From an uncultured bacterium (GTDB lineage Bacteria > Abyssobacteria > SURF-5): a stretch of DNA of 64,000 nucleotides. The stretch spans positions 20,555 through 84,554 of the forward strand of contig CAYVQZ010000002.1 in the NCBI GenBank assembly GCA_964453435.1, in the 5' to 3' direction. Both the position numbers and the translations under genes were made by a program. The notes under the pieces are model-generated. The model saw only the letters and a list, made by a program, of their open reading frames with translations, was not told the DNA's origin and searched no databases. Positions 1 through 64,000 of this stretch are shown one piece after another; the stretch's first letter is position 1, and each line of letters begins with the position of its first letter.

Positions 1-1165
1 TCCATGCTCCCTGCTTCTTCTTGAGATAATATGCGCTTGTGCCTGCGAACAGGACTGTGAGGAGCAACCCAACCAAGACAGCCGGCCCGTTTCTCGATGG
101 GAATATCTTCTCGGACACTTTGAACAGTCCCAGAGCGACAAGAATGGCGCCGGCAACCGAACTGAATACGACATGTCGTTCAGACGGCACAAGTCCCAGG
201 ATCAGAACCGGCGCAGACCCCACAACTATCCATACCAGGAGAAAACATATGCGCCGTTTATTTAAGACCAATGGAAGCAGGACGATGGCCAAAAAAGCAA
301 TACCGGCAGGGAGATGAAAAGGCAGACCTATTTTCGACGCCTGGCCGAACCACTGGGTCGCCACCGTCCAGTCAATTGGCGAGAGAGCCATAAGAAACGA
401 GTGCCATGCTCCGGAGACGACACTCTCCAGGCTCAAGGTAACCAACGGGGGGGGCAAGTTCACGTGGCGCATGACAGTGTGTCTCACAAAAACGAAGGAA
501 ACCGTCAATAGAACGAAAGGAGCGGTGTGCTTCACCGCCTCTTTGGCCGCAGTCCTCCAACTTGCTCTCTCTCGAAGAAGGAGTTCATAGAGTATGAGCA
601 CAACCGGCAGTGATACCGCTGATTCCTTAGTGACGAGGGCGGCTCCGAACAGGAGAAGCGCTGAGGCATAAAACGGTATCGAGCCTGTCTTTCGCCAAGC
701 GATATAGCTGATGAGCGCCGCCAAAGTGCAGATGTTTTCCACGACACCGTTCAAACTCGAAATCCAGAAAAGCGCTTCGGCGTGAACATTGGCGGTCAGG
801 AAAATGATTGCTGCGGCAAACGCGGCATGCCATTGGGCGCCCAATTGCAGGGCGATGTAATAAACCTGAAAGCAAAGCAGTCCGTAGCAGACCAGGCTTA
901 TCAGGTGGTACCCTTCCGGCGACTGATTGAAAAGCGCGACCAAGACGCCGAAAAAGAATTTGATGCCGGGCCGATAGTACAGCCCCCATGATGGTCTCAC
1001 GAACTCCTTGAGTCCATCAGAGGCTTCCGTGGCAGAGTCGCGGAGCGCATGATAAATCACAAGGTAGTCGTCAGAATTGAAACGGTGAGTCAACGTCTTC
1101 CCGAAGAGGACGAACACAAGCAGGAAGAGGACGCCAAGTGTCAGAAGGTGTCGGTATTTGCTCAC
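1..1165 (-). CDS. GT-C-like integral membrane glycosyltransferase (ArnT/PMT-like); partial, C-terminus lies beyond window start
   Basis: Manual minus-strand translation gives one unbroken frame from a GTG at 1165 (alternative TTG at 1201; upstream in-frame stop at 1232-1234) to position 1. The product is highly hydrophobic and multi-TM (VSKYRHLLTLGVLFLLVFVLFGK...NSDDYLVIYHAL...GIKFFFGVLVALF...). It is missing from the ORF track because no stop falls inside the window. It resembles the two GT-C-like proteins at 18584-20596 and 27956-30022. Confidence 0.5.
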   Translation of the reverse strand, partial: MSKYRHLLTLGVLFLLVFVLFGKTLTHRFNSDDYLVIYHALRDSATEASDGLKEFVRPSWGLYYRPGIKFFFGVLVALFNQSPEGYHLISLVCYGLLCFQVYYIALQLGAQWHAAFAAAIIFLTANVHAEALFWISSLNGVVENICTLAALISYIAWRKTGSIPFYASALLLFGAALVTKESAVSLPVVLILYELLLRERASWRTAAKEAVKHTAPFVLLTVSFVFVRHTVMRHVNLPPPLVTLSLESVVSGAWHSFLMALSPIDWTVATQWFGQASKIGLPFHLPAGIAFLAIVLLPLVLNKRRICFLLVWIVVGSAPVLILGLVPSERHVVFSSVAGAILVALGLFKVSEKIFPSRNGPAVLVGLLLTVLFAGTSAYYLKKKQGAW

Positions 1166-1184
1166 GTATAGGTCCGAAGCAAGC

Positions 1185-1916
1185 TCACCTTTTCGAGGCA
1201 AGCAGCAATATCGAGAGCCCGAACGGAAGATTCATTCTGCGAATAAGCATTTGCTCCAATCGCATGACACCGAGAAGCATCCGGTTCAGGAGACGCCAGT
1301 TCTCATGGTACTGGATACGTCGTGGCGTCGGGTCCCGTTGAAATCTCGCTTTCACAAGCCTGACGGCCGCGACGGGCGCGAAGAGAAAAGAATTGAAGGA
1401 ACTCACTCGAGTCACGAAGAAACCCGCATGTTGCGCCTTGCGGACAAGCTCCGATTTGGAATATCTCCTCTTGTGATGAAGAACGACGTCATGCGCGCTC
1501 CACAGTGTCTGGTACGCGGGCACACTTGCCAGGAGCATGCCTCCGCTTGCTGTCACTCGAAAGATTTCACGCAATACGGACTCATCATCCTCGCAGTGTT
1601 CGAGCAAATCGGCGGCCACGACCATCGCAAACGAGTTGGATTTGAAGGGCATCAAGTCGGCCGATGCCTGACACAGTTTTGAAAAACCAAGGGAACGACA
1701 GTGTGCCAACGCGCCGAGATTCAGATCGATGCCGACCACTGTGCCCGCGTTCGCGAATCTTCTCATCATGGTTCCGGAGCCGCACCCGACATCAAGGACT
1801 GGTTCTCCTCGCAGAGAATCTCGGCCGATGCTTGAGAACAGGATGTCGCGTGTTCCCAAAAACCACCAGTGTTTTTCGGCCAGTTCAAAGAGCGAAGCGT
1901 ATTCTTCCGGATTCAT
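1185..1916 (-). CDS. class I SAM-dependent methyltransferase
   Basis: 243 aa with motif I LDVGCGSG, the acidic loop after beta2 (VGIDLN), and a Methyltransf_11/23-like fold. Its start overlaps the stop of the downstream methyltransferase by 4 bp. Confidence 0.75.
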   Translation of the reverse strand: MNPEEYASLFELAEKHWWFLGTRDILFSSIGRDSLRGEPVLDVGCGSGTMMRRFANAGTVVGIDLNLGALAHCRSLGFSKLCQASADLMPFKSNSFAMVVAADLLEHCEDDESVLREIFRVTASGGMLLASVPAYQTLWSAHDVVLHHKRRYSKSELVRKAQHAGFFVTRVSSFNSFLFAPVAAVRLVKARFQRDPTPRRIQYHENWRLLNRMLLGVMRLEQMLIRRMNLPFGLSILLLASKR

Positions 1917-2812
1917 GGGACGTTTTTCATTTTCGTTGCGTAAACAAGCATTATGTCAAAGGGATTAACATAAATCACGCGATTCCTAATTCCCAGTGTT
2001 CGAGCGAGCCGTTCAAGAAGACGCTGCACCGCCGAACTGTAAATGCCTGTTCGCCTGATGAAGAATCCAACGTCAACATACTTGCCGACGTATGTGAGCC
2101 GGACAGGCTCGAAATGATATTTCGAGAGGAGGCGGGTAATCGTCGATCGCGAGAAGTAAAAGAGATGTTCGCCTTGCTTGATTCCCATCCACCGTGCGCC
2201 CGAGAACCGAGCGACAAGACTCGATATGTCGGGTGTGGTGAGCGCCAGCAATCCGCCGGCTTTGAGCAGACGATTCACCTGTTCCAGTTCCTTGGCCGGA
2301 TTCGGGCAGTGTTCGAGGTAGTCCCACATAGTGACGACGTCAAACGACTCGGGAGGAAAATCCGCTTCCTCCAACTGTCCGCAGAACACCTCGGTTCCTC
2401 GGATGTTTCGGGCGAGTTCACACGCATACTCGGAGATTTCAACTCCCTTCGTTTTCCAGCCCAACCGGTTGGCTACCTCGAGCGAAAAACCGGTGGCGCA
2501 ACCCACATCCAGGAGGCGTCCCTTGTGTTGCAGTAGCGTTTCGATTTCTTGCATCCGCCTCTGAAATGTCTTCTCGATTTTCACGCGGTCGGCCGCGTAG
2601 TCGTCATACCCCAAGGCTCCCGAGTTTGAACTCTTGAAATAGCTTTCGGAGTAGAGCCGGCGAAGTTCGTCTGCGGGGGGAATCTTTTTCGCGCGAACCA
2701 ATCCGCAGTCGACACATTTGACCAAATCCAACTCCGGGTACAGGTAGTTGAGCGATGTGCCGCCGCAGAGGATGCAGGGAGTGGTGTCAGTCGGTGGAGC
2801 GGGGCGACTCAT
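1913..2812 (-). CDS. SAM-dependent methyltransferase with N-terminal Cys4 zinc ribbon (sugar/C-methyltransferase-like)
   Basis: 299 aa. The N-terminus has CILCGG...CVDCG, followed by a Rossmann motif LLDVGCATG and a DYLEH-type motif. The ATGA overlap at 1913-1916 suggests translational coupling to the next methyltransferase. Confidence 0.75.
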   Translation of the reverse strand: MSRPAPPTDTTPCILCGGTSLNYLYPELDLVKCVDCGLVRAKKIPPADELRRLYSESYFKSSNSGALGYDDYAADRVKIEKTFQRRMQEIETLLQHKGRLLDVGCATGFSLEVANRLGWKTKGVEISEYACELARNIRGTEVFCGQLEEADFPPESFDVVTMWDYLEHCPNPAKELEQVNRLLKAGGLLALTTPDISSLVARFSGARWMGIKQGEHLFYFSRSTITRLLSKYHFEPVRLTYVGKYVDVGFFIRRTGIYSSAVQRLLERLARTLGIRNRVIYVNPFDIMLVYATKMKNVP

Positions 2813-3536
2813 AGAGTTTTTTCCAATCGTTCATCCGTATCTTCAATACTTCCCACAACATCGGCAGGGTGTCTCTGAATACGCTGACTTTCGTTGAAGG
2901 CGAATTGTTCCATAATACGCCGATTTCGCCGACACGATATCCATATTTTCGAGCGAGGAAAAGCGCTTCCACATCAAAGCCGAAGCCGTCGAGTTTGGCA
3001 GAGGCAAATATTCGCGCAGCGGAACCGCACGTGAAGAGCTTGAAGCCACATTGAGTGTCATGGATACCGGGGACAGCCGACAAGCGGACTATCGCATTGA
3101 ACACTTTTCCGCTTAGAACCCGGTACCACGGGCGCCAACCCACGATTTTGGAGTCGCTCAACGCTCGCGACCCAACAACCACTTCAAACCCATTCTCCGC
3201 AACTTTCTGAAGCTTATGTAGTTCCTCTATCGGGGTGGCCAGGTCTGCGTCGGTTAGCAGCACATTTTCCGACTCCGCTGCAATAGTTCCCGTCCGCACC
3301 GCATAACCCTTGCCCTGATTCCGGTCATAGCCGATAAGCCGAATACGGGAATCGTTTTCTGCCAAATGCCTCACGATATCAATGGTGGAATCGGTGCTCC
3401 CGTCGCTCACCACAATTATCTCGTGCGCTATACGGGATTTGTTTAAATGCTTGGAAATCTGTTGGATTGTCAAGCCGATTCTTTCGGCTTCGTTATAAGC
3501 GGGAATGACCACGGACAGTTCGGGTTTATGAGTCAT
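2787..3536 (-). CDS. family 2 glycosyltransferase (polyprenyl-phosphate sugar synthase-like, DPM1-like)
   Basis: Motifs LSVVIPAYNE, VVSDGSTDST and the DAD acidic motif are present, with C-terminal similarity to dolichol-phosphate mannosyltransferase-like GT2. The ORF-track entry 2787-3731 has a 65-aa non-homologous N-extension. ATG 3536 begins MTHKPELSVVIP, and TTGTCAT precedes it. Confidence 0.75.
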   Translation of the reverse strand: MTHKPELSVVIPAYNEAERIGLTIQQISKHLNKSRIAHEIIVVSDGSTDSTIDIVRHLAENDSRIRLIGYDRNQGKGYAVRTGTIAAESENVLLTDADLATPIEELHKLQKVAENGFEVVVGSRALSDSKIVGWRPWYRVLSGKVFNAIVRLSAVPGIHDTQCGFKLFTCGSAARIFASAKLDGFGFDVEALFLARKYGYRVGEIGVLWNNSPSTKVSVFRDTLPMLWEVLKIRMNDWKKLYESPRSTD

Positions 3537-3795
3537 AATGCAAGCTATAATTGAGAGGCAAAGTGGATAGCCTTTTTTGTCATCGGAACAAGCCGTGAAC
3601 ATTATACTTGCGGCAAAAATACGTGTCAACCCGCAATGTTTGGAATAAGTGCAGACGAGAACGATGACCCCAAAACCGCGCGTTTCGAGACCACTTCCCC
3701 CTGATGAGGAAAGCATATGAGGACATCCCACTGCCGGGTCCGGTAAACTCTATCCTGTGGCCGCTGTCTTCGCAGACTCGAAATGCCGCGTTGAT

Positions 3796-3824
3796 TTGAC
3801 ATATTTTGTGTCATATGTTATACT
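3796..3824 (+). promoter_or_regulatory. sigma70-type promoter (TTGACA-17-TGtTATACT) upstream of the HU/IHF gene
   Basis: TTGACA at 3796-3801, a 17-bp spacer, and an extended -10 TGTTATACT at 3816-3824, in the divergent region between the GT2 and HU genes. It leaves about a 125-nt leader containing the perfect palindrome ATGCAATATTGCAT (3863-3876). Confidence 0.4.
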
Positions 3825-3957
3825 TATGCCGATTTCGAGCAGTTGCGGTTGCTCGGAAGTTTTTACGCGGTTATGCAATATTGCATACCCCAAATTAAAT
3901 TCGGTTGTTGGCGACGCGTTCAAGTCTCGAAATGGCTGACGAAAGGAGTTCGTTCTC

Positions 3958-4257
3958 ATGACAAAGAGGGAATTAGTTATTGAGGTCGCCAGACAGCTTG
4001 GATTCACCCAGAACGATGTTGCAAGGGTGATCCAGACGTCATTCGACGTGATCACAGACTCTCTTGCCGAAGGGAAACGCCTCGAAATCAGGAACTTCGG
4101 CGTGTTCGAGGTCAAGAAACGCGACGCTCGAATCGGTCGTAATCCGAGGACGGGAGAGGAAGTGCCGATCCCAGAGAAGCGTGTCGCAACGTTCAAGCCG
4201 GGCAAACAGATTAAGGAGAAGGTAGAGAACTCCCGCCCTGAACCAGCCCAACCCTGA
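3958..4257 (+). CDS. HU/IHF family DNA-binding protein
   Basis: 99 aa: MTKRELVIEVARQLGFTQNDVARVIQTSFDVITDSLAEGKRLEIRNFGVFEVKKRDARIGRNPRTGEEVPIP is a bacterial histone-like (HU/IHF) signature. RBS AAAGGAG lies upstream. Confidence 0.85.
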   Translation: MTKRELVIEVARQLGFTQNDVARVIQTSFDVITDSLAEGKRLEIRNFGVFEVKKRDARIGRNPRTGEEVPIPEKRVATFKPGKQIKEKVENSRPEPAQP

Positions 4258-4301
4258 CATGCTGACCTCCGTGGCAGTCTGAAAGGCACAGGAATGTCGG
4301 T

Positions 4302-4967
4302 GTGAACGGAGAGGCCTCTCGCAAACCCCTTTACTTGCCGGAGTTATATGTCCTCATCGATGAAGGGATTCTTCTCTGTGAGGATAGCGCGCGAACAATG
4401 GAGCAAGCTATTCTTGGGGGAGCCGATGCCATCCAGTTCCGCGCAAAGAAGCTATCCAAGCGTCGCTATTACGCCAAAGCTGGGAACTTGCAAAGGATAG
4501 CTCGAACTCATCGGATACCTTTTTTCGTTAATGACCATTTGGATATCGCTATTGCTATCTCTGCCGACGGCGTACACTTGGGGCAGACCGACCTCCCCGC
4601 GTCGGCGGCGCGTCGGATCATGCCCGACGCAATGATGCTGGGTATTTCAACACATTCTTTGCGACAAGCGGAGAAGGCTGTCGAGGATGGGGCCGATTAT
4701 GTGGCTATCGGCCCTGTATTTCCCACCACCACAAAAGATAATGCCGAGCCGGTTGTTGGAACCGACGCGGTTCGGCTGGTCAAAAGCCGAACCGCAGACA
4801 TCCCTGTCCTCGCGATCGGAGGCATCACCTCTCAGAATGCAGCCGAAGTAATTCGCTCAGGGGCCGATGGCATAGCAGTCGCTTCAGCGGTTTTGCTTGC
4901 CGACCAACCGCTGCTTGCGGTGAAGGACCTCAAAGAACGGATTCAGAAAGCGAAGAGAACTCGATAA
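4302..4967 (+). CDS. thiE: thiamine-phosphate synthase
   Basis: 221 aa with LYVLIDEG, DAIQFRAK, FFVNDHLDIA, VHLGQTD and AIGPVFPTTTK, the TMP-TENI family signature motifs. Confidence 0.8.
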   Translation: MNGEASRKPLYLPELYVLIDEGILLCEDSARTMEQAILGGADAIQFRAKKLSKRRYYAKAGNLQRIARTHRIPFFVNDHLDIAIAISADGVHLGQTDLPASAARRIMPDAMMLGISTHSLRQAEKAVEDGADYVAIGPVFPTTTKDNAEPVVGTDAVRLVKSRTADIPVLAIGGITSQNAAEVIRSGADGIAVASAVLLADQPLLAVKDLKERIQKAKRTR

Positions 4968-5281
4968 TCCCCTTTCGGCGCAGGCGGAGAAAACCTCACA
5001 TCTGTTCCCTCATTCTGGTTTTCCCTGTATCGTGCTTTCTTCGCATTTTCGGTTCCCTCGTCTCCGGGATACACATCGGCCCTTTTCATCTCGGCATGCT
5101 GAGAGCGACTTTTTGCTTCACAACACGCTGTCCAAAATTCCTGGGAAGGTCATCGAGCAATTTCGATGGGTTGAGGAAAAAAACCAAGCCGGATGATTCC
5201 CTCCTGCCTGGCTCGTTCAAAGCCCGACAGGCCGTTAAGACTCAGGGGCGTGTTGCCGGAATAACTTTCCGGCGCTTTGGT

Positions 5282-5391
5282 TGTCATTCTGAGCCCTTCG
5301 AGTCCCTCAGGATAAACCCCCGTGAAGAATCTGGCGATTGATTGCGCCAAAAAAGAGAGATTCTTCGTCGCTTTTGCTCCTCAGAATGACA
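5282..5391. repeat. nested inverted repeats (12-bp IR TGTCATTCTGAG/CTCAGAATGACA enclosing 9-bp IR GAAGAATCT/AGATTCTTC) in the 5' region of the MFS gene
   Basis: 5282-5293 is the reverse complement of 5380-5391 with an 86-bp spacer, and the spacer itself holds GAAGAATCT...AGATTCTTC. It sits 130-240 bp upstream of ATG 5520. Confidence 0.5.
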
Positions 5392-5519
5392 GTATGGGAG
5401 CCTTCTGGAAGAAATAGCCTTTTCGGAAACAGGCCGTCAAAATTTGTTCTTGCAAAACCGGCTTGCCATACTGTATCGTGTTGCCGAACCGGGATGCGCA
5501 TATCGTACGGAGAATTTTC

Positions 5520-6806
5520 ATGAATGAAACACAAGAAGGACGAATCTTTTATGGCTGGTGGATAGTTCTTGCCAGTTCAATCATCATATTCTTTGGGACT
5601 GGCATAGCGTTTTACTCCTTTGGTGTTTTTATTAAACCAATAGAGGCTGAGCTTGGATGGAGCCGGGAAGTTCTGTCCCTCGGCGTTGCGGCCTGGGCTC
5701 TTGTTTTCGGTTTTTCCGGCCCGATAGTTGGCATCCTGCTGCATAAATATGGCGCTCGGGTGGTGATTGCAGGTTCAGCTTTGATTGCCGGCGTCTCGTA
5801 CATGCTCCTAATGTGGGTTGGCCATCTCTACCAGTTTTTCATCCTGATGATTATCATCGGGTTTGCCGCGGTCGGTATCACGCTCATACCGAATCAGACG
5901 CTCATCTCAAACTGGTTTCAGAGATATCGGGGCCGCGCCATGGGGCTTATGATGGCGGGCATCGGCCTGGGAGGCTTTACCATGCCCCAGGTCGCGAACT
6001 ATGTCATTGAATCGAGAGGTTGGCGAACATCTTTTTTCCTTTTGGGACTTTTTATATTAATTTTTATCGTGCCGGTCGCGCTGCTTGTTATCCGCACGAA
6101 ACCATCGGACATGGGGCTGAGACCTGATGGGGAACCAACCCGCGACCGTGAAGAAACAGAAGGCTCGTTCTTGGGAGATTCAATGGAAGCGGGTCTGCCC
6201 GTCGGACGCGCCATGAAGAGCGTATCGTTCTGGATGCTATTTGCTGCGTTTGCACTGTTGGTTTTCGGGGAATCCGGGTTCACCGTGCACTTTGTCGCCT
6301 TGGTGGACGATGCGGGGGTATCCTCTCAAATGGCGGCGTTTTTCTGGGGGCTCGTGGCGGGTGTGAGCGTTGTCGGGCGCCTTGGTTTCGGATTTCTGGC
6401 GGACCGCTGGAATCCCAGAAATCTCATAACGATGACCCATGCGTTACACGGTGTGGCGACCGTGGGGCTTCTCGTATTTTTTCTGGATATGGGTATCACA
6501 TCCGCTATCACATTGTTTCCGTTTTCAGTCGTCTACGGGCTGTCCCTGGGTGGCTCCGCAGTTTTGCTGCCGGTTCTGGTCGGTCGTTGCTTTGGTCTTT
6601 TAAATTTCAGCAAGCTTCTCGGTCTGCTGATGAGCGGGTTTGCCGTCGGAGTGTTGGGAGGCCCTTACGCAGCGGGCGCCATCGCCCACAAGACAGGCAG
6701 CTACCGTCCGGCAATCATCATTTTCGCTATTGGATTCGGCCTGGCGGCGTTTGCTGTCGCGCTTGTCCGGCCCGACAAATATAAAAGCGAATTCGTGCAG
6801 AGGTGA
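5520..6806 (+). CDS. MFS transporter
   Basis: About 12 predicted TM helices with the pattern typical of the oxalate/formate antiporter family. The track ORF starts at 5463, but ATG 5520 (MNETQEGRIFYGWW) has an ACGGAGA RBS 7 nt upstream. Confidence 0.8.
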   Translation: MNETQEGRIFYGWWIVLASSIIIFFGTGIAFYSFGVFIKPIEAELGWSREVLSLGVAAWALVFGFSGPIVGILLHKYGARVVIAGSALIAGVSYMLLMWVGHLYQFFILMIIIGFAAVGITLIPNQTLISNWFQRYRGRAMGLMMAGIGLGGFTMPQVANYVIESRGWRTSFFLLGLFILIFIVPVALLVIRTKPSDMGLRPDGEPTRDREETEGSFLGDSMEAGLPVGRAMKSVSFWMLFAAFALLVFGESGFTVHFVALVDDAGVSSQMAAFFWGLVAGVSVVGRLGFGFLADRWNPRNLITMTHALHGVATVGLLVFFLDMGITSAITLFPFSVVYGLSLGGSAVLLPVLVGRCFGLLNFSKLLGLLMSGFAVGVLGGPYAAGAIAHKTGSYRPAIIIFAIGFGLAAFAVALVRPDKYKSEFVQR

Positions 6807-7202
6807 GCAGGTGTTTGTGCCGACAAAACGTATGAAACCGACTATGAGACACTTACTTTTCTTGTCTTGAGACAGAACGAGGAAGCCCGTGCGGCTTCCT
6901 GCGAGCGGTCCCGCCATTCCACTCCTGCCGTGACATCGGAACCTCATCGGGTTCCAGCCGCAGGGAATCGGCGGAACCGAGCGGAGGTTTCGTATCAACT
7001 TTTCTCCAAACCATTTCGAAATTTCGGATTGGACGTTGAGTGCTCCGATGCGCTTTACGATGTTCTTTCGAACAGTGTCATCAGCACTCGTTTCTTTGCG
7101 GAACTCTCCGGCCTTCAGGCATCGAGTATTCGGATTCATTCGTCGGCAAGGCTGAGGATATCCCGGGGCTAAGTACACGTGGCCACAAATACCATTCCGT
7201 AT

Positions 7203-7218
7203 TGCATAGCGCTATGCA
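7203..7218. promoter_or_regulatory. perfect 16-bp palindrome TGCATAGCGCTATGCA (candidate operator)
   Basis: A perfect palindrome in the 645-bp non-coding gap between the MFS and DsrE-like genes, 15 bp upstream of a second inverted repeat. Confidence 0.35.
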
Positions 7219-7232
7219 GAAGCGGCAGGTCA

Positions 7233-7301
7233 GAAATTCCGGGGACACGGAATCACGCGGAGCGTGACCTTCGGCCGAGAAGTCCATGTCCCCGGAATTT
7301 C
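7233..7301. promoter_or_regulatory. 15-bp perfect inverted repeat GAAATTCCGGGGACA...TGTCCCCGGAATTTC with 39-bp spacer
   Basis: 7233-7247 is the exact reverse complement of 7287-7301. It lies 150 bp upstream of the DsrE-like gene start and could be a structured RNA or a dimeric regulator site. Confidence 0.4.
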
Positions 7302-7451
7302 CAATGTGATGAAATACGTGAGCGGAATTATGAACCAGTGCACGAAGGCTCCGGGCGGAAGGACAGCACCGTGGTCCGCATGTTTTCTTGCCGTGAAACG
7401 ATATCAAGAGCCTGAGAGTTCGAGCGGAGAAAGAATAAGGGAGAATGTGCG

Positions 7452-7796
7452 ATGAAAGAGAAAGGTGGAGTGGTTTTTATTACGTCGGACCGGATCGGAC
7501 GCGGGGATGACGAACTTGGGCAAGACCTCATGCTCAATTTCCTCCATCAATTGTCCGAATGTGAAACGAAGCCGGATTTCGTGATACTGATGAATGGGGG
7601 CGTCAAACTGGCAGTCGAGGGTTCGGAAGCGCTGGCCAGTCTGGAAGCCTTGGAAGCCAATGCGGTCACTATTCTCGCGTGTGGAACCTGCTTGAATTTT
7701 TTCGGAATCAAAGACAAGCAAAGGGCGGGCAAACCATCGAACATGGTCGAGATAACCGCAACGATGCTGAACGCCAAAAAAGTGGTCACGGTGTGA
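7452..7796 (+). CDS. DsrE/DsrF/TusD-like sulfur-relay family protein
   Basis: 114 aa: MKEKGGVVFITSDRIG...ILMNGGVKLA...LACGTCLNFFGI is the YchN/DsrE-fold signature with the conserved Cys. RBS AAGGGAG lies upstream. Confidence 0.65.
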   Translation: MKEKGGVVFITSDRIGRGDDELGQDLMLNFLHQLSECETKPDFVILMNGGVKLAVEGSEALASLEALEANAVTILACGTCLNFFGIKDKQRAGKPSNMVEITATMLNAKKVVTV

Positions 7797-7871
7797 GAAT
7801 TCATATCCCGCTCCGTGAATCCGCGTTTCCGAAGTTCGACGCATATCAAGCGGCGAAAAAGACTCTCCTGC

Positions 7872-8030
7872 GACTGTCCCACCATTGTCCAGCGAAGGGG
7901 ACGGTCCCAGATTTACGGGCACGAAGTGCCGTAGAATCGGGACTGTCCCCGAAGCGACCCGCGTTCCTTCGCTGAGCAAAGCGAAGTCCCGCCAAAGGCG
8001 GGATAGATTGGCGGACTGCCCCCGAAGCGT
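7872..8030. repeat. dispersed intergenic repeat, family 1 (GATTTACGG...AATCGGGACTGTCCCCGAAGCG...AGATTGGCGGACTGCCCCCGAAGCG), copy A
   Basis: Shares blocks with 22500-22693 and 40915-41045. The 25-mer AGATTGGCGGACTGCCCCCGAAGCG at 8005-8029 is identical to 40975-40999. It also holds an inverted copy of the core (CGAAGGGGACGGTCCC). Confidence 0.6.
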
Positions 8031-8074
8031 ACACTGATCAATCGTGGAATACACTCTCTGGGGTGCTTCGGAAA

Positions 8075-8503
8075 CTATGAAAGCAGGTGTCGCCGGTTGC
8101 GCCAAATATAGATAATCGTGAACGGCCCAAGAGTCAAACATGCTGTGGAGATGATAAGGTTTTCTACAAACGCGTGGGAGAATTCCGTGAAAAATCCCTG
8201 CTGAATCGCATACAGGGTGTCCATCAACCCGAGGAAAATGATTGCGCTTCCCGCCAGCAGACCGAAGAGCAGACCCCAGGGCCGTTGACGTATGATGCCG
8301 ATTGCGCCGATTATGGCGCAGAGGCTCATATACACGTCCGCGACGGTAAAGGACTGTTCATGTTCTATGTAAGCCCTGTCGTCCGAGACTGCCACCGTCC
8401 CCGACGTATAGAACTCGAGCCAGAACGCCACCGTAAGTGCGGCGAAGATGATGAGAATGACGGCCAGAACCACAAGGCCTCTCGGTCTGGGTGGACCCTG
8501 CAT
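8075..8503 (-). CDS. small integral membrane protein (4 TM), function unknown
   Basis: 142 aa with four hydrophobic helices. It is flanked by a family-1 repeat on the left and a family-2 repeat on the right. Confidence 0.5.
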   Translation of the reverse strand: MQGPPRPRGLVVLAVILIIFAALTVAFWLEFYTSGTVAVSDDRAYIEHEQSFTVADVYMSLCAIIGAIGIIRQRPWGLLFGLLAGSAIIFLGLMDTLYAIQQGFFTEFSHAFVENLIISTACLTLGPFTIIYIWRNRRHLLS

Positions 8504-8939
8504 ATTTTTGTCTCCTCCGGGTGCATGAATGCCGACCGATGCGAAATCTCAACGCTCATGTCTTGTGTTCCAATCTTGCTGTGGTGATTTTTTCAAACCG
8601 GAAGCAGGCTTCCCTCTATCCGATGTCGTTCCCGCAACGGCCTGCTCAATCAAGCTGGCGCAGACTCGCATCCGTGCTCCCTTTTCAGCATACCCAATGT
8701 CAAGATAATCATAAAAGAAGAAGTGTATGAATGCAAGTGGGCTTATGCCGATTCGATGGCTTTGTTAGCGGGACGGAGGGTAGAGATACATGCGGCAGGG
8801 AGTCCTCTGCGAAGGTTTTGTGGTGATATACTAATTTTGGGGACTGACAGACAGCGAGGCGGCAGCGAATAGCTGATGGTTGATTTTCATGTTACAATCT
8901 GATATAGAAAGTAACACAGCACGGCGGAGCCGCAACCAA

Positions 8940-8973
8940 CGGTTATTGAGCAATGCATGGCGTCCCCAATAAC
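8940..8973 (+). repeat. dispersed intergenic repeat, family 2 (GGTTATTG-N19-CAATAACC hairpin containing CATGGCGTCCCCAATAACC), copy 1
   Basis: GGTTATTGAGCAATGCATGGCGTCCCCAATAACC has an 8-bp inverted-repeat stem. Its core matches 37517-37549, 45503-45530 and, in reverse orientation, 40832-40877. Confidence 0.55.
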
Positions 8974-9056
8974 CCTGAAAATACGAGCGAAGCAGCATGG
9001 AACATCACGACAAGAATTCATGAATTTGGCGCTTGGTAATATAAGGGTGTTGGATC

Positions 9057-9953
9057 ATGAACAGGCTCCATGGTTCGCCAAAAGGGTTTACGCTTGTTGA
9101 GCTGCTCGTGGTGATTGCTATCATCGGAATCCTTGCCGCTTTCTTGCTTCCGGCCCTCAGCAAGGCGCGCGAGGCTGCGCGACGCTCCGCCTGCGCAAAT
9201 AACCTGAGGCAGCTCGGGCTTGCGCTGGGCCTGTATGCGTCTGAGAACAGAACGAAATATCCCCCCGTCGAGAACGTGAGTAATAAGTTCATGTTCGATG
9301 CGGGTGGAATGTATCCGGAATATCTCTCCGATGCGTCTATTCTCGCTTGTCCTTCCGACCCCGAATACGACCCAAAAACCAACTTTCGCTTGAAGGCGGA
9401 TGCGATAGTGAGGGAGAACGTTTACGGAGCGCAGACACGGCAATTCAAAGGCGGAACAGTACATCCGGACTGCATTGGACCCGTGAGTTACATATATCTC
9501 GGCTGGCTGGTAATGAATGACAGGGAGCTTCTCTCGGGGGCCGCGATATACACGTGGATGGACTTCGTGCTTCCGATCAGCCACTGGGCAACCGACGGAT
9601 GGCGGGACCGCGAAAGAAACATAGCGTCCTTTGGATTCGCCGGCTCCGGGAATGCCGGAGGTAACCTGCACAGGCGGCTGTCCGAGGATGTTGACAGGTT
9701 CCTTCTTTCTGACATCAATCACGTTCTCAGCAGTGCGAGTTCGGGCGCTAGCAGGGTGCCGGTTATGTGGGACCAACTGTCAACCCACATCAGCGATTTC
9801 AGCCATCTTCCCGCCAGCCAAAATGTATTGTACCTTGACGGGCACGTGGAGCACAAACGCTACGACGACGTGACAACAGAGTTCCCGATTTCTCCACTGT
9901 ATGCGGCTTTTAATGGCGGAGCGAGCTATCGAACGTCGGATTACTGTCATTGA
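9057..9953 (+). CDS. DUF1559 / H-X9-DG family protein with type IV pilin-like N-terminal cleavage/methylation domain
   Basis: N-terminus [56 protein letters not shown] is the prepilin N-methylation motif plus the conserved DUF1559 helix. The C-terminus has H...YLDGHVEH, an H-X9-DG-like motif. Confidence 0.8.
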
Positions 9954-10068
9954 AGGCGCATTGGAAAGAGGAAAAGACGCAAAGCGGTCGCGACAATGTG
10001 CGCCACGTGTCGTCGAAAAACGTTAAGGTAGAGAATCGTTCCGGAGCTACCCGATTGCCTCGGTTTTC

Positions 10069-10896
10069 TCACAGCCCTCTTTCTCTTCTTACTTTGTCCA
10101 CAGTCTTATCCAGAAACCGGTTTACGAGCGAGGGCGCAAGCCTGTTGGCCAGGTTGAACATTTTCCCCGGAAGATTCGGAATGATGATGAAACGACCTTT
10201 CTCCATTCCGTGAATGGCTTCTTTTGCCACTTCCTCCGGCTTCATTAGTTTGGCGCCTTCGGAAATCCTGAGTGTCTCAAGAGGCTTCGCCTTGTTCTCG
10301 TTTTCAAACATCGGGGTATCGACGTCCGGCGGACAGAGCACCGAAACGCCGATTTTGTAGGGACGCAGTTCGCTTCTCAGCGCTTCCGAGAAGCCGACGA
10401 CTGCAAATTTGGAGCCGGAGTAACTCGTATATCCGAAGATGCCTTTCAGACCGCCCAGGCTCGATACATTAAGAATCCACCCCGTCCGTCGTTCAATCAT
10501 TCCGTTGATGACCTGCTTTATCGTGTACACCGTGCCGAGGTAGTTGACTTTCAGCTCGGTCTCCATTGATTCGATGGAAAGGTTTTCCACGTACCCCGGA
10601 TTCACGTAGCCGGCGCAATTTACGAGCATCTGAGTCGGGCCGCAGGCGATTTCGGCCTCCCGTATCGCATTTTCCACAGCCGTAAAATCGGCGACGTCAG
10701 CGGCGCAGCATCCGAACCGTTGTCCGGAGCTTTTGGCGTTTCTTCTAACCTCATCCAAGGCTTCCTTCAAGACATCGTTTCGCCTGGCGATCAGGAAGAC
10801 GTTCGCCTGCCGTTGGGCGAATTCTTTGGCGAGGCACTTCCCGATTCCGCTTGAGCCCCCCGTCACGATGGCGCACTTGTTTGCGAGATTCATCAT
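10069..10896 (-). CDS. short-chain dehydrogenase/reductase, 3-ketodihydrosphingosine reductase (KDSR)-like subfamily
   Basis: 275 aa with TGGSSGIGK, NCAG, YSGSKFA and the segment PPDVDTPMFENENKAKPLETLRISEG, which closely resembles the KDSR motif PPDTDTPGF..ENRTKPLETRLISE. It is a tandem paralog of 11015-11839. Confidence 0.75.
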   Translation of the reverse strand: MMNLANKCAIVTGGSSGIGKCLAKEFAQRQANVFLIARRNDVLKEALDEVRRNAKSSGQRFGCCAADVADFTAVENAIREAEIACGPTQMLVNCAGYVNPGYVENLSIESMETELKVNYLGTVYTIKQVINGMIERRTGWILNVSSLGGLKGIFGYTSYSGSKFAVVGFSEALRSELRPYKIGVSVLCPPDVDTPMFENENKAKPLETLRISEGAKLMKPEEVAKEAIHGMEKGRFIIIPNLPGKMFNLANRLAPSLVNRFLDKTVDKVRRERGL

Positions 10897-11014
10897 TTTT
10901 CATGATTCCGTTGCGACAGTGTATTTTCCTCACGCTTACCCATTGTACCGAGAAATGCCAGCGTGGCGACGCGGTAGCCTATTACGGAATCCCCTCTCTG
11001 TTCACTTGACCGAA

Positions 11015-11839
11015 TCACGCGTCCCGCTCTCTTCGCACCTTGTCGACGGTCTTGTCGATGTACTTGTTGATCAGTGAGGGGGCCAGGCGATTCCCGATAT
11101 GAAGCAGCTTTCCCGCCAGGTTCGGGATGATAAAGAACGAGCCTTTTTCCAGACCCTTTATTGCGGCGCGCGCCACGTCATCCGCATGCATCAGCTTTGC
11201 CGTGTCGGAGATTCTCAGCGTTTCTGGCGGCTTTTCGCGGGTGTCGTTCCTCACCCGTTCCGTGTCGACATCGGGCGGACAAAGAACCGAAACGTGTATT
11301 CCGTGAGGGCGGAGCTCACTGCGGAGGGCTTCCGAGAACCCGATCAGGGCGAATTTCGCTCCCGAATATCCCGCGTAACCGAAAACTCCCTTCAGGCCCG
11401 CGAGACTCGAGATATTCATGATCCATCCCTCACGTCGTTGCATCATGCCCTCGATTACCTGCTTGCAGGTATACACGGTCCCGAGGTAATTCACGCGTAT
11501 CTCTGTTTCGATGTCGGAGATTGGGAGTTTCTCGATGTAGCCACCCAACGAGAAACCGGCCGAGTTGATGAGCAAGGCGGGCGGACCGCATTCTGCTTCG
11601 GCTGCCCGCATGGCCTCCTGCACGGCGGGCAGCTCCGACACGTCGCAGCGGTAATAGCCAAATCTCTGCCTGCTGCTCGAAGCCAGGTGGCGAAAATCGT
11701 CAATCGCCTTCCGGAGAGGAGCCTCTTCTCGCGCCATGATGAAGACATGCGCGCCGCGCCGGGCCAACAGGTCCGCTATGGCCTTTCCGATACCCTTGGA
11801 GCCGCCGGATACGATTGCACATTTGCCGGCTATGTTCAC
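11015..11839 (-). CDS. short-chain dehydrogenase/reductase, KDSR-like subfamily (paralog of 10069-10896)
   Basis: 274 aa, about 55-60% identical by eye to the neighbouring SDR (SGGSKGIGK...NSAG...YSGAKFA...PPDVDTERVRNDTREKPPETLRISD). Confidence 0.75.
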   Translation of the reverse strand: MNIAGKCAIVSGGSKGIGKAIADLLARRGAHVFIMAREEAPLRKAIDDFRHLASSSRQRFGYYRCDVSELPAVQEAMRAAEAECGPPALLINSAGFSLGGYIEKLPISDIETEIRVNYLGTVYTCKQVIEGMMQRREGWIMNISSLAGLKGVFGYAGYSGAKFALIGFSEALRSELRPHGIHVSVLCPPDVDTERVRNDTREKPPETLRISDTAKLMHADDVARAAIKGLEKGSFFIIPNLAGKLLHIGNRLAPSLINKYIDKTVDKVRRERDA

Positions 11840-11872
11840 TTTTCTTCTCCCGGCTGGAAATTGTGAACCACA

Positions 11873-12862
11873 CTATCTGTCCAACCATTGGCCGATGCCT
11901 GATTCGAGCGCCGAATCATAAAGCTTTTTTGCGACAGCTGCATCCTCGACAGCCAGCCCGAGATGCATTGACATAATTCGTTCGTCCGCCGTGTCTCGTC
12001 CGGTCTTCGTCGAACACACGACCTCGGATAAGTCAGCATACAATTCCGAAAACACACCGAAGTATCCCTGCTGCCGATAAAAGCGGAACTGCGGGACATC
12101 GTCAGTGAGAATTTTGTCGAATTCTTCTAATGCGCTGCGGCTCCAGTATGTGTCGAAGTCTACTGGACTCGCGAAGGCGCCTGCTTTGACCCAGCCTGCC
12201 TCTATAGCAGGCTCGGGAACCTTCTTGATCGGTCCCGCGGTGACAATGATGTCCGCCTCGACGATTGTCTCACGAGGGGAGCCGCATTTTTGAAATTGCA
12301 GTTTCGGAAACGTCTCTGACATCTCCGCAACGTATGTTTCGAGCACCTGCGGAGAAATGTCATATGCCATGACGGAATTAAGCGAGGGGAATGCTGCTGT
12401 CATCGCTTCCAGGTGTGAGCGACCCTGTACACCGCAGCCAATAATCGTCAATGTCTGCGGATTGGAATTTGCAAGGTGTTTCGCGGCAACCGCCGAAGCG
12501 GCGGCAGTCCGCATGGCCGTGATCCACGTCGCATCCATAACGGCCAGCGGCATGCCGGTTTCCGGGTCGTTCAAGATAAGAAGGCCGCTGATGTATGGCA
12601 GGGACCTCATCGGATTCTGCGGATAGCCGCTCACCCATTTGAGCGCCGCCGCCTGCAAGGAAGGCACATACGCCGGCATCGCATGAATGAAAGAATCCGG
12701 AAGGGGGTGAATTCCGGGCTTTGGCGGCATTTCAACATTGCCCGCGCCCTTCTCTCGGAAAACCTGCTCCACGACATCCATTATCCGGGTTATCCCGAGA
12801 CCCGTCCGGACAACATCATCTTTCGAAAGATAAAGGATTGGGGATAGATTCTTCTTCGACAT
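11873..12862 (-). CDS. ornithine cyclodeaminase / mu-crystallin family NAD(P)-dependent enzyme
   Basis: 329 aa with a Rossmann GxGxxG (IIGCGVQGRSHL) and OCD-family N-terminal and catalytic segments. It is co-oriented with, and 33 bp upstream of, the two KDSR-like SDRs. Confidence 0.75.
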   Translation of the reverse strand: MSKKNLSPILYLSKDDVVRTGLGITRIMDVVEQVFREKGAGNVEMPPKPGIHPLPDSFIHAMPAYVPSLQAAALKWVSGYPQNPMRSLPYISGLLILNDPETGMPLAVMDATWITAMRTAAASAVAAKHLANSNPQTLTIIGCGVQGRSHLEAMTAAFPSLNSVMAYDISPQVLETYVAEMSETFPKLQFQKCGSPRETIVEADIIVTAGPIKKVPEPAIEAGWVKAGAFASPVDFDTYWSRSALEEFDKILTDDVPQFRFYRQQGYFGVFSELYADLSEVVCSTKTGRDTADERIMSMHLGLAVEDAAVAKKLYDSALESGIGQWLDR

Positions 12863-13006
12863 TCGCTTCTCCGGGGGGTTTCTCAGTTTCGAAATGATAT
12901 CAACACCCGGAAAGGAATGTCAATCGGGCGTTGGGTTCAGCTTGTTTCTTATAGTTTCTATCAGGCACTGGGAATTATACACGGGCGACCGTGGTCAGAC
13001 GGTTCC

Positions 13007-13035
13007 TTGAACCCCCCTTCATGTCATGATATAAT
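13007..13035 (+). promoter_or_regulatory. sigma70-type promoter TTGAAC-17-TATAAT upstream of tlyA
   Basis: TTGAAC at 13007-13012, a 17-bp spacer, and TATAAT at 13030-13035, about 30 bp upstream of the tlyA start. Confidence 0.4.
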
Positions 13036-13064
13036 TTGCGAGAAAGGTCGGTTCGTCCGGAAAT

Positions 13065-13835
13065 TTGATGGAAGATATTGTCACAAAAAAGGATAGGCTG
13101 GACAGGCTTCTGGTAGAGTTGAAGCGTGTCCCCACTCGGGCCAGGGCGAAGGCCTTAATCATGTCCGGACGCGTAAAGGTTGACGGAGAGATTATCGACA
13201 AAGCGGGGTCACTGGTCAGGCCGGACAGTGACATTGAAATTACTGAGGGACCCGAGTTTGTCAGTCGGGGCGGCGAGAAACTGGAGCATGCCATTGACCA
13301 TTTCCGACCCCAACTGGAGGGTCGGGTTGCACTCGATGTGGGAGCCTCGACGGGAGGCTTTACCGATTGTCTCTTGAAACACGGAGTGCGCAAAGTATAC
13401 GCGGTTGACGTCGGTTACGGACAGCTTGCGTGGACAATACGAAAGGACCCCCGTGTCGTGGTGATGGACCGCATAAACGCGCGAAATTTGAAACGCAGCA
13501 TGCTTGAGGAGCAACCGGAGATCGCCGTGATAGATGTTTCTTTTATATCTCTCACACTCGTTCTGGCGCCTGTCGCCGATGCGCTTGTCGACAAAGGAAA
13601 AATACTTGCACTGATAAAACCCCAATTCGAGGCGGGGCGCGATAAAGTTGGCAAGGGCGGAGTCGTGCGTGACCCGAAAGTCCACAAAGAGGTTATCGGA
13701 AAGGTGACAGCCCACGCACGGCGGCTTGGCCTGCTGTCAAGAGGCACGGTCGAATCGCCCATTTTGGGTCCGGCGGGCAACAGGGAATTCTTTGTTTGTC
13801 TCGAGAAGGATGCCGGTTCCATCTCACGGGAGTAG
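13065..13835 (+). CDS. tlyA: TlyA family rRNA (cytidine-2'-O)-methyltransferase
   Basis: 256 aa with an S4-like N-terminus (RLDRLLVELK...ARAKALIMSGRV), an FtsJ-like MTase core, DVGASTGGFTD and the catalytic K. Confidence 0.8.
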   Translation: MMEDIVTKKDRLDRLLVELKRVPTRARAKALIMSGRVKVDGEIIDKAGSLVRPDSDIEITEGPEFVSRGGEKLEHAIDHFRPQLEGRVALDVGASTGGFTDCLLKHGVRKVYAVDVGYGQLAWTIRKDPRVVVMDRINARNLKRSMLEEQPEIAVIDVSFISLTLVLAPVADALVDKGKILALIKPQFEAGRDKVGKGGVVRDPKVHKEVIGKVTAHARRLGLLSRGTVESPILGPAGNREFFVCLEKDAGSISRE

Positions 13836-13842
13836 GGCCATA

Positions 13843-14382
13843 ATGTCGATAGTGCGGTGTCCGAAATGTCGAGAGCTTATGCAGCCGCGGGAAATAAGCG
13901 GGCATTACGGCGCCAGGTTCTCGCTCTTTCAGTGTCCCGAATGCTCGGGCCTCTGGTTGGACAAGGATATCGCCTTTGCGATAAGCAGAGATTCGGCCGT
14001 CGAGGTGGAATCCGATGTGGAGTTTGAGGAGGTGTCCACCGTACCTCGAGAGGCGCCGCTGTATTGTCCGCGTTGTACGGTCTATCTGATGGAGCAAAGC
14101 GGAAACGGCCTGCCGAAGGGACTCCACGTGGATTATTGCACGACATGTCACGGTTTCTGGTTCGACAAGGGCGAGCTGATGATTTACAAGAGCTACCTCG
14201 AAGAAAAAAAGAAACGGAGCCGGAAGAGGCTTGGTGATAGCGAAGCTGCAAGGAGCAGGGAGAAGCAGCGCCGTGAGCGCATACGAGAGCAGGGCCGAAC
14301 GGGGGACATCTCTTTGCATGTCCCTTACTCCGGCATGGCGGCTGCGAGACTGTTGAGCAGGGTCTTAGGATTTCTGGGATGA
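13843..14382 (+). CDS. zinc-ribbon protein with two TFIIB-type Zn-ribbon modules and a basic Lys/Arg/Glu-rich tail
   Basis: Two repeats of CPxC...M...G..CxxCxGxWxDxxE (MSIVRCPKCRELM...CPECSGLWLDKD; YCPRCTVYLME...CTTCHGFWFDKGE), then EEKKKRSRKRL...EKQRRERIREQ. The start was moved to ATG 13843 (track ORF 13726). It overlaps the nadK start by 4 bp. Confidence 0.55.
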   Translation: MSIVRCPKCRELMQPREISGHYGARFSLFQCPECSGLWLDKDIAFAISRDSAVEVESDVEFEEVSTVPREAPLYCPRCTVYLMEQSGNGLPKGLHVDYCTTCHGFWFDKGELMIYKSYLEEKKKRSRKRLGDSEAARSREKQRRERIREQGRTGDISLHVPYSGMAAARLLSRVLGFLG

Positions 14383-15266
14383 TGGATATACAAGAGAAAA
14401 GGTCTGTGACCAAAATCGGCATCATAGTGAACCCGACCAAGACCGAGGCGTTTCCTCTCATTGGAAGGGTAATTTCCTGGCTTTTGGAAAAAGGTGTGGA
14501 AATAGTTCTTGATTCTTCTGTTTCCGATGCGATAAGCATGCCTGTGGAATCGAGTCCTCCCAAAGATATACCCGGCCATGTCGATTTCATCGTGGCGTTT
14601 GGAGGAGACGGCACCATGCTGAACATGGCCAAGCATTTCAATGGAGTGGCGACACCGCTCATGGGTATCAAGGTGGGCGGCCTCGGATTTCTCACCGGCG
14701 TTACCGAAGAGGAAGTGTTCAGCACGCTCGAGGAAGTATTGGCGGGTCGGCACAGGATCGAGCGACGAATGATGCTGAGCTGCTCGGTCATACATTCGGA
14801 CGGCACAAAACACCGCGAGCAAGAGGCTCTGAACGACGTCGTTATTCAAAGGGATGCTTTGGAGCGCATTCTCACGCTTGAGACATATGTTGATGAAGAA
14901 TTTCTCGCCTCGTATGCGTGCGACGGCTTAATCATCTCGACGCCGACCGGCTCGACCGCTCATTCGCTCTCGGCGGGCGGGCCGATTGTATACCCCGAGG
15001 CCGAGGCCATTTTGATAACTCCCATATGCCCTCACATGTTAACGAACCGTCCGCTCGTGCTCACCGCGGACCAGGTGTTACGGGTGGTCGTGGTCTCACA
15101 ACAAGCCTCGCCCGGTTTGATGATTGACGGTCAGGTGGCGGTCGAACTGCATCAATGGGACCAGGTTATCGTTCGCAAGTCTCCTTTTTCGATCAATCTC
15201 GCCGCCTCGTCGAGGAAGAGCTATTTCGAACTTTTACGCACCAAGCTCAACTGGGGACGCCGCTAA
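14379..15266 (+). CDS. nadK: NAD(+) kinase
   Basis: 295 aa with the GGDGT motif (VAFGGDGTMLNMA), NDVVI and DGLIISTPTGSTAHSLSAGGPIV, the classic PpnK/NadK signature. Confidence 0.85.
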   Translation: MMDIQEKRSVTKIGIIVNPTKTEAFPLIGRVISWLLEKGVEIVLDSSVSDAISMPVESSPPKDIPGHVDFIVAFGGDGTMLNMAKHFNGVATPLMGIKVGGLGFLTGVTEEEVFSTLEEVLAGRHRIERRMMLSCSVIHSDGTKHREQEALNDVVIQRDALERILTLETYVDEEFLASYACDGLIISTPTGSTAHSLSAGGPIVYPEAEAILITPICPHMLTNRPLVLTADQVLRVVVVSQQASPGLMIDGQVAVELHQWDQVIVRKSPFSINLAASSRKSYFELLRTKLNWGRR

Positions 15267-15270
15267 TCTC

Positions 15271-16995
15271 ATGCTGGAAACGCTTCACATCAGGAATTTC
15301 GCGCTGATCGACGAACTCGTGGTCCCGTGGAGGCCGGGACTGAACGTGTTGACGGGCGAAACCGGCGCCGGTAAATCGATTATTATCGATGCCATGAGTC
15401 TCCTGTTGGGCGAAAGGGCGGCCGGAGCCTTCGTTCGCAAGGGCGCTCAGTCCGCCGACATCGAGGCCTTATTTGATATATCGTCGTATGTGCAACTCAA
15501 GGAGCTTCTGGACACCTTCGAGCTCGATGGCTCTCGCGACGAACTGCTGCTCAGACGCCTCATCACCGCCGAAGGAAGAAGCAAGTGCCTGGCGAACGGG
15601 TCGGTTGTGACGCTTGCAATGCTTTCAAAAATCGGTGACCTGCTTGTTGATATCCATGGGCAGCATGAGCATCAATCATTACTCAGTTCCGCCAAACACC
15701 TCTTCTTGCTTGACGAGTTCGCAGGACTCGGAGCAGACGTGGCTTACATCAGCCAATGCTATCAGCGACTGAAAGAGCAAGTCTCGACTCTGGAACGCGT
15801 GAAGGCTCGCGAGACGGCACAAAATCAGCGTGCGGCCGAGTTGCAGCAGGAGCTTGAACTCCTCGATAAGGCCGGTTTGAAAGAGGGGGAGGATGAAGAA
15901 ATCAAGTCGCGGAGAGATGTGATCGCGAACGCGGAGCGAATTCACCGGCTCGCCTCGGAGGCATATGACGTGCTGTCTGGTGGCGAGATGCATCCCCAGC
16001 CTCTTGTGCATATTTGGGACAACATAATGCATGCGCTGAAGGAGATAGCAGAGATTGACCAAACTCTGAGGGGACTCGTGAGCGAGTATGACGAGCTCAA
16101 GTTCAGGTTTTCCGACTTGGCTGACACTCTGCAGTCATACCTCGGACGACTGGAATACGATGCGGCGGAACTCGAGGCGCTGGAACGGAGACTCGAGGCG
16201 ATATCCAAACTCAGGCGACGCCACGGGTGCGAATCCCTGCAAGCTTTGCTCGAACTCAGAGAACAGATGCGACACGAATACGAACAACTCACTGGGACGG
16301 CCGGCGAGAAGGCCCGCCTGCAGAGCGAAATCGAAAAAGCCAGCGAGGAAGTCGGCAAGATGGCCATGGTGCTTTCTCAGAGAAGAAGGGAGGCGGCGGG
16401 CAGGCTCGAGAGAAAAGTGCAAACGCACCTTCGCGACCTTGGCATGGGCAGAGCTCGTTTTGTCGTGTCGTTGAAACAGGAACAGTCTCCGGATGGACTC
16501 GCGAGATATAAAGACAAAACTTGGAAGCTCTGGAGCACCGGAATAGATACGGCCGAGTTCTTGTTCTCTGCCAATGTCGGAGAACCGCCGAAACCGCTTA
16601 AAGCGATTGCATCCGGCGGAGAAATTTCGCGCATCATGCTCGCTATCCGCACCATACTTGCCGAGGCCGACCACGTGCCCGTAATTATTTTCGATGAAAT
16701 CGACGTCGGAGTCGGCGCCAGCATGGGGATGCCCATCGCCGAGAAATTGTCCTCCGTCGCATCTTCACGCCAGGTAATCTGCGTGACTCATCTCCCGCAC
16801 GTGGCCGCGATGGCCGATAATCATGTGGTGGTTGACAAATTGGTGCAGGGTGGACGCACTCGCACCGAGATATCCTTCGCTTCGGGGCAGGACCGCATTC
16901 GGGAAATTGCGAGAATGCTCGGAGGGGAGGCGACCGGCCAAATTTCGCTCCGGCACGCCGAGGAATTGCTTGGGCTCTCCCGAAAGGCGAAATGA
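15271..16995 (+). CDS. recN: DNA repair protein RecN
   Basis: The start was moved to ATG 15271 (MLETLHIRNFALIDELVV...). It has the Walker A GETGAGKS, a long coiled-coil, and the SMC signature region SGGEISRIMLA. The tlyA-nadK-recN order is a conserved neighbourhood in many bacteria. Confidence 0.85.
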   Translation: MLETLHIRNFALIDELVVPWRPGLNVLTGETGAGKSIIIDAMSLLLGERAAGAFVRKGAQSADIEALFDISSYVQLKELLDTFELDGSRDELLLRRLITAEGRSKCLANGSVVTLAMLSKIGDLLVDIHGQHEHQSLLSSAKHLFLLDEFAGLGADVAYISQCYQRLKEQVSTLERVKARETAQNQRAAELQQELELLDKAGLKEGEDEEIKSRRDVIANAERIHRLASEAYDVLSGGEMHPQPLVHIWDNIMHALKEIAEIDQTLRGLVSEYDELKFRFSDLADTLQSYLGRLEYDAAELEALERRLEAISKLRRRHGCESLQALLELREQMRHEYEQLTGTAGEKARLQSEIEKASEEVGKMAMVLSQRRREAAGRLERKVQTHLRDLGMGRARFVVSLKQEQSPDGLARYKDKTWKLWSTGIDTAEFLFSANVGEPPKPLKAIASGGEISRIMLAIRTILAEADHVPVIIFDEIDVGVGASMGMPIAEKLSSVASSRQVICVTHLPHVAAMADNHVVVDKLVQGGRTRTEISFASGQDRIREIARMLGGEATGQISLRHAEELLGLSRKAK

Positions 16996-18434
16996 GACGC
17001 CTGCGCTATCTTCTTTTTCTGCCCATTTTCTTGTTCATAACGAATCCGTCGGCCTCCTCTTTGCACGCGGCCGAGAGAGGCGTCGGATTCACCCCAATTG
17101 TGCTCACCGTTGCCGGTGTTATGCTTCAGGCGGATTCCGGCGACCTCGACGGCAATGGCGAACAAGACCTCGTACTTGTTTACAAGCCGTCGCGCGAATC
17201 ATATGAGAAGTGGTGCGCCGTTCACTTTCAGCAAGATGGCGCGATTAAAAACAGTGCAGACCTGCAAATCTCTCTGGGCGACAGCGTTAGCGCCATGGAA
17301 GTTGCCGACATCGATTCCGATGGAACGGACGAGTTGTATCTGTTTGACAATGACGGAGCGCTTCGGCTCCTTTTTGCTCCTTCGTTTTCCGGGGAGCCGG
17401 AGAGAGTGCTTCAGTGCAAGACAATCCTGCCCGGCATCAGCCGACACCTCAGCAAGGTCTCATGGATGAACGATATGAATTCGGACGGACGAGTGGATGT
17501 TTTGGTTCCGGTCGCCGACGGAATGAAGCTCTTTTTGAACTCCGAAAATTCGGGATTCATCGAATCCGGCGTGCTCGAGTTTCCGCTGAAGGGTTCGGTG
17601 AAAGGCGAGGGCGGGCAGAATTACGTAAGCTACCGGCTGCCCCACATAACGTTCTCCGATTTCGACGGCGACGGGCATACTGATGTGGGCGCATTTGACC
17701 TCGAACGGATGGACTTTTTCCTGACAAATGGCGGCCCCGTTCCCACGCAGCGCGTGTGGTCGCCGCTCGTCAGAAAGTTCACCAAAGATTTTGTCGCTGC
17801 GACCGGCTTCCAGGACCTGAACAACGACGGAGTTCCCGATGCGGTCATTGTTCTCATGTCACAGAAAAAGAATCTCCAAAGCGAAGTGCAAATTTATTTC
17901 GGAAGGCAGGACTTATCGTACGCAGACCAGCCGACACATGTTTATTCCGGCGACGCGAGACTCATTTTGCCTCTGTTTCTTGACGTAACGGGTGACGGAA
18001 AAATGGAGATGCTGCTCCAGGATATCGACGTTGGGTTCGGCTTCTTCCTCAACTACTTTTTAGCTAATCGCATTCGGGTCAGCACAGGATTGCACAAAAT
18101 TTTGCCGGACGGCACATACGACGCCAAGCCGTGGGTTCAACGGCCGCTTTATATACGGGTAAGCGAGGCCGGAACGGAACCCGCGCGCGGGGTGGGCGAT
18201 TTCAACGGCGACGGTCTCGATGACCTGGCCGTTGGCAGAGCCGAAGACCGGTTGTCAATTGATCTCGCCGATAAAGAGACCGGCCTGTCCGGAGAACCCG
18301 GCCACGAATATTCGGTTCCCGCATACGGAGCCATGTCGACATTGGACCTGAACTCGGATGACCGGAGCGACATCATCATTCTGTATTCGGAAGAAGAGAG
18401 GGCCGGTCAAATAACGGTGCTTCTGTCGAAGTAG
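16992..18434 (+). CDS. secreted FG-GAP/VCBS-like repeat (beta-propeller) protein
   Basis: 480 aa with an N-terminal signal peptide (LFLPIFLFITNPSASSLHA) and multiple D-x-D/N-G-D/N-G-x-x-D calcium-loop repeats (DLDGNGEQD, DIDSDGTDE, DFDGDGHTD, DLNNDGVPD, DFNGDGLDD). Its start overlaps the recN stop (ATGA). Confidence 0.6.
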   Translation: MRRLRYLLFLPIFLFITNPSASSLHAAERGVGFTPIVLTVAGVMLQADSGDLDGNGEQDLVLVYKPSRESYEKWCAVHFQQDGAIKNSADLQISLGDSVSAMEVADIDSDGTDELYLFDNDGALRLLFAPSFSGEPERVLQCKTILPGISRHLSKVSWMNDMNSDGRVDVLVPVADGMKLFLNSENSGFIESGVLEFPLKGSVKGEGGQNYVSYRLPHITFSDFDGDGHTDVGAFDLERMDFFLTNGGPVPTQRVWSPLVRKFTKDFVAATGFQDLNNDGVPDAVIVLMSQKKNLQSEVQIYFGRQDLSYADQPTHVYSGDARLILPLFLDVTGDGKMEMLLQDIDVGFGFFLNYFLANRIRVSTGLHKILPDGTYDAKPWVQRPLYIRVSEAGTEPARGVGDFNGDGLDDLAVGRAEDRLSIDLADKETGLSGEPGHEYSVPAYGAMSTLDLNSDDRSDIIILYSEEERAGQITVLLSK

Positions 18435-18583
18435 TGTGCCGCTTCCTCCCTCCAAATCGCCGCACAGTTGTGCCTCGGGTGGGGAATGTTTTTCTCCCGT
18501 CATTTCGTTCCTGCCATTCTCATGAAAGTCACGACGAGAATTGACGGCCTTCGGGTTAGCAGGACGGGGGAGGGGATTGGAAA

Positions 18584-20596
18584 TCAAGGGTAATTGTTTC
18601 GGCCTCGTTTTAACACTTGGAAGCAGCCGAAGGAGACCTCCGGCTCATAGTTATCGTCAACTATCCGGGCGATTTGCGGGTATTGCGCAGCGAACCCCTG
18701 GTAGGAGAGCGCATCGTGCGGAGACGCGGGCACTCGCGAAAGGACAACGAACTTGGGGTTGCTCGCGCGCAGTTCCTCCGCCGTCCGCTCCACCTCCTCT
18801 TGAGAGAAATATCCGGGCCACAAATAAACGAATTTCGTGGGAGCGAGCCGTTCAGTGAGAAGGTTTACGACCGCAAGCGACGGGAGTCCGGCGATGGTGT
18901 CGTCCGGCTCCGTGTGTTCCTTTAAATAGCGTATAAGCTGACCGAACATATCCGCGTATCCCGTATCGAAAATTATCCCTGCTCCATCTGCATCGAGACG
19001 CGTGACATCCCGTCTTTCCACCGACCAGCCCCACGCGACCCGCTCGGTCTTGAGGAGCAGCCGTGCCGGACCGAACGCTCTCCCAAGAAAGAAGAGAAGC
19101 AGCGCAAGGACAAAAATGGTCTCCAAGCCGCGGTTCTCGCGTGACAAGCCGGTCTTTCTTTTGAGCCACCCTGCCCCTCGATGGATAAGGAAGAAGCTCA
19201 ACACGATCCAGGGGGCGAAACCAAAACCAAAGTGGTTGAGGTCCTGATACGGAAATGTTTGCTGCAGCATGAGGGAGGCATACATAAGAACAGAGAGAGA
19301 ACGGAAAGCCTCTTCGGTGAGTCCGTTCTCACGAACATGGCTCACGAAGAAGACTGCGTACGCCGCGACGACCACCACGGGAAGATACATGTACAGCTCG
19401 GGGTTCCATTGAGCCGACAACAAGAAATTCAGAGTAGTATTCGTGCAGAACAGGTACAGCAGCGCCGCGGTCAAAAGAATACCTGCCATCTGAACGCTTC
19501 TGCGGTTTTTCTTCCGTCGAGTCCAGAGAAAGCAAGCAATCGTCGCGAAAACGACAATCGTTGCGGGGAAGATGAGAGCGGATGAAGGAAGCCGCGGGAA
19601 CGGAACGACCATTTCTCTGAGTCGCCATGTTTCACCGACCAAAAGCACTTTCTTCAGTAAGCCGAGAGTGCCGAGTTCAAAGGAAAGAGGGATAAACCAG
19701 GGAAGTATTGCGCCCAGAAACCCTGCAGCGAGAAAACATTCATAGAGCAAGAGAGTCGTCGCTGACGGATTTTCGATTGGCTTGTCTCGTGAAATCCGGA
19801 AGACCGGGCAGACCCACAGCATGAGTCCACATGCCACAAGCGCCGGTGTCGTAAGCAAAAGAAAATTGTGGACCGTCCTTTCTCTCACGTACAGCATGGG
19901 CAGGACTGCCCCGAATACCACAACGAGAACGAGAACGAGAAATTTCGACAGCAACCCTTCCGCCGGATTCTGCTTGTTCTCTCCAACTCGCCAGAACACG
20001 CCCATCAAGCCGAACGCCGCCACCGCGAACACGCCGATGCTCTGTTTGAACGAAAAAGCCATCCCGGCGGCGATGCCGGCAAGGACGACGGGGCCGATGG
20101 CGCCTCTTTCAATTGCTGCCATGACGGCATAGAGTCCGCCGAGACCGATGGGTACCGCGTACCACGAACTGTACGGAATGTTGAGAATTGGCGGACCGAA
20201 GAAGACGAAGGCGAACGCACACCACACCGACAACCAGCGCGGCATCATTTTTAAACTGATCGCAAAAAGACACAGGCTCGACAGGAACCCGACGGCGGCC
20301 AGTCCGTATTTAACAGCCATGATACGCGCGCCGAAGGTTTTGAAGAGCAATCCGTTGACATAATAAACGGCGGGTGGCCAGAACGGGTCGAAATCGACAT
20401 AAGGAGTCTTTCCGAGGGAAAGCAGATAGGACTTGTAGAGGATGAAGCCTTCATCGGCGTGGTGCCACGTAACGGGAAAGGAGAGTTCGAAGGGAGCCAG
20501 CAAAACATATGCGCATCCAATGAGCGCGAACGCGAGAACGAGCGCAATATGTTTCATGCCCATAGGATGCCAACCAGTATGCCTGTTTTTGACCAA
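18584..20596 (-). CDS. GT-C superfamily membrane glycosyltransferase (ArnT/PMT, GT39/83-like)
   Basis: 670 aa with about 12 TM helices, the first-loop acidic motif WHHADEGF, and a C-terminal soluble domain ending ...PKFVVLSRV...FGCFQVLKRG that is paralogous to the C-terminus of 27956-30022. Confidence 0.7.
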   Translation of the reverse strand: MVKNRHTGWHPMGMKHIALVLAFALIGCAYVLLAPFELSFPVTWHHADEGFILYKSYLLSLGKTPYVDFDPFWPPAVYYVNGLLFKTFGARIMAVKYGLAAVGFLSSLCLFAISLKMMPRWLSVWCAFAFVFFGPPILNIPYSSWYAVPIGLGGLYAVMAAIERGAIGPVVLAGIAAGMAFSFKQSIGVFAVAAFGLMGVFWRVGENKQNPAEGLLSKFLVLVLVVVFGAVLPMLYVRERTVHNFLLLTTPALVACGLMLWVCPVFRISRDKPIENPSATTLLLYECFLAAGFLGAILPWFIPLSFELGTLGLLKKVLLVGETWRLREMVVPFPRLPSSALIFPATIVVFATIACFLWTRRKKNRRSVQMAGILLTAALLYLFCTNTTLNFLLSAQWNPELYMYLPVVVVAAYAVFFVSHVRENGLTEEAFRSLSVLMYASLMLQQTFPYQDLNHFGFGFAPWIVLSFFLIHRGAGWLKRKTGLSRENRGLETIFVLALLLFFLGRAFGPARLLLKTERVAWGWSVERRDVTRLDADGAGIIFDTGYADMFGQLIRYLKEHTEPDDTIAGLPSLAVVNLLTERLAPTKFVYLWPGYFSQEEVERTAEELRASNPKFVVLSRVPASPHDALSYQGFAAQYPQIARIVDDNYEPEVSFGCFQVLKRGRNNYP

Positions 20597-20625
20597 CCGT
20601 GTTTGTCGGAGCCTTCAGGAGGAAA

Positions 20626-22458
20626 TCATTCAATGTAGCCAAGAGCCTTCAATTGATTCGAGAGCTCGTCGGTAAGTTCCCTTCGAATTGCGGGATGCCG
20701 ATTCATATTCTTTCGAAAATCTTCTGCCATCCCCCTGTGTTTCTCCAAAATGTCCGGCTCCTGGTTGCTCAGATTCAGGATTTCCCGTGGATCGGACGCA
20801 ATGTTATAGAGCATTTCCTTATTCCGTTCCGTGAGGTTTATATATTTATAATCTTGCGTACGGATTGTATACATGTGTCCCATGGGTTCCGCGAGCGCAT
20901 TTTCCGAAAAACTGATAATGGTCCGGTTTGTGTCAGCAGCCTCATCCAAGAGGTCTATGAACGGCCGCGCCCGCAAATGCGCGGGAACATGAACGCCGGC
21001 CCATGTCAAAATGCTGGGCATGAGGTCCGTCAGCGAAACGGGTGAGCGAACCCTTGCGCCGGCGGAGAGCGATGGGCCCGTTAGTATGAGCGGAACCCGC
21101 ACCAGTTCGTCATACAGGGAATTTCCATGGCACAAAAGCTCGTGCTCGTAGAATCCTTCGCCGTGGTCGGAGGTTAATATGACCAGCGTGTTCTTTCGGC
21201 AATTTCCATCATCAATGGCGCGGAATAGCTCATTCAGTTTCGAGTCGACTTTCTCAATCCTTTCAATATATGCGGTCCGCAGACTGTCCAGCATTGAGTC
21301 GTCCACGGGCTGTCGAAATACTTCGGTTCCCCCGAGGTCAACAAAATAGTCGTGCACCTCATACGTGTGAATGAAAAGGAAGAACTCGCGTCGCGGGTCG
21401 TGTCTCTCGATAAATCTCGTGCCGTTTTCAATGGGATCGCCGATTAGCGCGTCCTCGAGAGGAGCGCTTGTGAAGGGGTGCTTGAACATGTGAAAACCTC
21501 GGTCGAAACCATAATTCGGGCTTATATAGCCGCCCCCCGTAAATGCAACGGTGTAATAGCCGTCGCCACGGAGTAGTTCAGCCATTGTGGGCACTTCGGA
21601 ACCTAAGGCCAGGACGGTCATATTATGGGTCGGATTCACGCCGTGTTCCGAGGGGGTCAGTCCGGTGAGCATGCTCATATGTGACGGGACTGTCCAGGGA
21701 GATGTCGAATATGCGCGCTCGAACAGCAGGCCGCCTCTCGCCATGTAATCGATTGACGACGAAACACCCAGCGATGCTCCATAGCAATCCAGGAAATCAG
21801 GTCGAAGAGTGTCGATAGATATGAGCACTATATTTCTGTTCGTTGCCTTCTTGACCGCGGACAGGGCGACCGGGTAACCAGTACTGATTCCTGTTCCGGT
21901 GAGAGCTATGGCAAGAAGGACAAGCACGCGGTGTAGGAATTTTGGGTTGAGCGCGCGGCGCATCGACGTAAGGGACGCATGGCGTATTTCGGGACGAAAC
22001 GTCATGAACAGCAGAAAGACGAACAGTGCGGGGGGAATGTTCATGAGTAAAGCGGAGAGGTATGCGTGAAACGCTTCGTTTATGACAACATGCCGTTCGA
22101 GCGCCGGTTGAGTCCACCAGATGAGGGCGGGCAGACACAGCGCGTGCAGCCGTCTCAACCGGGCGTCGTCCTCATGAACTTGTAACAAGTCAATTAGAAC
22201 GTGTCGGAGAAACCATATGAGGCTGGTGAAGAAGCAGGCGACTGCCATCCAGAGCAGCGCCATCCAAATCGCTTTTTCACCGCTGCTCATATACGATTGC
22301 TGAAAATGAGACCGCAACAAAACAGCCGGCGCAGTCGCAGACGCGAGTATCGCCATGGCGGCTCGACCGTTCACTCGCCATTTTTTCGAGTCAGTCGGTG
22401 GCAAAGTCTTTTCTCCTCCTAAGCGACCCTGCTCCTGTTCACAGACTCTGTGCCCCAC
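20626..22458 (-). CDS. membrane-anchored alkaline-phosphatase-superfamily 'sulfatase-like' hydrolase/transferase (Thr at formylglycine position)
   Basis: 610 aa with N-terminal TM helices and a sulfatase-fold domain (VLISIDTLRPDFLDCYG...YSTSPWTVPSHMSMLTG...TSDHGE). The FGly motif C/S-x-P-x-R is replaced by T-V-P-S-H. The C-terminus ...LKALGYIE is shared with the paralog at 32117-34336. Confidence 0.7.
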   Translation of the reverse strand: MGHRVCEQEQGRLGGEKTLPPTDSKKWRVNGRAAMAILASATAPAVLLRSHFQQSYMSSGEKAIWMALLWMAVACFFTSLIWFLRHVLIDLLQVHEDDARLRRLHALCLPALIWWTQPALERHVVINEAFHAYLSALLMNIPPALFVFLLFMTFRPEIRHASLTSMRRALNPKFLHRVLVLLAIALTGTGISTGYPVALSAVKKATNRNIVLISIDTLRPDFLDCYGASLGVSSSIDYMARGGLLFERAYSTSPWTVPSHMSMLTGLTPSEHGVNPTHNMTVLALGSEVPTMAELLRGDGYYTVAFTGGGYISPNYGFDRGFHMFKHPFTSAPLEDALIGDPIENGTRFIERHDPRREFFLFIHTYEVHDYFVDLGGTEVFRQPVDDSMLDSLRTAYIERIEKVDSKLNELFRAIDDGNCRKNTLVILTSDHGEGFYEHELLCHGNSLYDELVRVPLILTGPSLSAGARVRSPVSLTDLMPSILTWAGVHVPAHLRARPFIDLLDEAADTNRTIISFSENALAEPMGHMYTIRTQDYKYINLTERNKEMLYNIASDPREILNLSNQEPDILEKHRGMAEDFRKNMNRHPAIRRELTDELSNQLKALGYIE

Positions 22459-22499
22459 GGGTGCACATTTAACCGAAAGATGGGCATAGGAAAACCCGC

Positions 22500-22693
22500 C
22501 CCGGATTTACGGACCAAGCTTGTCGAGGTCGTACAATCGGGACTGAGTCCGTCCGATAATTCAATACGTGGTCGTTTGGCCAGGGGACAGTCCCCTTCGG
22601 GACAGTTTCACTGTCCCCTGAACAGAGAACCTCCATACGAAATTATCGGACAGTCTCCTTGTCCCCGAAGCGCGGATTGCCCAATCGCGGGTC
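22500..22693. repeat. dispersed intergenic repeat, family 1, copy B (contains GGGACAGTttcACTGTCCC hairpin and GTCCCCGAAGCGCGGATTGCC)
   Basis: Shares GATTTACGG...AATCGGGACTG with copy A and AATTATCGGA plus the CCCCGAAGCG core with copy C. It sits in the 270-bp gap between the SGNH-like and sulfatase-like genes of the same operon. Confidence 0.55.
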
Positions 22694-22728
22694 AGATACG
22701 TTTCCGTGATCCCTCTCTGCAAACCGAT

Positions 22729-23892
22729 TCAATTTCCACTCGGCGCTTCTTGCTGTCCTGATTTGTTTTTGAGCAGCGCCGCCACCACGGGAGCGAGCTT
22801 CTCGACAACCTTTCTGCCACCTTCCGGCGTGTAATGCTCAAGCCTGTCCCGAAACTCTTCCGGCTCGAGAAGGTCAAGCAGGTCGAGGAATACGCCGCCA
22901 TTCGAGGATACGATTTCTCGCATGCGCCTGATATTGTTTTTATAGAGTTTATCATCATACAGGCCGTGTTTCTTCAGTTCTTCGATGTTAATCGGTGTGA
23001 CGTATGCCACGAACGGTATCCCGGACCTTTTGAGGCTATCCGCCAATGCTTTGAGTGTGAGCATTTCCGTGTGGTCGGTGGGAATCTCGGCAGGGCATAG
23101 GCCCGACAGAATTTCAGGAGTGAGTTCCAGCTGGCGAAGCATTACGACGACCTGGTGTCCTTTTGTCCGCCTGACCGCGCCTTGCCGCGCCCATCTGACT
23201 TCGATAGAATCATTTCTGCGAAGCAATTGGATGAAAACATCCCTGACCCGGATTTTGACTCCCCGCACATAATACGTTTCCCAGAACTCGGCTTTCAACT
23301 TCAAGCGGTCGCCAAGGCTGAAATTTTCGATCTTGGCCGGACTGTCAATCCCCTCGCTCAGGCTTTCCTTGAACGGCGCAAAAAAGATAAGCTCGCGTCC
23401 CTGGATTGCGCCGTTCTCATCGCGCATGTCTTTCTGTCCTTGCCATCCAAAACGGCGGTAGTTGATGTTGAAGATTACGAGAGCAGGCGAGTATTCCCTC
23501 GCTTTGCAGGTAAGGCAATAGTAGTGAAACAGGGAGGCCCTGCCGAAGGCCCAGTCGATTATCTTTACGGAGGTCTCGCCGTATTCGTCCGCCAGTTTCT
23601 CTTGCAGAACCATGGGTGGGGCCACATCATTACCCAATAAAGCCACTGTTGAATCACCAAAATAGAATATGCGCTTCTCGCTATCCGGCACAAGACGAGG
23701 CAACTGATGGATAGACAATAATACTTCGTTATACGGTTTGCCCAGCCCGAGGTATAGCAACGCCGTTCTCATTCCAATGCTGCACAGAAGAATCAGGTAT
23801 ATCGTGGCAATTGAAAGCAGGTAGAAGAAAAGAGTGCGCCCGGGGTTGAAGCCGACTCTTTGCATCGGGTTCGGGTTGTTCTTTGCCAACAT
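22729..23892 (-). CDS. membrane-anchored SGNH/GDSL-like hydrolase-fold protein (probable MBOAT partner, AlgJ/AlgX/PatB-like)
   Basis: 387 aa with an N-terminal TM helix, a block-I IFYFGDSTV (GDS), and a conserved FHYYC segment. It is paralogous to 30048-31133 (VIFFGDSSL...FHYYC...EHYSLEGRK) and lies 8 bp downstream of the MBOAT gene. Confidence 0.6.
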   Translation of the reverse strand: MLAKNNPNPMQRVGFNPGRTLFFYLLSIATIYLILLCSIGMRTALLYLGLGKPYNEVLLSIHQLPRLVPDSEKRIFYFGDSTVALLGNDVAPPMVLQEKLADEYGETSVKIIDWAFGRASLFHYYCLTCKAREYSPALVIFNINYRRFGWQGQKDMRDENGAIQGRELIFFAPFKESLSEGIDSPAKIENFSLGDRLKLKAEFWETYYVRGVKIRVRDVFIQLLRRNDSIEVRWARQGAVRRTKGHQVVVMLRQLELTPEILSGLCPAEIPTDHTEMLTLKALADSLKRSGIPFVAYVTPINIEELKKHGLYDDKLYKNNIRRMREIVSSNGGVFLDLLDLLEPEEFRDRLEHYTPEGGRKVVEKLAPVVAALLKNKSGQQEAPSGN

Positions 23893-23900
23893 GGCGAAAC

Positions 23901-25316
23901 CTAAAACTGGAAATAGATGAAACGCTGTTCGGTTGTGAAGAATACATAGATCGCGATAGTCACAACCGCGTAGGCAAAACCCTTGACCGGCGAGGGCAAG
24001 CTCAGGAACCGCTCTTCCACCTTAACTTTTCCCCGAATGAAATGGCTCGCCGCCGCGATGGCCAGCATAATCATCGTAGGCATAAGGGTTACCGTTGCCG
24101 CCCGTTCGAAACCAAACAGGTTCCGAATTATGGTCTCAAAATCCCCGAGCGACTGCGCCCTGAAGATGCTCCAGCCCAAGCAGACGAGATGAAAGGTGAA
24201 CACAATTTTGATAGCCGGCCACATTCTCCACGCGCGAGCCTTCTGAAGAAGAGGAATCTCGAATAATTCCAGGTGGCGTTCCACCAGCAACAGGACGCCG
24301 TGATAAAGTCCCCACAGCACGAAATTCCAGCTCGCGCCGTGCCAGAGCCCGCCTAACAGCATGGTAATCATAACATTTATATACGTCCGTGCGCGCGTGC
24401 CACGATTTCCGCCAAGGGGGATGTACAGATAGTCGCGCAACCACGTGGAGAGCGAGATATGCCAGCGTCTCCAGAATTCGCGGAAGGTTTTCGCCAAATA
24501 GGGAAGATTGAAGTTCTCCGGAATTTCAATGTTCATCACATTCGCCAGTCCGATTGCGATGTCCGAGTACCCGGAAAAATCGAAATATATTTGGAACGCA
24601 TACGCATAGATGGCGACAAGGGTCGCGACAGAACCATACTCGCTCGGACTCCCGAAGACGAGGTCGACATGCCGTCCGAGAAAATCGGCAAACACGACTT
24701 TCTTGACGTATCCCTGGGCGATGAGGAACATTCCACGCTCCATCAATTCGGGGCGTTGGCATCTCTTCATGCTCAATTGCGGAAGCAGATGCCGCGCCCT
24801 GACAATCGGGCCGGCGACAAGCTGAGGAAAAAAAGCGACAAAAAGGCTGAAATTGATGAAGTTCTTGGTTGGCTTGAACTTCTTATAATAAATATCTATC
24901 GTGTAGCTCATGGTCTGGAACGTGTAGAACGAGATGCCCACGGGCAAGACGACATCGAGTTTCCAAGTGGCGGCGCTTATCCCATAAGCAGCCATGAGGG
25001 TTTCGACATTATCAACGAAAAAATTATAGTATTTAAAAAAGCCGAGCAGGCCAAGATTCACGGCGACGCTCAGGAAAAGATAGAATTTCCGCGCTCGCGG
25101 ATTCTCCTCGCTCTCGAGGCGAAGCCCGCAATAATAGTCGACGACGGTGGAGGTGAATATCAAGGATAGAAATTTATAGTTCCACGAGCCATAGAAAAAG
25201 TAGCTGGCGGCGAGAAGCATGAAATTCTGATAGCGAAGTGGCGACTTGGCAAGCAGGAGATATAAGAGGTAGACCCCGAGAAAGAAGATAATAAATTCCA
25301 TCGAATTAAACAGCAC
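23901..25316 (-). CDS. MBOAT family membrane-bound O-acyltransferase (AlgI/DltB/PatA-like)
   Basis: 471 aa with FWRRWHISLSTWLRDYLYIPLGGNR containing the conserved catalytic His. The multi-TM sequence resembles AlgI/DltB throughout. Confidence 0.85.
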   Translation of the reverse strand: MLFNSMEFIIFFLGVYLLYLLLAKSPLRYQNFMLLAASYFFYGSWNYKFLSLIFTSTVVDYYCGLRLESEENPRARKFYLFLSVAVNLGLLGFFKYYNFFVDNVETLMAAYGISAATWKLDVVLPVGISFYTFQTMSYTIDIYYKKFKPTKNFINFSLFVAFFPQLVAGPIVRARHLLPQLSMKRCQRPELMERGMFLIAQGYVKKVVFADFLGRHVDLVFGSPSEYGSVATLVAIYAYAFQIYFDFSGYSDIAIGLANVMNIEIPENFNLPYLAKTFREFWRRWHISLSTWLRDYLYIPLGGNRGTRARTYINVMITMLLGGLWHGASWNFVLWGLYHGVLLLVERHLELFEIPLLQKARAWRMWPAIKIVFTFHLVCLGWSIFRAQSLGDFETIIRNLFGFERAATVTLMPTMIMLAIAAASHFIRGKVKVEERFLSLPSPVKGFAYAVVTIAIYVFFTTEQRFIYFQF

Positions 25317-25485
25317 TTTTATTCCTTCCGGATTGGGGGTTCAATGACACAGGTGAATAATAGGCGGGAAAATGGTAGCGCTTCGGTGCAGCATATTCTA
25401 TGACACGACGTCGAGAATAAAGTTTTCCGCTTCTATCTTCTTCAGCTCCAAAACTCTCATGGCTTGTCGCTCCCATGGTTTGTTG

Positions 25486-27858
25486 TCAAGAGCCCCTTTC
25501 CGCAAGGAAGTCGATGTCCATTATCTGAACGTCCGGACCATTACGGAAGAGCGGAAATTCGATCAAGGGCAAATCGTCACTCATAATGGGCGCGCCTTCG
25601 GCATATTCTCTCGCGTCATCTTCTTCGAGCAGAAGCAGTGACAATACCCGCGGACCATCTATTAAGGTACTCGAATACAGGGACAGGTCTTTCTTCACGG
25701 CCTCCCTTTGAAAATACTCATTGAAGGAAGCATCGTCTATTTCCAATGTCTCTTGCGTGCCGATGAGATAGGCGCCTATCCTGTTGGGTGAGTTCCATAC
25801 CGTGGTGTGCGGAAATACGTCCATAAATGTTGCGACCTGCATCTTAAATTGGTCTTCAGTGAAACAATCGAGCAAAGTTGGGAGCCATTGACAAACGATT
25901 CCCCCGGGATTCAGACGCTCTTTGCAGAGAGCATAGAATTCCCTGGTATACAGATTTACCGTTCCCGCGCTCCACGGCGGGGGTGGCGGGTCTACTGTGA
26001 TTACGTTATAGGTCTTATCCGAGAGCAGAAGATAATTTCTGCCATCGGCGATTATGGTCCTCACTCCCGGTTCATTCAGCATCTCGGGGTCCTTCTGAAA
26101 ATACGCAAACGCTTCAACCACAAACGGGCACAATTCCACCAGGTCAACCTCCAAACCTGCTCTTCTTGCCGACACGAATGTCGAACCCATCCCGAAACAG
26201 ATATTTAGGAGTGTTCTAGGTTCATCTAGCAAAGCTATGGGAAGATGCGCCATCAACTGCGTCTCGCTGCAAAGGACGGTCATGGACACGCCATTCACAG
26301 ATAGTATTTTCATTCCATTGGCGTTTTCCACAACGGCCACCGCCGCCGTGGGGTCTTCCTTGAAGGCAAGCACTCTTCCCGACTCGTTCTTCAGGCACCT
26401 GAGCGAAAGCTCTCTCATCATGTCGTTGCCAAATGCGAAACCGGCAATGGGTAGAATCAAAAAAGAAGCCGCGGCCCAGTTCCACACGGGAGCCCCTTCT
26501 CGCCTTATAGATAAAATGAGAAGCGACAATCCGACACAGAAGCTTAAAAGCACAAGAAGGAGAACGCTGTTTTTTGAGCCGAGCAACGGGATAAGCACGA
26601 ATCCTGCGACGAAAGACCCGACGATTGCTCCCAGCGTATTGACGGCATAGAGCGATCCGGTTTCTGTTCCAATCGTGTTCAGACTTTGGGTATACACCCG
26701 GACCGCGACCGGGAACGTAGCCCCCATTAACAATGTCGGGGCCAGGACCACTGCAAACGTGCTCAGGAAGTTCGTATGCAAATAATTTCCGGGTGACAAT
26801 TGCAGCGAATATTCCTGAAAGGGCATTTTTTGAAACAAAAGCAGACCTGCAAGCGCGCTCAAACCGATGGCTAGTTCGAGCCATCCGAATACTTCGAGTG
26901 GTCTCTTCAATTCGTCGGAGATTCTGGCGAAGAGCAGACTCCCTGCCGTTAATCCCAGAAGATATACCACCAGGATCATCGAGAACGAGTAGATTGAACT
27001 GCCGAGGAGAAACACCAAAATGCGCGTCCACATAACCTCATATGCGAGCGCCAGCATACCGGATAGTCCGAAGGCCACCAGCACGAACCTCAGGTTGCCA
27101 CGGGTATAGCGGGCTATGTCTGTCGGACTTTTCAACGCGTGTGATTCCTGTCCGACCTCCGGGAGATGACCATGACTGCGATGCAGCCAGAAGGCAACCA
27201 GCCCAACCAGCACATTTATCGACGCTGCCAGATGCTCCGAACGACTGATTCCTATCCAACCGAGAAGCACAAAGCCGGCAAGGAAACATCCGGCAACAGC
27301 GCCGAACGTGTTAACCGCGTAAAGCGAACCTATCCCAAATCCCGTTTTCCGGAAATGAAAAACGATAAATTTCGACAGCACCGGCAGCGTTGCGCCCATC
27401 AGTGTTGTGGGCACCAGCAGCACGGCCGTGCTGAAGAAGAATCGCACAAGGCTCAATGCGTAATTCGACGCTTCGGTAGCGTTGTAAAGGAAGCGGTATA
27501 CTGGAGTAAGCGTAGAGAGCACAAGAGGGATAAGAACGGCTGAAACGCCTATGCCGATCTCGAGCCAGCCGTACATTCGGATCGGGTCGTCTCGTTTGTC
27601 TGCGAACCGGCCGAACAACATGCTGCCCAAGGCCAGACCGCCCATGAATGCGACCAGGACCGTGCTGACAGAATATACCGTATTTCCGAAAATGAGGGTG
27701 AGCCTGCGAGTCCAGGCTATTTCGTAGATAAGAGCGCACATGCCCGAGAGAAAGAAAAGGGGGAAAAACACGCCTGTGCCAGGGCTGAGGCCGTATCCTG
27801 GGGGGAGTGGCGTCGGTGTTCGGGCGAGATCGGGCTGCGTCAATGGATTGCTTTTCAT
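25486..27858 (-). CDS. fused MFS-like membrane domain / spermidine-synthase-like aminopropyltransferase
   Basis: 790 aa. Two internal membrane repeats (ALIYEIAWTRRLTLIFGNTVYS...; ALAYEVMWTRILVFLLGSSIYS...) are followed by a C-terminal SpeE-like Rossmann domain (LNICFGMGST...DVFPHT). Confidence 0.75.
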   Translation of the reverse strand: MKSNPLTQPDLARTPTPLPPGYGLSPGTGVFFPLFFLSGMCALIYEIAWTRRLTLIFGNTVYSVSTVLVAFMGGLALGSMLFGRFADKRDDPIRMYGWLEIGIGVSAVLIPLVLSTLTPVYRFLYNATEASNYALSLVRFFFSTAVLLVPTTLMGATLPVLSKFIVFHFRKTGFGIGSLYAVNTFGAVAGCFLAGFVLLGWIGISRSEHLAASINVLVGLVAFWLHRSHGHLPEVGQESHALKSPTDIARYTRGNLRFVLVAFGLSGMLALAYEVMWTRILVFLLGSSIYSFSMILVVYLLGLTAGSLLFARISDELKRPLEVFGWLELAIGLSALAGLLLFQKMPFQEYSLQLSPGNYLHTNFLSTFAVVLAPTLLMGATFPVAVRVYTQSLNTIGTETGSLYAVNTLGAIVGSFVAGFVLIPLLGSKNSVLLLVLLSFCVGLSLLILSIRREGAPVWNWAAASFLILPIAGFAFGNDMMRELSLRCLKNESGRVLAFKEDPTAAVAVVENANGMKILSVNGVSMTVLCSETQLMAHLPIALLDEPRTLLNICFGMGSTFVSARRAGLEVDLVELCPFVVEAFAYFQKDPEMLNEPGVRTIIADGRNYLLLSDKTYNVITVDPPPPPWSAGTVNLYTREFYALCKERLNPGGIVCQWLPTLLDCFTEDQFKMQVATFMDVFPHTTVWNSPNRIGAYLIGTQETLEIDDASFNEYFQREAVKKDLSLYSSTLIDGPRVLSLLLLEEDDAREYAEGAPIMSDDLPLIEFPLFRNGPDVQIMDIDFLAERGS

Positions 27859-27955
27859 TTCTTCAGGTAGTTACAAACGAAGTTTTGAACACATCAGCCT
27901 TATGGAAAAGTTAGCTGATTCAAGACGAAATTATATTCGAGACGATTGAACAAAG

Positions 27956-30022
27956 TCAAAGAGTGGCAGGTTCGGCCGATTGGATTTCGCTTTGTCTCGA
28001 TTGAAGAATCTGAAAACGTCCGAACTGTTGGGTGGGACCATACTGAGATTTGAGAATAGCGGCGGTTTTCGGCCACGCGTTGAGAAAACTGTTCGTTTCC
28101 ACATCGTCAATCTGTTGAATCACAAATCGGGGCTTTGTGCGAATTAATCTTCGAGCCATCTCCTCATCGTCGAATCCAAGTCTTCCACTTAGGTTCAAGA
28201 AACCGAAATTGGACAGGTATGCGAAGTAATTTTCCTTTGAAAGAACGCTGTCGCGTTCGGAGAGAAAATAGATGATCTGGTCCTCGCATATTACGAATAT
28301 AGGCTGATCCGGTTCCACATGGCTACGAATAAATTCGATTGTGTCATCCAGGTCAACATACTGTTTGACCACATGGAGCTTCACACCCCGCGCCCTGGGC
28401 GATTTCAGCTCGAAAAAGGAATGAAACCGCAGTCCTTCCCCCTCCTTCTTCAAGGGAACCGGCAGACTCTGTAAATAAAACACTTTCAAGCTCCAGAGAA
28501 AGGGCAGGATAATCAAACATGCACCCGCCGCCACCCATATTGCACCCAGGCGTGTCTTTCTCTTGAAGAGGTGGCTGGCGGTCTGATTCAGCTTCCATAA
28601 CAAGAAGCCAATCAACACAAATATCACTGTGCTGTTCATCAGAAAATGCACCTCATCGCTTCGGGGAAACGCCAGAAGAAGAAAGAGCGAGGAGAATGTG
28701 CAGCAGAGAAATAGGAGGAGCTTATACCTGGCCTCCTCGGCTTCTTCGTCCCTGAGCTTGGCAAACACGGGAAACGCCGCCAGCAGGCTCAGAGTCCAAA
28801 GCGTGTGAGTGATGCGCGCGCGCCATATTACGAACGGTGTCTCGCTAAGAAATATGTATGCCGTTGGCCCCAGCAAGACCGCGAGCACCAACAAAAAAAA
28901 ACGCAATTCTCCGCCTCTGCTGCTTTTGCTTCGCCTCATTCCCGCAATGGAGAAGACGAGACCACAGAGGAAAACGACTGCTATAAGCAACGCATGAAAA
29001 CGGTGCTCGTACATAGGCCAATAGTAATTTATGGAAAATGGCAGCACGAAAGTATCATAGAACAGCTCCTCGAGTCCTCCCGCTTTCCAATAGAGCAGAA
29101 ACTCCAGTAAGAGTATAGAGGCCGGGCCCAGAGCCAGCAAGCCGATTTCCCCCATGAGACATCTGAACCCGCTATGGCGGCGCCATCCCTCTCCGGACAC
29201 GGCTCCTCCCCGAAGCGCGGCAATTTCTCCCGCCAGCATGGGGCTGAGAAAAAGAAAGAATGGAAGCAGAAATATGCCAAAGTAGTATATGTCAAGACGA
29301 TATCTCAATAAGTACAGAGCGAAACTGCCCGCCACACCTATGATGAGAGACAATTTGAGAATTCTGCCGAAAAGAAACCCGGCACCCTCGGCGTAAACCC
29401 CCTCCTTTGGGTATTCGTCGCCATCCGCGAAAAGCTGTTCTCTGTAACACAAAAACAGAACCAGTCCCACGAGGATAAAGATTCCGGCGGGTAACTTGAA
29501 AAGCAGGGCCAACCCCCCGCAAAATCCCGCCGCCAGAAGGAAGCGCTTCTTGTCGCTCTGCAGAAAAAGGATGCTGCAAAGTATCGCAAGAAGCCCCAGA
29601 AAATGAGCGCAATGACTTCCGTATAAAACATTGAAAACGCGATGTAACGCATCTCCCCAACAGAAGACAAAAAGCGCTGACGCCAAAAACGCAAACCGAT
29701 ACGGCATCAGTTCGCCTGCAATCCAGAAAATAAACACCGCCATGAGCGCTTTCATGACGATAAGAAAAATCCTTATGACTATGATTTTCTCCCCAAATAA
29801 TTTAAAAAGGCCGCCGCCCGCGAAGTAGACGCCCGGGCCGTAGATATCGTAGAAATCCCGATGCGGAAGCTGGTCGCGAGAAAACTTTTCGAAATTGTAT
29901 AGCAGGTAGCCCTCATCGAAAGTATCGAGTCCGCGATTCGCTGTAAGAGAAAAATAGCCGCTCGCAAGCACCGCAACGAGCACTGTAAGGACCACAAACT
30001 TCCAGCCCACCTTCTTGTTCAT
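27956..30022 (-). CDS. GT-C-like membrane glycosyltransferase, paralog of 18584-20596
   Basis: 688 aa, multi-TM, with a first-loop FDEGYLLYN motif and C-terminal domain KPRFVIQQ...FGRFQILQ that aligns with the C-terminus of the other GT-C-like protein. Confidence 0.6.
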   Translation of the reverse strand: MNKKVGWKFVVLTVLVAVLASGYFSLTANRGLDTFDEGYLLYNFEKFSRDQLPHRDFYDIYGPGVYFAGGGLFKLFGEKIIVIRIFLIVMKALMAVFIFWIAGELMPYRFAFLASALFVFCWGDALHRVFNVLYGSHCAHFLGLLAILCSILFLQSDKKRFLLAAGFCGGLALLFKLPAGIFILVGLVLFLCYREQLFADGDEYPKEGVYAEGAGFLFGRILKLSLIIGVAGSFALYLLRYRLDIYYFGIFLLPFFLFLSPMLAGEIAALRGGAVSGEGWRRHSGFRCLMGEIGLLALGPASILLLEFLLYWKAGGLEELFYDTFVLPFSINYYWPMYEHRFHALLIAVVFLCGLVFSIAGMRRSKSSRGGELRFFLLVLAVLLGPTAYIFLSETPFVIWRARITHTLWTLSLLAAFPVFAKLRDEEAEEARYKLLLFLCCTFSSLFLLLAFPRSDEVHFLMNSTVIFVLIGFLLWKLNQTASHLFKRKTRLGAIWVAAGACLIILPFLWSLKVFYLQSLPVPLKKEGEGLRFHSFFELKSPRARGVKLHVVKQYVDLDDTIEFIRSHVEPDQPIFVICEDQIIYFLSERDSVLSKENYFAYLSNFGFLNLSGRLGFDDEEMARRLIRTKPRFVIQQIDDVETNSFLNAWPKTAAILKSQYGPTQQFGRFQILQSRQSEIQSAEPATL

Positions 30023-30047
30023 TACTGCTTGCCCTCTCGGGGAAAGG

Positions 30048-31133
30048 TCATAATTTCCCCCCTTCTTCGAGCATTGCGATTACTTTGGTTGACAGCCTCT
30101 CCGCTATTATCTTCCGCCCTTCAAGCGAATAATGCTCCATCTCGTCAACAAAATATGGCTCGCTGAGAACGTCAGAAAGGTCGGTCCAACAGCCCCCTTG
30201 CTCTTGAATCGCCTTCAATATGCCGTCCTTCGACCTCTCGAACGAACGATGGTCCATGATGTCGAGTTCTTCGAGGAGCGTCTGGTTTATCGGATTGATA
30301 TAGAAAAGAATCCTTACTTGGTGTTTCCGGCCAACCTGGATGATGGCCCGAATATATCGGAATATCTCGTGTTCCTCCGTTATGTTCATGGGATAGGCGG
30401 CTCTGAGGAAACCGTGGTCATGGTCGCGCCTCGGGACGAAATCGAGGCTGCCGTCATCCGCCGCCTCCGATACCCGTCGCGAGGCGCGCGCAATCGCAAC
30501 GTTGGTCCCATTTATGGCCCATTCCTTGAAGCCCATCGGATAGAGGGAAAAAATTTGAATCTCATATCGCAATTGTTTCTTATGGGAAATCCCGTAGGGT
30601 CGAAGCGGATTTTCTGAATCGAGGAGGGAGAGCGCCGGAACAAGCGCGGAAAGTTCCATAAATTCGTCTTTGGCCAAAGCTTTCCAGACAGGGCTGAGCG
30701 AGTTCCAGTTGATGGGGATAATCACGAGGTCAGGCGAAAAGTCCATCGCTTTGTAAAACATACAATAATAGTGGAACATATTCGCAGAGGCAAAAGCCCA
30801 TTCTGCAACCCCGATTCGCACGTAGGGGTGTCTGGAGGAAAGAGATTCCTGCAAAAGCAGTGGAGTATGTGTGTGAGCGGCGTCTGAATCGGCTCGCCTG
30901 TCCGGAGGATAGAACAGGCTTGAGTCGCCGAAAAAGATTACCTTTATGGGGAAGCCTCTTTGCAATTCTTTTGTGGCATATCCCGTAAAAAGGATGGAAT
31001 AAGGTTTTATGTCACCCGCAAATTTGGCGAACAACTCGCATCGAATTGTCAGTGCCGTCAATAGAAAAAGGCAGACCAGATAATAAACTCCGACCCATGT
31101 CGCCTTTGACCTTGCCTGTATCCGATGCTCCAT
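30048..31133 (-). CDS. membrane-anchored SGNH/GDSL-like hydrolase-fold protein, paralog of 22729-23892
   Basis: 361 aa with an N-terminal TM, VIFFGDSSL, WAFASANMFHYYCMFYKAMDFSPDLVII and EHYSLEGRKIIAERL, all matching blocks in the paralog. Confidence 0.6.
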   Translation of the reverse strand: MEHRIQARSKATWVGVYYLVCLFLLTALTIRCELFAKFAGDIKPYSILFTGYATKELQRGFPIKVIFFGDSSLFYPPDRRADSDAAHTHTPLLLQESLSSRHPYVRIGVAEWAFASANMFHYYCMFYKAMDFSPDLVIIPINWNSLSPVWKALAKDEFMELSALVPALSLLDSENPLRPYGISHKKQLRYEIQIFSLYPMGFKEWAINGTNVAIARASRRVSEAADDGSLDFVPRRDHDHGFLRAAYPMNITEEHEIFRYIRAIIQVGRKHQVRILFYINPINQTLLEELDIMDHRSFERSKDGILKAIQEQGGCWTDLSDVLSEPYFVDEMEHYSLEGRKIIAERLSTKVIAMLEEGGKL

Positions 31134-31633
31134 TGCCGGCCCATGCCCCTCGGAAAGGGGGATTTATCGACGGGGCGAAGACTGGGGCTATGCAGGACCG
31201 AATGCATTTTCTTTTGTCTCCGAAGACGCCTTTAACGCAAAAATCCAGAAAAGAATCGGGCCTGTATTCTTTCTTGCTGTAAGTTCTCCCTGGTCCTCTT
31301 CGTCCGATTCACGCGTAAATAGATGCCTAGCCGCAAGATTCGGTCATTCTGATTCCGGAGAAAACTCTCCTCCTGCGCCTCGTGCTCCAGCTTATCCACG
31401 TATTCGTTTGCCTGCTGCCGAATTCTCTGGTGTTTCAGTTCCCCCCGAAACTAATTCCAGGCTCAACATCATGATGAAATAGCGCGGAACGCCGTTCTTA
31501 CACCTTGCCCGTTTCCCGGCAACATCGTACCATACGCTTATTGGCTAAGGCAAGGAATAACAAGAAGATTCGCAATCCATCCTGCCCTTTTACCACGGAG
31601 GACACTGCGCGGTGTAACCGCAACCAAACTACA

Positions 31634-31925
31634 CAGGGAGACCACGAATTACACAAATTACACGAATGAAAGTTCTCTTCTTTTCATTCCCGCGAAAGCA
31701 GGAGTCCAGGAAAAGATTTCTTGAGCCGCAAAGGCTTGAAGGGCGCAATGGAAGGCAGAAAGAAAATTGACCACGGGGAGGGTGGCGTGACACGGGGAAA
31801 GGCCGTGAAGATTAGCAACGGATTACACAGCGCGGCACAGCCGCACCCAAAAACCAAAGAAACTCCCGGAACACGAAAGACACAAATCGTGCGAATGTCA
31901 CGAATGAATAGTTCTTTCTTGGTGA
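31634..31925. repeat. direct repeats ACACGAATGAA(A/T)AGTTCT(C/T)TTCTT about 240 bp apart, plus TTACAC-N3-TTACAC, in a 983-bp divergent intergenic region
   Basis: CACGAATTACACAAATTACACGAATGAAAGTTCTCTTCTTTTCATTC at about 31634-31682 contains the hairpin GAATGAAAG...CTTTTCATTC. A second copy, GTCACGAATGAATAGTTCTTTCTTGG, is at about 31895-31925. Confidence 0.45.
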
Positions 31926-32116
31926 TTCTCGCTGGCTGACTCCCGAAGCAGTATTTTGATACAAATCGGCGAGTGATATATACTGGGAAGACAAGAATAT
32001 GCTTTTGCTGAATTTTCATGCCGCGAAGCCCTCTTGGGGAGAGGTCTCACATGCCCGTGCTCTTTATGGGTTATACCGACATACGCTCTTTCACGAGGGT
32101 CGCATTATGAGGCTTC

Positions 32117-34336
32117 TTGAGGCCGAAGATATGTAAAAGGCTGTTGCAGCGCAGGGGTTTTCTGATGGAGCAGACCAAGAGGGTCGTTGGCACAACCTTT
32201 CTTCGTTCTCTGGTATTGGGGTCGACAACCGCGATTGTCTATTTCGCTTTCGAGTTCTTTTTCGTCACTCTTGCAGGCGCTCATATCCGCATCGAGTACA
32301 TGCTTCTTGCTTTTGGAGCTTACCTGGGAATCGGCCTGGTTCTCGGGACCGTTATCGGGTTGGGAGTCGGCTGGCGGACAGACCGGAAAACCAGTGGAGA
32401 GGTGTCGATTTCACTGTCATTTTATCACATCTTCGGCTTCCTTGCTCTGTTTGGCTTCTATCTATTCTTCCAGCATCCCCTGGTGAGCATGCGTCTTACG
32501 TTTCTGCAGAAATCCGCCGCAAGTTTTCTCACCGCGGTTTTTTTATTTGCGCTGGCATGGTGGTTGGCAAAAAAGCCGATTCCGCGGAAAATGCCGTTCC
32601 GGGCCACATGTGCTTCATATGGGGTCGGCATCACCGTTGTTTGCGAATTGGTTGCCGGCGGAAGATATCTGAACGAAGAATATTTGCCCCTCTTTTTCGG
32701 CTCGCAATCGATTCTGATAAACATGTTCGTGCTTTGCGCCGCCGCCGCCATTTTCTTTATCGGAAACATGTATGCCACTGGTCGCATTACGCCTGCCGGC
32801 GGAAAGGATATGGGAGCCGCTCTCATACCTGCAAGCGTTGCGTTGGTCTTCCTTGTGACAACTGCATATCATCCTCTGGAGAAATATGAGATGCGGATTC
32901 GGCCAGTCAAGAGAGAGGCGGCTCCAACGGAGCGGCCGAATGTGATTCTAATCTCAATTGACACAATTCGCCGCGACCATCTTTCGGTGTATGGATATGA
33001 GCGGGAGACTTCCCCAAACCTGGATGCCTTCGCCACCGACGCGGAAATCTATGAGAATGCTATCTCCAACTCCTGCTGGACGCTGCCCTCCCATGCGTCC
33101 ATGCTGACCGGACTTCACACGAGCGCGCATGGCGCCCACGTGGTAACCGATGCTTTCGAAGGGCTGAGCAAGGCCGATTCCAGCCGGATACCCAGCTTTG
33201 TCGGCGCCGCCCCCTTACATCCCGAATTCGTTACCCTGACGGAAATTCTGAGAGAAAACGGATATGCCACCGGCGCCATTGTCGGAAATTGCACGTATCT
33301 GTACAGGGCATTCGGATTGAATCAGGGATTTGATTACTACAACGACCTCGAAGGCATGCGAATAAAGTTTCCACCGGTATTCGAACCGTTTCGGGTCAGG
33401 TTCTTCACCGAATTTCTTTCTCACCGTTTCAAATGGTATCGAGATGCAGAGGAGGTCAATGAAATCGTATTTGCTTGGATTCACGCTAATCGGCGGTGGC
33501 CGTTTTTTCTTTTCCTGAATTATAATGATCCTCATAGCCCTTACAGCGCGCCGCCGCCATACAACCGTCTCTTCCCCGGAAAAATCTCGAGTCGCGCTTT
33601 GAATGAGTCGGAAATCGTTCGGGCGTTGCGCGCGATGGAGAGAGAGCTCACAAGAGAGGAGAGAGAGCATTTTCTCTCACAGTACGACGGCGAGATTAAC
33701 TATATGGACCATCATCTTGGCCGTCTTTTCAGTTACCTCAAGGAGACGAATATTTATGAAAATTCGCTAATCATTGTGGTCGGCGACCATGGCGAGGCGT
33801 TTGGCGAGCATCTGGCGCTCGGGCACAGGCATAGTCTCTATGAGCCTGAAGTGAGAATTCCCCTCCTGGTAAAACATCCCGAAGCGGCCAGCAAAGGGCG
33901 GAGAGTTGAAGCCGCGCAACCAATAGATATTTTGCCGACAGCGCTTCATATAGTCGGTGTGCCGCTGCCGGCAGGTCTCGACGGCCGCTCGCTGGGGAGT
34001 GCGGAGGCCGATCAAACACTGCCGATGAGCGAGTATTACGTCTTTCAAGATGGTGTTGCGATGTCGCGGGCACGAGTCAACAGATGTATAAGAACCATTT
34101 ACGACGGCAGGTATAAATATATATGGAATTCCGATGCGCCGGACGAGTTGTATGACCTGAAGGCCGACCCTGAGGAAAAAAATAACCTGGCGACGCAGTT
34201 GCCCGACATTGCAGAAACGTGGAGGACTAATCTGGAAGAGCGTCTGGGCCCGCCGCGGTTTCGACCGCAACAACGAACAGGCGTGGCGGATAAAGAGGCT
34301 CTGGACCGGTTGAAGGCCGTCGGGTACATCGAATAG
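32117..34336 (+). CDS. membrane-anchored alkaline-phosphatase-superfamily 'sulfatase-like' hydrolase/transferase, paralog of 20626-22458
   Basis: 739 aa with an N-terminal multi-TM region, VILISIDTIRRDHLSVYG, NSCWTLPSHASMLTG (T-L-P-S-H in place of C-x-P-x-R), VGDHGEAFGEH and the C-terminus LKAVGYIE. The likely start is ATG 32165 (MEQTKRVVG). Confidence 0.7.
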   Translation: MRPKICKRLLQRRGFLMEQTKRVVGTTFLRSLVLGSTTAIVYFAFEFFFVTLAGAHIRIEYMLLAFGAYLGIGLVLGTVIGLGVGWRTDRKTSGEVSISLSFYHIFGFLALFGFYLFFQHPLVSMRLTFLQKSAASFLTAVFLFALAWWLAKKPIPRKMPFRATCASYGVGITVVCELVAGGRYLNEEYLPLFFGSQSILINMFVLCAAAAIFFIGNMYATGRITPAGGKDMGAALIPASVALVFLVTTAYHPLEKYEMRIRPVKREAAPTERPNVILISIDTIRRDHLSVYGYERETSPNLDAFATDAEIYENAISNSCWTLPSHASMLTGLHTSAHGAHVVTDAFEGLSKADSSRIPSFVGAAPLHPEFVTLTEILRENGYATGAIVGNCTYLYRAFGLNQGFDYYNDLEGMRIKFPPVFEPFRVRFFTEFLSHRFKWYRDAEEVNEIVFAWIHANRRWPFFLFLNYNDPHSPYSAPPPYNRLFPGKISSRALNESEIVRALRAMERELTREEREHFLSQYDGEINYMDHHLGRLFSYLKETNIYENSLIIVVGDHGEAFGEHLALGHRHSLYEPEVRIPLLVKHPEAASKGRRVEAAQPIDILPTALHIVGVPLPAGLDGRSLGSAEADQTLPMSEYYVFQDGVAMSRARVNRCIRTIYDGRYKYIWNSDAPDELYDLKADPEEKNNLATQLPDIAETWRTNLEERLGPPRFRPQQRTGVADKEALDRLKAVGYIE

Positions 34337-34652
34337 TCAAATGCCGGAATAATTATCTCCGGGTGGCTACTTCCTCAAAAAGTGCAGAGGGGTCACCCCT
34401 GAAAAGCCCCTCTGTCAGGCAGGTATAGTAGTTTCCTTCGCCAAAATGTCGTTTGTGATGCGTTTAATTTCCTTGGCGGCTTGGCGTGAGATAGCTTTTC
34501 CCGGTGTCGCCTTGTGTCCCCGTGGTTCGCTTTCCGTTCTGTCTTCGGTTGCGCCCTTTAAAAGCGCCTTGGCGTTTCAAGGATTCTTCTTGTGAATTCC
34601 TGCTTTCACAAGAATGGCGCAGGGGTCCGAGGATGAGCGGGGCCGTCCCGTT

Positions 34653-34967
34653 TTATCGTTCGCAGGGAGGCGGCGGGTTCGGCTCGCATTTGTCGCTCAG
34701 GACCCAGTCGAGGATCTGATAATTCACCCTGCATCCGAACGCAAAGAAGCCATTGATGAGTCCGGCTGGTCCGCCGCGAGAGGCGGATGGTTCGGGCGAA
34801 GCCGCCGCAGGCGCCGGACACGAAGCGGTTCGGTGCGGGCAGGGCGCCATTTCGGGCCGATCGGAAGAGATGGCCGAATCGGCTCCCGAGGCCGCGAACG
34901 GGAAAGAAGCCAGGAGTGATACGATAAGGCACGGCACTGCAATGCGGTTGAAGATTTCTTTTGTCAT
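34653..34967 (-). CDS. small secreted Cys-containing protein (hypothetical)
   Basis: 104 aa with a signal-peptide-like N-terminus (MTKEIFNRIAVPCLIVSLLASFPFAASGA) and a strong RBS GGAGGAG 7 nt upstream of the ATG on the minus strand. It lies in a high-GC region where many frames are open, so support is moderate. Confidence 0.4.
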   Translation of the reverse strand: MTKEIFNRIAVPCLIVSLLASFPFAASGADSAISSDRPEMAPCPHRTASCPAPAAASPEPSASRGGPAGLINGFFAFGCRVNYQILDWVLSDKCEPNPPPPCER

Positions 34968-35137
34968 GTTCTCTCCTCCCTTGTTTCCAATGATAATTAT
35001 AGCGTTGCCGACCCGCTCCGGTCAAAGAAAAGGGGGGCAGATGACTCGTATCTGCGGAATTTTGCGTAATGCGGTCTAGACAGAGCGATACGCGTTGATT
35101 ATAATAAATATGGTTTGGAAGGAGTCAAAATTCCATT

Positions 35138-36592
35138 ATGCGCAGATTATCCGTTCTGTTGATTTTCACATCGTGTATCCTGCTGCTTTTCTCCACATCC
35201 CCGGCGCAGACGAAATTCGTTTCCGTTATCACGATAAACGATGACATCATTAACCCGGTTGCCGCCGAGTATATCTCTCAGGCCATCCGCGACGCGAAGC
35301 AGAACGGTGCGGAATGCCTCATCCTCCAACTTGACACGCCGGGCGGGCTGCTCACCTCGACTCGTAAAATCATCAAGGAACTGCTGAATTCCGATGTGCC
35401 GGTGGTTGTCTATGTCGCCCCGAGCGGCGCGCGCGCGGCTTCGGCGGGCATGTTCATAACGCTTGCGGCAAACATCGCCGCGATGGCGCCCTCGACCAAT
35501 ATCGGGGCCGCTCACCCGGTCGATCTCGGCGGCGAGGGCGGAGAATCGTGGCGCGAAGCGATCAAAGGTCTCGAGGAAAAGATGAAGGAGATTGAGCAGC
35601 AGCAAAAGCGGAGGCGTCCGGCGGAAGAGGCCGAAGAAGACAAAGAGGGGACCGCCCCCGAAAAGGAGACCGGGGAAAGCGAGGAAGAGGAATCGTCTAC
35701 CGGTTCGACAATGGGTGACAAGGTGTTAAAGGATACGATAGCGTGGACCCGCGGTATCGCGCGCCTGCGGGGCCGAAACGAGGAATGGGCGGTCGAGGCG
35801 GTCACCAGGAGCGTCTCGATAACCGAGACGGAAGCGCTCGAGAAAAACGTCATTGACTTCATAAGCAAGGATATCGAAGAACTGCTCGAGCAGATAGACG
35901 GGACAGAGGTGACATTGCCCGATGGGCCGGTGACCCTGCGCACCGGCGAGGCTCGCATCGAATATCACGAAATGGATATGCGCCAGCGCATCCTGAACGC
36001 GATCTCGCATCCGAATATCGCGTATATCCTGATGATGCTGGGTTTCTTTGGCCTGCTCTTCGAGGTCACCCATCCCGGCATAGGCTTTCCCGGCATCGCG
36101 GGCGCCATCTGCCTCATCCTCGCCTTTTACTCCTTCCAGGCGCTGCCGGTCGATTACGCGGGAGTCGCGCTCATTGCCCTCGCCATTGTCCTCTTTATCG
36201 CGGAGGCGAAGGTGGCCAGTTACGGGTTGCTGACCGTGGGCGGACTCGTGTGCATGACGCTGGGCTCGATGATGCTGATCGATACGCCGTATGAATTTCT
36301 GAGGGTCTCGAACACGGTGATTTTCCCCGTCGTATTCACGACCGCCGCCCTTGTGGTGTTTCTCGTCACGCTCGTGGTGCGGGCGCACTCCCGCAAGAGC
36401 ATTACCGGTTTGGATGGCCTCGTCGGGGTTGTCGGAACGGCGGAAACGGACATATCGCCGGAAGGCAAAATCTTCATCCACGGCGAACTCTGGAATGCCC
36501 GCAGTGCGGATTCGATTCGGAAGGGAGAGAAAGTAAGGGTGGTTGCGGCCGACGGCATGATGCTGACTGTCGAAAGCGTTTCACAGGAGTGA
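35138..36592 (+). CDS. NfeD-like membrane-bound serine protease (ClpP-fold) with C-terminal OB-fold domain
   Basis: 484 aa with a signal/TM N-terminus and a ClpP-class protease domain (LQLDTPGGL...GARAASAGMFITLAANIAAMAP) interrupted by an acidic/Lys-rich insert of about 45 aa (EKMKEIEQQQKRRRPAEEAEEDKEG...ESEEEESS). It also has multi-TM helices and a C-terminal OB-fold (IFIHGELWNARSAD...VRVV). Confidence 0.8.
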   Translation: MRRLSVLLIFTSCILLLFSTSPAQTKFVSVITINDDIINPVAAEYISQAIRDAKQNGAECLILQLDTPGGLLTSTRKIIKELLNSDVPVVVYVAPSGARAASAGMFITLAANIAAMAPSTNIGAAHPVDLGGEGGESWREAIKGLEEKMKEIEQQQKRRRPAEEAEEDKEGTAPEKETGESEEEESSTGSTMGDKVLKDTIAWTRGIARLRGRNEEWAVEAVTRSVSITETEALEKNVIDFISKDIEELLEQIDGTEVTLPDGPVTLRTGEARIEYHEMDMRQRILNAISHPNIAYILMMLGFFGLLFEVTHPGIGFPGIAGAICLILAFYSFQALPVDYAGVALIALAIVLFIAEAKVASYGLLTVGGLVCMTLGSMMLIDTPYEFLRVSNTVIFPVVFTTAALVVFLVTLVVRAHSRKSITGLDGLVGVVGTAETDISPEGKIFIHGELWNARSADSIRKGEKVRVVAADGMMLTVESVSQE

Positions 36593-36651
36593 CACTCGAA
36601 GGATAGAGACCGAATGGCGGACACAGGAACTGACCAAGGAGGATTTAGAAA

Positions 36652-37434
36652 ATGCAAGTGCCGGTAATCGTCGTGCTCATTATCGTCCTGTACTTCATCA
36701 GTTGTGTTCGCGTGCTGAACGAATACGAGCGGGGAGTCGTGTTTAGGCTCGGGCGGGTTCTGTCGGGACCGAAGGGGCCGGGTCTGATATTGGTATTCTG
36801 GCCGATCGACCGCATGGTGCGTGTCAGCCTGCGGCTCATCGCGCTGGATGTACCCCCGCAGGACATCATCACGCGCGACAACGTCTCGGTGAAAGTGAAT
36901 GCGGTGGCGTACTTCAGGGTCATGGAGCCGAGCAAGTCCGTCATCGAGGTGGAGAATTTCCTGTTTGCGACTTCACAGATGGCCCAGACCACGTTGCGAA
37001 GCGTGCTCGGCAGGTCCGATCTCGACGAGCTTTTATCCGAACGCGACAAGATCAATCAAGAGCTTCAGGACATTCTTGACCGGCAAACCGACCCGTGGGG
37101 TATCAAGGTTTCGAACGTCGAAGTCAAACACGTGGACCTGCCGCAGGAAATGCAGCGCGCCATCGCGCGCCAGGCGGTCGCCGAACGAGAACGGCGAGCC
37201 AAGGTAATCAACGCCGAGGGCGAGTTCCAGGCGGCGGCCCGGCTTGTTGACGCCGCCAAGATGATGGAACACCATCCCATGGCGCTGCAGATGCGGTTCC
37301 TTCAGACACTGGTGGAAGTCGCATCGGAGAAGAGTTCGACGATGGTGCTTCCGCTTCCGCTCGACCTGTTCCGCCCATTCTTTGAGGCCAACCTGAGGAA
37401 AGAGCAACAGCAACAGGAGCCAAAGCAAGAGTAG
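36652..37434 (+). CDS. SPFH/band 7 (stomatin-like) protein
   Basis: 260 aa: [14 protein letters not shown]...GPGL...[34 protein letters not shown] is the canonical stomatin/PHB domain. It is the known operon partner of NfeD. Confidence 0.85.
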
Positions 37435-37440
37435 CAGACA

Positions 37441-37549
37441 GCGAATCTGTCCCGCGATTGCCCGGCGAAGGGGGCTGTCAGCGCGTCCCACGATTTATGA
37501 TTTCGGCTTAATTGGTGGACACCATGCGGCATGGTGTCCCCCAATAACC
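37441..37549 (+). repeat. dispersed intergenic repeat, family 2, copy 2 (GAATCTGTCCCGCGATTGCCCGGCGAAGGGG...GGACACCATGCgGCATGGTGTCCCCCAATAACC)
   Basis: Contains the 11-bp inverted repeat GGACACCATGC/GCATGGTGTCC and the shared core GTCCCCCAATAACC. Its 5' block GTCC(C/T)GCGATTGC..GCGAAGGGG is shared with the reverse-oriented copy at 40832-40877. Confidence 0.55.
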
Positions 37550-37866
37550 CGCATCGCCGGCCGTGGGAGAGGTTCACAGTGCCCGGCAGTTCGGTTGGTT
37601 GAATCCTGAGACATGCTCGGAATAGCGTTCGATAGCTCGTGCCTGTGTATCCCGCCCATGTTCCCACCGTTTCATCGTTTCAATATTGCCGGATTGGGGC
37701 TCGCGCATCGCGGCGGCGCAAGGCACTACTGTGGGGCGGAGCGCGTTGCGGGAGCGATTGACTTTCATTTAAGACGTTTGTTAATATTGAGGCGTAGAAC
37801 GGTTCTTGCCAGTTTCCTCTGTGTCTGCCCTCGTCAAATCGCACAATAAAGTGGGGGGAGTGTGTT

Positions 37867-39480
37867 ATGGCGGTTGAACTGAACATGATGATTCTCGGCC
37901 ACGTGATTCAAATGAAGGCGGAGAGTCAGCCCGACAAAAAATGCCTGATATTCGAGCGCAACACAAATCCCGACGTTCACTTGACCTATGCCGACCTGTG
38001 GAGAAGCTCGAATAAGGTGGCCGTCATGCTGAAGGAGCAGGGTGTTGAAAAGGGTGACAAGTTCGCGATAATGATGCGCAATCACCCCGAGTTCCTGTAT
38101 GCGATGACCGCGGGAACGCTGACCGGCGCCGTGTCGGTTCCGATCGACCCGCGCACAAAAGGGCAGAAACTCAAGTATTACCTGAATAATTCCGAGGCGA
38201 AAGTCGTTTTGATAACTTCCGACCTTCTGCCCGTAATCGAGGGAATTATGGGGGATGTGCCCATGGTGAAGGCGATATACGTGGCCTATATGCCGTGGGA
38301 GCAGAAGGGCGACAAGTATCCCTCGCTCAACGAAGTCCTGGCGGGTCCCGAGCACTACGTCGGAAACCAACTGGAGGACCCGACCCACCCGATGGAGATA
38401 ATCTACACATCCGGCACCACGGGTGACCCGAAGGGTGTGGTTCTCCCGAACAACCGCATCGCGTCGTACGGGCTTATCGGTCAGATGGTCTGGCAGTATC
38501 AGGAGGACGATATCCTGTATACCGGGCTCTCTCTCACGCATGGCAACGCGCAGGCCGTGACAGTCATGCCGGGACTCCTGCTCGAACGGCTCGTCGTTCT
38601 GAGCGAGCGCTTCACAAAGAGCCGCCTGTGGGACATCTGCCGGAAGTTCGGATGCACGACTTTCTCATTGCTCGGGGGCATGGCAACCGCGATATACAGC
38701 GAGCCGGAAAAGCCGAACGATGGCGATAACCCGGTGCGCTTCGTCATAAGCGCGGGGATGCCGCGGGCCATATGGGAGCCGTTCGAAAAGCGGTTTAACG
38801 TAAAGATACTCGAGTGGTACGCGGCAGTCGAGGGCGGTTTTGCATACAAGCCGATTGGCCAGGGACCGGTCGGCTCGTTCGGGAAGCCGTTGGCCGGAAT
38901 GCTGGAAATGAAGATTGTCGACGAAAATGACAACGAATGCCCGCCGAATGTGATCGGGGAAATCGTTTCGCGGCCCGCGACCGGTGAGAAGGCCGATGTC
39001 GAATACTACAAGAATCCCGATGCCTCCGCAAAGAAGGTTCGCGGGGGATGGCTGCGCAGCGGCGATATGGGACACGTCGATGAAGACGGGTGGTTCTTCT
39101 TCGATTACCGCAAGGGCGGCGGTATCCGACACAACGGCGACTTCGTTCATCCCGACTATGTCGAGAAGGTGGTGGCGGAACATCCGCACGTCACGGAGGT
39201 GGCCGTCTACGGCGTGCCCGCCGCAAGCGGGGCGCCGGGGGAAAAGGATGTCGTGGCGGCCATCGTCCCGGCCGACAGAGCGAAGCTTGACCTTGCTTCC
39301 GTGTACCAGAAGTGTCGCAGGGAATTGGAATCGAATTTCGTGCCCTCCTATATCCAGGTGCTCGATGAGATTCCGAAGACCATCTCCGAAAAACCGCAGG
39401 AACGATTCCTGATTGAGCTGTTCGAAAAAGATAAGAAGAGCGTTTTTACCGAGGAACAAGTGAAACAGGCGGCCAACTGA
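37867..39480 (+). CDS. AMP-dependent acyl-CoA synthetase/ligase
   Basis: 537 aa with the AMP-binding motif IIYTSGTTGDPKGVVL, the hinge and YRTGD-equivalent (WLRSGDMG), and a conserved C-terminal Lys region. Confidence 0.8.
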   Translation: MAVELNMMILGHVIQMKAESQPDKKCLIFERNTNPDVHLTYADLWRSSNKVAVMLKEQGVEKGDKFAIMMRNHPEFLYAMTAGTLTGAVSVPIDPRTKGQKLKYYLNNSEAKVVLITSDLLPVIEGIMGDVPMVKAIYVAYMPWEQKGDKYPSLNEVLAGPEHYVGNQLEDPTHPMEIIYTSGTTGDPKGVVLPNNRIASYGLIGQMVWQYQEDDILYTGLSLTHGNAQAVTVMPGLLLERLVVLSERFTKSRLWDICRKFGCTTFSLLGGMATAIYSEPEKPNDGDNPVRFVISAGMPRAIWEPFEKRFNVKILEWYAAVEGGFAYKPIGQGPVGSFGKPLAGMLEMKIVDENDNECPPNVIGEIVSRPATGEKADVEYYKNPDASAKKVRGGWLRSGDMGHVDEDGWFFFDYRKGGGIRHNGDFVHPDYVEKVVAEHPHVTEVAVYGVPAASGAPGEKDVVAAIVPADRAKLDLASVYQKCRRELESNFVPSYIQVLDEIPKTISEKPQERFLIELFEKDKKSVFTEEQVKQAAN

Positions 39481-39532
39481 AGAGGCGCCGCTTCACGTGG
39501 TCTCGGGGTGAACCGTTAGCAACGAAGGAAGG

Positions 39533-40825
39533 GTGAGCGCTCCCTCTTTGGGAGTGCGCGATAAAATGAAAGCAGCCAGTTCGCGGAAGCGTCTCGAGAT
39601 TTCGAAAGAACTCTGGAAGCTGGTTCCAAAGTATTTCGCCGAGGCCCACGCTGCGAAAGCCGAAGGCAAACTCGTCGGCTGGATGCCGCCCATGAACGGC
39701 GCGATCGAGGTGTTTCGCGCGATGGATATCATGCCGGTCATGCCGGAGAACTGGTCTCCCATTTGCGCGGCCACCGGGCTGGCGCCCGAGTGCATGGAGG
39801 CGGCGGAGCGAATGGGGTACTCACGCGACCTGTGCGGCTACCTGAGAAACGCGCTCGGCTACATTCACGAAGGAATGAAAAGGGCCGACCAGCCGCTTGG
39901 CGGGTTGCCGTCGCCCGACCTAATCATAGCGTTCGGCGGCGGGTGTATACCCGCGATGAAAATTTTCCAGGCCTTTGCCGAACACTTCCGCGTGCCGACC
40001 TATATCGCCGACGGCCCGCAGATTCCCCCCGAAGAGATAAACGACGAGACCATCTCGTTTGCCGCCGACCGGTTCCGCGACTTCATACGGTGGCTCGAGG
40101 AGCAAACCGGCAAGAAGCTGGATATGGACCGGCTGAGGGAAGTCGTGCGCCTTTCAGACCGAGCCTGCGAATTGTGGGACGAGATCATGGATTATCGGCG
40201 CTGTGTGCCGACCCCGTTCAGCGCGGCCGAAATCGGGGTGATGTTCGTCATGGTGGTTCTCCCGGGCACTCAGGACGCCGTCGATTTTCTCGAAAAATTC
40301 AAGCATGAGGTGCGGGAAAGAGCCGAGAAGGGGATTGGGTGTGTTCCCGAGGAACGGTTCCGCCTGTTTTGGGATAATATCCCGCTGTGGTACAACATGG
40401 GTATTTTCAATTACTTTGAAAAGTGGGGCGCGGTCGTCGTCGCAGAAACGTATTCCGCCGCATGGTCTATCCGGCTCGATTGGGAGAATCCCATCGAAAG
40501 CCTTGCCCGGAAAAGTATACTTTCATTTCCGCTTGTCTCCAATGTGTCCCTGAAAAAGCGTATCGATATGGTGCTCGACGCCTGCCGAAAATACAAAATT
40601 GACGGCGCCATCCTTCACTCCAACAAAAGCTGCAAGCCCATATCGCTCGGCCAAATGGACATTCGGCGCGTGCTCATGGATGAGTTGGAGGTTCCGAGCG
40701 TGATGTTCGAAGCCGACCATATGGATGTGCGAAACTGGAGCGACGCCCAGGTGAAAAATCGGCTCGATGCGTTCATGGACATGCTCGAGCAACGGAAGTT
40801 CGGCTCTCCGGCCCCCGCCCCCTGA
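39533..40825 (+). CDS. 2-hydroxyacyl-CoA dehydratase family protein (HgdB/BcrB/BadE D-component-like), orphan subunit
   Basis: 430 aa with the HGD-D-like motif DLCGYLRNALGYI and conserved Cys positions (GGGCIP, GIGCVPEE). No partner subunit or activase lies within the window. The likely start is ATG 39566. Confidence 0.6.
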   Translation: MSAPSLGVRDKMKAASSRKRLEISKELWKLVPKYFAEAHAAKAEGKLVGWMPPMNGAIEVFRAMDIMPVMPENWSPICAATGLAPECMEAAERMGYSRDLCGYLRNALGYIHEGMKRADQPLGGLPSPDLIIAFGGGCIPAMKIFQAFAEHFRVPTYIADGPQIPPEEINDETISFAADRFRDFIRWLEEQTGKKLDMDRLREVVRLSDRACELWDEIMDYRRCVPTPFSAAEIGVMFVMVVLPGTQDAVDFLEKFKHEVRERAEKGIGCVPEERFRLFWDNIPLWYNMGIFNYFEKWGAVVVAETYSAAWSIRLDWENPIESLARKSILSFPLVSNVSLKKRIDMVLDACRKYKIDGAILHSNKSCKPISLGQMDIRRVLMDELEVPSVMFEADHMDVRNWSDAQVKNRLDAFMDMLEQRKFGSPAPAP

Positions 40826-40831
40826 GAGAAT

Positions 40832-40877
40832 GAATCCTGTCCTGCGATTGCATAGCGAAGGGGTTATTGGGGGACAC
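40832..40877 (-). repeat. dispersed intergenic repeat, family 2, copy 3 (reverse orientation)
   Basis: The reverse complement gives GAGCGTGTCCCCCAATAACCCCTTCGCTATGCAATCGCAGGACAGGATTC. It directly abuts a family-1 copy at 40915-41045. Confidence 0.5.
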
Positions 40878-40914
40878 GCTCACTGTGAATCTGCCCGACA
40901 ATTATGAATGTCAG

Positions 40915-41045
40915 CGAAACGAAGCGCGGGGGCTGTACCCAATTACGGAACCCCCCGTATTTTGGGGATTCGTAGATTGGCGGACTGCCCCCGAAGCGCA
41001 GGACATGGAATTATCGGAGGGACTCACTGTTCCCGATGGGGAACT
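40915..41045. repeat. dispersed intergenic repeat, family 1, copy C
   Basis: AATTACGGAACCCCCCGTATTTTGGGGATTCGTAGATTGGCGGACTGCCCCCGAAGCGCAGG...AATTATCGGAGGGACTCACTGTTCCCGATGGGGAAC. It shares an exact 25-mer with copy A and AATTATCGGA with copy B. Confidence 0.55.
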
Positions 41046-41114
41046 CTTCTGGCGAGCCCTGAAACAGATTCATGATTCCTTACCGGTAAATGGGACCAGC
41101 TTGACCTCTTCGTT

Positions 41115-41975
41115 ATGGAGAATCAGAAGCAGCAGGAGAACGAAGCGAACCAAAAACCCTTCTCGTTTCCCATCATTGACTTTCACGTCCACTTGTTTCC
41201 CGACCGTTTCTTTGACGCCATTTGGGATTTTTTCCGCAGGGAATATCAATGGAGCGTCGAATACCGGTTATATACGCCGCAGATTATTCGATTTCTCGGG
41301 CAGCGGGGCGTCGAAAAGATAGTATTTTCGAATTACGCCCACAAGGCGGGAGTCGCGTCGGTGTTGAACGCGTGGAATCTCGCTCTGCTCGAAGGACACG
41401 AGAACCTGTATTGTTTCGCCGCTTTCCATCCCGACGACACTTTCTGTATGAGCGAAATAGGGCAACTGCTCCAGCATCCGCGCATACTCGGCTTTAAGCT
41501 GCAACTGCTGGTTCAGAGGTTCTACCCACACGACGAACGACTGTTCCCTCTGTATGAGGCCGTTATCGAAGCGGGAAAGCGCATCCTCATGCACGTCGGA
41601 ACAGGCCCCGTCGGAAACGAATTCGTGGGTATCAGACAGCTGCGAAGGCTTCTGGGCCGCTATCCCCGGCTTGCTGTGAACGTGCCGCACATGGGAGAAC
41701 TCGAGGTCCCCGACTTCCTTGAATTGCTCGGTGAATATCCGAATATCTTCTTGGACACCGCCTTTGCGTTCTATCCGCTGCCCGGCAGGTTCTACACGAT
41801 AGGGCGGGACGACCTGTTGCGACATCAGGACCGGATCGTATACGGGTCGGACTTTCCGAATCTGATTTTCAGATGGGATACCGAGATACGGGCGTTGAAA
41901 AGGTTTGAATTACCTGAGCTGGTTTATCGACGCATCTTCTATGAGAACGGGCTGAGACTTCTCGGCTCGCATTAG
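41115..41975 (+). CDS. amidohydrolase-2 (TIM-barrel metal-dependent hydrolase, ACMSD-like) family protein
   Basis: 286 aa with the N-terminal metal ligands IIDFHVHLFPD, the internal MHVGTG, and the C-terminal VYGSDFP, typical of PF04909. Confidence 0.7.
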   Translation: MENQKQQENEANQKPFSFPIIDFHVHLFPDRFFDAIWDFFRREYQWSVEYRLYTPQIIRFLGQRGVEKIVFSNYAHKAGVASVLNAWNLALLEGHENLYCFAAFHPDDTFCMSEIGQLLQHPRILGFKLQLLVQRFYPHDERLFPLYEAVIEAGKRILMHVGTGPVGNEFVGIRQLRRLLGRYPRLAVNVPHMGELEVPDFLELLGEYPNIFLDTAFAFYPLPGRFYTIGRDDLLRHQDRIVYGSDFPNLIFRWDTEIRALKRFELPELVYRRIFYENGLRLLGSH

Positions 41976-42346
41976 TTTCCGGCAAGAATTTCATTGGCCT
42001 CCCATTTTTTATCCAGCCTGGTGGCGCTGTATGTGGCGCACTCGGAACAAATTCGTAATCGGCCACGTTGTTGTAACGGCAATCACGAAACCGTATTTCG
42101 GGAAAGGCATTATTTTCCGAAGCCAAGTATATGCTAAGCCAAGTCTTATCAAATAGTTACGCGAGTCAGAACGCAGTCAATCGGCTTGCGCGTCATGGCA
42201 CACAACTTGCCCTTTGCTTATCATACAAAAGAGCATTCGCGTTTGTTGATGGAGCGCTTGTTGGGCCGGGCAGACGTTATACCGCAAGCGCCGAGCCGAC
42301 GACCGCGATTTCGGAAAACAAATCGCGGCGCGGGCACAGGAAGGTG

Positions 42347-44350
42347 ATGAACATGGGAAGAAATCTGTTAATCCTGCTCATGCTGGTCTTTTTCAATGCG
42401 GCCGCGTTCGCTGAGACAGCGACATTCCATGTGGCGGAAACAGACCTGGAAGACACCTCCGCAGGGTTGGGCCTCTATGGGAGCTCGAATGATTTCGACA
42501 ACCCGAACGGCTGGCACTTCTTTGGTTATTCGCGTTACACGTATGCTTATTACAATGCGTATTGGCGGTGGGCGCTTACCATTCCGAAGGGCTCAATAAT
42601 AAACCATGCCTATGTGCGCATTCGTTCCGATTACACGAATTCGGGAAATCTCGATGCCGCCTTCCAGGCGCTTGTCGCGGACAAGAGATGGGAGACCGGT
42701 AAGGGATTCAACCGCGAAAGCTATCCCAACGGAACGGCCCTGAAAAATATCCCGCTGCAAGGGGCTCCCGTCGTTTGGGCCATAACGGACTCATGGAACG
42801 AGGGCGGCTGGCACGTCAGCCCGGACATAGCAGACCTCGTGCAGGAGCGTCTGTGGAACGTCGGTTATGCTCCGGACGGCGAAGAAGGAAAATATTTCGG
42901 CCTCGTGCTGAAGCATGTTTCCGGCTATGCGTACAGGACCGGCACGCAACAGCCCGACGATAATTCTTTTGTGGCTGAACTCTATGTGGACTGGACTCCG
43001 AATTTTGACGGAATGCCGGAATATGAGAGCATTGTTTTTCACGTGGGCGACTCCGACATCGAGGACACATACGCAGAAGGTCGGGTGGGCGGAACCAACG
43101 GCTTCGCCGACATAAACGGTCATCAATATGTCGGATATTCTGCGCTTACCGGAGCGATTTACGATTCTTATTGGCGATGGCCCTTGACCGTCCCGAAGGG
43201 GGCCACGATAGTCGAGGCGCACGTGCGGCTGCGTTCCAACTACACCACCTCAGGTTTGGTCGACACCGCTCTTGAGGCATTGTCGCCCGATGACAAATGG
43301 GAAGAGAGCGGTGGCTTCGGCGCCGATAATTATCCGGATGGAATGTCCCTGACCGACATTCCCCGGCAGGGATTGCCGGTGGTCTGGGACTTGATGCCCG
43401 ACTGGACCGTTGGAGATTGGTATCAGAGTCCGGACATTGCAAACCTTGTGCAGGAGCGTATCGATAACGGGGATTACGACCCCTTCGATATCAATTATCG
43501 GCATTTCGGGCTGGTATTGTCCTACATCGCGGGTTCCGGCTATCGGGTGGCGACACAGGAACCCCATGACGACACTCTCACCGCACACCTGTTCGTGAAA
43601 TGGATACCGCCCGACGACGGATGCGAAGAGGTCGAAGTCTGCGGCGATGGGATAGACAACGATTGCGACGGGGAAATTGACGAGTTCTGTAACACATGTC
43701 CAATTGCCGAAGCCGGAGGAGACCAGTCGGTATACCGGGGAGACATCGTGTTGCTCGACGGCAGCGGCAGTTCGGATGCAGACGGCGACCAGCTTGCCTA
43801 TATGTGGTCGCTTGTCAGCAGGCCCGAAGGCAGCTCGGCGGCGCTTTCCGGCTCGCTGACGGCGACGCCCGCATTCGCAGCGGATGCGCCCGGCGACTAC
43901 ATAATCGAACTCGTTGTCGATGACGGCGCGTGTTCGAGTGAGCCTGATACCTGCATCGTCACGGCTTTCATCCCGGAATATCTCTGTCCCATGGGTATGG
44001 GATATTGGAAAAACCATTCCGACGAATGGCCGGTTCAGTCGATGTGGTTGGGAGCGGTGAACTATACCAGGGATGAATTGCTTGCGATCCTGAAGAGGCC
44101 CGTGAAGGGCGACGCCAGCATGCTGCTTGCTCGCCAGCTCATTTCAGCGAAACTTAACATCGCGAACGGTTCCGACCCGCGTCCGGTTGAAGAAACTGTC
44201 ATCGTGGCGGACCAATTGCTCAGTGGGTTCTCTGGCCCACTGCCTTACAAAGTGAAACCGTCCTCCGGTACCGGCCGCTCTATGCTCGAGGCCGCGAAAA
44301 TTCTCGATGCATACAACGGGGGTGAGCTGACGCCGGAGTGCGAGCCGTAA
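42347..44350 (+). CDS. large secreted protein: two tandem ~200-aa repeats of an unknown domain + PKD-like (K319L-type) domain + C-terminal domain
   Basis: The start was moved to ATG 42347 (RBS AGGAAGG; signal peptide MNMGRNLLILLMLVFFNAAAFA). Repeat 1 (FHVAETDLEDTS...ELYVDWTP) and repeat 2 (FHVGDSDIEDTY...HLFVKWIP) share YWRW(A/P)LT(I/V)PKG, SPDIA(D/N)LVQER and HFGLVLS. A Cys-rich linker (CGDGIDNDCDGEIDEFC) follows, then LLDGSGSSDADGDQLAYMWSLV (PKD-like). Confidence 0.7.
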   Translation: MNMGRNLLILLMLVFFNAAAFAETATFHVAETDLEDTSAGLGLYGSSNDFDNPNGWHFFGYSRYTYAYYNAYWRWALTIPKGSIINHAYVRIRSDYTNSGNLDAAFQALVADKRWETGKGFNRESYPNGTALKNIPLQGAPVVWAITDSWNEGGWHVSPDIADLVQERLWNVGYAPDGEEGKYFGLVLKHVSGYAYRTGTQQPDDNSFVAELYVDWTPNFDGMPEYESIVFHVGDSDIEDTYAEGRVGGTNGFADINGHQYVGYSALTGAIYDSYWRWPLTVPKGATIVEAHVRLRSNYTTSGLVDTALEALSPDDKWEESGGFGADNYPDGMSLTDIPRQGLPVVWDLMPDWTVGDWYQSPDIANLVQERIDNGDYDPFDINYRHFGLVLSYIAGSGYRVATQEPHDDTLTAHLFVKWIPPDDGCEEVEVCGDGIDNDCDGEIDEFCNTCPIAEAGGDQSVYRGDIVLLDGSGSSDADGDQLAYMWSLVSRPEGSSAALSGSLTATPAFAADAPGDYIIELVVDDGACSSEPDTCIVTAFIPEYLCPMGMGYWKNHSDEWPVQSMWLGAVNYTRDELLAILKRPVKGDASMLLARQLISAKLNIANGSDPRPVEETVIVADQLLSGFSGPLPYKVKPSSGTGRSMLEAAKILDAYNGGELTPECEP

Positions 44351-44371
44351 GATTTTCTCTTCCCCTTATAC

Positions 44372-44427
44372 CGACGAGGGCCGCAAGCGCGAGGACGGAG
44401 CGCTTTGCGGCTCTCGTCTTTGATTTC
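44372..44427 (+). terminator. candidate rho-independent terminator after the large secreted-protein gene
   Basis: An imperfect stem of about 18 bp, CGACGAGGGCCGCAAGCGC / GCGCTTTGCGGCTCTCGTC, with loop GAGGACGGA is followed by TTTGATTTC. It lies 22 nt after the TAA stop. Confidence 0.4.
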
Positions 44428-44844
44428 GAGCCCGCATTCTCAGATAAGATAGTAACATAGTCCTGTTTGAGCCAAATATTCAATCGTGCAGAGCTTTGCC
44501 CACTCCAACCGGCGCCGGCGCCATCTTCTTCGCCAGGGTATCGCTGCGGGGAAATTTTCGTGGTCTTGCGGTCGAAAGAGGTCATTTGTGAGTTTTGGCG
44601 TTGTGAGCTTGCTTACAGACCGAAATATTGTTAATGTATTTTATTGTTTTAGGAGGGCCGGACTCAGGCTTCCCGGGACAAGTACTGCGCGGAAGCGCGG
44701 AGCGCCGAATCGAGGAGCGGTCCGGGTGGCTGGAATTTTTGAATAAAACGAGTGTATGCAACGTCTATAATAATAATGGCAGTTGCTAAACTTGGCGTTG
44801 TTTTGGTGAATGGGGGAAAGTTGTCTAAGCGAAAGGAAGGGATT

Positions 44845-45387
44845 ATGAGAAGCTTGTTGTGGGTAGTGACGGTGTTAATTGCATTCGGGCTGGTCAGTTC
44901 ATCGAGTTCCGCCGAAAACGCCGAGCACAATTACGTTGGCGTGAAGGGCTGCAAAATGTGTCATATGGCGCCGGCCAAAGGCGCTCAGTATAAATCATGG
45001 GAAGAATCCAAGCACGCGAAAGCCTATGAGACCCTCGGCACAGAGGAAGCCAAGAAAATTGCCGCCGAACAAGGGATAGAGGACCCGCAGAAGAGCGCGG
45101 AATGTCTGAAGTGCCACGTGACCGGATATGGCGCTGACGCGTCGCGGTTCGAACCCACGTACACGATGGAGGAAGGTGTGGGCTGCGAAAGCTGTCACGG
45201 CGCGGGCAAAGACTACAAGAACATCAAAATAATGAAGGATGTGGAACAGGCGAAAGCCAACGGGCTCATCCTGCCGACTGAGGAGGTCTGCAGGAAATGT
45301 CACAACGAAGAGAGCCCGACCTATAAAGAGTTCGATTTTGAGGCAAGATACAAGGAAATAGCCCACCCGAGGCCCGAAAAGGAGTAG
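44845..45387 (+). CDS. tetraheme c-type cytochrome (secreted)
   Basis: Four CxxCH motifs (CKMCH, CLKCH, CESCH, CRKCH) in about 150 aa after a signal peptide (MRSLLWVVTVLIAFGLVSSSSSA). The start was moved to ATG 44845, which has the RBS AAAGGAAGG (track ORF 44752). Confidence 0.75.
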   Translation: MRSLLWVVTVLIAFGLVSSSSSAENAEHNYVGVKGCKMCHMAPAKGAQYKSWEESKHAKAYETLGTEEAKKIAAEQGIEDPQKSAECLKCHVTGYGADASRFEPTYTMEEGVGCESCHGAGKDYKNIKIMKDVEQAKANGLILPTEEVCRKCHNEESPTYKEFDFEARYKEIAHPRPEKE

Positions 45388-45486
45388 GGGAAAGCTTTTC
45401 AAAACCTTGTTGTCACACATCTCCCATGTCTTAATTGGGGGGAATTCCGACGGAGTTCCCCCCATCTGTTTTGCGGTTGGTGACGC

Positions 45487-45530
45487 GGGTTATCGGGAGG
45501 AGCCATGCCGCATGGTGTCCCCAATAAACC
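45487..45530 (+). repeat. dispersed intergenic repeat, family 2, copy 4 (GGGTTATCGGG...CCATGCCGCATGGTGTCCCCAATAAACC)
   Basis: Shares the CATGGTGTCCCCAATAA(A)CC core with the copies at 8940, 37517 and 40832. It lies between the cytochrome c and EncFtn-like genes. Confidence 0.5.
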
Positions 45531-45751
45531 CTGGCCGTGAGCGCCGATTTAACAAACCCGTCTTGCGCACTTCTTTCCCGCAATGTTATGATTCTATTGG
45601 TCTCTGGTGAAGTCTCTTTGGTTTGTACGAGCATGGAAAAGGGGCAGACATCCGCATTTTTTGATTTTCGGATTCGCTCCGTTGACGATTCCTTTGGACA
45701 ACTTGACGCCGGTTTGACCACTGGTGAAACCGAAAGCAAGGAGGACTGGCT

Positions 45752-46045
45752 ATGGCAGGGGCATATCATGAGCCGCACGAGAGACTCTCGAAAAGCACGC
45801 AGGATTTACACCGCGCCTGGATGTCGCTGAAAGAGGAAATCGAAGCAATGGACTGGTATCAGCAGCGCATCGATGCCACCGACAACAAAGAACTGAAGGA
45901 CATTCTGGCACATAACCGGGATGAAGAAAAAGAGCACGCAGCGATGCTCATGGAGTGGATACGCAGGAACGACGCCGAATTCGCGAAGGAGATGAAGGAT
46001 TATCTGTTCACCGAAAAACCGGTAACCGAAATCGAGGAATCGTAG
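45752..46045 (+). CDS. EncFtn-like (encapsulated-ferritin family) ferritin-like protein, without recognisable cargo-loading peptide
   Basis: 97 aa. The segment EEIEAMDWYQQRIDATDNKELKDILAHNRDEEKEHAAMLMEWIRRNDAEFAKEMKDYLFTEKP matches, by recall, the EncFtn ferroxidase signature (E/Y/E-x-x-H spacing 29/36/59/62; ILAHNRDEEKEHAAM). RBS AAGGAGG lies 8 nt upstream. The protein ends ...TEIEES with no GSL-type targeting tail, and no encapsulin gene is adjacent. Confidence 0.55.
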   Translation: MAGAYHEPHERLSKSTQDLHRAWMSLKEEIEAMDWYQQRIDATDNKELKDILAHNRDEEKEHAAMLMEWIRRNDAEFAKEMKDYLFTEKPVTEIEES

Positions 46046-46066
46046 CGAATCCGCCTCGCCTGTCAC

Positions 46067-47017
46067 ATGATTCATTTTCATCAGCCGCTGTCTACAGTGC
46101 CGCATTTTCACGCACGCGAGGAGGGTGAAGGTCAGCATTTTCATCGCGTGGTCGAACGCAGGCGACTTATCCTGGCAATGGCAGTGACGGGCGGCGCGAT
46201 GGTTGTGGAGGTGGTTGGCGGCCTGCTCACCGGCAGTCTCGCCCTCCTGAGCGACGCCGGCCACATGCTTACTCACTTCTTTGCGTTGCTGGTGAGCTTC
46301 ATCGCCATCAAGCTGGCGGCCCTGCCCACTCGCCCCAACCGAAGCTTTGGTTTGTACAGGGTCGAGGTGCTTGCGGCGCTGTTCAACGGTATCACCCTGT
46401 TATTCATCATTGCCTTCATTTTCCATGAAGCGGTCAACCGGCTCCTGAATCCCGCGCCGATCAAAGTATTGCCCATGCTCATGGTGGCCGTTGTCGGATT
46501 GGTCGTCAACATGGTTTCGGCGATTATCTTGCTCGACGTGGGCAAGACCGACTTGAACGTGCGCAGTGCGTTCCTGCACATGCTCGGAGATACGGCATCG
46601 TCGGGCGGCATCGTTATCGGTTCCGTGGTCATCTACTTCACGGGCTGGTATGCGATCGACCCCATGCTGAGCATGCTCATTGCCCTTGTAATCCTTGTTT
46701 GGAGCTGGAATCTTCTCAGGGATTCGGTTAACATTTTGCTCGAAACCGCTCCCCGGCATATTGACATCGATGATGTGATCAAAGCGATTCGGGTAAGTGC
46801 GCCGGAGGTCGCCGACGTGCACGACGTGCACATTTGGGAGATTACCTCGCAGATGTATTCCATGACCGCTCACATTGTCTTTCGGGACGACTGTCATGTC
46901 AGCGAATGCGCGGCCGTGTTCGAGCGTCTCCGTCGGCCATTGCTCGAGCAGTTTCGGATATCCCATGTCAATTTCAGTCCCGAGTACGACCGTTCGTCGC
47001 AAGGCCGGGGAGCTTGA
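46067..47017 (+). CDS. cation diffusion facilitator (CDF) family divalent-metal efflux transporter
   Basis: 316 aa with an N-terminal His-rich segment (HFHQP...HFHAREEGEGQHFH), six TM helices with metal-site motifs LLSDAGHML and HMLGDTASS, and a C-terminal cytoplasmic domain typical of CzcD/FieF. Confidence 0.85.
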   Translation: MIHFHQPLSTVPHFHAREEGEGQHFHRVVERRRLILAMAVTGGAMVVEVVGGLLTGSLALLSDAGHMLTHFFALLVSFIAIKLAALPTRPNRSFGLYRVEVLAALFNGITLLFIIAFIFHEAVNRLLNPAPIKVLPMLMVAVVGLVVNMVSAIILLDVGKTDLNVRSAFLHMLGDTASSGGIVIGSVVIYFTGWYAIDPMLSMLIALVILVWSWNLLRDSVNILLETAPRHIDIDDVIKAIRVSAPEVADVHDVHIWEITSQMYSMTAHIVFRDDCHVSECAAVFERLRRPLLEQFRISHVNFSPEYDRSSQGRGA

Positions 47018-47167
47018 GGAGACCCGAAATTGTCCGGAACATAGATTGAAGATACTGTTGTTTGGTCTCTTTCCAAAACACAAAGAGGCGGATATAATAG
47101 GAAGTGGCTGGTGGAGGGCGCCGGGTCGTCAGATTGCGCGCACAAAAGCGAGAAGGGGACCATCCGC

Positions 47168-47407
47168 ATGGCTATATCCGCGTATGTGTTTGTCGAATGC
47201 GCTCAGGGTAAGGCCCTGGATGTGAGCCATAAATTGTTGCAGATTGACGGTGTGCGGACATGTCATGCCGTAACGGGTCCGGTGGACGTGATTGCGTTCG
47301 TTGAAGCGGCGGATATCAACGAACTCGGAAGAGTGGTTGTCGATAAAATACAAGGCACTGACGGCGTTTTCCGCACCTCCACAAACATTGTGACCGGCGG
47401 GAGTTAA
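47168..47407 (+). CDS. stand-alone Lrp/AsnC-type RAM (ligand-binding) domain protein
   Basis: About 79 aa from ATG 47168 (MAISAYVFVECAQGKALDVSHKLLQIDGVRTCHAVTGPVDVIAFVEAADINELGRVVVDKIQGTDGVFRTST). The beta-alpha-beta-beta-alpha-beta pattern is that of the AsnC C-terminal domain, and there is no HTH. The track ORF begins at 47111. Confidence 0.5.
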   Translation: MAISAYVFVECAQGKALDVSHKLLQIDGVRTCHAVTGPVDVIAFVEAADINELGRVVVDKIQGTDGVFRTSTNIVTGGS

Positions 47408-47477
47408 CCCTCCCGCTGCGAGTCAAATCTTTCCGAAACGGTTATATGCCGGCGAACAAGCTCCGGAGGTAACCTCG

Positions 47478-47921
47478 ATGAAGATGTGTCCCGCCTGCCA
47501 TGCCGTGTTTGACGGAAGAAAATGGAACAGTCCGTCCCACGTTTCCCGCGAAAACCGGGATAGAGCCGAACAGGCGCTCTGCACCGCCTGTAAACGGATA
47601 CGGGATAAAGTGACGCTGGGGACCGTGTATCTCGACGGCGAAATAATCGTTTCGCGGACTGAGGAAATACTCAGGATGATTCGGCGCGAAGAAGAAATCG
47701 AGCACAGCAGGAATTACTGCTCTCGCATCCTTGATATTCGCACGAACGGCAAGAAAATGACGATACGGACGGTCAATTCAATTTTGGCAATCCATATAGC
47801 AAAACAGTTCAAAAAGGCATTCAAGGGCAGGATGGAGATATTCAAGGACACTCCCGGCCACAGGCCCCGAAACAAGCAAAGCGAGGGCACGGTGGCCGTG
47901 AAATGGATTCAGAGTCCCTGA
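47478..47921 (+). CDS. hypothetical zinc-ribbon protein (Cys4; possibly NMD3-N-like)
   Basis: 147 aa beginning MKMCPACHAVFDG...CTACKRIRD, then a mixed basic domain. No confident family assignment can be made from sequence alone. Confidence 0.35.
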   Translation: MKMCPACHAVFDGRKWNSPSHVSRENRDRAEQALCTACKRIRDKVTLGTVYLDGEIIVSRTEEILRMIRREEEIEHSRNYCSRILDIRTNGKKMTIRTVNSILAIHIAKQFKKAFKGRMEIFKDTPGHRPRNKQSEGTVAVKWIQSP

Positions 47922-47948
47922 AGCGCTTTCCCCGGAACGGACGAAACG

Positions 47949-48386
47949 ATGGACGGAGAAGGTTACAATTCGGCCAACGAGGACAAAAGCTTCAACCACG
48001 AACATGCCTGGTCCGCATTCTGCGAGGAGTTGCTGTGCTGCGCCGTCTGCGGGAAGCTCTATTTTTCGCGACATCCCGTAGCGTTGCTGTCATTTTCCCG
48101 AAAGAACTTCTATGTTTGTCTTGATTGCATCCGTTCGCTCAAGTGTTCCGTTTGCGGCAGGGCATCCGCGCCGGAGAACACGCTGGCGGTCGAAAACCTG
48201 CCCGAATCCTCGGTAGGCTACCTTTGTTCGCGGTGTCGCGAGAGGGTTTTGCTGGGAATACGCGGTTCTCGGTGGAAATTTTTCGGACGATTGCGATCCG
48301 GCATATCACGCGTGCTCGGCCTCCTCAAACGCCACACACTCAGAGTCGCGCGCATCAAAATATGGTCGCGAAGCCGCCGAGAGTGA
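47949..48386 (+). CDS. hypothetical Cys-rich small protein (multiple CxxC pairs)
   Basis: 145 aa with CAVCGK...CLDC...CSVCG...CSRC spaced like tandem zinc ribbons and a basic C-terminus. Coding status is uncertain. Confidence 0.3.
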   Translation: MDGEGYNSANEDKSFNHEHAWSAFCEELLCCAVCGKLYFSRHPVALLSFSRKNFYVCLDCIRSLKCSVCGRASAPENTLAVENLPESSVGYLCSRCRERVLLGIRGSRWKFFGRLRSGISRVLGLLKRHTLRVARIKIWSRSRRE

Positions 48387-48521
48387 ATTCGTGTCGGCCC
48401 CGCTTTCATGGTTCCGAAACGAGAACCCCCCGCAGACGTTTTTGGATAATGCGCCGCCTTGATATAATACTGCCGATACTATCTTGCCGTTTTTTCCCCA
48501 AATGAACAGCGAGGAGAGGTC

Positions 48522-50057
48522 ATGACGGTAGCAAAATATCTCACGGAGATGAACAGGGATTATCCTGAAAGGGACGCCATCGTTTACGGCGGTAACCGCT
48601 GGACCTATTGGGAGTATGAAAACATCGTAAATCGATTTGCCAACGCTTTGTCCGCCGCAGGTGTTCGGCTGGGCGACCGCCTGGCCATATTCAATACGAA
48701 CTGCCCCGAACATCTCTTTTTGCTTTTTGCGTCGGCGAAACTCGGAGCAATCTTCTGTCCCATGAACTGCCGTCTCAAGGGGAAGGAGCTTTCTCACGTT
48801 TTCACTGACTGCGAGCCAACCGTTGCGCTGGTTGGCAAACGATACGCCGGTGAGGTCATGGCGGTCACGAAAGACATCAAGACAACGAGGCGCACGCTTA
48901 TAATAGACGCTCTGCCGGGGGAGGATTCGTCCCTCCACGATTTCCTGGTTGACTCCGACGACATGCCCTTGCATGTCGACGTGCCCGGAGAATCGATTGC
49001 AATCATGTTGTATACCAGCGGGACGACCGGCCCGCACAAGGGTGTGATGCATTCCCACGACACCATTATCCAGCGATGTGAAGCGCGGAAGACAGCCTTT
49101 GATGACCCGTCATTGGAAAAGGTCGGTCTGCTCGCCGTGCCGGTGTTTCACGTTACCGGGGTGCAGGTCATTGTGAAGACGGCTGCCTCCGGCGGTACCC
49201 TCGTGGTACAGCCGCAGTTCAAGGTCGACGATTTTCTCCGCACCATCCAGGATGAGGGCGTCATGATGGCAATGGTTGTGCCGACCATGCTCGAACATAT
49301 GGTGGAATACCCTGATTTGGACAAATACAACCTGGACAGCCTGCGTGTTCTTGTCTATGGCGGCTCACCCGCTTCGCCCGACCTGATTCGCAGGGCTATG
49401 CGGAAGCTGCCCTGCATGTTCATTCAGGGTTACGGTCTCACAGAAGCCGGTGTGACCTGGCTTCAGCCGAACGAACATTCTCTCGAAGCGCCACAAGGAA
49501 GGCGGGACCCGTTGGAATCCGTGGGCAGAGCGGTGCCGGGTCTCGAGATTGCCATCGTCGACGACGAGGGCAGACACGCGCCGTCCGGGACGGTAGGCGA
49601 GATCAAGATTCGTGGGACCGGCATCATGCAGGGATACTGGCGCAGGGAAGAAGACACCAGGCTCTCCGTTCGCGACGGCTGGTTCTACACGGGCGACATC
49701 GGATATCTCGACGAGGATGGCTTTCTCTTCATTTCAGGTCGGAAGAAGGACATTATCATCCGGGGCGGCGAGAACATTGTGCCGGTCGAAGTGGAGAGTG
49801 TGCTCGCATCCCACCCCGCCGTGGCCGAAGCGGCCGTCTTTGGGGTTCCTGACCGCAGGTGGGGAGAAATCGTTGCGGCGGCGGTTGTGCTGAGGCCGTC
49901 TCACACGGTTACATCCGATGATTTGATCGAATATTGCAGAGAACGGATTGCGAGCTACAAGAAACCCGAACTCGTGTATTTTCTAAAAGCTCTGCCTCGA
50001 AATGCGGCCGGAAAAATCCTGAAAACCGAACTCAGGAGAACATATGGCGGCTCCTGA
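48522..50057 (+). CDS. AMP-dependent acyl-CoA synthetase/ligase (fatty-acid--CoA ligase-like)
   Basis: 511 aa with MLYTSGTTGPHKGVMHSH, YGLTEAG, WFYTGDIGYLDEDGFLFISGRKKD and a C-terminal conserved Lys, all AMP-binding superfamily signatures. Confidence 0.8.
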   Translation: MTVAKYLTEMNRDYPERDAIVYGGNRWTYWEYENIVNRFANALSAAGVRLGDRLAIFNTNCPEHLFLLFASAKLGAIFCPMNCRLKGKELSHVFTDCEPTVALVGKRYAGEVMAVTKDIKTTRRTLIIDALPGEDSSLHDFLVDSDDMPLHVDVPGESIAIMLYTSGTTGPHKGVMHSHDTIIQRCEARKTAFDDPSLEKVGLLAVPVFHVTGVQVIVKTAASGGTLVVQPQFKVDDFLRTIQDEGVMMAMVVPTMLEHMVEYPDLDKYNLDSLRVLVYGGSPASPDLIRRAMRKLPCMFIQGYGLTEAGVTWLQPNEHSLEAPQGRRDPLESVGRAVPGLEIAIVDDEGRHAPSGTVGEIKIRGTGIMQGYWRREEDTRLSVRDGWFYTGDIGYLDEDGFLFISGRKKDIIIRGGENIVPVEVESVLASHPAVAEAAVFGVPDRRWGEIVAAAVVLRPSHTVTSDDLIEYCRERIASYKKPELVYFLKALPRNAAGKILKTELRRTYGGS

Positions 50058-50064
50058 GAAATCT

Positions 50065-50826
50065 TCAGGTCAGCGACCCGCCGTCGATATTAATAATAGC
50101 TCCCGTCACATAGCTTGCGGCGTCCGACGCGAGAAATATCGCCAGTCCGACAATCTCATCCGGGGTGGCGAGCCGGCCGAGCGGTATGTCGCGAACCACT
50201 TCGGCGTACATCTCGGGACTGCTCCAAATCGCTTCGCTGAATTTGGTTTCCACCATTCCCGGCGAGATTGCGTTCACGCGGATACCCACTCCGGCGAGTT
50301 CCTTTGCGAGAGCCTTCGTCAGCATGTCCACGCCGGCTTTGCTCACGCTGTACGCCCCCAACAGGGGAGCGGCCCGTTGGCCGGCGGTTGACGAAATATT
50401 GATAATCGCGCCCCTGCCCTGGGACATCATTATACGACCGACCGCCTGACAAAAGAGGAACTGACTCTTCAAGTTCGTGGTGACGATTTTGTCCCAGCCG
50501 TCTTCCCGCAGGTTCATTAAGGGCGACATGATGTTACGGGCCACATTGTTCACGAGAATATCTATGCGACCGAACTTCTCGTGGGCCTCGGACACGAAGC
50601 GGTCGATGTCCTCCTTTTTGCTGACATCCGCCGCCAAAGCGAAAGCCTTTCTGCCCAACTTCTCGATTTCTGATGCCACCGGCTCCAAATCCTCCAGCTT
50701 TCTGCTGCAGATTGCCACATCGGCGCCCGCATCAGCGAATCCGAGAGCTATGGCTTTCCCGATCCCGCGGCTCGCTCCGGTCACGATTGTCTTTTTCCCC
50801 TTCAGGGCAAATTGCTCGATCGACAT
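50065..50826 (-). CDS. short-chain dehydrogenase/reductase (FabG-like 3-oxoacyl reductase)
   Basis: 253 aa with TGASRGIGKAIA, NNVA, the catalytic S...YSVSKAG, and PGMVETK. Confidence 0.8.
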   Translation of the reverse strand: MSIEQFALKGKKTIVTGASRGIGKAIALGFADAGADVAICSRKLEDLEPVASEIEKLGRKAFALAADVSKKEDIDRFVSEAHEKFGRIDILVNNVARNIMSPLMNLREDGWDKIVTTNLKSQFLFCQAVGRIMMSQGRGAIINISSTAGQRAAPLLGAYSVSKAGVDMLTKALAKELAGVGIRVNAISPGMVETKFSEAIWSSPEMYAEVVRDIPLGRLATPDEIVGLAIFLASDAASYVTGAIINIDGGSLT

Positions 50827-50949
50827 GAAAAACGCTCCTTCTCGCGACAGTTCCGTTTATCTACCAGCGGTTTCCAAATCATATCACCCCGCAAGTTCCT
50901 TGTCAATTGGGCGAAACCGCAGGTTGGAGAGTCAATGAAGCCCGAAAAC

Positions 50950-52290
50950 TTATGGTCTCTTCACGAACTCGCCGTGGCCTTTTTTGCCGACAACGGCTCC
51001 GTCGAGAAACACCGTTTCCCCCCGAACCATCGTACGTTGCGGAAAGCAGGCGGCCAGGCCTTTGAACGGTGTCCACTCTGAGCCAATCAGCGCGTCTTCA
51101 TCGATTGGTCGCTCATTACTCAAGTCGTAGATTGCGAAATCCGCGTCCGCTCCCACTCTGCATGCGCCTTTCCTCGGAAAGAGTCCACACAGTCGGGCAG
51201 GGCCTTCTGCGGTGACTTCGACGAGCCTCTGCAGAGTTATCCGCTTCGGTTTCACTCCGTTGCTTATCAATAACGGCACGAGTGTCTGGATTCCCGGCGC
51301 TCCCGCGGGCGTCTCCCATATGTCCGGGGTTTCTTTCTGGACCCGCTCATAGGGGCAGTGGTCGGAGGCGACATTATCGACCTCGCCTGCCGCGACCCTT
51401 TCCCATAGGGTTTCAATATTCTGCCGTGTGCGGAGCGGGGGCGCAATTTTGGCGAAACCGCCTTGGCGCTCCAATTCTTTTTCCTCGAGCACCAGGTAAT
51501 GAGGACATGTTTCAACGGTGACGCTCTGACCGGCTTTCCTCGCCGCGTCAACCATTTTTACTCCGCTCGCGAGGCTGCAATGGAAAATATGGAGCGGGAC
51601 GCCGGCATGCGCGGCAAGAAAAAGCGCGCGGTGGATCGCCTCCAGTTCCGTGATGGGAGGGTGTGATTCTATAAACGCCATTCCGTCCGTTCGCCCTTTT
51701 GTTTTCAATGATTCTTCAAGGTGCGCGATCATGTCATTGTTCTCGGCGTGGACGCCCACCGGCAAACCGGTTTCTCGCACCAGTTGAAGAGCGTCGAGAA
51801 GAAGCCCGTCATGCAGGTGCGGCAGCATCGAGACGCTTGACTGCATAAAGAACTTATAGCCGACGATTCCCGATCCCGCCAGGTCGGAAATCGTCGAGAG
51901 GTCGAACGCCAGGGCCGTTCCCCACAAAGCGAAATCGACGTATGCCTTTGGAGAAATTGATTCTAATTTTATCTGCAAGGTGTCGCGATTGAATGTTGCC
52001 GGCATTTGGAATGGCATGTCCACGATGGTAGTAACACCGCCGGCGGCAGCGGCCTGACTCGCCGTATCGAAACCGATCGTATCGGAAGGTCCGGGATCGA
52101 CTGAATGACAGTGAGTGTCAACCGCTCCGGGCAGGATAACCTTGCCTGTCGCGTCGACGGTCTCGCTTGCCTCGCCAAGGTGGCCCGGCAAACCGGCTGC
52201 CGCAATTTTCCCCTCGCTGACGCCGATATCTCGGGGCGCCACTTCTTCCGATGTGGCCAAGAGCCCGTTGATGATTTTCAATTCGAACAT
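50950..52290 (-). CDS. cyclic amidohydrolase (dihydroorotase/allantoinase/dihydropyrimidinase-like), amidohydrolase superfamily
   Basis: 446 aa with the N-terminal metal-binding DTHCH, the internal HAEN/HIFHCS histidines, and a C-terminal Asp, matching the Amidohydro_1 fold. Confidence 0.7.
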   Translation of the reverse strand: MFELKIINGLLATSEEVAPRDIGVSEGKIAAAGLPGHLGEASETVDATGKVILPGAVDTHCHSVDPGPSDTIGFDTASQAAAAGGVTTIVDMPFQMPATFNRDTLQIKLESISPKAYVDFALWGTALAFDLSTISDLAGSGIVGYKFFMQSSVSMLPHLHDGLLLDALQLVRETGLPVGVHAENNDMIAHLEESLKTKGRTDGMAFIESHPPITELEAIHRALFLAAHAGVPLHIFHCSLASGVKMVDAARKAGQSVTVETCPHYLVLEEKELERQGGFAKIAPPLRTRQNIETLWERVAAGEVDNVASDHCPYERVQKETPDIWETPAGAPGIQTLVPLLISNGVKPKRITLQRLVEVTAEGPARLCGLFPRKGACRVGADADFAIYDLSNERPIDEDALIGSEWTPFKGLAACFPQRTMVRGETVFLDGAVVGKKGHGEFVKRP

Positions 52291-52480
52291 TGTGATGCCT
52301 CCTCATGTTGATTTGAAGATTTCCGGGTTTGCGCCACGGTGAGACCGATTCACACTCCCACTGCGCGGAAAGAGGGGCGATTGCATAATTGGCTGCGCCG
52401 TTCCCGTATGCTTTCTTCGCGGAGCGGATACCCTTTCCCCGAAATGCGCGTCAATGAATTGCCGGAACGCCACGGTGTCC

Positions 52481-53902
52481 CTAATATTTTCCCTCTTGAG
52501 TCAGTCGAAACTGTGTCGTGTTTCTTTTTCGAACAAGGGCATCGGCGGCCTCGGACAACTCCTCGGCCGCTCGCTGGGCAAACGCCAGCGATTCCCGTTC
52601 GTCAAAGGTCAGAAGCGTGCCATTTTCATGTACCACCTTACCGTCGATAATCGACATCGAGACCTCTGTCCCGTTTGCCGAGAGCACGAGATTGGGCACA
52701 ATGTTTCTGACCGGCCTTCTGAGGACAGGGGTCATCGTGGGTCGGTCCAAGTCCACCAATATGATATCCGCTTTCTTGCCGGTTTCGAGGGAGCCTATTT
52801 CGTTTCCGAGTCCGATTGCCCGCGCCCCTTCAATCGTTGCCATGCGCAGAACCTTCCAGGCGGGCATCTCGGTCAAATCCCGTCTTTTCATCTTTAAGAG
52901 CAGGCAGGCCGTCTTCAGTTCAAGGAAGATGTTGGCGCCATTGTTGGTGCAGGTCTCATCTGTGCCGAGACATACGTTGCCGCCCGCCCTGCTGAAGACA
53001 TCCGCCGGAGAAGCGATGCCGTCGCACAGAACCTGGCTTGAAGGACAGAAGGCCATCGAGGCTCCCGACCGGGCAACCTCTTTTACCTCTTCCTCGGCGC
53101 ATCTGCTCATGTGAACGGCGAGCAGTCTTTCGCCGAGATAGCCGATTTCCTTCAGGAATTCCACGGGCCGCTTACGATACCGTTTCTTAATTTGGATAAG
53201 TTCCACTTCGCTCTGTGCGACATGATGATGGAGTTTCACGCCGTATCTCTCGGCACATTCGCGGATTCGCACGAGAAGTTCTTTGCTGCAGTAGTCGGGC
53301 CCCTGCGGACCGAGCATGGCCGTAATGCGACCGTTGCCCGCTCCGTTCCACTTCTCAATCAGTTCGAGGTTTTCCATGAGGCGGAATTCGCCAATGGAAG
53401 GCTCGAACGGGTAGAGCTCGTTCGGTCCGAGTTCGCTCTCGATTGGAGGAACTTCGCTGATAAGACCGCTCAGAGCCGCGCGCACCCCGATTTTTTCGTA
53501 GAAGGGAGCTACAAATGAGATGCCCGGGCCGTAATCCCCAAACGTGGTTGTGCCCGAACGCAAAGCTTCCGCTGCGACAAGTTGCGCGCCCGCATGAATG
53601 GCGTCTGCGGTAAGATTGTTGAAATAGGGGTCCACTCCCTCGTGCCACGTCGGCGCATCCTGCGCAAGGCCTCTCGACAGCGCAATCACAGTGTGCATGT
53701 GGCCGTCGATAAAACCCGGCAGAACGGCTTTCATTCGGGCATCGACCATTCGCTCCGCCGTGAATTCACGCTCCAGGGCGGCCGTGGGTCCGACAGCCTT
53801 GATGCTGGCGCCGTCGACCGCGACGGCGCCGTCCTCGATGTAACCCACTCCGTCACCGGTCATCGTGAACACATCACCGTGGACGATAAGCATGTCGATC
53901 AT
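52481..53902 (-). CDS. amidohydrolase-superfamily deaminase/chlorohydrolase-like protein (MtaD/SsnA/guanine-deaminase family)
   Basis: 473 aa with the N-terminal PGFIDGHMHT, the internal HHHVAQSE, and HMS/CP...D, typical of the aminohydrolase subgroup. Confidence 0.7.
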   Translation of the reverse strand: MIDMLIVHGDVFTMTGDGVGYIEDGAVAVDGASIKAVGPTAALEREFTAERMVDARMKAVLPGFIDGHMHTVIALSRGLAQDAPTWHEGVDPYFNNLTADAIHAGAQLVAAEALRSGTTTFGDYGPGISFVAPFYEKIGVRAALSGLISEVPPIESELGPNELYPFEPSIGEFRLMENLELIEKWNGAGNGRITAMLGPQGPDYCSKELLVRIRECAERYGVKLHHHVAQSEVELIQIKKRYRKRPVEFLKEIGYLGERLLAVHMSRCAEEEVKEVARSGASMAFCPSSQVLCDGIASPADVFSRAGGNVCLGTDETCTNNGANIFLELKTACLLLKMKRRDLTEMPAWKVLRMATIEGARAIGLGNEIGSLETGKKADIILVDLDRPTMTPVLRRPVRNIVPNLVLSANGTEVSMSIIDGKVVHENGTLLTFDERESLAFAQRAAEELSEAADALVRKRNTTQFRLTQEGKY

Positions 53903-54253
53903 GTCCCGCTTCTCCGCAGATTGTTCTGAATGGAACCACTCGTTCGGATCGGATAATTCAGCATCCTATAATAAACCCGACTCGAAATCAACGCCGAGCA
54001 TCCTACACACCGACGCATGCAGGGCAAAGCGGCGCGCATTTGGCGCCCCCGAAGCGTGGGTAGTGAGGGTAAAGCTTCATGAGGGAGAATATGAGCGCGG
54101 TTGCCGGTGATTCGTTGACACTGTCACGTGGCGACTATTATGATGATTCTCCAGTGAGAGAAGCCACGAACGAGGAGTCACGATTGTTTCTCGGAACGGG
54201 CTGAGAGACAGCTCTATAAATCCTTCAGCTCTTGGGAAAGGAGTCAGCCGAAA

Positions 54254-55018
54254 ATGGATACGATAAGGATTATGCCGTGTCTCGATATGAAAGAGGGTCG
54301 GGTCGTGAAAGGAATTCATTTCGTGGACTTGAAAGACGCCGGCGATCCCGTCGGAAACGCAAAACTGTATCAGAATGAAGGAGCGGACGAGTTGGCCATG
54401 CTCGACATCGCGGCCACCCTCGAGAACCGAAAAACCAGGCTGGAATGGATTCGGAACGTGGCATCGGTCATACGGATTCCGCTCACCGTTGGCGGCGGCA
54501 TTGCAAGCCTGGAAGACATCGAGTTGGTGCTCGATGCGGGAGCCGCTTGTGTTTCGATGAACAGCGCCGCAGTTCGAGACCCATCGATAATCGAGAGCGC
54601 AGCCCGTAAATTTGGGTCGCGCAGAATAACAGTCGCCATCGACGCCAGGAGAAACCCCGCAATGGAGTCCGGCTTCGAACTGGTTGTCTCGGGCGGCACG
54701 AAGCCGGTGGGAAAAGACGCCGTTGCCTGGGCGCGACAGTGCGAGGCGCTCGGGGCAGGTGTGATTCTACCCACCAGCATGGACGCCGATGGAACAAAGG
54801 AAGGGTACGATTTGGAATTTACACGGGCCATCTCGGATGCGGTCAATCTTCCCGTTGTGGCGTCCGGAGGAGCAGGCGCGTTGGAGCATTTCTACGATGC
54901 CGTCGTCAAAGGGGGCGCCACGATTCTGCTGGCCGCATCGGTGTTCCATTATCGAACCTTCAGCGTCCGCGAAGTCAAGGAATTTCTGCATCGGAAAGGA
55001 TTGAAGGTCAATTTGTGA
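54254..55018 (+). CDS. hisF: imidazole glycerol phosphate synthase cyclase subunit HisF (no other his genes adjacent)
   Basis: 254 aa: IMPCLDMKEGRVVKGIHFVDLKDAGDPV...ADELAMLDIAAT...IPLTVGGGI...ACVSMNSAAV...RITVAIDARR...VILPTSMDADGT...PVVASGGAG is the textbook HisF signature. Confidence 0.85.
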   Translation: MDTIRIMPCLDMKEGRVVKGIHFVDLKDAGDPVGNAKLYQNEGADELAMLDIAATLENRKTRLEWIRNVASVIRIPLTVGGGIASLEDIELVLDAGAACVSMNSAAVRDPSIIESAARKFGSRRITVAIDARRNPAMESGFELVVSGGTKPVGKDAVAWARQCEALGAGVILPTSMDADGTKEGYDLEFTRAISDAVNLPVVASGGAGALEHFYDAVVKGGATILLAASVFHYRTFSVREVKEFLHRKGLKVNL

Positions 55019-55044
55019 GGCTGGTCGCGAAAGGAAGAGGAGGC

Positions 55045-56493
55045 TTAATATTCGCGGCGGTATTTTGAGGAGAGAATGCCGAGTTCCTCCCGATATTTGG
55101 CGGCGGTGCGGCGGGCGATGTTGAGTCCCCTTTTGTTCAAGACCTCGGTAATCTTCTGATCGCTGAGCGGCTTGTGTTTGTTCTCGTTTTCGATAAGTGT
55201 TCGGATCAGTTCCTTGACGCTTGTCGATGAGGTCGCCTCGCCGTCGGAGCTTTCTATCCCGGAAGAGAAGAAGTACTTCAACTCGAAGATTCCCCGCGGC
55301 GACTCCATGTATTTATTGGTGGTCACCCGGCTCACGGTCGACTCGTGCATTCCTATGCGCTCAGCGATTTCCTTCAGAGTCAACGGCTTGAGATAGGCGA
55401 CCCCTCTATCGAAAAATTCTCTTTGGACATCCACAATATTTTCGGCCACCTTCTGAATGGTCTCTTTCCGCTGCTCGATGTTTTTGACCAGCCACTGGGC
55501 GGCCCGAAGCTTGTCGCGCACGTATTCCTTTGTCTGCGGGTTGTCGTTGTATCCTTTGAGGAGTTTCCGGTAAAACGAGCTTATGCGAAGTTTGGGAAGT
55601 CCGTCGTCGTTGATATAGACGACATAATCATTGTCGACCTTTTTGACGATGACGTCCGGCACAACATAAATAACCTCGCGGTTGCCGAAATACCGTCCCG
55701 GCATTGGTTCGAGCGATGCAATGATTGCGGCCAGGTCCTGGACTTCCTGAACCGTTGATTTGAGCGCCTGCGCTATTTTCGGATATTGCTTCTTCGCGAG
55801 TTGCTCAAGGTGGTCCTCAACGATCTTCCGCAAGAGAGGCTTGTCGGGATGCGACGCCTCGATCTGGATTAGCAGGCACTCGCGAAGATCGCGAGCACCG
55901 ATTCCGGTGGGGGTGAACGTGTGGACTATCTTCAGGACGCGCTCGATTTCCTCGGGAGGCACACCCAGCTTCTCTGCTCCGGCCTCGATAGACGAGGAGA
56001 AATAACCGCGTTCGTCGATCTCACTGATAATCCATTCGCCGATCTTGTAGTCTTTCTCGCTGTCGGTGCTCAAAGATAACTGGCTCAGCAGATTCTTGTT
56101 CATCGACTCCGGCTCGGCGGCCGTATTCTCAATGAATCCCCTTTTGCCGTCCTCGTCGCCGACGCTGAAATCGCGCCCTTCATAATAATAATCGTTATAG
56201 GACGCCATCAGGTTTTCGAGTTCTTTGTCGATATCACGCTGCTTGTCGTCGAGTTCGCGCGTTTCTCCGTCCGATGATTCGGGTTCCGCCGTCTGGTCGC
56301 CGGCCGATGGAACTTCCATTTCCTGGGTCTGGCTGGGCTCTTCCTCCAAAAGGAAATTTTCCGTAAGCTGTTGCTGGATATATTTTTCCAGTTCGAGCGT
56401 GGAAAGCTGCAATATCTCGATGGCCTGCTGCATCTTAGGGGTCAGTATCATCTGCTGTACTGTCCCCTGAATCAGTGTCTGTTGGAGCGCCAT
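55045..56493 (-). CDS. rpoN: RNA polymerase sigma-54 factor
   Basis: 482 aa with a Gln/Leu-rich N-terminal region I (MALQQTLIQGTVQQMILTPKMQQAIEILQLSTLELEKYIQQQL), an acidic region II, and the C-terminal RpoN box ARRTAAKYRE. Confidence 0.85.
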   Translation of the reverse strand: MALQQTLIQGTVQQMILTPKMQQAIEILQLSTLELEKYIQQQLTENFLLEEEPSQTQEMEVPSAGDQTAEPESSDGETRELDDKQRDIDKELENLMASYNDYYYEGRDFSVGDEDGKRGFIENTAAEPESMNKNLLSQLSLSTDSEKDYKIGEWIISEIDERGYFSSSIEAGAEKLGVPPEEIERVLKIVHTFTPTGIGARDLRECLLIQIEASHPDKPLLRKIVEDHLEQLAKKQYPKIAQALKSTVQEVQDLAAIIASLEPMPGRYFGNREVIYVVPDVIVKKVDNDYVVYINDDGLPKLRISSFYRKLLKGYNDNPQTKEYVRDKLRAAQWLVKNIEQRKETIQKVAENIVDVQREFFDRGVAYLKPLTLKEIAERIGMHESTVSRVTTNKYMESPRGIFELKYFFSSGIESSDGEATSSTSVKELIRTLIENENKHKPLSDQKITEVLNKRGLNIARRTAAKYREELGILSSKYRREY

Positions 56494-56560
56494 TTCCTTA
56501 CCTTGGTATCGGCTTTGTTCCTTTGTTCTACCGTGATAATTTTACCCCAACTTCGGTCTT

Positions 56561-56597
56561 TTGTCAATTGACAACGCGCGCCCGTCACTGGTATACT
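56561..56597 (+). promoter_or_regulatory. candidate sigma70 promoter (TTGACA-18-TATACT) whose -35 lies inside a perfect 14-bp palindrome TTGTCAATTGACAA
   Basis: The palindrome is at 56561-56574, with TTGACA at 56568-56573 and TATACT at 56592-56597. It sits in the divergent region between rpoN and the MBL-fold gene. Confidence 0.35.
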
Positions 56598-56642
56598 GCG
56601 GCAAACAAGCCTGGTTGCCTCGCTCAAGATTTTGTGTTCCAA

Positions 56643-57443
56643 ATGCCAAACACGACGCTTTCTCACAAGATTTGGGTTCGCGTGCTCGCCAGCGGAAGTC
56701 GTGGCAACTCGATTCTGGTTTCCTCCCGCAACTCCAACTTCCTTGTCGATGCGGGGCTCAGTTGCAAAGAGTTGGCGCGCCGCCTCGCCCGGGTGGGTTT
56801 AACTCCCGGTGACCTCTCGGCGGTCGTGGTCACCCACGAACATCAGGACCATATCCGCGGAATCGGAGTCCTTTCCCGCCAGTACCGGGTTCCCATATTC
56901 ATGAACGCCGCAACCCTGAGGGCTGCGACGTCGCATGTCGGAGATATACCGAGCGCGCAAACGTTTTCGACCGGTGACGTTCTGTCATTGGCCGGTCTGA
57001 CCGTTCAAACGTATCCGGTTCCGCACGATGCCGCCGATCCGGTGGGACTGAGTATCCAGAACTCTTCGCGACGCATCGGCGTGGCTCTTGACATGGGGTA
57101 TCCGACGAAACTGGTCAAACAGCGCCTTCGGGATTCAAATTTGTTGATTCTCGAGTTCAATCACGACCCGCTTATGCTTCGGGGCTGTTCCCGGCCCTGG
57201 GAGATAAAGCAGAGGATACTCAGCAAAACCGGCCACATGTCGAATGACGCCGCGCTTGCATTGCTTTGCGAGTTGATGCATAACGGACTGCGCGATGTCG
57301 TGCTGGCTCACATCAGCCGCGAGGCGAACTGCCCCCATCGCGCCTCCGCCCTGGTGTCGGAGCGGCTCGCCGGAATGGGTCGCGCCGACATTCGGATACA
57401 TGTGGGGGACCAGGATGAAGTCGGAAACCGGATAGATGCGTAA
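56643..57443 (+). CDS. MBL-fold metallo-hydrolase (YycJ/WalJ-like)
   Basis: The start was moved to ATG 56643 (MPNTTLSHKIWVRVLASGSRGNSILV...). It has the HxHxDH motif THEHQDH and downstream metal-binding residues D/H. The track ORF carries a 56-aa extension. Confidence 0.75.
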   Translation: MPNTTLSHKIWVRVLASGSRGNSILVSSRNSNFLVDAGLSCKELARRLARVGLTPGDLSAVVVTHEHQDHIRGIGVLSRQYRVPIFMNAATLRAATSHVGDIPSAQTFSTGDVLSLAGLTVQTYPVPHDAADPVGLSIQNSSRRIGVALDMGYPTKLVKQRLRDSNLLILEFNHDPLMLRGCSRPWEIKQRILSKTGHMSNDAALALLCELMHNGLRDVVLAHISREANCPHRASALVSERLAGMGRADIRIHVGDQDEVGNRIDA

Positions 57444-58785
57444 GGACACACATCCCGCCGGCTCGATACAAGACAATTCCCGGAAGAAGATTGAAACGAT
57501 GAGTTCGGCGGCAGACCTATCCCCTGCGGAGCTGCCGTGGTCTCTCTACGGCTCTTTTGCGAAGCTGGTGGGTTTCCCTCTAAAAATCTGTGGAGTCAAC
57601 GGTCATCCTCTCGAAGGCGTCCAACAATTGCCCGTCAGTGGTCCGTGCGAGGCTTTGAGAAGAGGCGGACTCTTTTCCGAGCAATGCGCCAGGAACCATG
57701 CGGAAGCCGCCGCTATGGCAATCGAGTTGCAACGTCCGTACATTTACAATTGCCATATGCGTCTGGCGGGATGGGCGATTCCCATCATTCGGGAAGGGCA
57801 AGCGCTTCCCGTCGTCATCATCTGTGGAGGGGTGCTGCTTACAGAACCCGATATGGCGCTGATCAGACATTTGGAGCGGCAAGCGATCGAGAACGGTGCG
57901 GACCCCGCTCTCCTGGCGCTCTCTCTCCGTATGGTTCCCGTAATTTCGCGCAGCAAGTTTCGCGAAGCCGCCGAATATCTTTTCGAAATGTCGGATGCCC
58001 TGCTGACATCGCGGGCCATGAAAGAGCCGGGTGGGCAGACCGCTCCACCTCCGCCGCCCGCGGCCTCTGTCGTGTTTCCCCCAGGGCAAAAGAAGGAAAG
58101 CAGACGAGCGAAGCTTCGGAATGCGGAAGAACTGACCAGGCAGAATCTGGAAATTGAAGCAATCCGATGTATGCGCGACCGGAAGCCTGACGATGCGCGC
58201 CGAATTTTGCTCGAAATACTTCATCGGGAGCTTCGGAGCGCGCCGGCATCCGGAGCGGCGGCTAATCTGATTCTGGCGGAAATATTCGCGCGTCTTTTTC
58301 GAAAGGCGGGACATGAGAAGCGAATTTCGCGGCTCGTTCACGACAAACAAAGCCGTTTTCTCAAGGAAGTCCTTTCACAAGGCGAAACCGAAGACATTTT
58401 TGATGACTTCAAACGATTATGCAAAAAGTTCGTTTCCATTGCCGAGGAAACGGCGGGCGAATCACGTTCTCGACACGTGAAGGCAATCCAAAACTATATC
58501 GAGAAGAACCTTGGGAAGAAGCTGACGCTGCAAACGGTGGGCAGGAAATTCGGCCTCACCGAGAAAGCGCTGAATGACATCATACGGAGAGCGTGCGGGA
58601 TGAGCTTTACCGATTACGTCGCTTCCCTGCGGGTGTTCGAAGCGAAACACTTGCTCTCAACGACGAACCTGGGAATCGGCGAGGTCGCGCATCGGACCGG
58701 CTTTCCCGACCAGAGCTATTTCACGAAGGTGTTCAAATCACAGCTTGGCGTCACACCCACAGAGTTCCGGCACGGGAGCGAATGA
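57436..58785 (+). CDS. AraC family transcriptional regulator with N-terminal PocR-like sensory domain
   Basis: The C-terminus has a dual HTH_AraC domain (LTLQTVGRKFGLTEKALNDIIRRACGMSFTDYV...IGEVAHRTGFPDQSYFTKVFKSQLGVTPTEFR). The N-terminal ~170 aa (C-rich: ICGVNG...GPCEAL...YNCHMRLAGWAIPI) resemble a PocR ligand-sensing domain. The likely start is ATG 57499. Confidence 0.7.
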   Translation: MRKDTHPAGSIQDNSRKKIETMSSAADLSPAELPWSLYGSFAKLVGFPLKICGVNGHPLEGVQQLPVSGPCEALRRGGLFSEQCARNHAEAAAMAIELQRPYIYNCHMRLAGWAIPIIREGQALPVVIICGGVLLTEPDMALIRHLERQAIENGADPALLALSLRMVPVISRSKFREAAEYLFEMSDALLTSRAMKEPGGQTAPPPPPAASVVFPPGQKKESRRAKLRNAEELTRQNLEIEAIRCMRDRKPDDARRILLEILHRELRSAPASGAAANLILAEIFARLFRKAGHEKRISRLVHDKQSRFLKEVLSQGETEDIFDDFKRLCKKFVSIAEETAGESRSRHVKAIQNYIEKNLGKKLTLQTVGRKFGLTEKALNDIIRRACGMSFTDYVASLRVFEAKHLLSTTNLGIGEVAHRTGFPDQSYFTKVFKSQLGVTPTEFRHGSE

Positions 58786-58830
58786 GCGAGCAATCCCACG
58801 GGCTCCGACGGAAAGAAAGGAATCGGACAG

Positions 58831-59184
58831 ATGCTCAAGGTTGTGTATTGTCTCCGGCGGAAACGGGAAATGTCGCGCGGAGAATTTCAGAAGTACTGGC
58901 TTGAAACGCATGCGGAGTTCGGAAAAAACATTCCCGGCGTGAAACGATATGTCCAAGTGCACACGCTCGACGGCGAAATGCAGGAAATGATGGCGGCCGG
59001 GCACCCCGCGGGAAGAAACGAGCCGTTTGACGGCGTGGCCGAGCTGTGGTTTGAAGAGGAAGATTTGCGAAAGCTGCCCGGAACGGAGGGAGCGCTCGCC
59101 GCCGTTCAGGACGAAGCCAACTTCATCGATTTCGAACGGTCCGTCATATTCCTGGCAAGGGAACACGTCATAGTGGGCGATTAG
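58831..59184 (+). CDS. EthD/Dabb-like (dimeric alpha+beta barrel) small protein
   Basis: 117 aa, MLKVVYCLRRKREMSRGEFQKYWLETHAEF..., with a pattern matching the EthD family ferredoxin-like fold. Confidence 0.55.
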   Translation: MLKVVYCLRRKREMSRGEFQKYWLETHAEFGKNIPGVKRYVQVHTLDGEMQEMMAAGHPAGRNEPFDGVAELWFEEEDLRKLPGTEGALAAVQDEANFIDFERSVIFLAREHVIVGD

Positions 59185-59393
59185 CGGTCGGATGGAAGTA
59201 TGGGCGTGTCCGCTCGGCTCTCAGTGTTCGCATTGGGGGCAGAAAACCTGTTTCGCGGTTGCGCATGCTGACAAAAAAACCATTGTGCCCAATTGCGGAA
59301 TCCCTTCGGAAGGCGCCAATTCCTTCGCACAATTCGAATACGACCGGACGGCCGGCTTTTTGATGTGTTGAATTTGGCCGAATGAATCCAGCC

Positions 59394-60518
59394 CTACTGT
59401 TGGATTAGTGTTCGCGCGATGATGTATCGCTGAATCTCCGATGTGCCGTCCCAGATTCGCCCCAGACGCGCATCCCGGTAAAAACGCTCGACGGGCGTTC
59501 CCTTGAGCAGACCGTTCGCTCCATGTATCTGCAGAGCCCTGTCGGCGACGCGCCACGCCATCTCCGATGCGAAGAGCTTGACCATCGAGGATTCCAGCGT
59601 TGTCCTCTCGCCTCTGTCCAGCTTTCGGGCGGCATCGTATACCATCAGCCGGGCGGCGTGCAGTTCGGTCGCCATGTCCGCAAGCATGCATTGGATTGCC
59701 TGAAACTCTCCTATCGGTTTTCCGAATTGTTTGCGTTTGCTCGCGTATTCGACCGAAAGCTCCAGAAGTTTCTGTGATGCGCCAATCGCAACGGCCCCGA
59801 TGAACTGCAACCGGCCGGCATCGAGGCCGCCCATCGCGACGAGAAATCCCTGGCCCTCCTCGCCAACGAGGTTTTCCGCCGGCGTCTCGCAGTCCTCGAA
59901 ACGAAGGCGCGCCGTCGGCATGCCCCGCAACCCCATCTTTGGCTGAACCGCGTCGACGGAAAAACCCGGGAACGCGCGTTCCACGATAAATGCGCTGATT
60001 CCGCCCCGCGCGCGTTTCTCCGGATCGGTCACCGCGAAGACGAGATGCAGGTCGTTCACGCTGCCGTTCGAGATCATGTGCTTCGTGCCATTGAGATAGT
60101 AATAATCTCCTCGGCGCTCGGCCCGTGTCTGTATGTTGGCCGCGTCGCAACCCGCCTCCGGCTCGCTCAACGCGAAATCCGCCCTCGACTCGCCGCGTGC
60201 GATTTTCGGGAAATATTTCTCCTTGAGTTTTTCCGAACCGAAATTCGCCAGCCCCGCGATGGAGCCGCCGACGAACCGTACGACCGACTGGTTCACGCGC
60301 GCCAGCTCCTCGGTGACGACGCACAGCTCGACCATGCTTAACCCCATGCCGCCATATTCCTTCGGGATGCCGATTCCGTGCAGTCCCATCTCGGCTATCT
60401 TTTTTGCAAGTGCGGGTGGAATCGAATCGGTTTCCTCGATCTCATTCGAAAACGGTTCCACCTCTGTCTCGACAAAATTCCGAATTTTCGCTCGCAAAGC
60501 TTCAAGGTTCTCGTTCAC
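59394..60518 (-). CDS. acyl-CoA dehydrogenase
   Basis: 374 aa with ACAD N-terminal, middle (FALSEPEAGCDAAN, YYLNGTKHMISNG) and C-terminal (catalytic E in YASKRKQFGKPIGEFQAIQ...) domains. Confidence 0.85.
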   Translation of the reverse strand: MNENLEALRAKIRNFVETEVEPFSNEIEETDSIPPALAKKIAEMGLHGIGIPKEYGGMGLSMVELCVVTEELARVNQSVVRFVGGSIAGLANFGSEKLKEKYFPKIARGESRADFALSEPEAGCDAANIQTRAERRGDYYYLNGTKHMISNGSVNDLHLVFAVTDPEKRARGGISAFIVERAFPGFSVDAVQPKMGLRGMPTARLRFEDCETPAENLVGEEGQGFLVAMGGLDAGRLQFIGAVAIGASQKLLELSVEYASKRKQFGKPIGEFQAIQCMLADMATELHAARLMVYDAARKLDRGERTTLESSMVKLFASEMAWRVADRALQIHGANGLLKGTPVERFYRDARLGRIWDGTSEIQRYIIARTLIQQ

Positions 60519-60673
60519 GGGACCTCTCCGGATTTCAGCGCTTGCGGGATACTAATGCACTTTCATTGTGGGCGTCATTATACCACCTAATTCCCTGCGC
60601 TGCGCATCAGCGATGTTTGTTTGCGCTCCTTACAAAGCTTTGTTATTCTTGTTGCAGGTATTATCCTTAGGTT

Positions 60674-61672
60674 ATGTTCTTGCGATACTTGCGGGAGGTG
60701 AATCCTACATTGGAGGCCGATTTGCAACTGGAACTCTATCGGAAAATGGTGCTTATACGCCGGTTCGAAGAGAAAACGAACCAAATGTATCAAAAAGGGA
60801 AAATAACGGGGTTTTGTCATCTCTACATCGGCCAGGAGGCCGTCGGGATAGGAGCGATTTCGGCGATCCGCGACACCGATTACGTTGTCACGGGTTACCG
60901 CGAGCACGGACAGGCCATTGCCAAAGGCATTGACCCGAAACTGGTGATGGCGGAACTGTACGGCAAGGAGGCGGGCATCTCGAAAGGGAAAGGCGGCTCC
61001 ATGCACATTTTCAGCCCTGAGAAGCGGTTCCTGGGAGGTGACGCGATTGTCGCCGGCAACCTTCCCATCGGGGTAGGCGCCGGCGTCGCGATAAAGTATC
61101 GGAAAAGCGATGACATCGTGCTCGCGTTCTTCGGCGATGGAGCCGTGAATGAAGGCGCGTTCCACGAAGCATTGAATCTGGCCGCCCTGTGGGACCTGCC
61201 GGTCCTGTTCTTCTGCGAAAACAACCGGTACGGAATGGGGACGCCGGTGCATCGCGCCTCTTCGATCGAGGATTTGGCAAAGCGGGCGGCGGCGTATGAC
61301 ATGGATTGGAAGATAATCGATGGAATGGACGTGATTGAGGTGTACGAAACCACGAGGAGGGCCGCCGAGCGCGTCAGAACACAGCATCGGCCGGAATTGC
61401 TCGAAGCCAAAACGTACCGCTTCAAGGGGCATTCTGTTGCTGACCCCGAGGTGTACAGGTCGAAGGAGGAAGTCGAGAAATGGAAGGAACGCGATCCCGT
61501 CATCATGTTCGAGAACAAGTTAAAGGGTGAAGCGGTTTTGAATGCCCAGCAGATTAAACAGATACGAGACGAGGCGGAAAAAATTGTGAATGAAGCGATC
61601 GAGTTTGCCGAGCAAGCCGAGTTTCCGCCGGCTTCGGCGATATGCGAACACGTCTACGCGGGGAAATTCTGA
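60674..61672 (+). CDS. pdhA: pyruvate (2-oxoacid) dehydrogenase E1 component alpha subunit
   Basis: 332 aa with the TPP-binding motif GDGAVNEGAFHEALNLAALWDLPVLFFCENNRYGMGT and the phosphorylation-loop-like region YRFKGHSVAD. Confidence 0.85.
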   Translation: MFLRYLREVNPTLEADLQLELYRKMVLIRRFEEKTNQMYQKGKITGFCHLYIGQEAVGIGAISAIRDTDYVVTGYREHGQAIAKGIDPKLVMAELYGKEAGISKGKGGSMHIFSPEKRFLGGDAIVAGNLPIGVGAGVAIKYRKSDDIVLAFFGDGAVNEGAFHEALNLAALWDLPVLFFCENNRYGMGTPVHRASSIEDLAKRAAAYDMDWKIIDGMDVIEVYETTRRAAERVRTQHRPELLEAKTYRFKGHSVADPEVYRSKEEVEKWKERDPVIMFENKLKGEAVLNAQQIKQIRDEAEKIVNEAIEFAEQAEFPPASAICEHVYAGKF

Positions 61673-62658
61673 TGGCCGAACTGAGATATCGAGAAGCATT
61701 ACGGGATGCGCATGCGGAAGAGATGCGGCGCGACGAACGAGTTTTTGTGATGGGCGAGGAGGTCGCCGTGTGGGGCGGGTCGTTCAAGGTCACCGAGGGC
61801 CTGCTCGAGGAATTCGGAGAAGAGCGCGTTCGAGACACCCCTATTTCCGAAGAGGTTATCGTCGGCGCCGGCATAGGCGCGGCGATGGTCGGCCTCAGAC
61901 CAATCGTCGAATTGATGACGGTCAATTTCTCGCTCCTCGCGATGGACCAGATCATTAACCATGCCGCGAAATACTATTACATGTCGGGCGGACAGTTCCC
62001 GATCCCGATGGTGATTCGAGCGCCGGGCGGAGCAGGGCATCAACTCGGCGCGCAGCACTCGCAGAACCTGGAGGCGCACTTTGTGCACACGCCCGGCCTG
62101 AAGGTGGTTATGCCCTCGACCCCCGCCGATGCAAAGGGCTTGTTGAAAACGAGCGTGCGCGATGACGACCCGATTGTTTTTCTCGAACACGAAGGGCTGT
62201 ATGCGATGAGGGGGGAAGTCCCCGACGACGATGATTTCACCATCCCCTTGGGAGTCGCCGACATCAAGCGGCAGGGCGACGATGTGACGGTGGTGGCGTA
62301 CTCCCGCATGGTGCACGTCGCGCTCGAAGCCGCCGCGAAGCTTCACGAAGAAGACGGAACCAGCGTTGAAGTCATTGACCCCCGCACCTTGAAACCGTTC
62401 GACATCAATGCGGTTCTTAAATCCATCGAAAAGACCAATCACCTCATAATAGTCGAGGAGGATTGTCGAACGTGCGGAGTGGGAGCGGAAATCGCGGCTT
62501 CCGTCGGCGAGCATGCGTTCTACAATCTCGACGCGCCCGTTCTGAGAATTGCCTCGGCCGACGTTCCCATACCATACTCGAAGCATCTCGAAAAAAGCAC
62601 AATCCCTCAAGTGGACGATGTGGTTCACGCAGTCAGAAAAATCTTGAACCAGAAATAG
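61672..62658 (+). CDS. pdhB: pyruvate (2-oxoacid) dehydrogenase E1 component beta subunit
   Basis: The start ATG 61672 overlaps the pdhA stop (TGATG). The protein MAELRYREALRDAHAEEMRRDERVFVMGEEV... carries transketolase-like pyrimidine-binding and C-terminal domains. Confidence 0.85.
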   Translation: MAELRYREALRDAHAEEMRRDERVFVMGEEVAVWGGSFKVTEGLLEEFGEERVRDTPISEEVIVGAGIGAAMVGLRPIVELMTVNFSLLAMDQIINHAAKYYYMSGGQFPIPMVIRAPGGAGHQLGAQHSQNLEAHFVHTPGLKVVMPSTPADAKGLLKTSVRDDDPIVFLEHEGLYAMRGEVPDDDDFTIPLGVADIKRQGDDVTVVAYSRMVHVALEAAAKLHEEDGTSVEVIDPRTLKPFDINAVLKSIEKTNHLIIVEEDCRTCGVGAEIAASVGEHAFYNLDAPVLRIASADVPIPYSKHLEKSTIPQVDDVVHAVRKILNQK

Positions 62659-62684
62659 AGCTGCGCTTCGGAAAGGGACCCCTC

Positions 62685-63113
62685 ATGTCGAACAAAGTGA
62701 CCGTCCGGTATATCGAGAATCTCCAGCATCAGGTAATTGCGTATCCGCACTCGTTTATCGTCGACGAACCCATGGGCGAGGGCGACGGGCTGGGCGCCAA
62801 TCCGTATGACCTGCTGCTCAGCGCTCTCGGCGCATGCACGGCGATGACGCTCATCATGTATGCGCAACGAAAAAAAATTCCGGTCGAAACCATCAGCGTC
62901 GAACTCGACCATAAACGGACCTACCGCGATGATTGTGAAGGGTGTTCCGAGGAAGAAAGAAGGATGGAGACGATGTCGCGGCATATCACGATTCGGGGTT
63001 CCGTAACAGAAGAGCAGAAGGGGAAATTGCTCGAAATCGCCAGGAAGTGTCCTGTTCACAGGACCATTACTTCCAAGCCGGCAGTCGAGGATACCATCGA
63101 AATATTCGATTAG
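62685..63113 (+). CDS. OsmC/Ohr family (thiol peroxidase-like) protein inserted between E1-beta and E2
   Basis: 142 aa from ATG 62685 (MSNKVTVRYIENLQ...). It has the conserved Cys pair (LGACTAMT... and ...ARKCPVHRT) characteristic of the OsmC fold. Confidence 0.7.
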   Translation: MSNKVTVRYIENLQHQVIAYPHSFIVDEPMGEGDGLGANPYDLLLSALGACTAMTLIMYAQRKKIPVETISVELDHKRTYRDDCEGCSEEERRMETMSRHITIRGSVTEEQKGKLLEIARKCPVHRTITSKPAVEDTIEIFD

Positions 63114-63131
63114 CTCAAAAAGGAGACGGTT

Positions 63132-64000
63132 CATGGCCACTGACGTTGTTATGCCAAAATTGAGCGACACGATGGAGGAAGGCCGCATTATCAAGTGGCT
63201 GAAACAAGTGGGTGACCACGTGAAAGAAGGGGAGCCGCTGCTCGAAGTTGAAACGGACAAGGCGGACATCGAGGTGGAGGCGTTTGATACCGGCTCCTTG
63301 CTCGAGATACTTGTCGATGAGGGCGAGACGATCAAGGTGGGCGAAAAGATTGCCGTCATTGGAGCCGCGGAAGAGGCAAAACCGGCCGAGGAACCGGCAG
63401 AAACGGAAGAAGAAAAAGCAGAAGAAGCCGAGCAGGAAGAAAAGGCCGAAGAAGAAGCCGAGGCGGTAGAAGAACGACCGGCGCCTGAAGCGGAGGAGAA
63501 GATCGAGAAAAAAGAGAAAGAAGAGAAAGAGGCTCCGGCAGAGAAAAAGAAAGAGGAGGAGCGCGCAAAAAAGGAAGAAGAAAAGAAGCGCGCACAGAAG
63601 GAGGAAGAGGAAAGAAAAAAGAAAGAACAGAAAAGAAAAAAGGAAGAAGAGGAAGAGCGCCAAAAAAAGAAGAAGGAAGAAGAAAAAAAGAAAGAGGAAG
63701 AGGAGAAAAAAGCCGAGGTCCCACAGAAAACCGGGAAGGAGCGCAAAGAAGAACAACAGCGTGAACGCGACGTGAAAGTCCATATGGAACAGCGGGAAGC
63801 GATCGAGAAGTTCGTCGCCCGCCCCGCACCCGGAAAAGTGAAGGCATCCCCTCTTGCCAGAGAACTCGCTCAACAGCATGATATCGATCTCTCCGAAGTG
63901 CGGGGCACCGGTCCCGGCGGAGAGATTGTGAAACGGGATATCGAAAAAGTTATCGGCGGTGAGGCGAAGGCGAAGCCGGCGGTCGAAGAAAAACCAACAG
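63132..64000 (+). CDS. dihydrolipoamide acyltransferase (E2) of 2-oxoacid dehydrogenase complex; 3' end beyond window
   Basis: The lipoyl domain MATDVVMPKLSDTMEEGRIIKWLK...ETDKADIEVEAFD contains the lipoyl-Lys. An exceptionally long Lys/Glu-rich linker of about 120 aa follows, then the peripheral subunit-binding domain SPLARELAQQHDIDLSEVRGTGPGGEIVKRDIE. There is no stop before 64000, so it is absent from the ORF track. Confidence 0.8.

Follow-up and report, generated by a model that had tools for sequence, protein, structure and literature searches.

A short EncFtn-type protein without a targeting peptide encoded next to a predicted zinc/cobalt-type CDF exporter in a Ca. Abyssubacteria-like lineage

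INTRODUCTION

The encapsulated ferritin (EncFtn) of R. rubrum (Rru_A0973, PDB 5DA5) is a true encapsulin cargo (FLP-TP) of 140 aa, with a disordered linker, the peptide SLGIGSLK and an adjoining encapsulin gene, and the roles of its ferroxidase-site residues have been described (PMC5012862). Targeting peptides of this kind follow the consensus L/F-x-V/I-x-x-L/I, of which SLGIGSLK is an example, and are placed after a disordered linker (PMC11202242). According to a review on iron detoxification, Zn(II) is likewise bound at the ferroxidase centre of EncFtn proteins and inhibits it (PMC7762939).

Short EncFtn proteins that have no targeting peptide were called 'Non-EncFtn' by He et al. in 2016 (PMC5012862) and 's-FLP' in a 2024 review, according to which they could in principle still be encapsulated (PMC11202242). 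The prototype of the class is NE0167 of Nitrosomonas europaea (PDB 3K6C), which crystallised as a decamer according to a review and with which the first EncFtn structure was solved by molecular replacement. In the literature searched, we found no functional characterisation of the short class and no experiments beyond the 3K6C structure, itself unpublished. Such shell-less proteins are abundant in genomes, and the question of their encapsulation is still raised in reviews. Here, we describe an s-FLP gene that lies between the genes of a tetraheme cytochrome c and a CDF metal exporter in a 64-kb window (the whole stretch of DNA analysed, 64,000 nt).

RESULTS

Layout of the locus

The cytochrome, EncFtn and CDF genes are adjacent on one strand (+), and everything that the initial annotation had described for these three genes was found in place. 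The features of the region are as follows.

44845..45387, + strand: tetraheme cytochrome c gene; 180 aa, c554 family, signal-like N-terminus, four CxxCH
45436..45474, + strand: intrinsic-terminator-like hairpin 3′ of the cytochrome gene; 13 pairs, 8 of them G-C, then a T-run
45563..45592, + strand: putative promoter of the EncFtn-CDF unit; TTGCGC, 18-nt spacer, TATGAT; read by eye
45738-45745, + strand: EncFtn RBS AAGGAGGA, 5′ of the EncFtn start
45752..46045, + strand: EncFtn-like gene, s-FLP / Non-EncFtn class; 97 aa, without targeting peptide
46067..47017, + strand: CDF divalent-metal exporter gene; 316 aa, predicted ZitB/CzcD/ZnT type, His-rich N-terminus
47070-47098: promoter-like site between the CDF and AsnC-domain genes
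47168..47407, + strand: gene of a stand-alone Lrp/AsnC ligand-binding (RAM) domain; 79 aa, no HTH; Pfam AsnC_trans_reg, E=2.8e-15
47478..47921, + strand: gene of a BCAM0308-family-like small Cys-rich protein; 147 aa; NF040826, E=4.1e-25

A gap of 365 bp separates the cytochrome gene from EncFtn, and the CDF gene starts only 21 nt past the EncFtn stop codon; judged by this last spacing alone, EncFtn and CDF would be co-transcribed. The site at 45563..45592, which we regard as their putative promoter, has the extended −10 element TGTTATGAT (45584-45592), and three related loci (L001, L081 and L084) carry, by eye, either TGTTATGAT or TGTTATTAT ahead of their EncFtn unit. A consensus promoter scan passed over this site, since its −35 hexamer agrees with the consensus at 3 of 6 bases only. 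A riboswitch or structured leader 5′ of EncFtn (e.g. NiCo/czcD) was considered and rejected: Rfam at gathering thresholds returned nothing over the whole 64-kb window, its E-value mode gave only a chance CRISPR-DR match (E=8) over 45380-46100, and in its computed folding the 161-nt EncFtn leader does not stand out from shuffled sequences (z=−0.54). Inspection of the upstream regions by eye showed no palindrome resembling a Fur box.

The 97-aa EncFtn-like protein

Membership of the EncFtn family, for which an HMM search had been suggested as the check, was confirmed by two profiles, PF22277 of Pfam (E=4.7e-39, 132.5 bits, cutoff 27) and TIGR04535 of NCBIfam (131 bits, cutoff 125), and on these matches the protein is a member of the encapsulated-ferritin-type ferroxidase family. 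The ferroxidase residues, likewise reported as intact in the initial annotation, are all present: the centre ligands E29, E59 and H62 and the nearby Y36 align to R. rubrum Glu32, Glu62, His65 and Tyr39. In the complete alignment E28, E29, E31, W35 and Y36 correspond to R. rubrum E31, E32, E34, W38 and Y39, and H54, E58, E59, E61 and H62 to H57, E61, E62, E64 and H65. The 97-aa protein, which is 58% identical to R. rubrum EncFtn over the folded domain, keeps 10 of the 10 residues of its ferroxidase centre (E32, E62, H65, Y39), entry site (E31, E34, W38) and outer site (H57, E61, E64). The ILAHNRDEEKEHAAM block, described before as near-verbatim, is identical letter for letter in the 97-aa protein, NE0167 and R. 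rubrum EncFtn.

In contrast to the R. rubrum protein, the window protein has no disordered linker, no SLGIGSLK peptide and no adjoining encapsulin gene. It ends ...LFTEKPVTEIEES, 11 residues after the LFT motif, and its tail (TEIEES) contains neither a GSL-type nor a hydrophobic L/F-x-V/I-x-x-L/I targeting motif. The TIGR04535 match covers profile positions 1-92 of 114 and leaves the C-terminal tail of the profile unmatched; thus, the protein is without an FLP-TP-type tail, and the proposed absence of a cargo-loading peptide stands. It also has no signal peptide, unlike the periplasmic cytochrome.

A length of 97 aa and an EncFtn domain only, with no long disordered C-terminus, fit the s-FLP / Non-EncFtn class (∼95-100 aa). 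The best solved match is NE0167 (E=2.4e-35; 65% identity over 89 residues; 95 versus 97 aa), which has the same two-helix EncFtn domain, the same block and no targeting peptide, and this 65% identity to 3K6C suggests a two-helix monomer in an annular decamer. The motif LFTEKP agrees with part of the s-FLP consensus LFTD(E/N)KPIAHE, but is followed by VTEIEES in place of IAHE: NE0167, like most proteobacterial members, has ...LFTDKPIAH(E/K/D) as its C-terminus, whereas the 97-aa protein and its clade end ...LFTEKPVTEIEES. This acidic tail sub-type is common to ∼70 of the best 120 homologue clusters, in many phyla. Scoring covered more than 8000 homologues, and among the 120 best nearly all are 95-101 aa long; a species-representative genome collection contained at least 597 matching stretches. 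Identity of the 97-aa protein to its relatives is 74-99%, with the catalytic residues all kept.

By its sequence, the 97-aa protein belongs to a described and very common short tail-less EncFtn class. A naturally shell-less EncFtn had been called unusual, and this view has to be given up, since the class is already described and has a structure (3K6C), and 163 of 166 related loci are tail-less. The locus adds nothing new on the nature of short EncFtn proteins as such.

Targeting tail and shell gene

The initial annotation saw no encapsulin gene next to EncFtn, and we found none in the entire window, where Pfam scans of ∼46 ORFs gave no encapsulin family and a family-1 encapsulin HMM (built from three family-1 sequences and run without filters) reached a best E of 0.52 on 853 stop-to-stop segments. 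Among the 166 related loci, from 163 of which the targeting tail is missing, a GSL-type tail occurs only in L025 and L097, and the same two loci are the only ones with an adjacent family-1 encapsulin; as a positive control, phmmer with the T. maritima encapsulin recovers both shells. Tail and adjacent shell gene therefore coincide exactly across the related loci (2/2 cases). In 77 loci the flanks extend for 3 kb or more on either side; 75 of these loci are without a shell, and all 75 are tail-less. That tail and shell are jointly present or absent in 166 loci speaks for a role of s-FLPs outside encapsulins.

One candidate for a cryptic shell, a 274-aa gene overlapping the EncFtn stop codon in L167, was rejected; its product carries a signal peptide, matches DUF2271 weakly and was not hit by the encapsulin HMM. 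The part of the supplement of the 2021 encapsulin census that was searched holds no entries for Abyssubacteria, Lindowbacteria or Poribacteria, to which we give little weight.

Type and metal of the CDF exporter

The exporter matches TIGR01297 (E=2.9e-82, 276 bits, cutoff 82), contains the Pfam domains Cation_efflux and ZT_dimer and has six His in its first 26 residues. Its best equivalog-type match in NCBIfam is the ZitB model with 248 bits, yet below the cutoff of 408, and its best solved relatives are ZnT3, ZnT1 and ZnT8 (∼1e-31), compared with 2e-15 for the FieF structure. The full-length CDF architecture and the His-rich N-terminus are shared with ZitB/CzcD/ZnT (SLC30), whereas FieF/YiiP and MamB/MamM have the same superfamily and fold with far weaker similarity. 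Scores against the Fe-type models were 61 bits for FieF (cutoff 447), 64 for MamM and 58 for MamB (both cutoff 350), and because these are far under the cutoffs, there is no sequence support for an iron-specific exporter. We thus predict a CDF of Zn/Co/Cd type, not of Fe type. The earlier label, FieF/CzcD-like with a His-rich N-terminus, can be kept for the CDF family, the His-rich segment and the CzcD type, and its FieF part (61 bits versus 248 for ZitB) is to be dropped.

A tetrahedral HD-HD site, with HxxxD in both TM2 and TM5, is the mark of Zn-type CDFs. The predicted transport site of the window CDF is HH-HD, formed by H66 and H70 in TM2 and H171 and D175 in TM5, so that TM2 reads H66-x3-H70 (HxxxH) where ZitB/CzcD/ZnT have HxxxD. 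The HxxxH motif was considered as a mark of the EncFtn-linked clade and rejected: it is present in 115 of the best 120 homologues, and L173 and L175, more distant CDF homologues that also have HxxxH, are without an EncFtn neighbour. For a homologue with HxxxH (52% identity), the CDF gene is located inside an OEP-MFP-CDF-RND (czcCBA-like) operon, in line with the Zn/Co/Cd type.

Pairing of EncFtn and CDF across relatives

From the closest clade 7 loci were fetched (L001 and L081-L086, from Ca. Abyssubacteria-like MAGs), and each of them has the EncFtn-CDF pair, which is present in 0 of 159 other loci. In the seven loci the intergenic gap is 12-21 nt and the surrounding contexts differ, i.e. the conservation of the pair is operon-like. 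Outside this clade, s-FLP genes have unrelated neighbours and most are without a transporter neighbour; clustering of neighbours in 80 genome loci gave no family in more than 7 loci that could be a general s-FLP partner. NE0167-type genes had no conserved partner gene in the loci examined, whereas the gene of the 97-aa protein is paired with CDF. A metagenome scan for close relatives yielded, among the matches listed, relatives at ≤70% identity, which served as extra controls.

What is modestly new here is an EncFtn gene in a predicted operon with a zinc/cobalt-type exporter in a Ca. Abyssubacteria-like lineage. The link is limited to one lineage, and a gene order kept by descent, without functional coupling, could account for it.

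The cytochrome and its separation from EncFtn

With the signal-like N-terminal segment MRSLLWVVTVLIAFGLVSSSSSA and four CxxCH motifs (CKMCH, CLKCH, CESCH and CRKCH), the upstream protein is, as proposed before, a secreted four-heme cytochrome. It matches Pfam Cytochrome_C554 (E=5e-21) and shares four CxxCH and a signal peptide with cytochrome c554 (CycA) of Nitrosomonas and its small tetraheme relatives, but scores 64 bits against the N. europaea c554 equivalog model (cutoff 400) and has 180 aa versus 238 model positions, and is a family-level relative only.

In L085 and L086 the EncFtn unit is preceded by an orthologue of the cytochrome (63-67% identity). In both loci G+C-rich hairpins with T-runs are likewise seen by eye 3′ of the cytochrome gene, and a distinct gene of a secreted 255-aa protein stands between cytochrome and EncFtn. 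A remnant of this ∼255-aa gene in the gap of the window was sought and rejected, as tblastn over 45388-45751 gave no match, even with E values up to 10 allowed. The cytochrome gene is probably its own transcription unit.

DISCUSSION

We propose, with a probability of roughly two in three, that the locus encodes a free s-FLP ferroxidase decamer that is co-transcribed with a CDF exporter as a metal and oxidative-stress module. In this proposal, five dimers of the 97-aa protein would most likely come together as a ring-shaped decamer, free in the cytoplasm, and each dimer interface would carry a di-iron ferroxidase centre; both the decamer and its free ferroxidase activity are extrapolated from tail-deleted FLP-TP proteins. 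The decamer would oxidise Fe(II) with O2 or H2O2, storing no mineral and entering no encapsulin shell. EncFtn and CDF would be transcribed together from their own promoter in the Ca. Abyssubacteria-like lineage, and the ZitB/CzcD-type antiporter would export divalent cations from the cytoplasm. As a module, EncFtn would remove reactive Fe(II), and the CDF would remove excess divalent metal, for which Zn, Co, Cd and possibly Fe may be considered. The periplasmic c554-type cytochrome would belong to a neighbouring, separate transcription unit.

Two other histories of the 97-aa protein itself have to be considered. As an orphan cargo, it would enter an encapsulin whose gene lies in another part of the genome, and would do so by way of a non-canonical signal in its short, acidic C-terminus (TEIEES) or together with a tailed EncFtn paralogue with which it co-assembles. 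The shell search spans 64 kb of the genome only, the 2024 review leaves open an undefined binding sequence in the short C-terminus of s-FLPs (PMC11202242), and the NCBIfam name of the family is still 'encapsulin-associated'. Against this, neither the hydrophobic L/F-x-V/I-x-x-L/I pattern nor a GSL feature is present in the tail, tail and adjacent shell match exactly in the 166 loci (2/2), 75 of 77 well-flanked loci are without both, and the searched part of the 2021 census supplement, a weak argument, has no Abyssubacteria entry; we consider loading into a distant shell very unlikely. That the gene is instead a decaying, functionless remnant, an FLP-TP gene truncated after shell loss, is hardly credible. 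The ...ITEIE... segment does run slightly past the proteobacterial s-FLP ends and aligns with the start of the R. rubrum linker (ITAIEA), but ∼70 of the 120 top-scoring homologue clusters, which come from many phyla, share the length and the acidic tail type, relatives at 74-99% identity have lost no catalytic residue, and a strong RBS precedes the gene, whose operon partners are conserved.

The role of the neighbours can also be read differently. In the iron/redox triad of the initial annotation, cytochrome, EncFtn and CDF would share a single pathway, the first transferring electrons, the second oxidising iron and the third exporting the metal, as may be suggested by three adjacent genes on the same strand and by the orthologous cytochrome upstream of EncFtn-CDF in L085, L086 and the near-identical L082. 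When the suggested survey of relatives was carried out, the EncFtn-CDF part of this triad held in 7 of 7 closest-clade loci and the cytochrome was found in 3 of 7, being missing at the corresponding position in L001, L081, L083 and L084. Moreover, a strong terminator-like hairpin and 365 bp separate the cytochrome from EncFtn, a different secreted 255-aa protein gene intervenes in L085 and L086, the cytochrome is periplasmic while EncFtn has no signal peptide, and the CDF is predicted to be of Zn/Co/Cd type, not of FieF/MamB type; a single three-gene iron pathway is hence unlikely. Comparably doubtful is the reading that EncFtn is not a catalytic ferroxidase but a metallochaperone, buffer or sensor (Zn/Co/Ni/Fe) of the CDF, the Glu- and His-rich sites of the ring binding the substrate of the exporter. 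The tight operon-like pairing with a heavy-metal-type CDF across the clade, the conserved secondary metal sites on the 97-aa protein and the inhibitory Zn(II) bound by EncFtn ferroxidase centres (PMC7762939) speak for it, whereas the complete di-iron ligand set and the Tyr are strictly conserved, as in catalytically active EncFtns, and the transporter neighbour is missing for most s-FLPs. A further reading, in which the tail-less EncFtn was recruited as a dedicated cytoplasmic partner of the HH-HD CDF and e.g. presents, gates or senses metal, appears improbable; if true, it would give the large s-FLP class its first physiological role, and a ring of the ferritin superfamily would thereby be tied to the efflux of metal through the membrane.

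Returning to the module of a free ferroxidase and an exporter, the conserved s-FLP-CDF operon in one lineage suggests testable links to divalent-metal stress, and if the coupling is functional, it would provide a first physiological handle on the s-FLP class. The conserved order continues in part beyond the CDF gene: an AsnC-domain gene is located 3′ of CDF in L082, L001, L084, L085 and L086, and the BCAM0308-like Cys-rich gene, whose 147-aa product scores 88 bits against NF040826 (cutoff 100) and which may lie outside the EncFtn-CDF module, is syntenic in L082, L001, L084 and L085.

Results

An EncFtn-like protein without a targeting tail

The data describe, as far as sequence can tell, an intact ferroxidase of the encapsulated ferritin (EncFtn) fold which carries no loading signal, lacks a shell gene anywhere in the 64-kb window and is paired with a CDF transporter in its lineage. 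Three genes are concerned:

44845-45387, same strand as the next two genes: secreted-type tetraheme cytochrome, 180 aa, signal-like N-terminus and four CxxCH
45752-46045, same strand as the cytochrome and CDF genes: EncFtn-like protein, 97 aa, with AAGGAGGA just 5′ of the gene; PF22277, TIGR04535
46067-47017, same strand as the EncFtn gene and starting 21 nt downstream: CDF transporter, 316 aa; TIGR01297, Cation_efflux and ZT_dimer

The EncFtn assignment made in the initial annotation held in profile searches (PF22277 EncFtn-like, E = 4.7e-39; TIGR04535, 131 bits, cutoff 125). The TIGR04535 alignment spans only profile positions 1-92 of 114, thus the linker and tail part of this model has no counterpart in the 97-aa protein. 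The closest solved structure, 3K6C, is that of the 95-aa protein NE0167 from Nitrosomonas europaea (E = 2.4e-35, 65% identity over 89 residues), and the next-best are bona fide encapsulin cargos, e.g. R. rubrum EncFtn (58% identity). The ferroxidase residues noticed earlier are retained in alignment as the full R. rubrum set (R. rubrum numbering; roles from PMC5012862): E32, E62, H65 and the accompanying Y39 at the ferroxidase centre; E31, E34 and W38 at the proposed entry site; H57, E61 and E64 at the outer site. The window protein ends in LFTEKPVTEIEES, without a targeting peptide of the hydrophobic or GSL type tabulated in PMC11202242, as had been proposed. It has no signal peptide, also as anticipated, and thus should be cytoplasmic.

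Shell genes

The absence of an adjacent encapsulin gene, noted initially, extends to the whole window: Pfam scans of ∼46 ORFs returned no encapsulin family. A small encapsulin HMM, built from the T. maritima sequence and two encapsulins of related loci, was applied unfiltered to the 853 stop-to-stop segments of the window, and its best match had E = 0.52. The T. maritima query, confirmed against 3DKT (E = 6e-177), was searched with phmmer in 166 related loci, of which 80 came from species genomes, 80 from metagenome contigs and 6 from look-ups; this search serves as a positive control. Family-1 encapsulins were found in exactly two loci, L025 and L097, and only these two have a GSL-tailed EncFtn (…ASIGSLRGGA and …SLGIGSLKGSRR); tail and adjacent shell (L025:9989-11175 and L097:5817-7184) therefore co-occur exactly. 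None of the remaining 164 loci gave a phmmer shell match, and the EncFtn terminates ≤20 residues past the YLF motif in 163 of them. Where at least 3 kb was available on both sides, 75 of 77 loci had no shell.

A known and abundant class

A naturally shell-less EncFtn had been called unusual; this fails, since the 97-aa protein is a member of an already known, abundant class. He et al. 2016 set apart a ‘Non-EncFtn’ group without encapsulin association and used 3K6C as molecular-replacement model (PMC5012862), and a 2024 review names the class ‘s-FLP’ and gives 3K6C as a decamer (PMC11202242). We scored at least 8000 homologue candidates, all significant, and nearly all of the best 120 are 95-101 aa long; matching stretches numbered at least about 600 in the genome scan and at least 600 in the metagenome scan. 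The …ITEIEE… tail of the window protein is common to ∼70 of the 120 best homologue clusters, and a KPIAH-type tail occurs in 13. No functional study of any s-FLP was found in the literature searched.

The EncFtn–CDF pair and the cytochrome

Around s-FLP genes the commonest neighbour family recurs in at most 7 of 80 genome loci, which makes s-FLP genes stand-alone as a rule. In the closest clade (EncFtn at least 74% identical; MAG labels Ca. Abyssobacteria SURF_5, SURF_17, Lindowbacteria and Poribacteria), an orthologous CDF gene lies 12-21 nt after the EncFtn gene in all seven fetched loci (L001 and L081-L086, the near-identical strain L082 included), and it is absent from all other 159 of the 166 loci. 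Genes around the pair vary between several of the seven. A stand-alone AsnC/RAM-domain gene (77-79 aa) lies 3′ of the CDF gene in five and a BCAM0308-like gene in four; the window copy of the former (47168-47407, 79 aa, an Lrp/AsnC ligand-binding protein without DNA-binding domain), kept just downstream of the pair in five relatives, has a promoter-like site at 47070-47098.

The upstream product is indeed a secreted four-heme cytochrome c, matching Cytochrome_C554 (E = 5e-21), but it scores 64 bits against a cutoff of 400 on the Nitrosomonas c554 equivalog model, and is thus a small periplasmic tetraheme cytochrome of this family, not c554 itself. Orthologues (63-67% identity) occur in L085 and L086, and otherwise only in L082 among clade loci. 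A ∼255-aa secreted protein separates cytochrome and EncFtn in L085 and L086, and is present without the cytochrome in L001 and L081. A 13-pair hairpin with T-run lies 3′ of the cytochrome gene (45436-45474), with comparable hairpins, judged by eye, in L085 and L086, and a putative extended -10 motif, TGTTATGAT (45584-45592), is shared with L001, L081 and L084, again 5′ of the EncFtn unit. From this patchy recurrence, the hairpins and the shared motif, we read the cytochrome as a neighbouring, separate transcription unit and EncFtn–CDF as an operon. Of the proposed triad, then, the pair stands and the cytochrome drops out, leaving a probable lineage-specific EncFtn–CDF operon beside a cytochrome that is probably transcribed separately. 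The 5′ leader of the EncFtn unit matched nothing in Rfam and showed no unusual fold.

The ∼255-aa gene (L085:5198-6001, L001:4084-4881, L081:7175-7939 and L086:753-1508) abuts the EncFtn start or lies within ∼60 nt of it. Its product falls in no Pfam family; the one match, 3-keto-disaccharide-hydrolase-like, is weak (E = 0.21). Neither gene nor remnant was found in window 45388-45751.

The CDF transporter

The 316-aa protein (TIGR01297, E = 2.9e-82) has the His-rich N-terminus described initially (six His among the first 26 residues). Of the ‘FieF/CzcD-like’ label only the second half is retained: it resembles ZitB/CzcD/ZnT (ZitB model, 248 bits; ZnT3, ZnT1 and ZnT8 structures, ∼1e-31), and is unlike MamB or FieF (61 bits by model, 2e-15 by structure). 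Its transport site, H66, H70, H171 and D175, is HH-HD instead of the usual Zn-type HD-HD, the TM2 motif SDAGHMLTH having HxxxH where HxxxD is usual. This site is invariant among clade CDFs and common to 115 of the 120 best CDF homologues, across many phyla and down to 46% identity. One such homologue (L173:4001-4942) lies within an OEP-MFP-CDF-RND, czcCBA-like operon; no EncFtn neighbours it or another distant CDF homologue. The ZitB/ZnT likeness and this operon context suggest that the transporter probably exports heavy metals (Zn/Co/Cd-type) and is not dedicated to iron.

Discussion

We suggest that the 97-aa protein would assemble into a free cytoplasmic decamer, which may oxidise Fe(II) and store none, and that its co-expression with a divalent-cation exporter could form a small metal/oxidative-stress module. 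Zn(II) is reported to inhibit EncFtn ferroxidase activity (PMC7762939), and, speculatively, this is one rationale for pairing with a Zn-type exporter.

Other readings are not favoured by the data. The protein might be an orphan cargo whose shell is encoded elsewhere, and the 2024 review leaves open that s-FLPs are still encapsulated (PMC11202242); among our loci shells accompany GSL tails, and the window protein has no such tail. A cytochrome-linked iron triad would agree with the gene order of the window, and is likewise disfavoured, the cytochrome being found in three clade loci and the CDF in seven. Neither a metallochaperone role nor a decaying remnant is favoured; the acidic tail recurs in many homologue clusters, and the ferroxidase set is complete.

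Short EncFtns were also seen in other contexts. At L167:2970-7121 a 74%-identical protein, which shares the KPVTEIEE tail, is encoded in a cluster of a DtxR-type repressor, FeoA, FeoB and EncFtn. Another s-FLP is thereby placed among iron-uptake genes; the cluster precedes a gene for a secreted protein of 274 aa (weak DUF2271 match). In two Acidobacteriota-like contigs (L169:6001-6306 and L171:6001-6300) the gene is flanked by a NUDIX hydrolase gene on one side and a DUF2007 gene on the other, and mraZ with the cell-division (dcw) cluster follows directly; no metal-related genes are nearby.

Elsewhere in the window, 42131-44350 encodes a secreted protein of 739 aa that combines PKD domains with a MopE-like Cys motif; its N-terminal half apparently holds two alike ∼190-aa segments (FHVAETDLEDT... 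and FHVGDSDIEDT...). Adjacent membrane NfeD and SPFH/Band-7 genes lie in that order on one strand at 35138-37434. An AMP-dependent ligase precedes a 2-hydroxyglutaryl-CoA dehydratase D-component-like protein (HGD-D, E = 3e-74) at 37867-40825; no activator or partner subunit for the latter was found among the window ORFs scanned. Two large proteins with sulfatase and SGSH_C domains (20626-22458, minus strand; 32117-34336, plus strand) are encoded amid genes for glycosyltransferase, PMT_2 and MBOAT membrane proteins, and the EncFtn unit of L081 adjoins a similar sulfatase.

Follow-up and report, generated by a model that had tools for sequence, protein, structure and literature searches.

We found a gene for an OsmC-like protein within a pyruvate dehydrogenase (PDH) operon in a 64,000 nucleotide stretch of DNA, hereafter called the window. 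Two groups of bacteria, both uncultivated and probably anaerobic, have kept this gene embedded in PDH operons, and judging from its gene context its product is probably a functional redox partner, of one kind or another, of the lipoyl-bearing E2 component.

Layout of the PDH operon

The genes encoding E1alpha, E1beta, the OsmC-like protein and E2 all lie on one strand. The features are as follows.

60674..61672, + strand: pdhA, pyruvate dehydrogenase E1 alpha; PF00676 (E1_dh) 313 bits; TIGR03182 (PDH_E1_alph_y) 448.9 bits, cutoff 393.85
61672..62658, + strand: pdhB, E1 beta; Transket_pyr and Transketolase_C; NF006667 453 bits, cutoff 321
62659..62684, + strand: gap of 26 nt between pdhB and the OsmC-like gene, with a purine-rich GGAAAGGGA stretch
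62685..63113, + strand: OsmC-like ORF, 142 aa; PF02566 71.8 bits; D-C-x-x-C subfamily of the third, "Ohr-like/YhfA" group
62835-62837 and 63048-63050, + strand: C51 and C122 of the OsmC-like protein, the family cysteines, from conservation in homologues
62934-62936 and 62943-62945, + strand: C84 and C87 of the OsmC-like protein, extra conserved cysteines in the D-C-x-x-C motif
63114..63132, + strand: gap of 19 nt separating E2 from the OsmC-like gene; the ribosome-binding site AAGGAG is located 7 nt 5' of the E2 ATG
63133..64000, + strand, cut by the window end: pdhC, E2 dihydrolipoyl acetyltransferase; Biotin_lipoyl 74 bits; E3_binding 57.5 bits

E1alpha and E1beta score above the cutoffs of PDH-specific models, and E2 falls just short: at full length its best match is TIGR01349 with 442.6 bits, just below the cutoff of 445. 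The complete E2, of 565 aa, is found in locus L091 (same contig, identical sequence), where a convergent citrate synthase gene comes after it. In brief, E2 carries a lipoyl domain with the lipoyl-lysine K43 in ETDKA (63259-63261), a linker of 159 aa that is 69% charged, and then a peripheral-subunit E3_binding domain.

The preliminary description of this DNA gave the gene order as pdhA, pdhB, OsmC-like gene and E2, and both profile matches and coordinates agree with it. It also noted an overlap between pdhA and pdhB; the ATG of pdhB (61672-61674) and the TGA of pdhA (61670-61672) have one base in common, 61672. The start of pdhA is uncertain, with ATG 60674 and TTG 60722 as the two options. 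TTG 60722 is the more likely start, since it has GGAGG 5' of it, it corresponds to the start called for the gene in L091, and the E1alpha alignment of relatives begins at residue 13 of the window pdhA.

The embedding of the OsmC-like gene in the operon is borne out by the two short gaps, in which a scan for promoters and terminators gave no candidate site. Two promoter-like matches fall within E2, a count no higher than expected by chance, and an Rfam scan of positions 58000-64000 gave no match. We infer that the OsmC-like gene shares a transcript with the genes for E1alpha, E1beta and E2, and that the four proteins are made together.

Family and fold of the OsmC-like protein

The 142-aa ORF is a genuine member of the OsmC superfamily. 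Its match to PF02566 (E 6.7e-20, cutoff 27.5) covers residues 33-134. A Foldseek search with an AF2 model (pLDDT 90.4) gave 50 PDB matches at E <= 0.001, with TM-scores of 0.55-0.77, all of which are OsmC, OsmC-like, Ohr or YhfA-type hypothetical proteins, the latter assigned to the OsmC family by Meireles 2017 or the Deinococcus review. The structural matches include 6ebg, an Ohr with dihydrolipoamide. The best PDB sequence match is the C-terminal domain of 9wo1, with 118.7 bits for the single sequence and 181.6 bits for the profile.

The preliminary description had assigned the ORF to OsmC/Ohr, and this assignment stands for the superfamily only. The sequence indicates that the protein is neither OsmC nor Ohr in the strict sense, since the NCBIfam models failed, a tyrosine takes the place of the catalytic Glu and the catalytic Arg is absent. 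It scores 20 bits against TIGR03562, the strict OsmC model, for which the cutoff is 85.8; the Ohr model gave no match, and no NCBIfam model was above its cutoff. Ohr structures were out of reach of the OsmC-like profile at E <= 0.001. The protein groups with the third, "Ohr-like/YhfA" group: the nearest folds to the AF2 model are 2opl, 2pn2, 2onf, 1lql and 1ml8, and these together with 1vla outrank true Ohr and OsmC structures in the fold and profile searches.

The two conserved cysteines of the preliminary description are C51, on helix 1, and C122, where the C-terminal helix begins. They are invariant in 65 homologues and aligned with the Cys pair of Thermus thermophilus OsmC. Strict OsmC has a catalytic Glu 10 residues ahead of the peroxidatic Cys (Cp-10) and an Arg in the beta3-helix 1 loop (PMC5384416), and Xylella Ohr has Arg19 in the beta1-beta2 loop and Glu51 at Cp-10 (PMC5962072). 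In the OsmC-like protein the invariant Tyr41 is found at Cp-10, and neither loop where Ohr or OsmC carry their Arg holds a conserved one. The loop of residues 29-37, between beta3 and helix 1, has G31 where 1ukk has its Arg, and R8 is not conserved across the subfamily.

The protein has the marks of a D-C-x-x-C subfamily, namely the D83-C84-x-x-C87 insertion, P40-Y41, GACTAMT and KCPVH. C51, C84, C87, C122, D83 and H125 show little or no variation. The D-C-x-x-C motif was missed by the preliminary description; its conservation suggests extra or different chemistry, e.g. a relay or a metal site.

The gene has a dN of 0.11-0.16 with saturated dS, and a dN/dS of about 0.05-0.10 where dS could be estimated. 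It is thus under strong purifying selection.

Conservation in related loci

The preliminary description proposed a check of neighbourhood conservation in related genomes, and the gene proved to lie inside the PDH operon in all distinct loci read of two clades, T1 and T2. The order E1a-E1b-OsmC-E2 is found in all eight distinct T1 loci, with OsmC-like proteins at least 62% identical. The flanking genes vary and E2 goes down to 63% identity, and the gene order is unchanged. Conservation of the OsmC-like protein is 77-82% in relatives, the same as for the E1 subunits. In clade T2, consisting of MAGs labelled Thermodesulfobacteriota, the gene is located between those for E1alpha and E1beta in 4 of 4 distinct loci read (L008, L092, L094 and L095), and the start and stop codons around it overlap or are 1 nt apart.

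The conserved order in eight related loci and the second clade with another position in the same type of operon are more than chance, and the placement in two clades at two positions speaks for a functional tie to the complex. Our literature search on OsmC with pdh, lipoyl, operon and gene cluster found no description of an OsmC-like gene in a PDH operon.

T1 and T2 each had a bootstrap value of 100 in an NJ tree of 139 columns, and T1 and T2 together only 4 of 100. A first NJ tree had given a weak sister link between L008 and T1; in view of the low joint value in the larger, bootstrapped tree we dropped the idea of a single PDH-associated clade. T1 and T2 have four specific residues in common; separate recruitment into PDH operons in the two clades is not proven. 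The presence of LipA raised acetoin dehydrogenase as an identity for the T2 clusters, which we rejected because their E1alpha and E1beta pass PDH models.

The nearest proteins outside T1 and T2 (57-60% identical) are encoded by genes without PDH linkage, as are about 75 of the 78 other subfamily loci. Approximately 50 of the 78 encode a form of about 400 aa, and lengths of 300-410 aa are frequent among the top 150 representatives; in L009 and L037 the long form was confirmed as a fusion of an alpha/beta hydrolase with OsmC, a type that makes up roughly half or more of the subfamily. The window ORF is stand-alone and has no fused N-terminal alpha/beta hydrolase domain. In L037 the fusion gene precedes a distant E1a/E1b/E2 set by 600 bp, possibly by coincidence, as 1 of about 50 fusions. 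A metagenome contig scan with a single protein gave one short locus, L086, and no added context.

Possible role of the OsmC-like protein

By analogy with Ohr and OsmC, we tentatively suggest that the protein may be a lipoyl-dependent peroxidase fed by the dihydrolipoyl arm of E2, a reading a little short of probable. The preliminary description had proposed a dedicated partner for lipoyl-dependent hydroperoxide detoxification; this is plausible, as a reasonable hypothesis and not a conclusion. Two papers, both citing Cussiol 2010, name the lipoylated proteins of 2-oxoacid dehydrogenases as reductants of Ohr and OsmC (PMC5384416, PMC8945050).

The OsmC-like protein would be an OsmC-fold thiol-disulfide redox enzyme with the E2 arm as its reductant. 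In brief, E1 and E2 would turn over pyruvate and leave the lipoyl group of E2 as a dithiol, which would reduce the C51-C122 disulfide, the counterpart of the peroxidatic and resolving Cys of Ohr/OsmC, in an OsmC-like dimer, possibly with electrons relayed via the subfamily-specific C84-x-x-C87. The reduced enzyme would then reduce an oxidant, with H2O2 and organic or lipid hydroperoxides as the likeliest candidates, and the removal of the oxidant would protect the oxygen-sensitive cell and the lipoyl and thiamine cofactors of the complex itself. How the electrons travel from lipoyl-E2, and which oxidant receives them, we infer.

It should be noted that a peroxidase function is weakened by the missing Glu and Arg, the failed family models, the extra D-C-x-x-C and the dispute over peroxidase activity in the third group (PMC5384416, PMC8945050), in which TvOsmC was inactive in one laboratory (PMC5384416). 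The OsmC-like protein FTN_1133 is without thiol peroxidase activity (PMC4069020). It is weakened further since most subfamily members are fused to a hydrolase and located away from lipoyl enzymes.

The absence of the peroxidase Arg and Glu would also fit a dihydrolipoyl-E2 oxidase or disulfide relay, which we consider unlikely. Such a protein would hand electrons on, through C84-x-x-C87, to some other disulfide, either in a protein or in a low-molecular-weight compound, and would supplement or replace E3 where the operon is without lpd. The gene tables of the T1 and T2 loci list no Pyr_redox_2 gene, and we found no lpd-type gene or Lpd redox motif (CxxxxC) within approximately 6 kb in these loci or in the 64-kb window; an antisense match to the motif in L008 was spurious. 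An extra conserved CxxC is typical for thiol-disulfide exchange proteins, and JGI names relatives "putative redox protein". However, E2 retains its E3-binding domain, and lpd, often encoded elsewhere in bacterial genomes, may be so here. The operon furthermore encodes no acceptor, and no oxidase or relay function of this kind is documented for the OsmC fold.

Very improbably, the PDH-type complex and its OsmC-like subunit could form an E3-independent, pyruvate-driven oxidant reductase in these anaerobes. E1 and E2 would put the electrons of pyruvate on the lipoyl arm, and the OsmC-like protein would re-oxidise the arm directly with peroxide, or with another disulfide or oxidant. The catalytic cycle would then be closed without NAD+, and a complex of central metabolism would serve as an antioxidant machine.

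A role in lipoyl maintenance, in which the protein repairs or reduces E2 lipoyl groups that have been oxidised or adducted, or aids sulfur or thiol handling in lipoylation, has a slim chance. In two T2 loci (L008 and L092) the genes directly 3' of E2 encode the radical SAM lipoyl synthase LipA and a ligase of LipB/LplA type, a DsrE-like gene has the same place in L003 and L004, and four conserved Cys would fit persulfide or thiol chemistry. However, no T1 locus has LipA or LipB, nor do L094 and L095 of T2, and no OsmC-fold protein is known in lipoate assembly. OsmC is mentioned once in work on a newly described pathway of lipoate assembly (PMC10332631).

The near invariance of the four Cys, D83 and H125 could likewise point to a non-catalytic accessory or regulatory subunit that binds Zn or an Fe-S cluster with these residues and docks on the complex to serve as a structural part or a redox sensor. 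The translational coupling in T2 implies stoichiometric co-expression. A docking site could be the segment HME-x-x-EAIEKFVAR ahead of the E3-binding domain, which is conserved in E2 of the window, L003, L005 and L087, absent in L089 and not resolved in L001. We regard such a subunit as very unlikely: C51 and C122 occupy the canonical redox-pair positions of the fold, and metal sites are without precedent among the OsmC-fold PDB matches.

Finally, a general stress gene that landed in the operon without a specific link to PDH would fit the unrelated contexts of most of the subfamily, a possible single insertion event behind T1 and the OsmC-like/E2 gaps of 342 nt in L003 and 217 nt in L005, which leave room for separate signals, but is hardly to be expected given that the gene is kept in every T1 and T2 locus read despite the divergence of E2 and the altered flanks, has another position with overlapping codons in T2, and is as conserved as the E1 subunits.

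Significance

The third branch of the family is widespread and without an agreed function or reductant. Its placement in PDH operons, in two clades and at two positions, is a concrete and testable clue to lipoyl-E2 as partner. Abyssubacteria are reported to carry PDH alongside the oxygen-sensitive PFOR (PMC6121073). The findings suggest that some anaerobes with both PDH and PFOR tie pyruvate oxidation to oxidant defence, or guard the lipoyl arm locally. If E2 does feed the protein, the known link between Ohr/OsmC and lipoyl groups, a promiscuous interaction, would come to include a dedicated, operon-encoded subunit, and the CxxC motif, common to the far larger subfamily of hydrolase fusions, would be opened to study. 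If a cycle without E3 were true, the third OsmC group would gain its first defined physiological partner.

Comparison with known systems

The Ohr/OsmC lipoyl-dependent thiol peroxidases, such as Xylella fastidiosa Ohr and Escherichia coli OsmC, have the same fold as the OsmC-like protein and a Cys pair approximately 60-70 residues apart on the same helices. Their known reductants are the E2 lipoyl groups of 2-oxoacid dehydrogenases (PMC5384416, PMC8945050). Unlike them, the OsmC-like protein is without the catalytic Glu and Arg and has the extra D-C-x-x-C. To our knowledge and in the papers searched, ohr and osmC are stress genes that stand alone or are linked to OhrR, and do not lie within a pdh operon.

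The hydrogenosomal "OsmC" of Trichomonas vaginalis also belongs to the third group and is without Arg and Glu (PMC7946386, PMC5384416). This Ohr-like protein, from an anaerobe, is reported to reduce peroxides with electrons from lipoylated H protein and L protein (PMC7946386), an activity that another laboratory did not reproduce (PMC5384416). In contrast to the system proposed here, its carrier is the H protein of glycine cleavage and not the E2 of PDH, and it is eukaryotic, with no operon.

The closest solved relative is 9wo1, an alpha/beta-hydrolase-OsmC fusion of approximately 400 aa that has D-C-x-x-C, GACTAMT and KCPVH in common with the window protein; our literature search found no paper on it. 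Fusions of this type carry a hydrolase domain and, in those sampled, L037 excepted, are not near 2-oxoacid dehydrogenase genes, whereas the window protein is stand-alone in a PDH operon. YhfA, MPN625, TM0919, Ta0195 and GSU2788 are the nearest folds by Foldseek and profile and likewise have the two Cys and no Arg or Glu. They are only 17-22% identical to the OsmC-like protein, none is described as PDH-linked, and GSU2788 (2opl) is without D-C-x-x-C at the aligned position.

Bryk and colleagues are said to have described, in 2002, an AhpC-AhpD-DlaT-Lpd peroxidase chain in Mycobacterium tuberculosis. AhpD has another fold, needs AhpC as peroxidase and is encoded with ahpC, not inside the pdh operon. 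The logic is nevertheless the same as proposed here: the lipoyl arm of DlaT, the E2 of PDH, passes electrons to a small CxxC adaptor, AhpD, and on to the reduction of peroxide.

Gene organization

The OsmC-like gene is part of a pyruvate dehydrogenase (PDH) operon. The genes of the operon in the window are:

60674-61672, same strand as the other three genes: E1alpha (pdhA), E1_dh domain (Pfam); TIGR03182 "PDH_E1_alph_y", 448.9 bits, above cutoff
61672-62658, same strand: E1beta (pdhB), NF006667, 453 bits; one-base overlap between its ATG and the E1alpha TGA
62685-63113, same strand: OsmC-like ORF, 142 aa, OsmC domain PF02566, 71.8 bits, E 6.7e-20
63133 to beyond the end of the window, same strand: E2 (pdhC), lipoyl and E3-binding domains (Pfam)

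The gene order and the overlap of ATG and stop codon reported in the preliminary description were confirmed by ORF listing, sequence, Pfam and NCBIfam. Locus L091, the same contig reaching further, is identical to the window across the overlap and encodes the full E2 of 565 aa, followed by a convergent citrate synthase gene; the operon thus consists of pdhA, pdhB, the OsmC-like gene and pdhC only. The OsmC-like gene is flanked by intergenic gaps of 26 and 19 nt, in which a site scan found no promoter- or terminator-like sites and an Rfam scan gave no match. The start of E1alpha is ambiguous. The ATG at 60674 opens the longest ORF and has a poor ribosome-binding site; the true start is probably the TTG at 60722, which is preceded by GGAGG and coincides with where the alignment of relatives begins.

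Upstream of the operon (window 55045-60518) we found rpoN (sigma-54, minus strand) and genes for a metallo-beta-lactamase-fold protein, a PocR/AraC-type regulator, an EthD-domain protein and a divergently transcribed acyl-CoA dehydrogenase. Locus L087 has this block ahead of its operon as well.

Identity of the OsmC-like protein

The OsmC-like ORF is a real, constrained gene. Compared with relatives at 77-82% identity, dN is 0.11-0.16 and dS is saturated; where estimation is possible, dN/dS is approximately 0.05-0.10.

Active Ohr and OsmC proteins are recognized by two cysteines, a catalytic Glu whose position is fixed and an Arg situated in one of two loops, whereas a third "Ohr-like/YhfA" group retains the cysteines, has neither Arg nor Glu and is poorly characterized (PMC5384416, PMC8945050). 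In the homologues of the window protein C51 and C122 are invariant, an invariant Tyr (P40-Y41) is found 10 positions before C51, and their alignment shows no conserved Arg in either loop. No NCBIfam model reached its cutoff: the scores were 20 bits for TIGR03562 (OsmC; cutoff 85.8) and 44.6 for the OsmC-related selenoprotein domain (cutoff 95), and the Ohr model gave no match. Judged by its sequence, the protein is neither OsmC nor Ohr in the strict sense, since it misses these cutoffs, has Tyr ten positions before C51 and lacks the conserved loop Arg. The OsmC/Ohr identity assigned earlier therefore stands for the PF02566 domain and the C51/C122 pair, but not at the level of the OsmC and Ohr models.

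The AlphaFold model (pLDDT 90.4) has its nearest structures in the third group, namely GSU2788 (2opl), Psyc_0566 (2pn2), Ta0195, MPN625, TM0919 and YhfA, with true Ohr and OsmC structures ranking below these. A profile search of PDB sequences with the OsmC-like family likewise recovered third-group proteins only. The 400-aa protein 9wo1, whose deposited name is "Osmotically inducible protein C", matched far better than any other entry through its C-terminal domain, scoring 118.7 bits against the single sequence and 181.6 bits against the profile. In both proteins a D83-C84-x-x-C87 motif is conserved within an insertion, placed in a loop between two long strands. A literature search, with most subscription journals outside its coverage, found no paper mentioning 9wo1.

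This D-C-x-x-C subfamily is large, with 1165 representatives at E <= 1e-10 in a 50%-clustered library. About two thirds of 78 sampled species-level loci encode proteins of approximately 405 aa that begin with an alpha/beta-hydrolase domain, and at approximately 75 of the 78 no 2-oxoacid dehydrogenase gene was found within 5 kb. The only fusion-type member found near such a gene is a 405-aa hydrolase-OsmC fusion approximately 600 bp upstream of an E1a/E1b/E2 set only distantly related to that of the window, at 30-40% identity (L037, 4176-9238); this may be coincidence.

Conservation of the gene neighborhood

The order E1a-E1b-OsmC-E2 is found in every locus with enough flank that encodes an OsmC-like protein at least 62% identical to that of the window (clade T1: window/L091, L001, L003/L006, L005, L007, L087, L088 and L089). 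These include Ca. Abyssobacteria SURF_5 (L001) and MAGs labelled Lindowbacteria and Poribacteria (L003/L006 and L005, respectively). Gaps range from 12 to 166 nt between E1b and OsmC and from 19 to 342 nt between OsmC and E2. The genes flanking the operon vary and E2 identity falls to 63%; the OsmC-like protein is as conserved as the E1 subunits.

In clade T2, from Thermodesulfobacteriota-labelled MAGs, the proteins are 61-96% identical to that of L008 and 48% identical to that of the window. Here all four distinct loci that were read (L008, L092, L094 and L095) have the gene placed after E1alpha and before E1beta, and the PDH-specific models passed by the T1 sets are passed by these as well. 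In L008 and L092 the OsmC-like gene begins with an ATG that overlaps the stop of E1alpha, and the start of E1beta is 1 nt past the OsmC stop; the gaps in L094 and L095 are 12-168 nt and 18-21 nt. The conservation of OsmC in pdh operons, proposed earlier as a check, was thus borne out in both clades.

The nearest proteins outside T1 and T2 (57-60% identical to that of L008) have as gene neighbors either groES/groEL or yjbQ and nuo genes. Bootstrapped neighbor-joining recovered T1 and T2 in 100/100 replicates each and their union in 4/100, yet four residues that are otherwise uncommon, N12, Q14, D34 and G35, occur in both. The gene was thus recruited either once, in the distant past, with a later rearrangement inside the operon, or twice. 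Both scenarios argue that selection holds the OsmC-like gene together with the PDH genes.

Several loci carry further genes beside the operon. In L008 (7724-9315) and L092 (8833-10358), E2 is directly followed by genes for a lipoyl synthase (radical SAM and LIAS_N) and a LipB/LplA-type ligase, forming a PDH-OsmC-lipoylation gene cluster in part of T2 only. The region upstream of E1alpha in L095-L098 (approximately 1081-3939 in L095) encodes, in L095, a flavin reductase-rubredoxin fusion together with a thioredoxin-like protein and an FMN reductase, and the region upstream of the operon in L092 (1-4627) contains dnaK-grpE-dnaJ and genes for a MerR-type regulator and a flavodoxin-like reductase. 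Such genes are typical of the oxidative or heat stress defence of anaerobes. Lindowbacteria-labelled MAGs encode a 112-aa DsrE-like protein 4 nt past the E2 stop (L003 8281-8619, L004 7516-7854), which is another small sulfur/thiol-handling protein attached to the PDH operon. The most divergent T1 locus, L089, has a gene for a 148-aa multi-4Fe-4S ferredoxin directly upstream of E1alpha (112-558). Downstream of the operon in the Poribacteria-labelled L005 (8638-12432), bAvd and a reverse transcriptase come after a 1089-aa Metallophos-NACHT-FGE-sulfatase protein, an arrangement that resembles a diversity-generating retroelement cassette.

The linker between the lipoyl and E3-binding domains of the window E2 (63367-63843, residues 79-237) is 159 aa long and 69% Glu/Lys/Arg/Asp, in contrast to the usual short, Ala/Pro-rich E2 linkers. 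T1 relatives differ widely in how long this linker is (54-159 aa), and its sequence gives rise to long spurious antisense ORFs, e.g. 62625-63746 on the minus strand. Directly before the E3-binding domain (63769-63843) is a segment, (V/I)HME-x-x-EAIEKFVAR-x-APGKV, that is conserved in the E2 of L003, L005 and L087 and could be a putative docking element. It is absent from the E2 of L089 and from the extracted T2 linkers, those of L094 and L095.

Proposed function

A functional link between the OsmC-like protein and the PDH complex is well supported by comparative genomics. It was previously suggested that the protein is a lipoyl-dependent peroxidase partner of the complex; the link is upheld, but the label "OsmC/Ohr peroxidase" is too strong. 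Dependence on lipoylated E2 proteins is established for Ohr and OsmC (PMC5384416, PMC8945050), and a Trichomonas Ohr-like protein is reportedly fed by lipoylated H protein (PMC7946386). Together with the fold, the canonical Cys pair and the embedding in the operon, this makes a thiol-disulfide redox enzyme, which would be reduced by the dihydrolipoyl arm of the E2 encoded in its operon, the best-supported model. Most probably it would act as a hydroperoxide reductase. We infer both the electron step from lipoyl-E2 to the OsmC-like protein and that from the protein to peroxide. The host lineage has been described as likely anaerobic, with both pdh and por genes (PMC6121073), so a defence against oxidants close to the lipoyl arm would be plausible in such a cell.

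Peroxidase chemistry is less favored by the missing Arg and Glu, the additional CxxC and the dispute over whether third-group proteins are active (PMC5384416, PMC4069020). The protein could instead be a disulfide relay or a surrogate for E3, the dihydrolipoyl dehydrogenase, which we regard as rather unlikely. Gene tables and a motif scan revealed no lpd-type gene and no Lpd redox motif, respectively, in the T1 and T2 loci or the 64-kb window; that PDH with its OsmC-like protein forms an E3-independent, pyruvate-driven oxidant reductase is an improbable reading. A role in lipoyl maintenance, hinted at by the LipA/LipB and DsrE-like neighbors, is quite doubtful. We give equally little credence to a metal-binding accessory subunit, and to a stress gene merely hitch-hiking in an operon whose order is kept across T1.

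Comparison with known systems

Full-text literature searches gave no description of an OsmC-like gene in a pdh operon, although most subscription journals were outside their coverage, so an earlier mention is possible; nor does the Abyssubacteria genome paper describe one. The proposed lipoyl-E2-reduced redox enzyme follows a logic already known from Ohr and OsmC, in which the lipoyl arm of PDH E2 feeds a small Cys protein for oxidant defence. The mycobacterial AhpD-DlaT system likewise passes electrons from the lipoyl arm of PDH E2 to a small Cys protein in oxidant defence. What appears to be new is that the partner comes from the D-C-x-x-C subfamily of third-group OsmC-like proteins, that its gene lies inside the PDH operon, and that two clades show this arrangement at two different positions, in operons that lack lpd.
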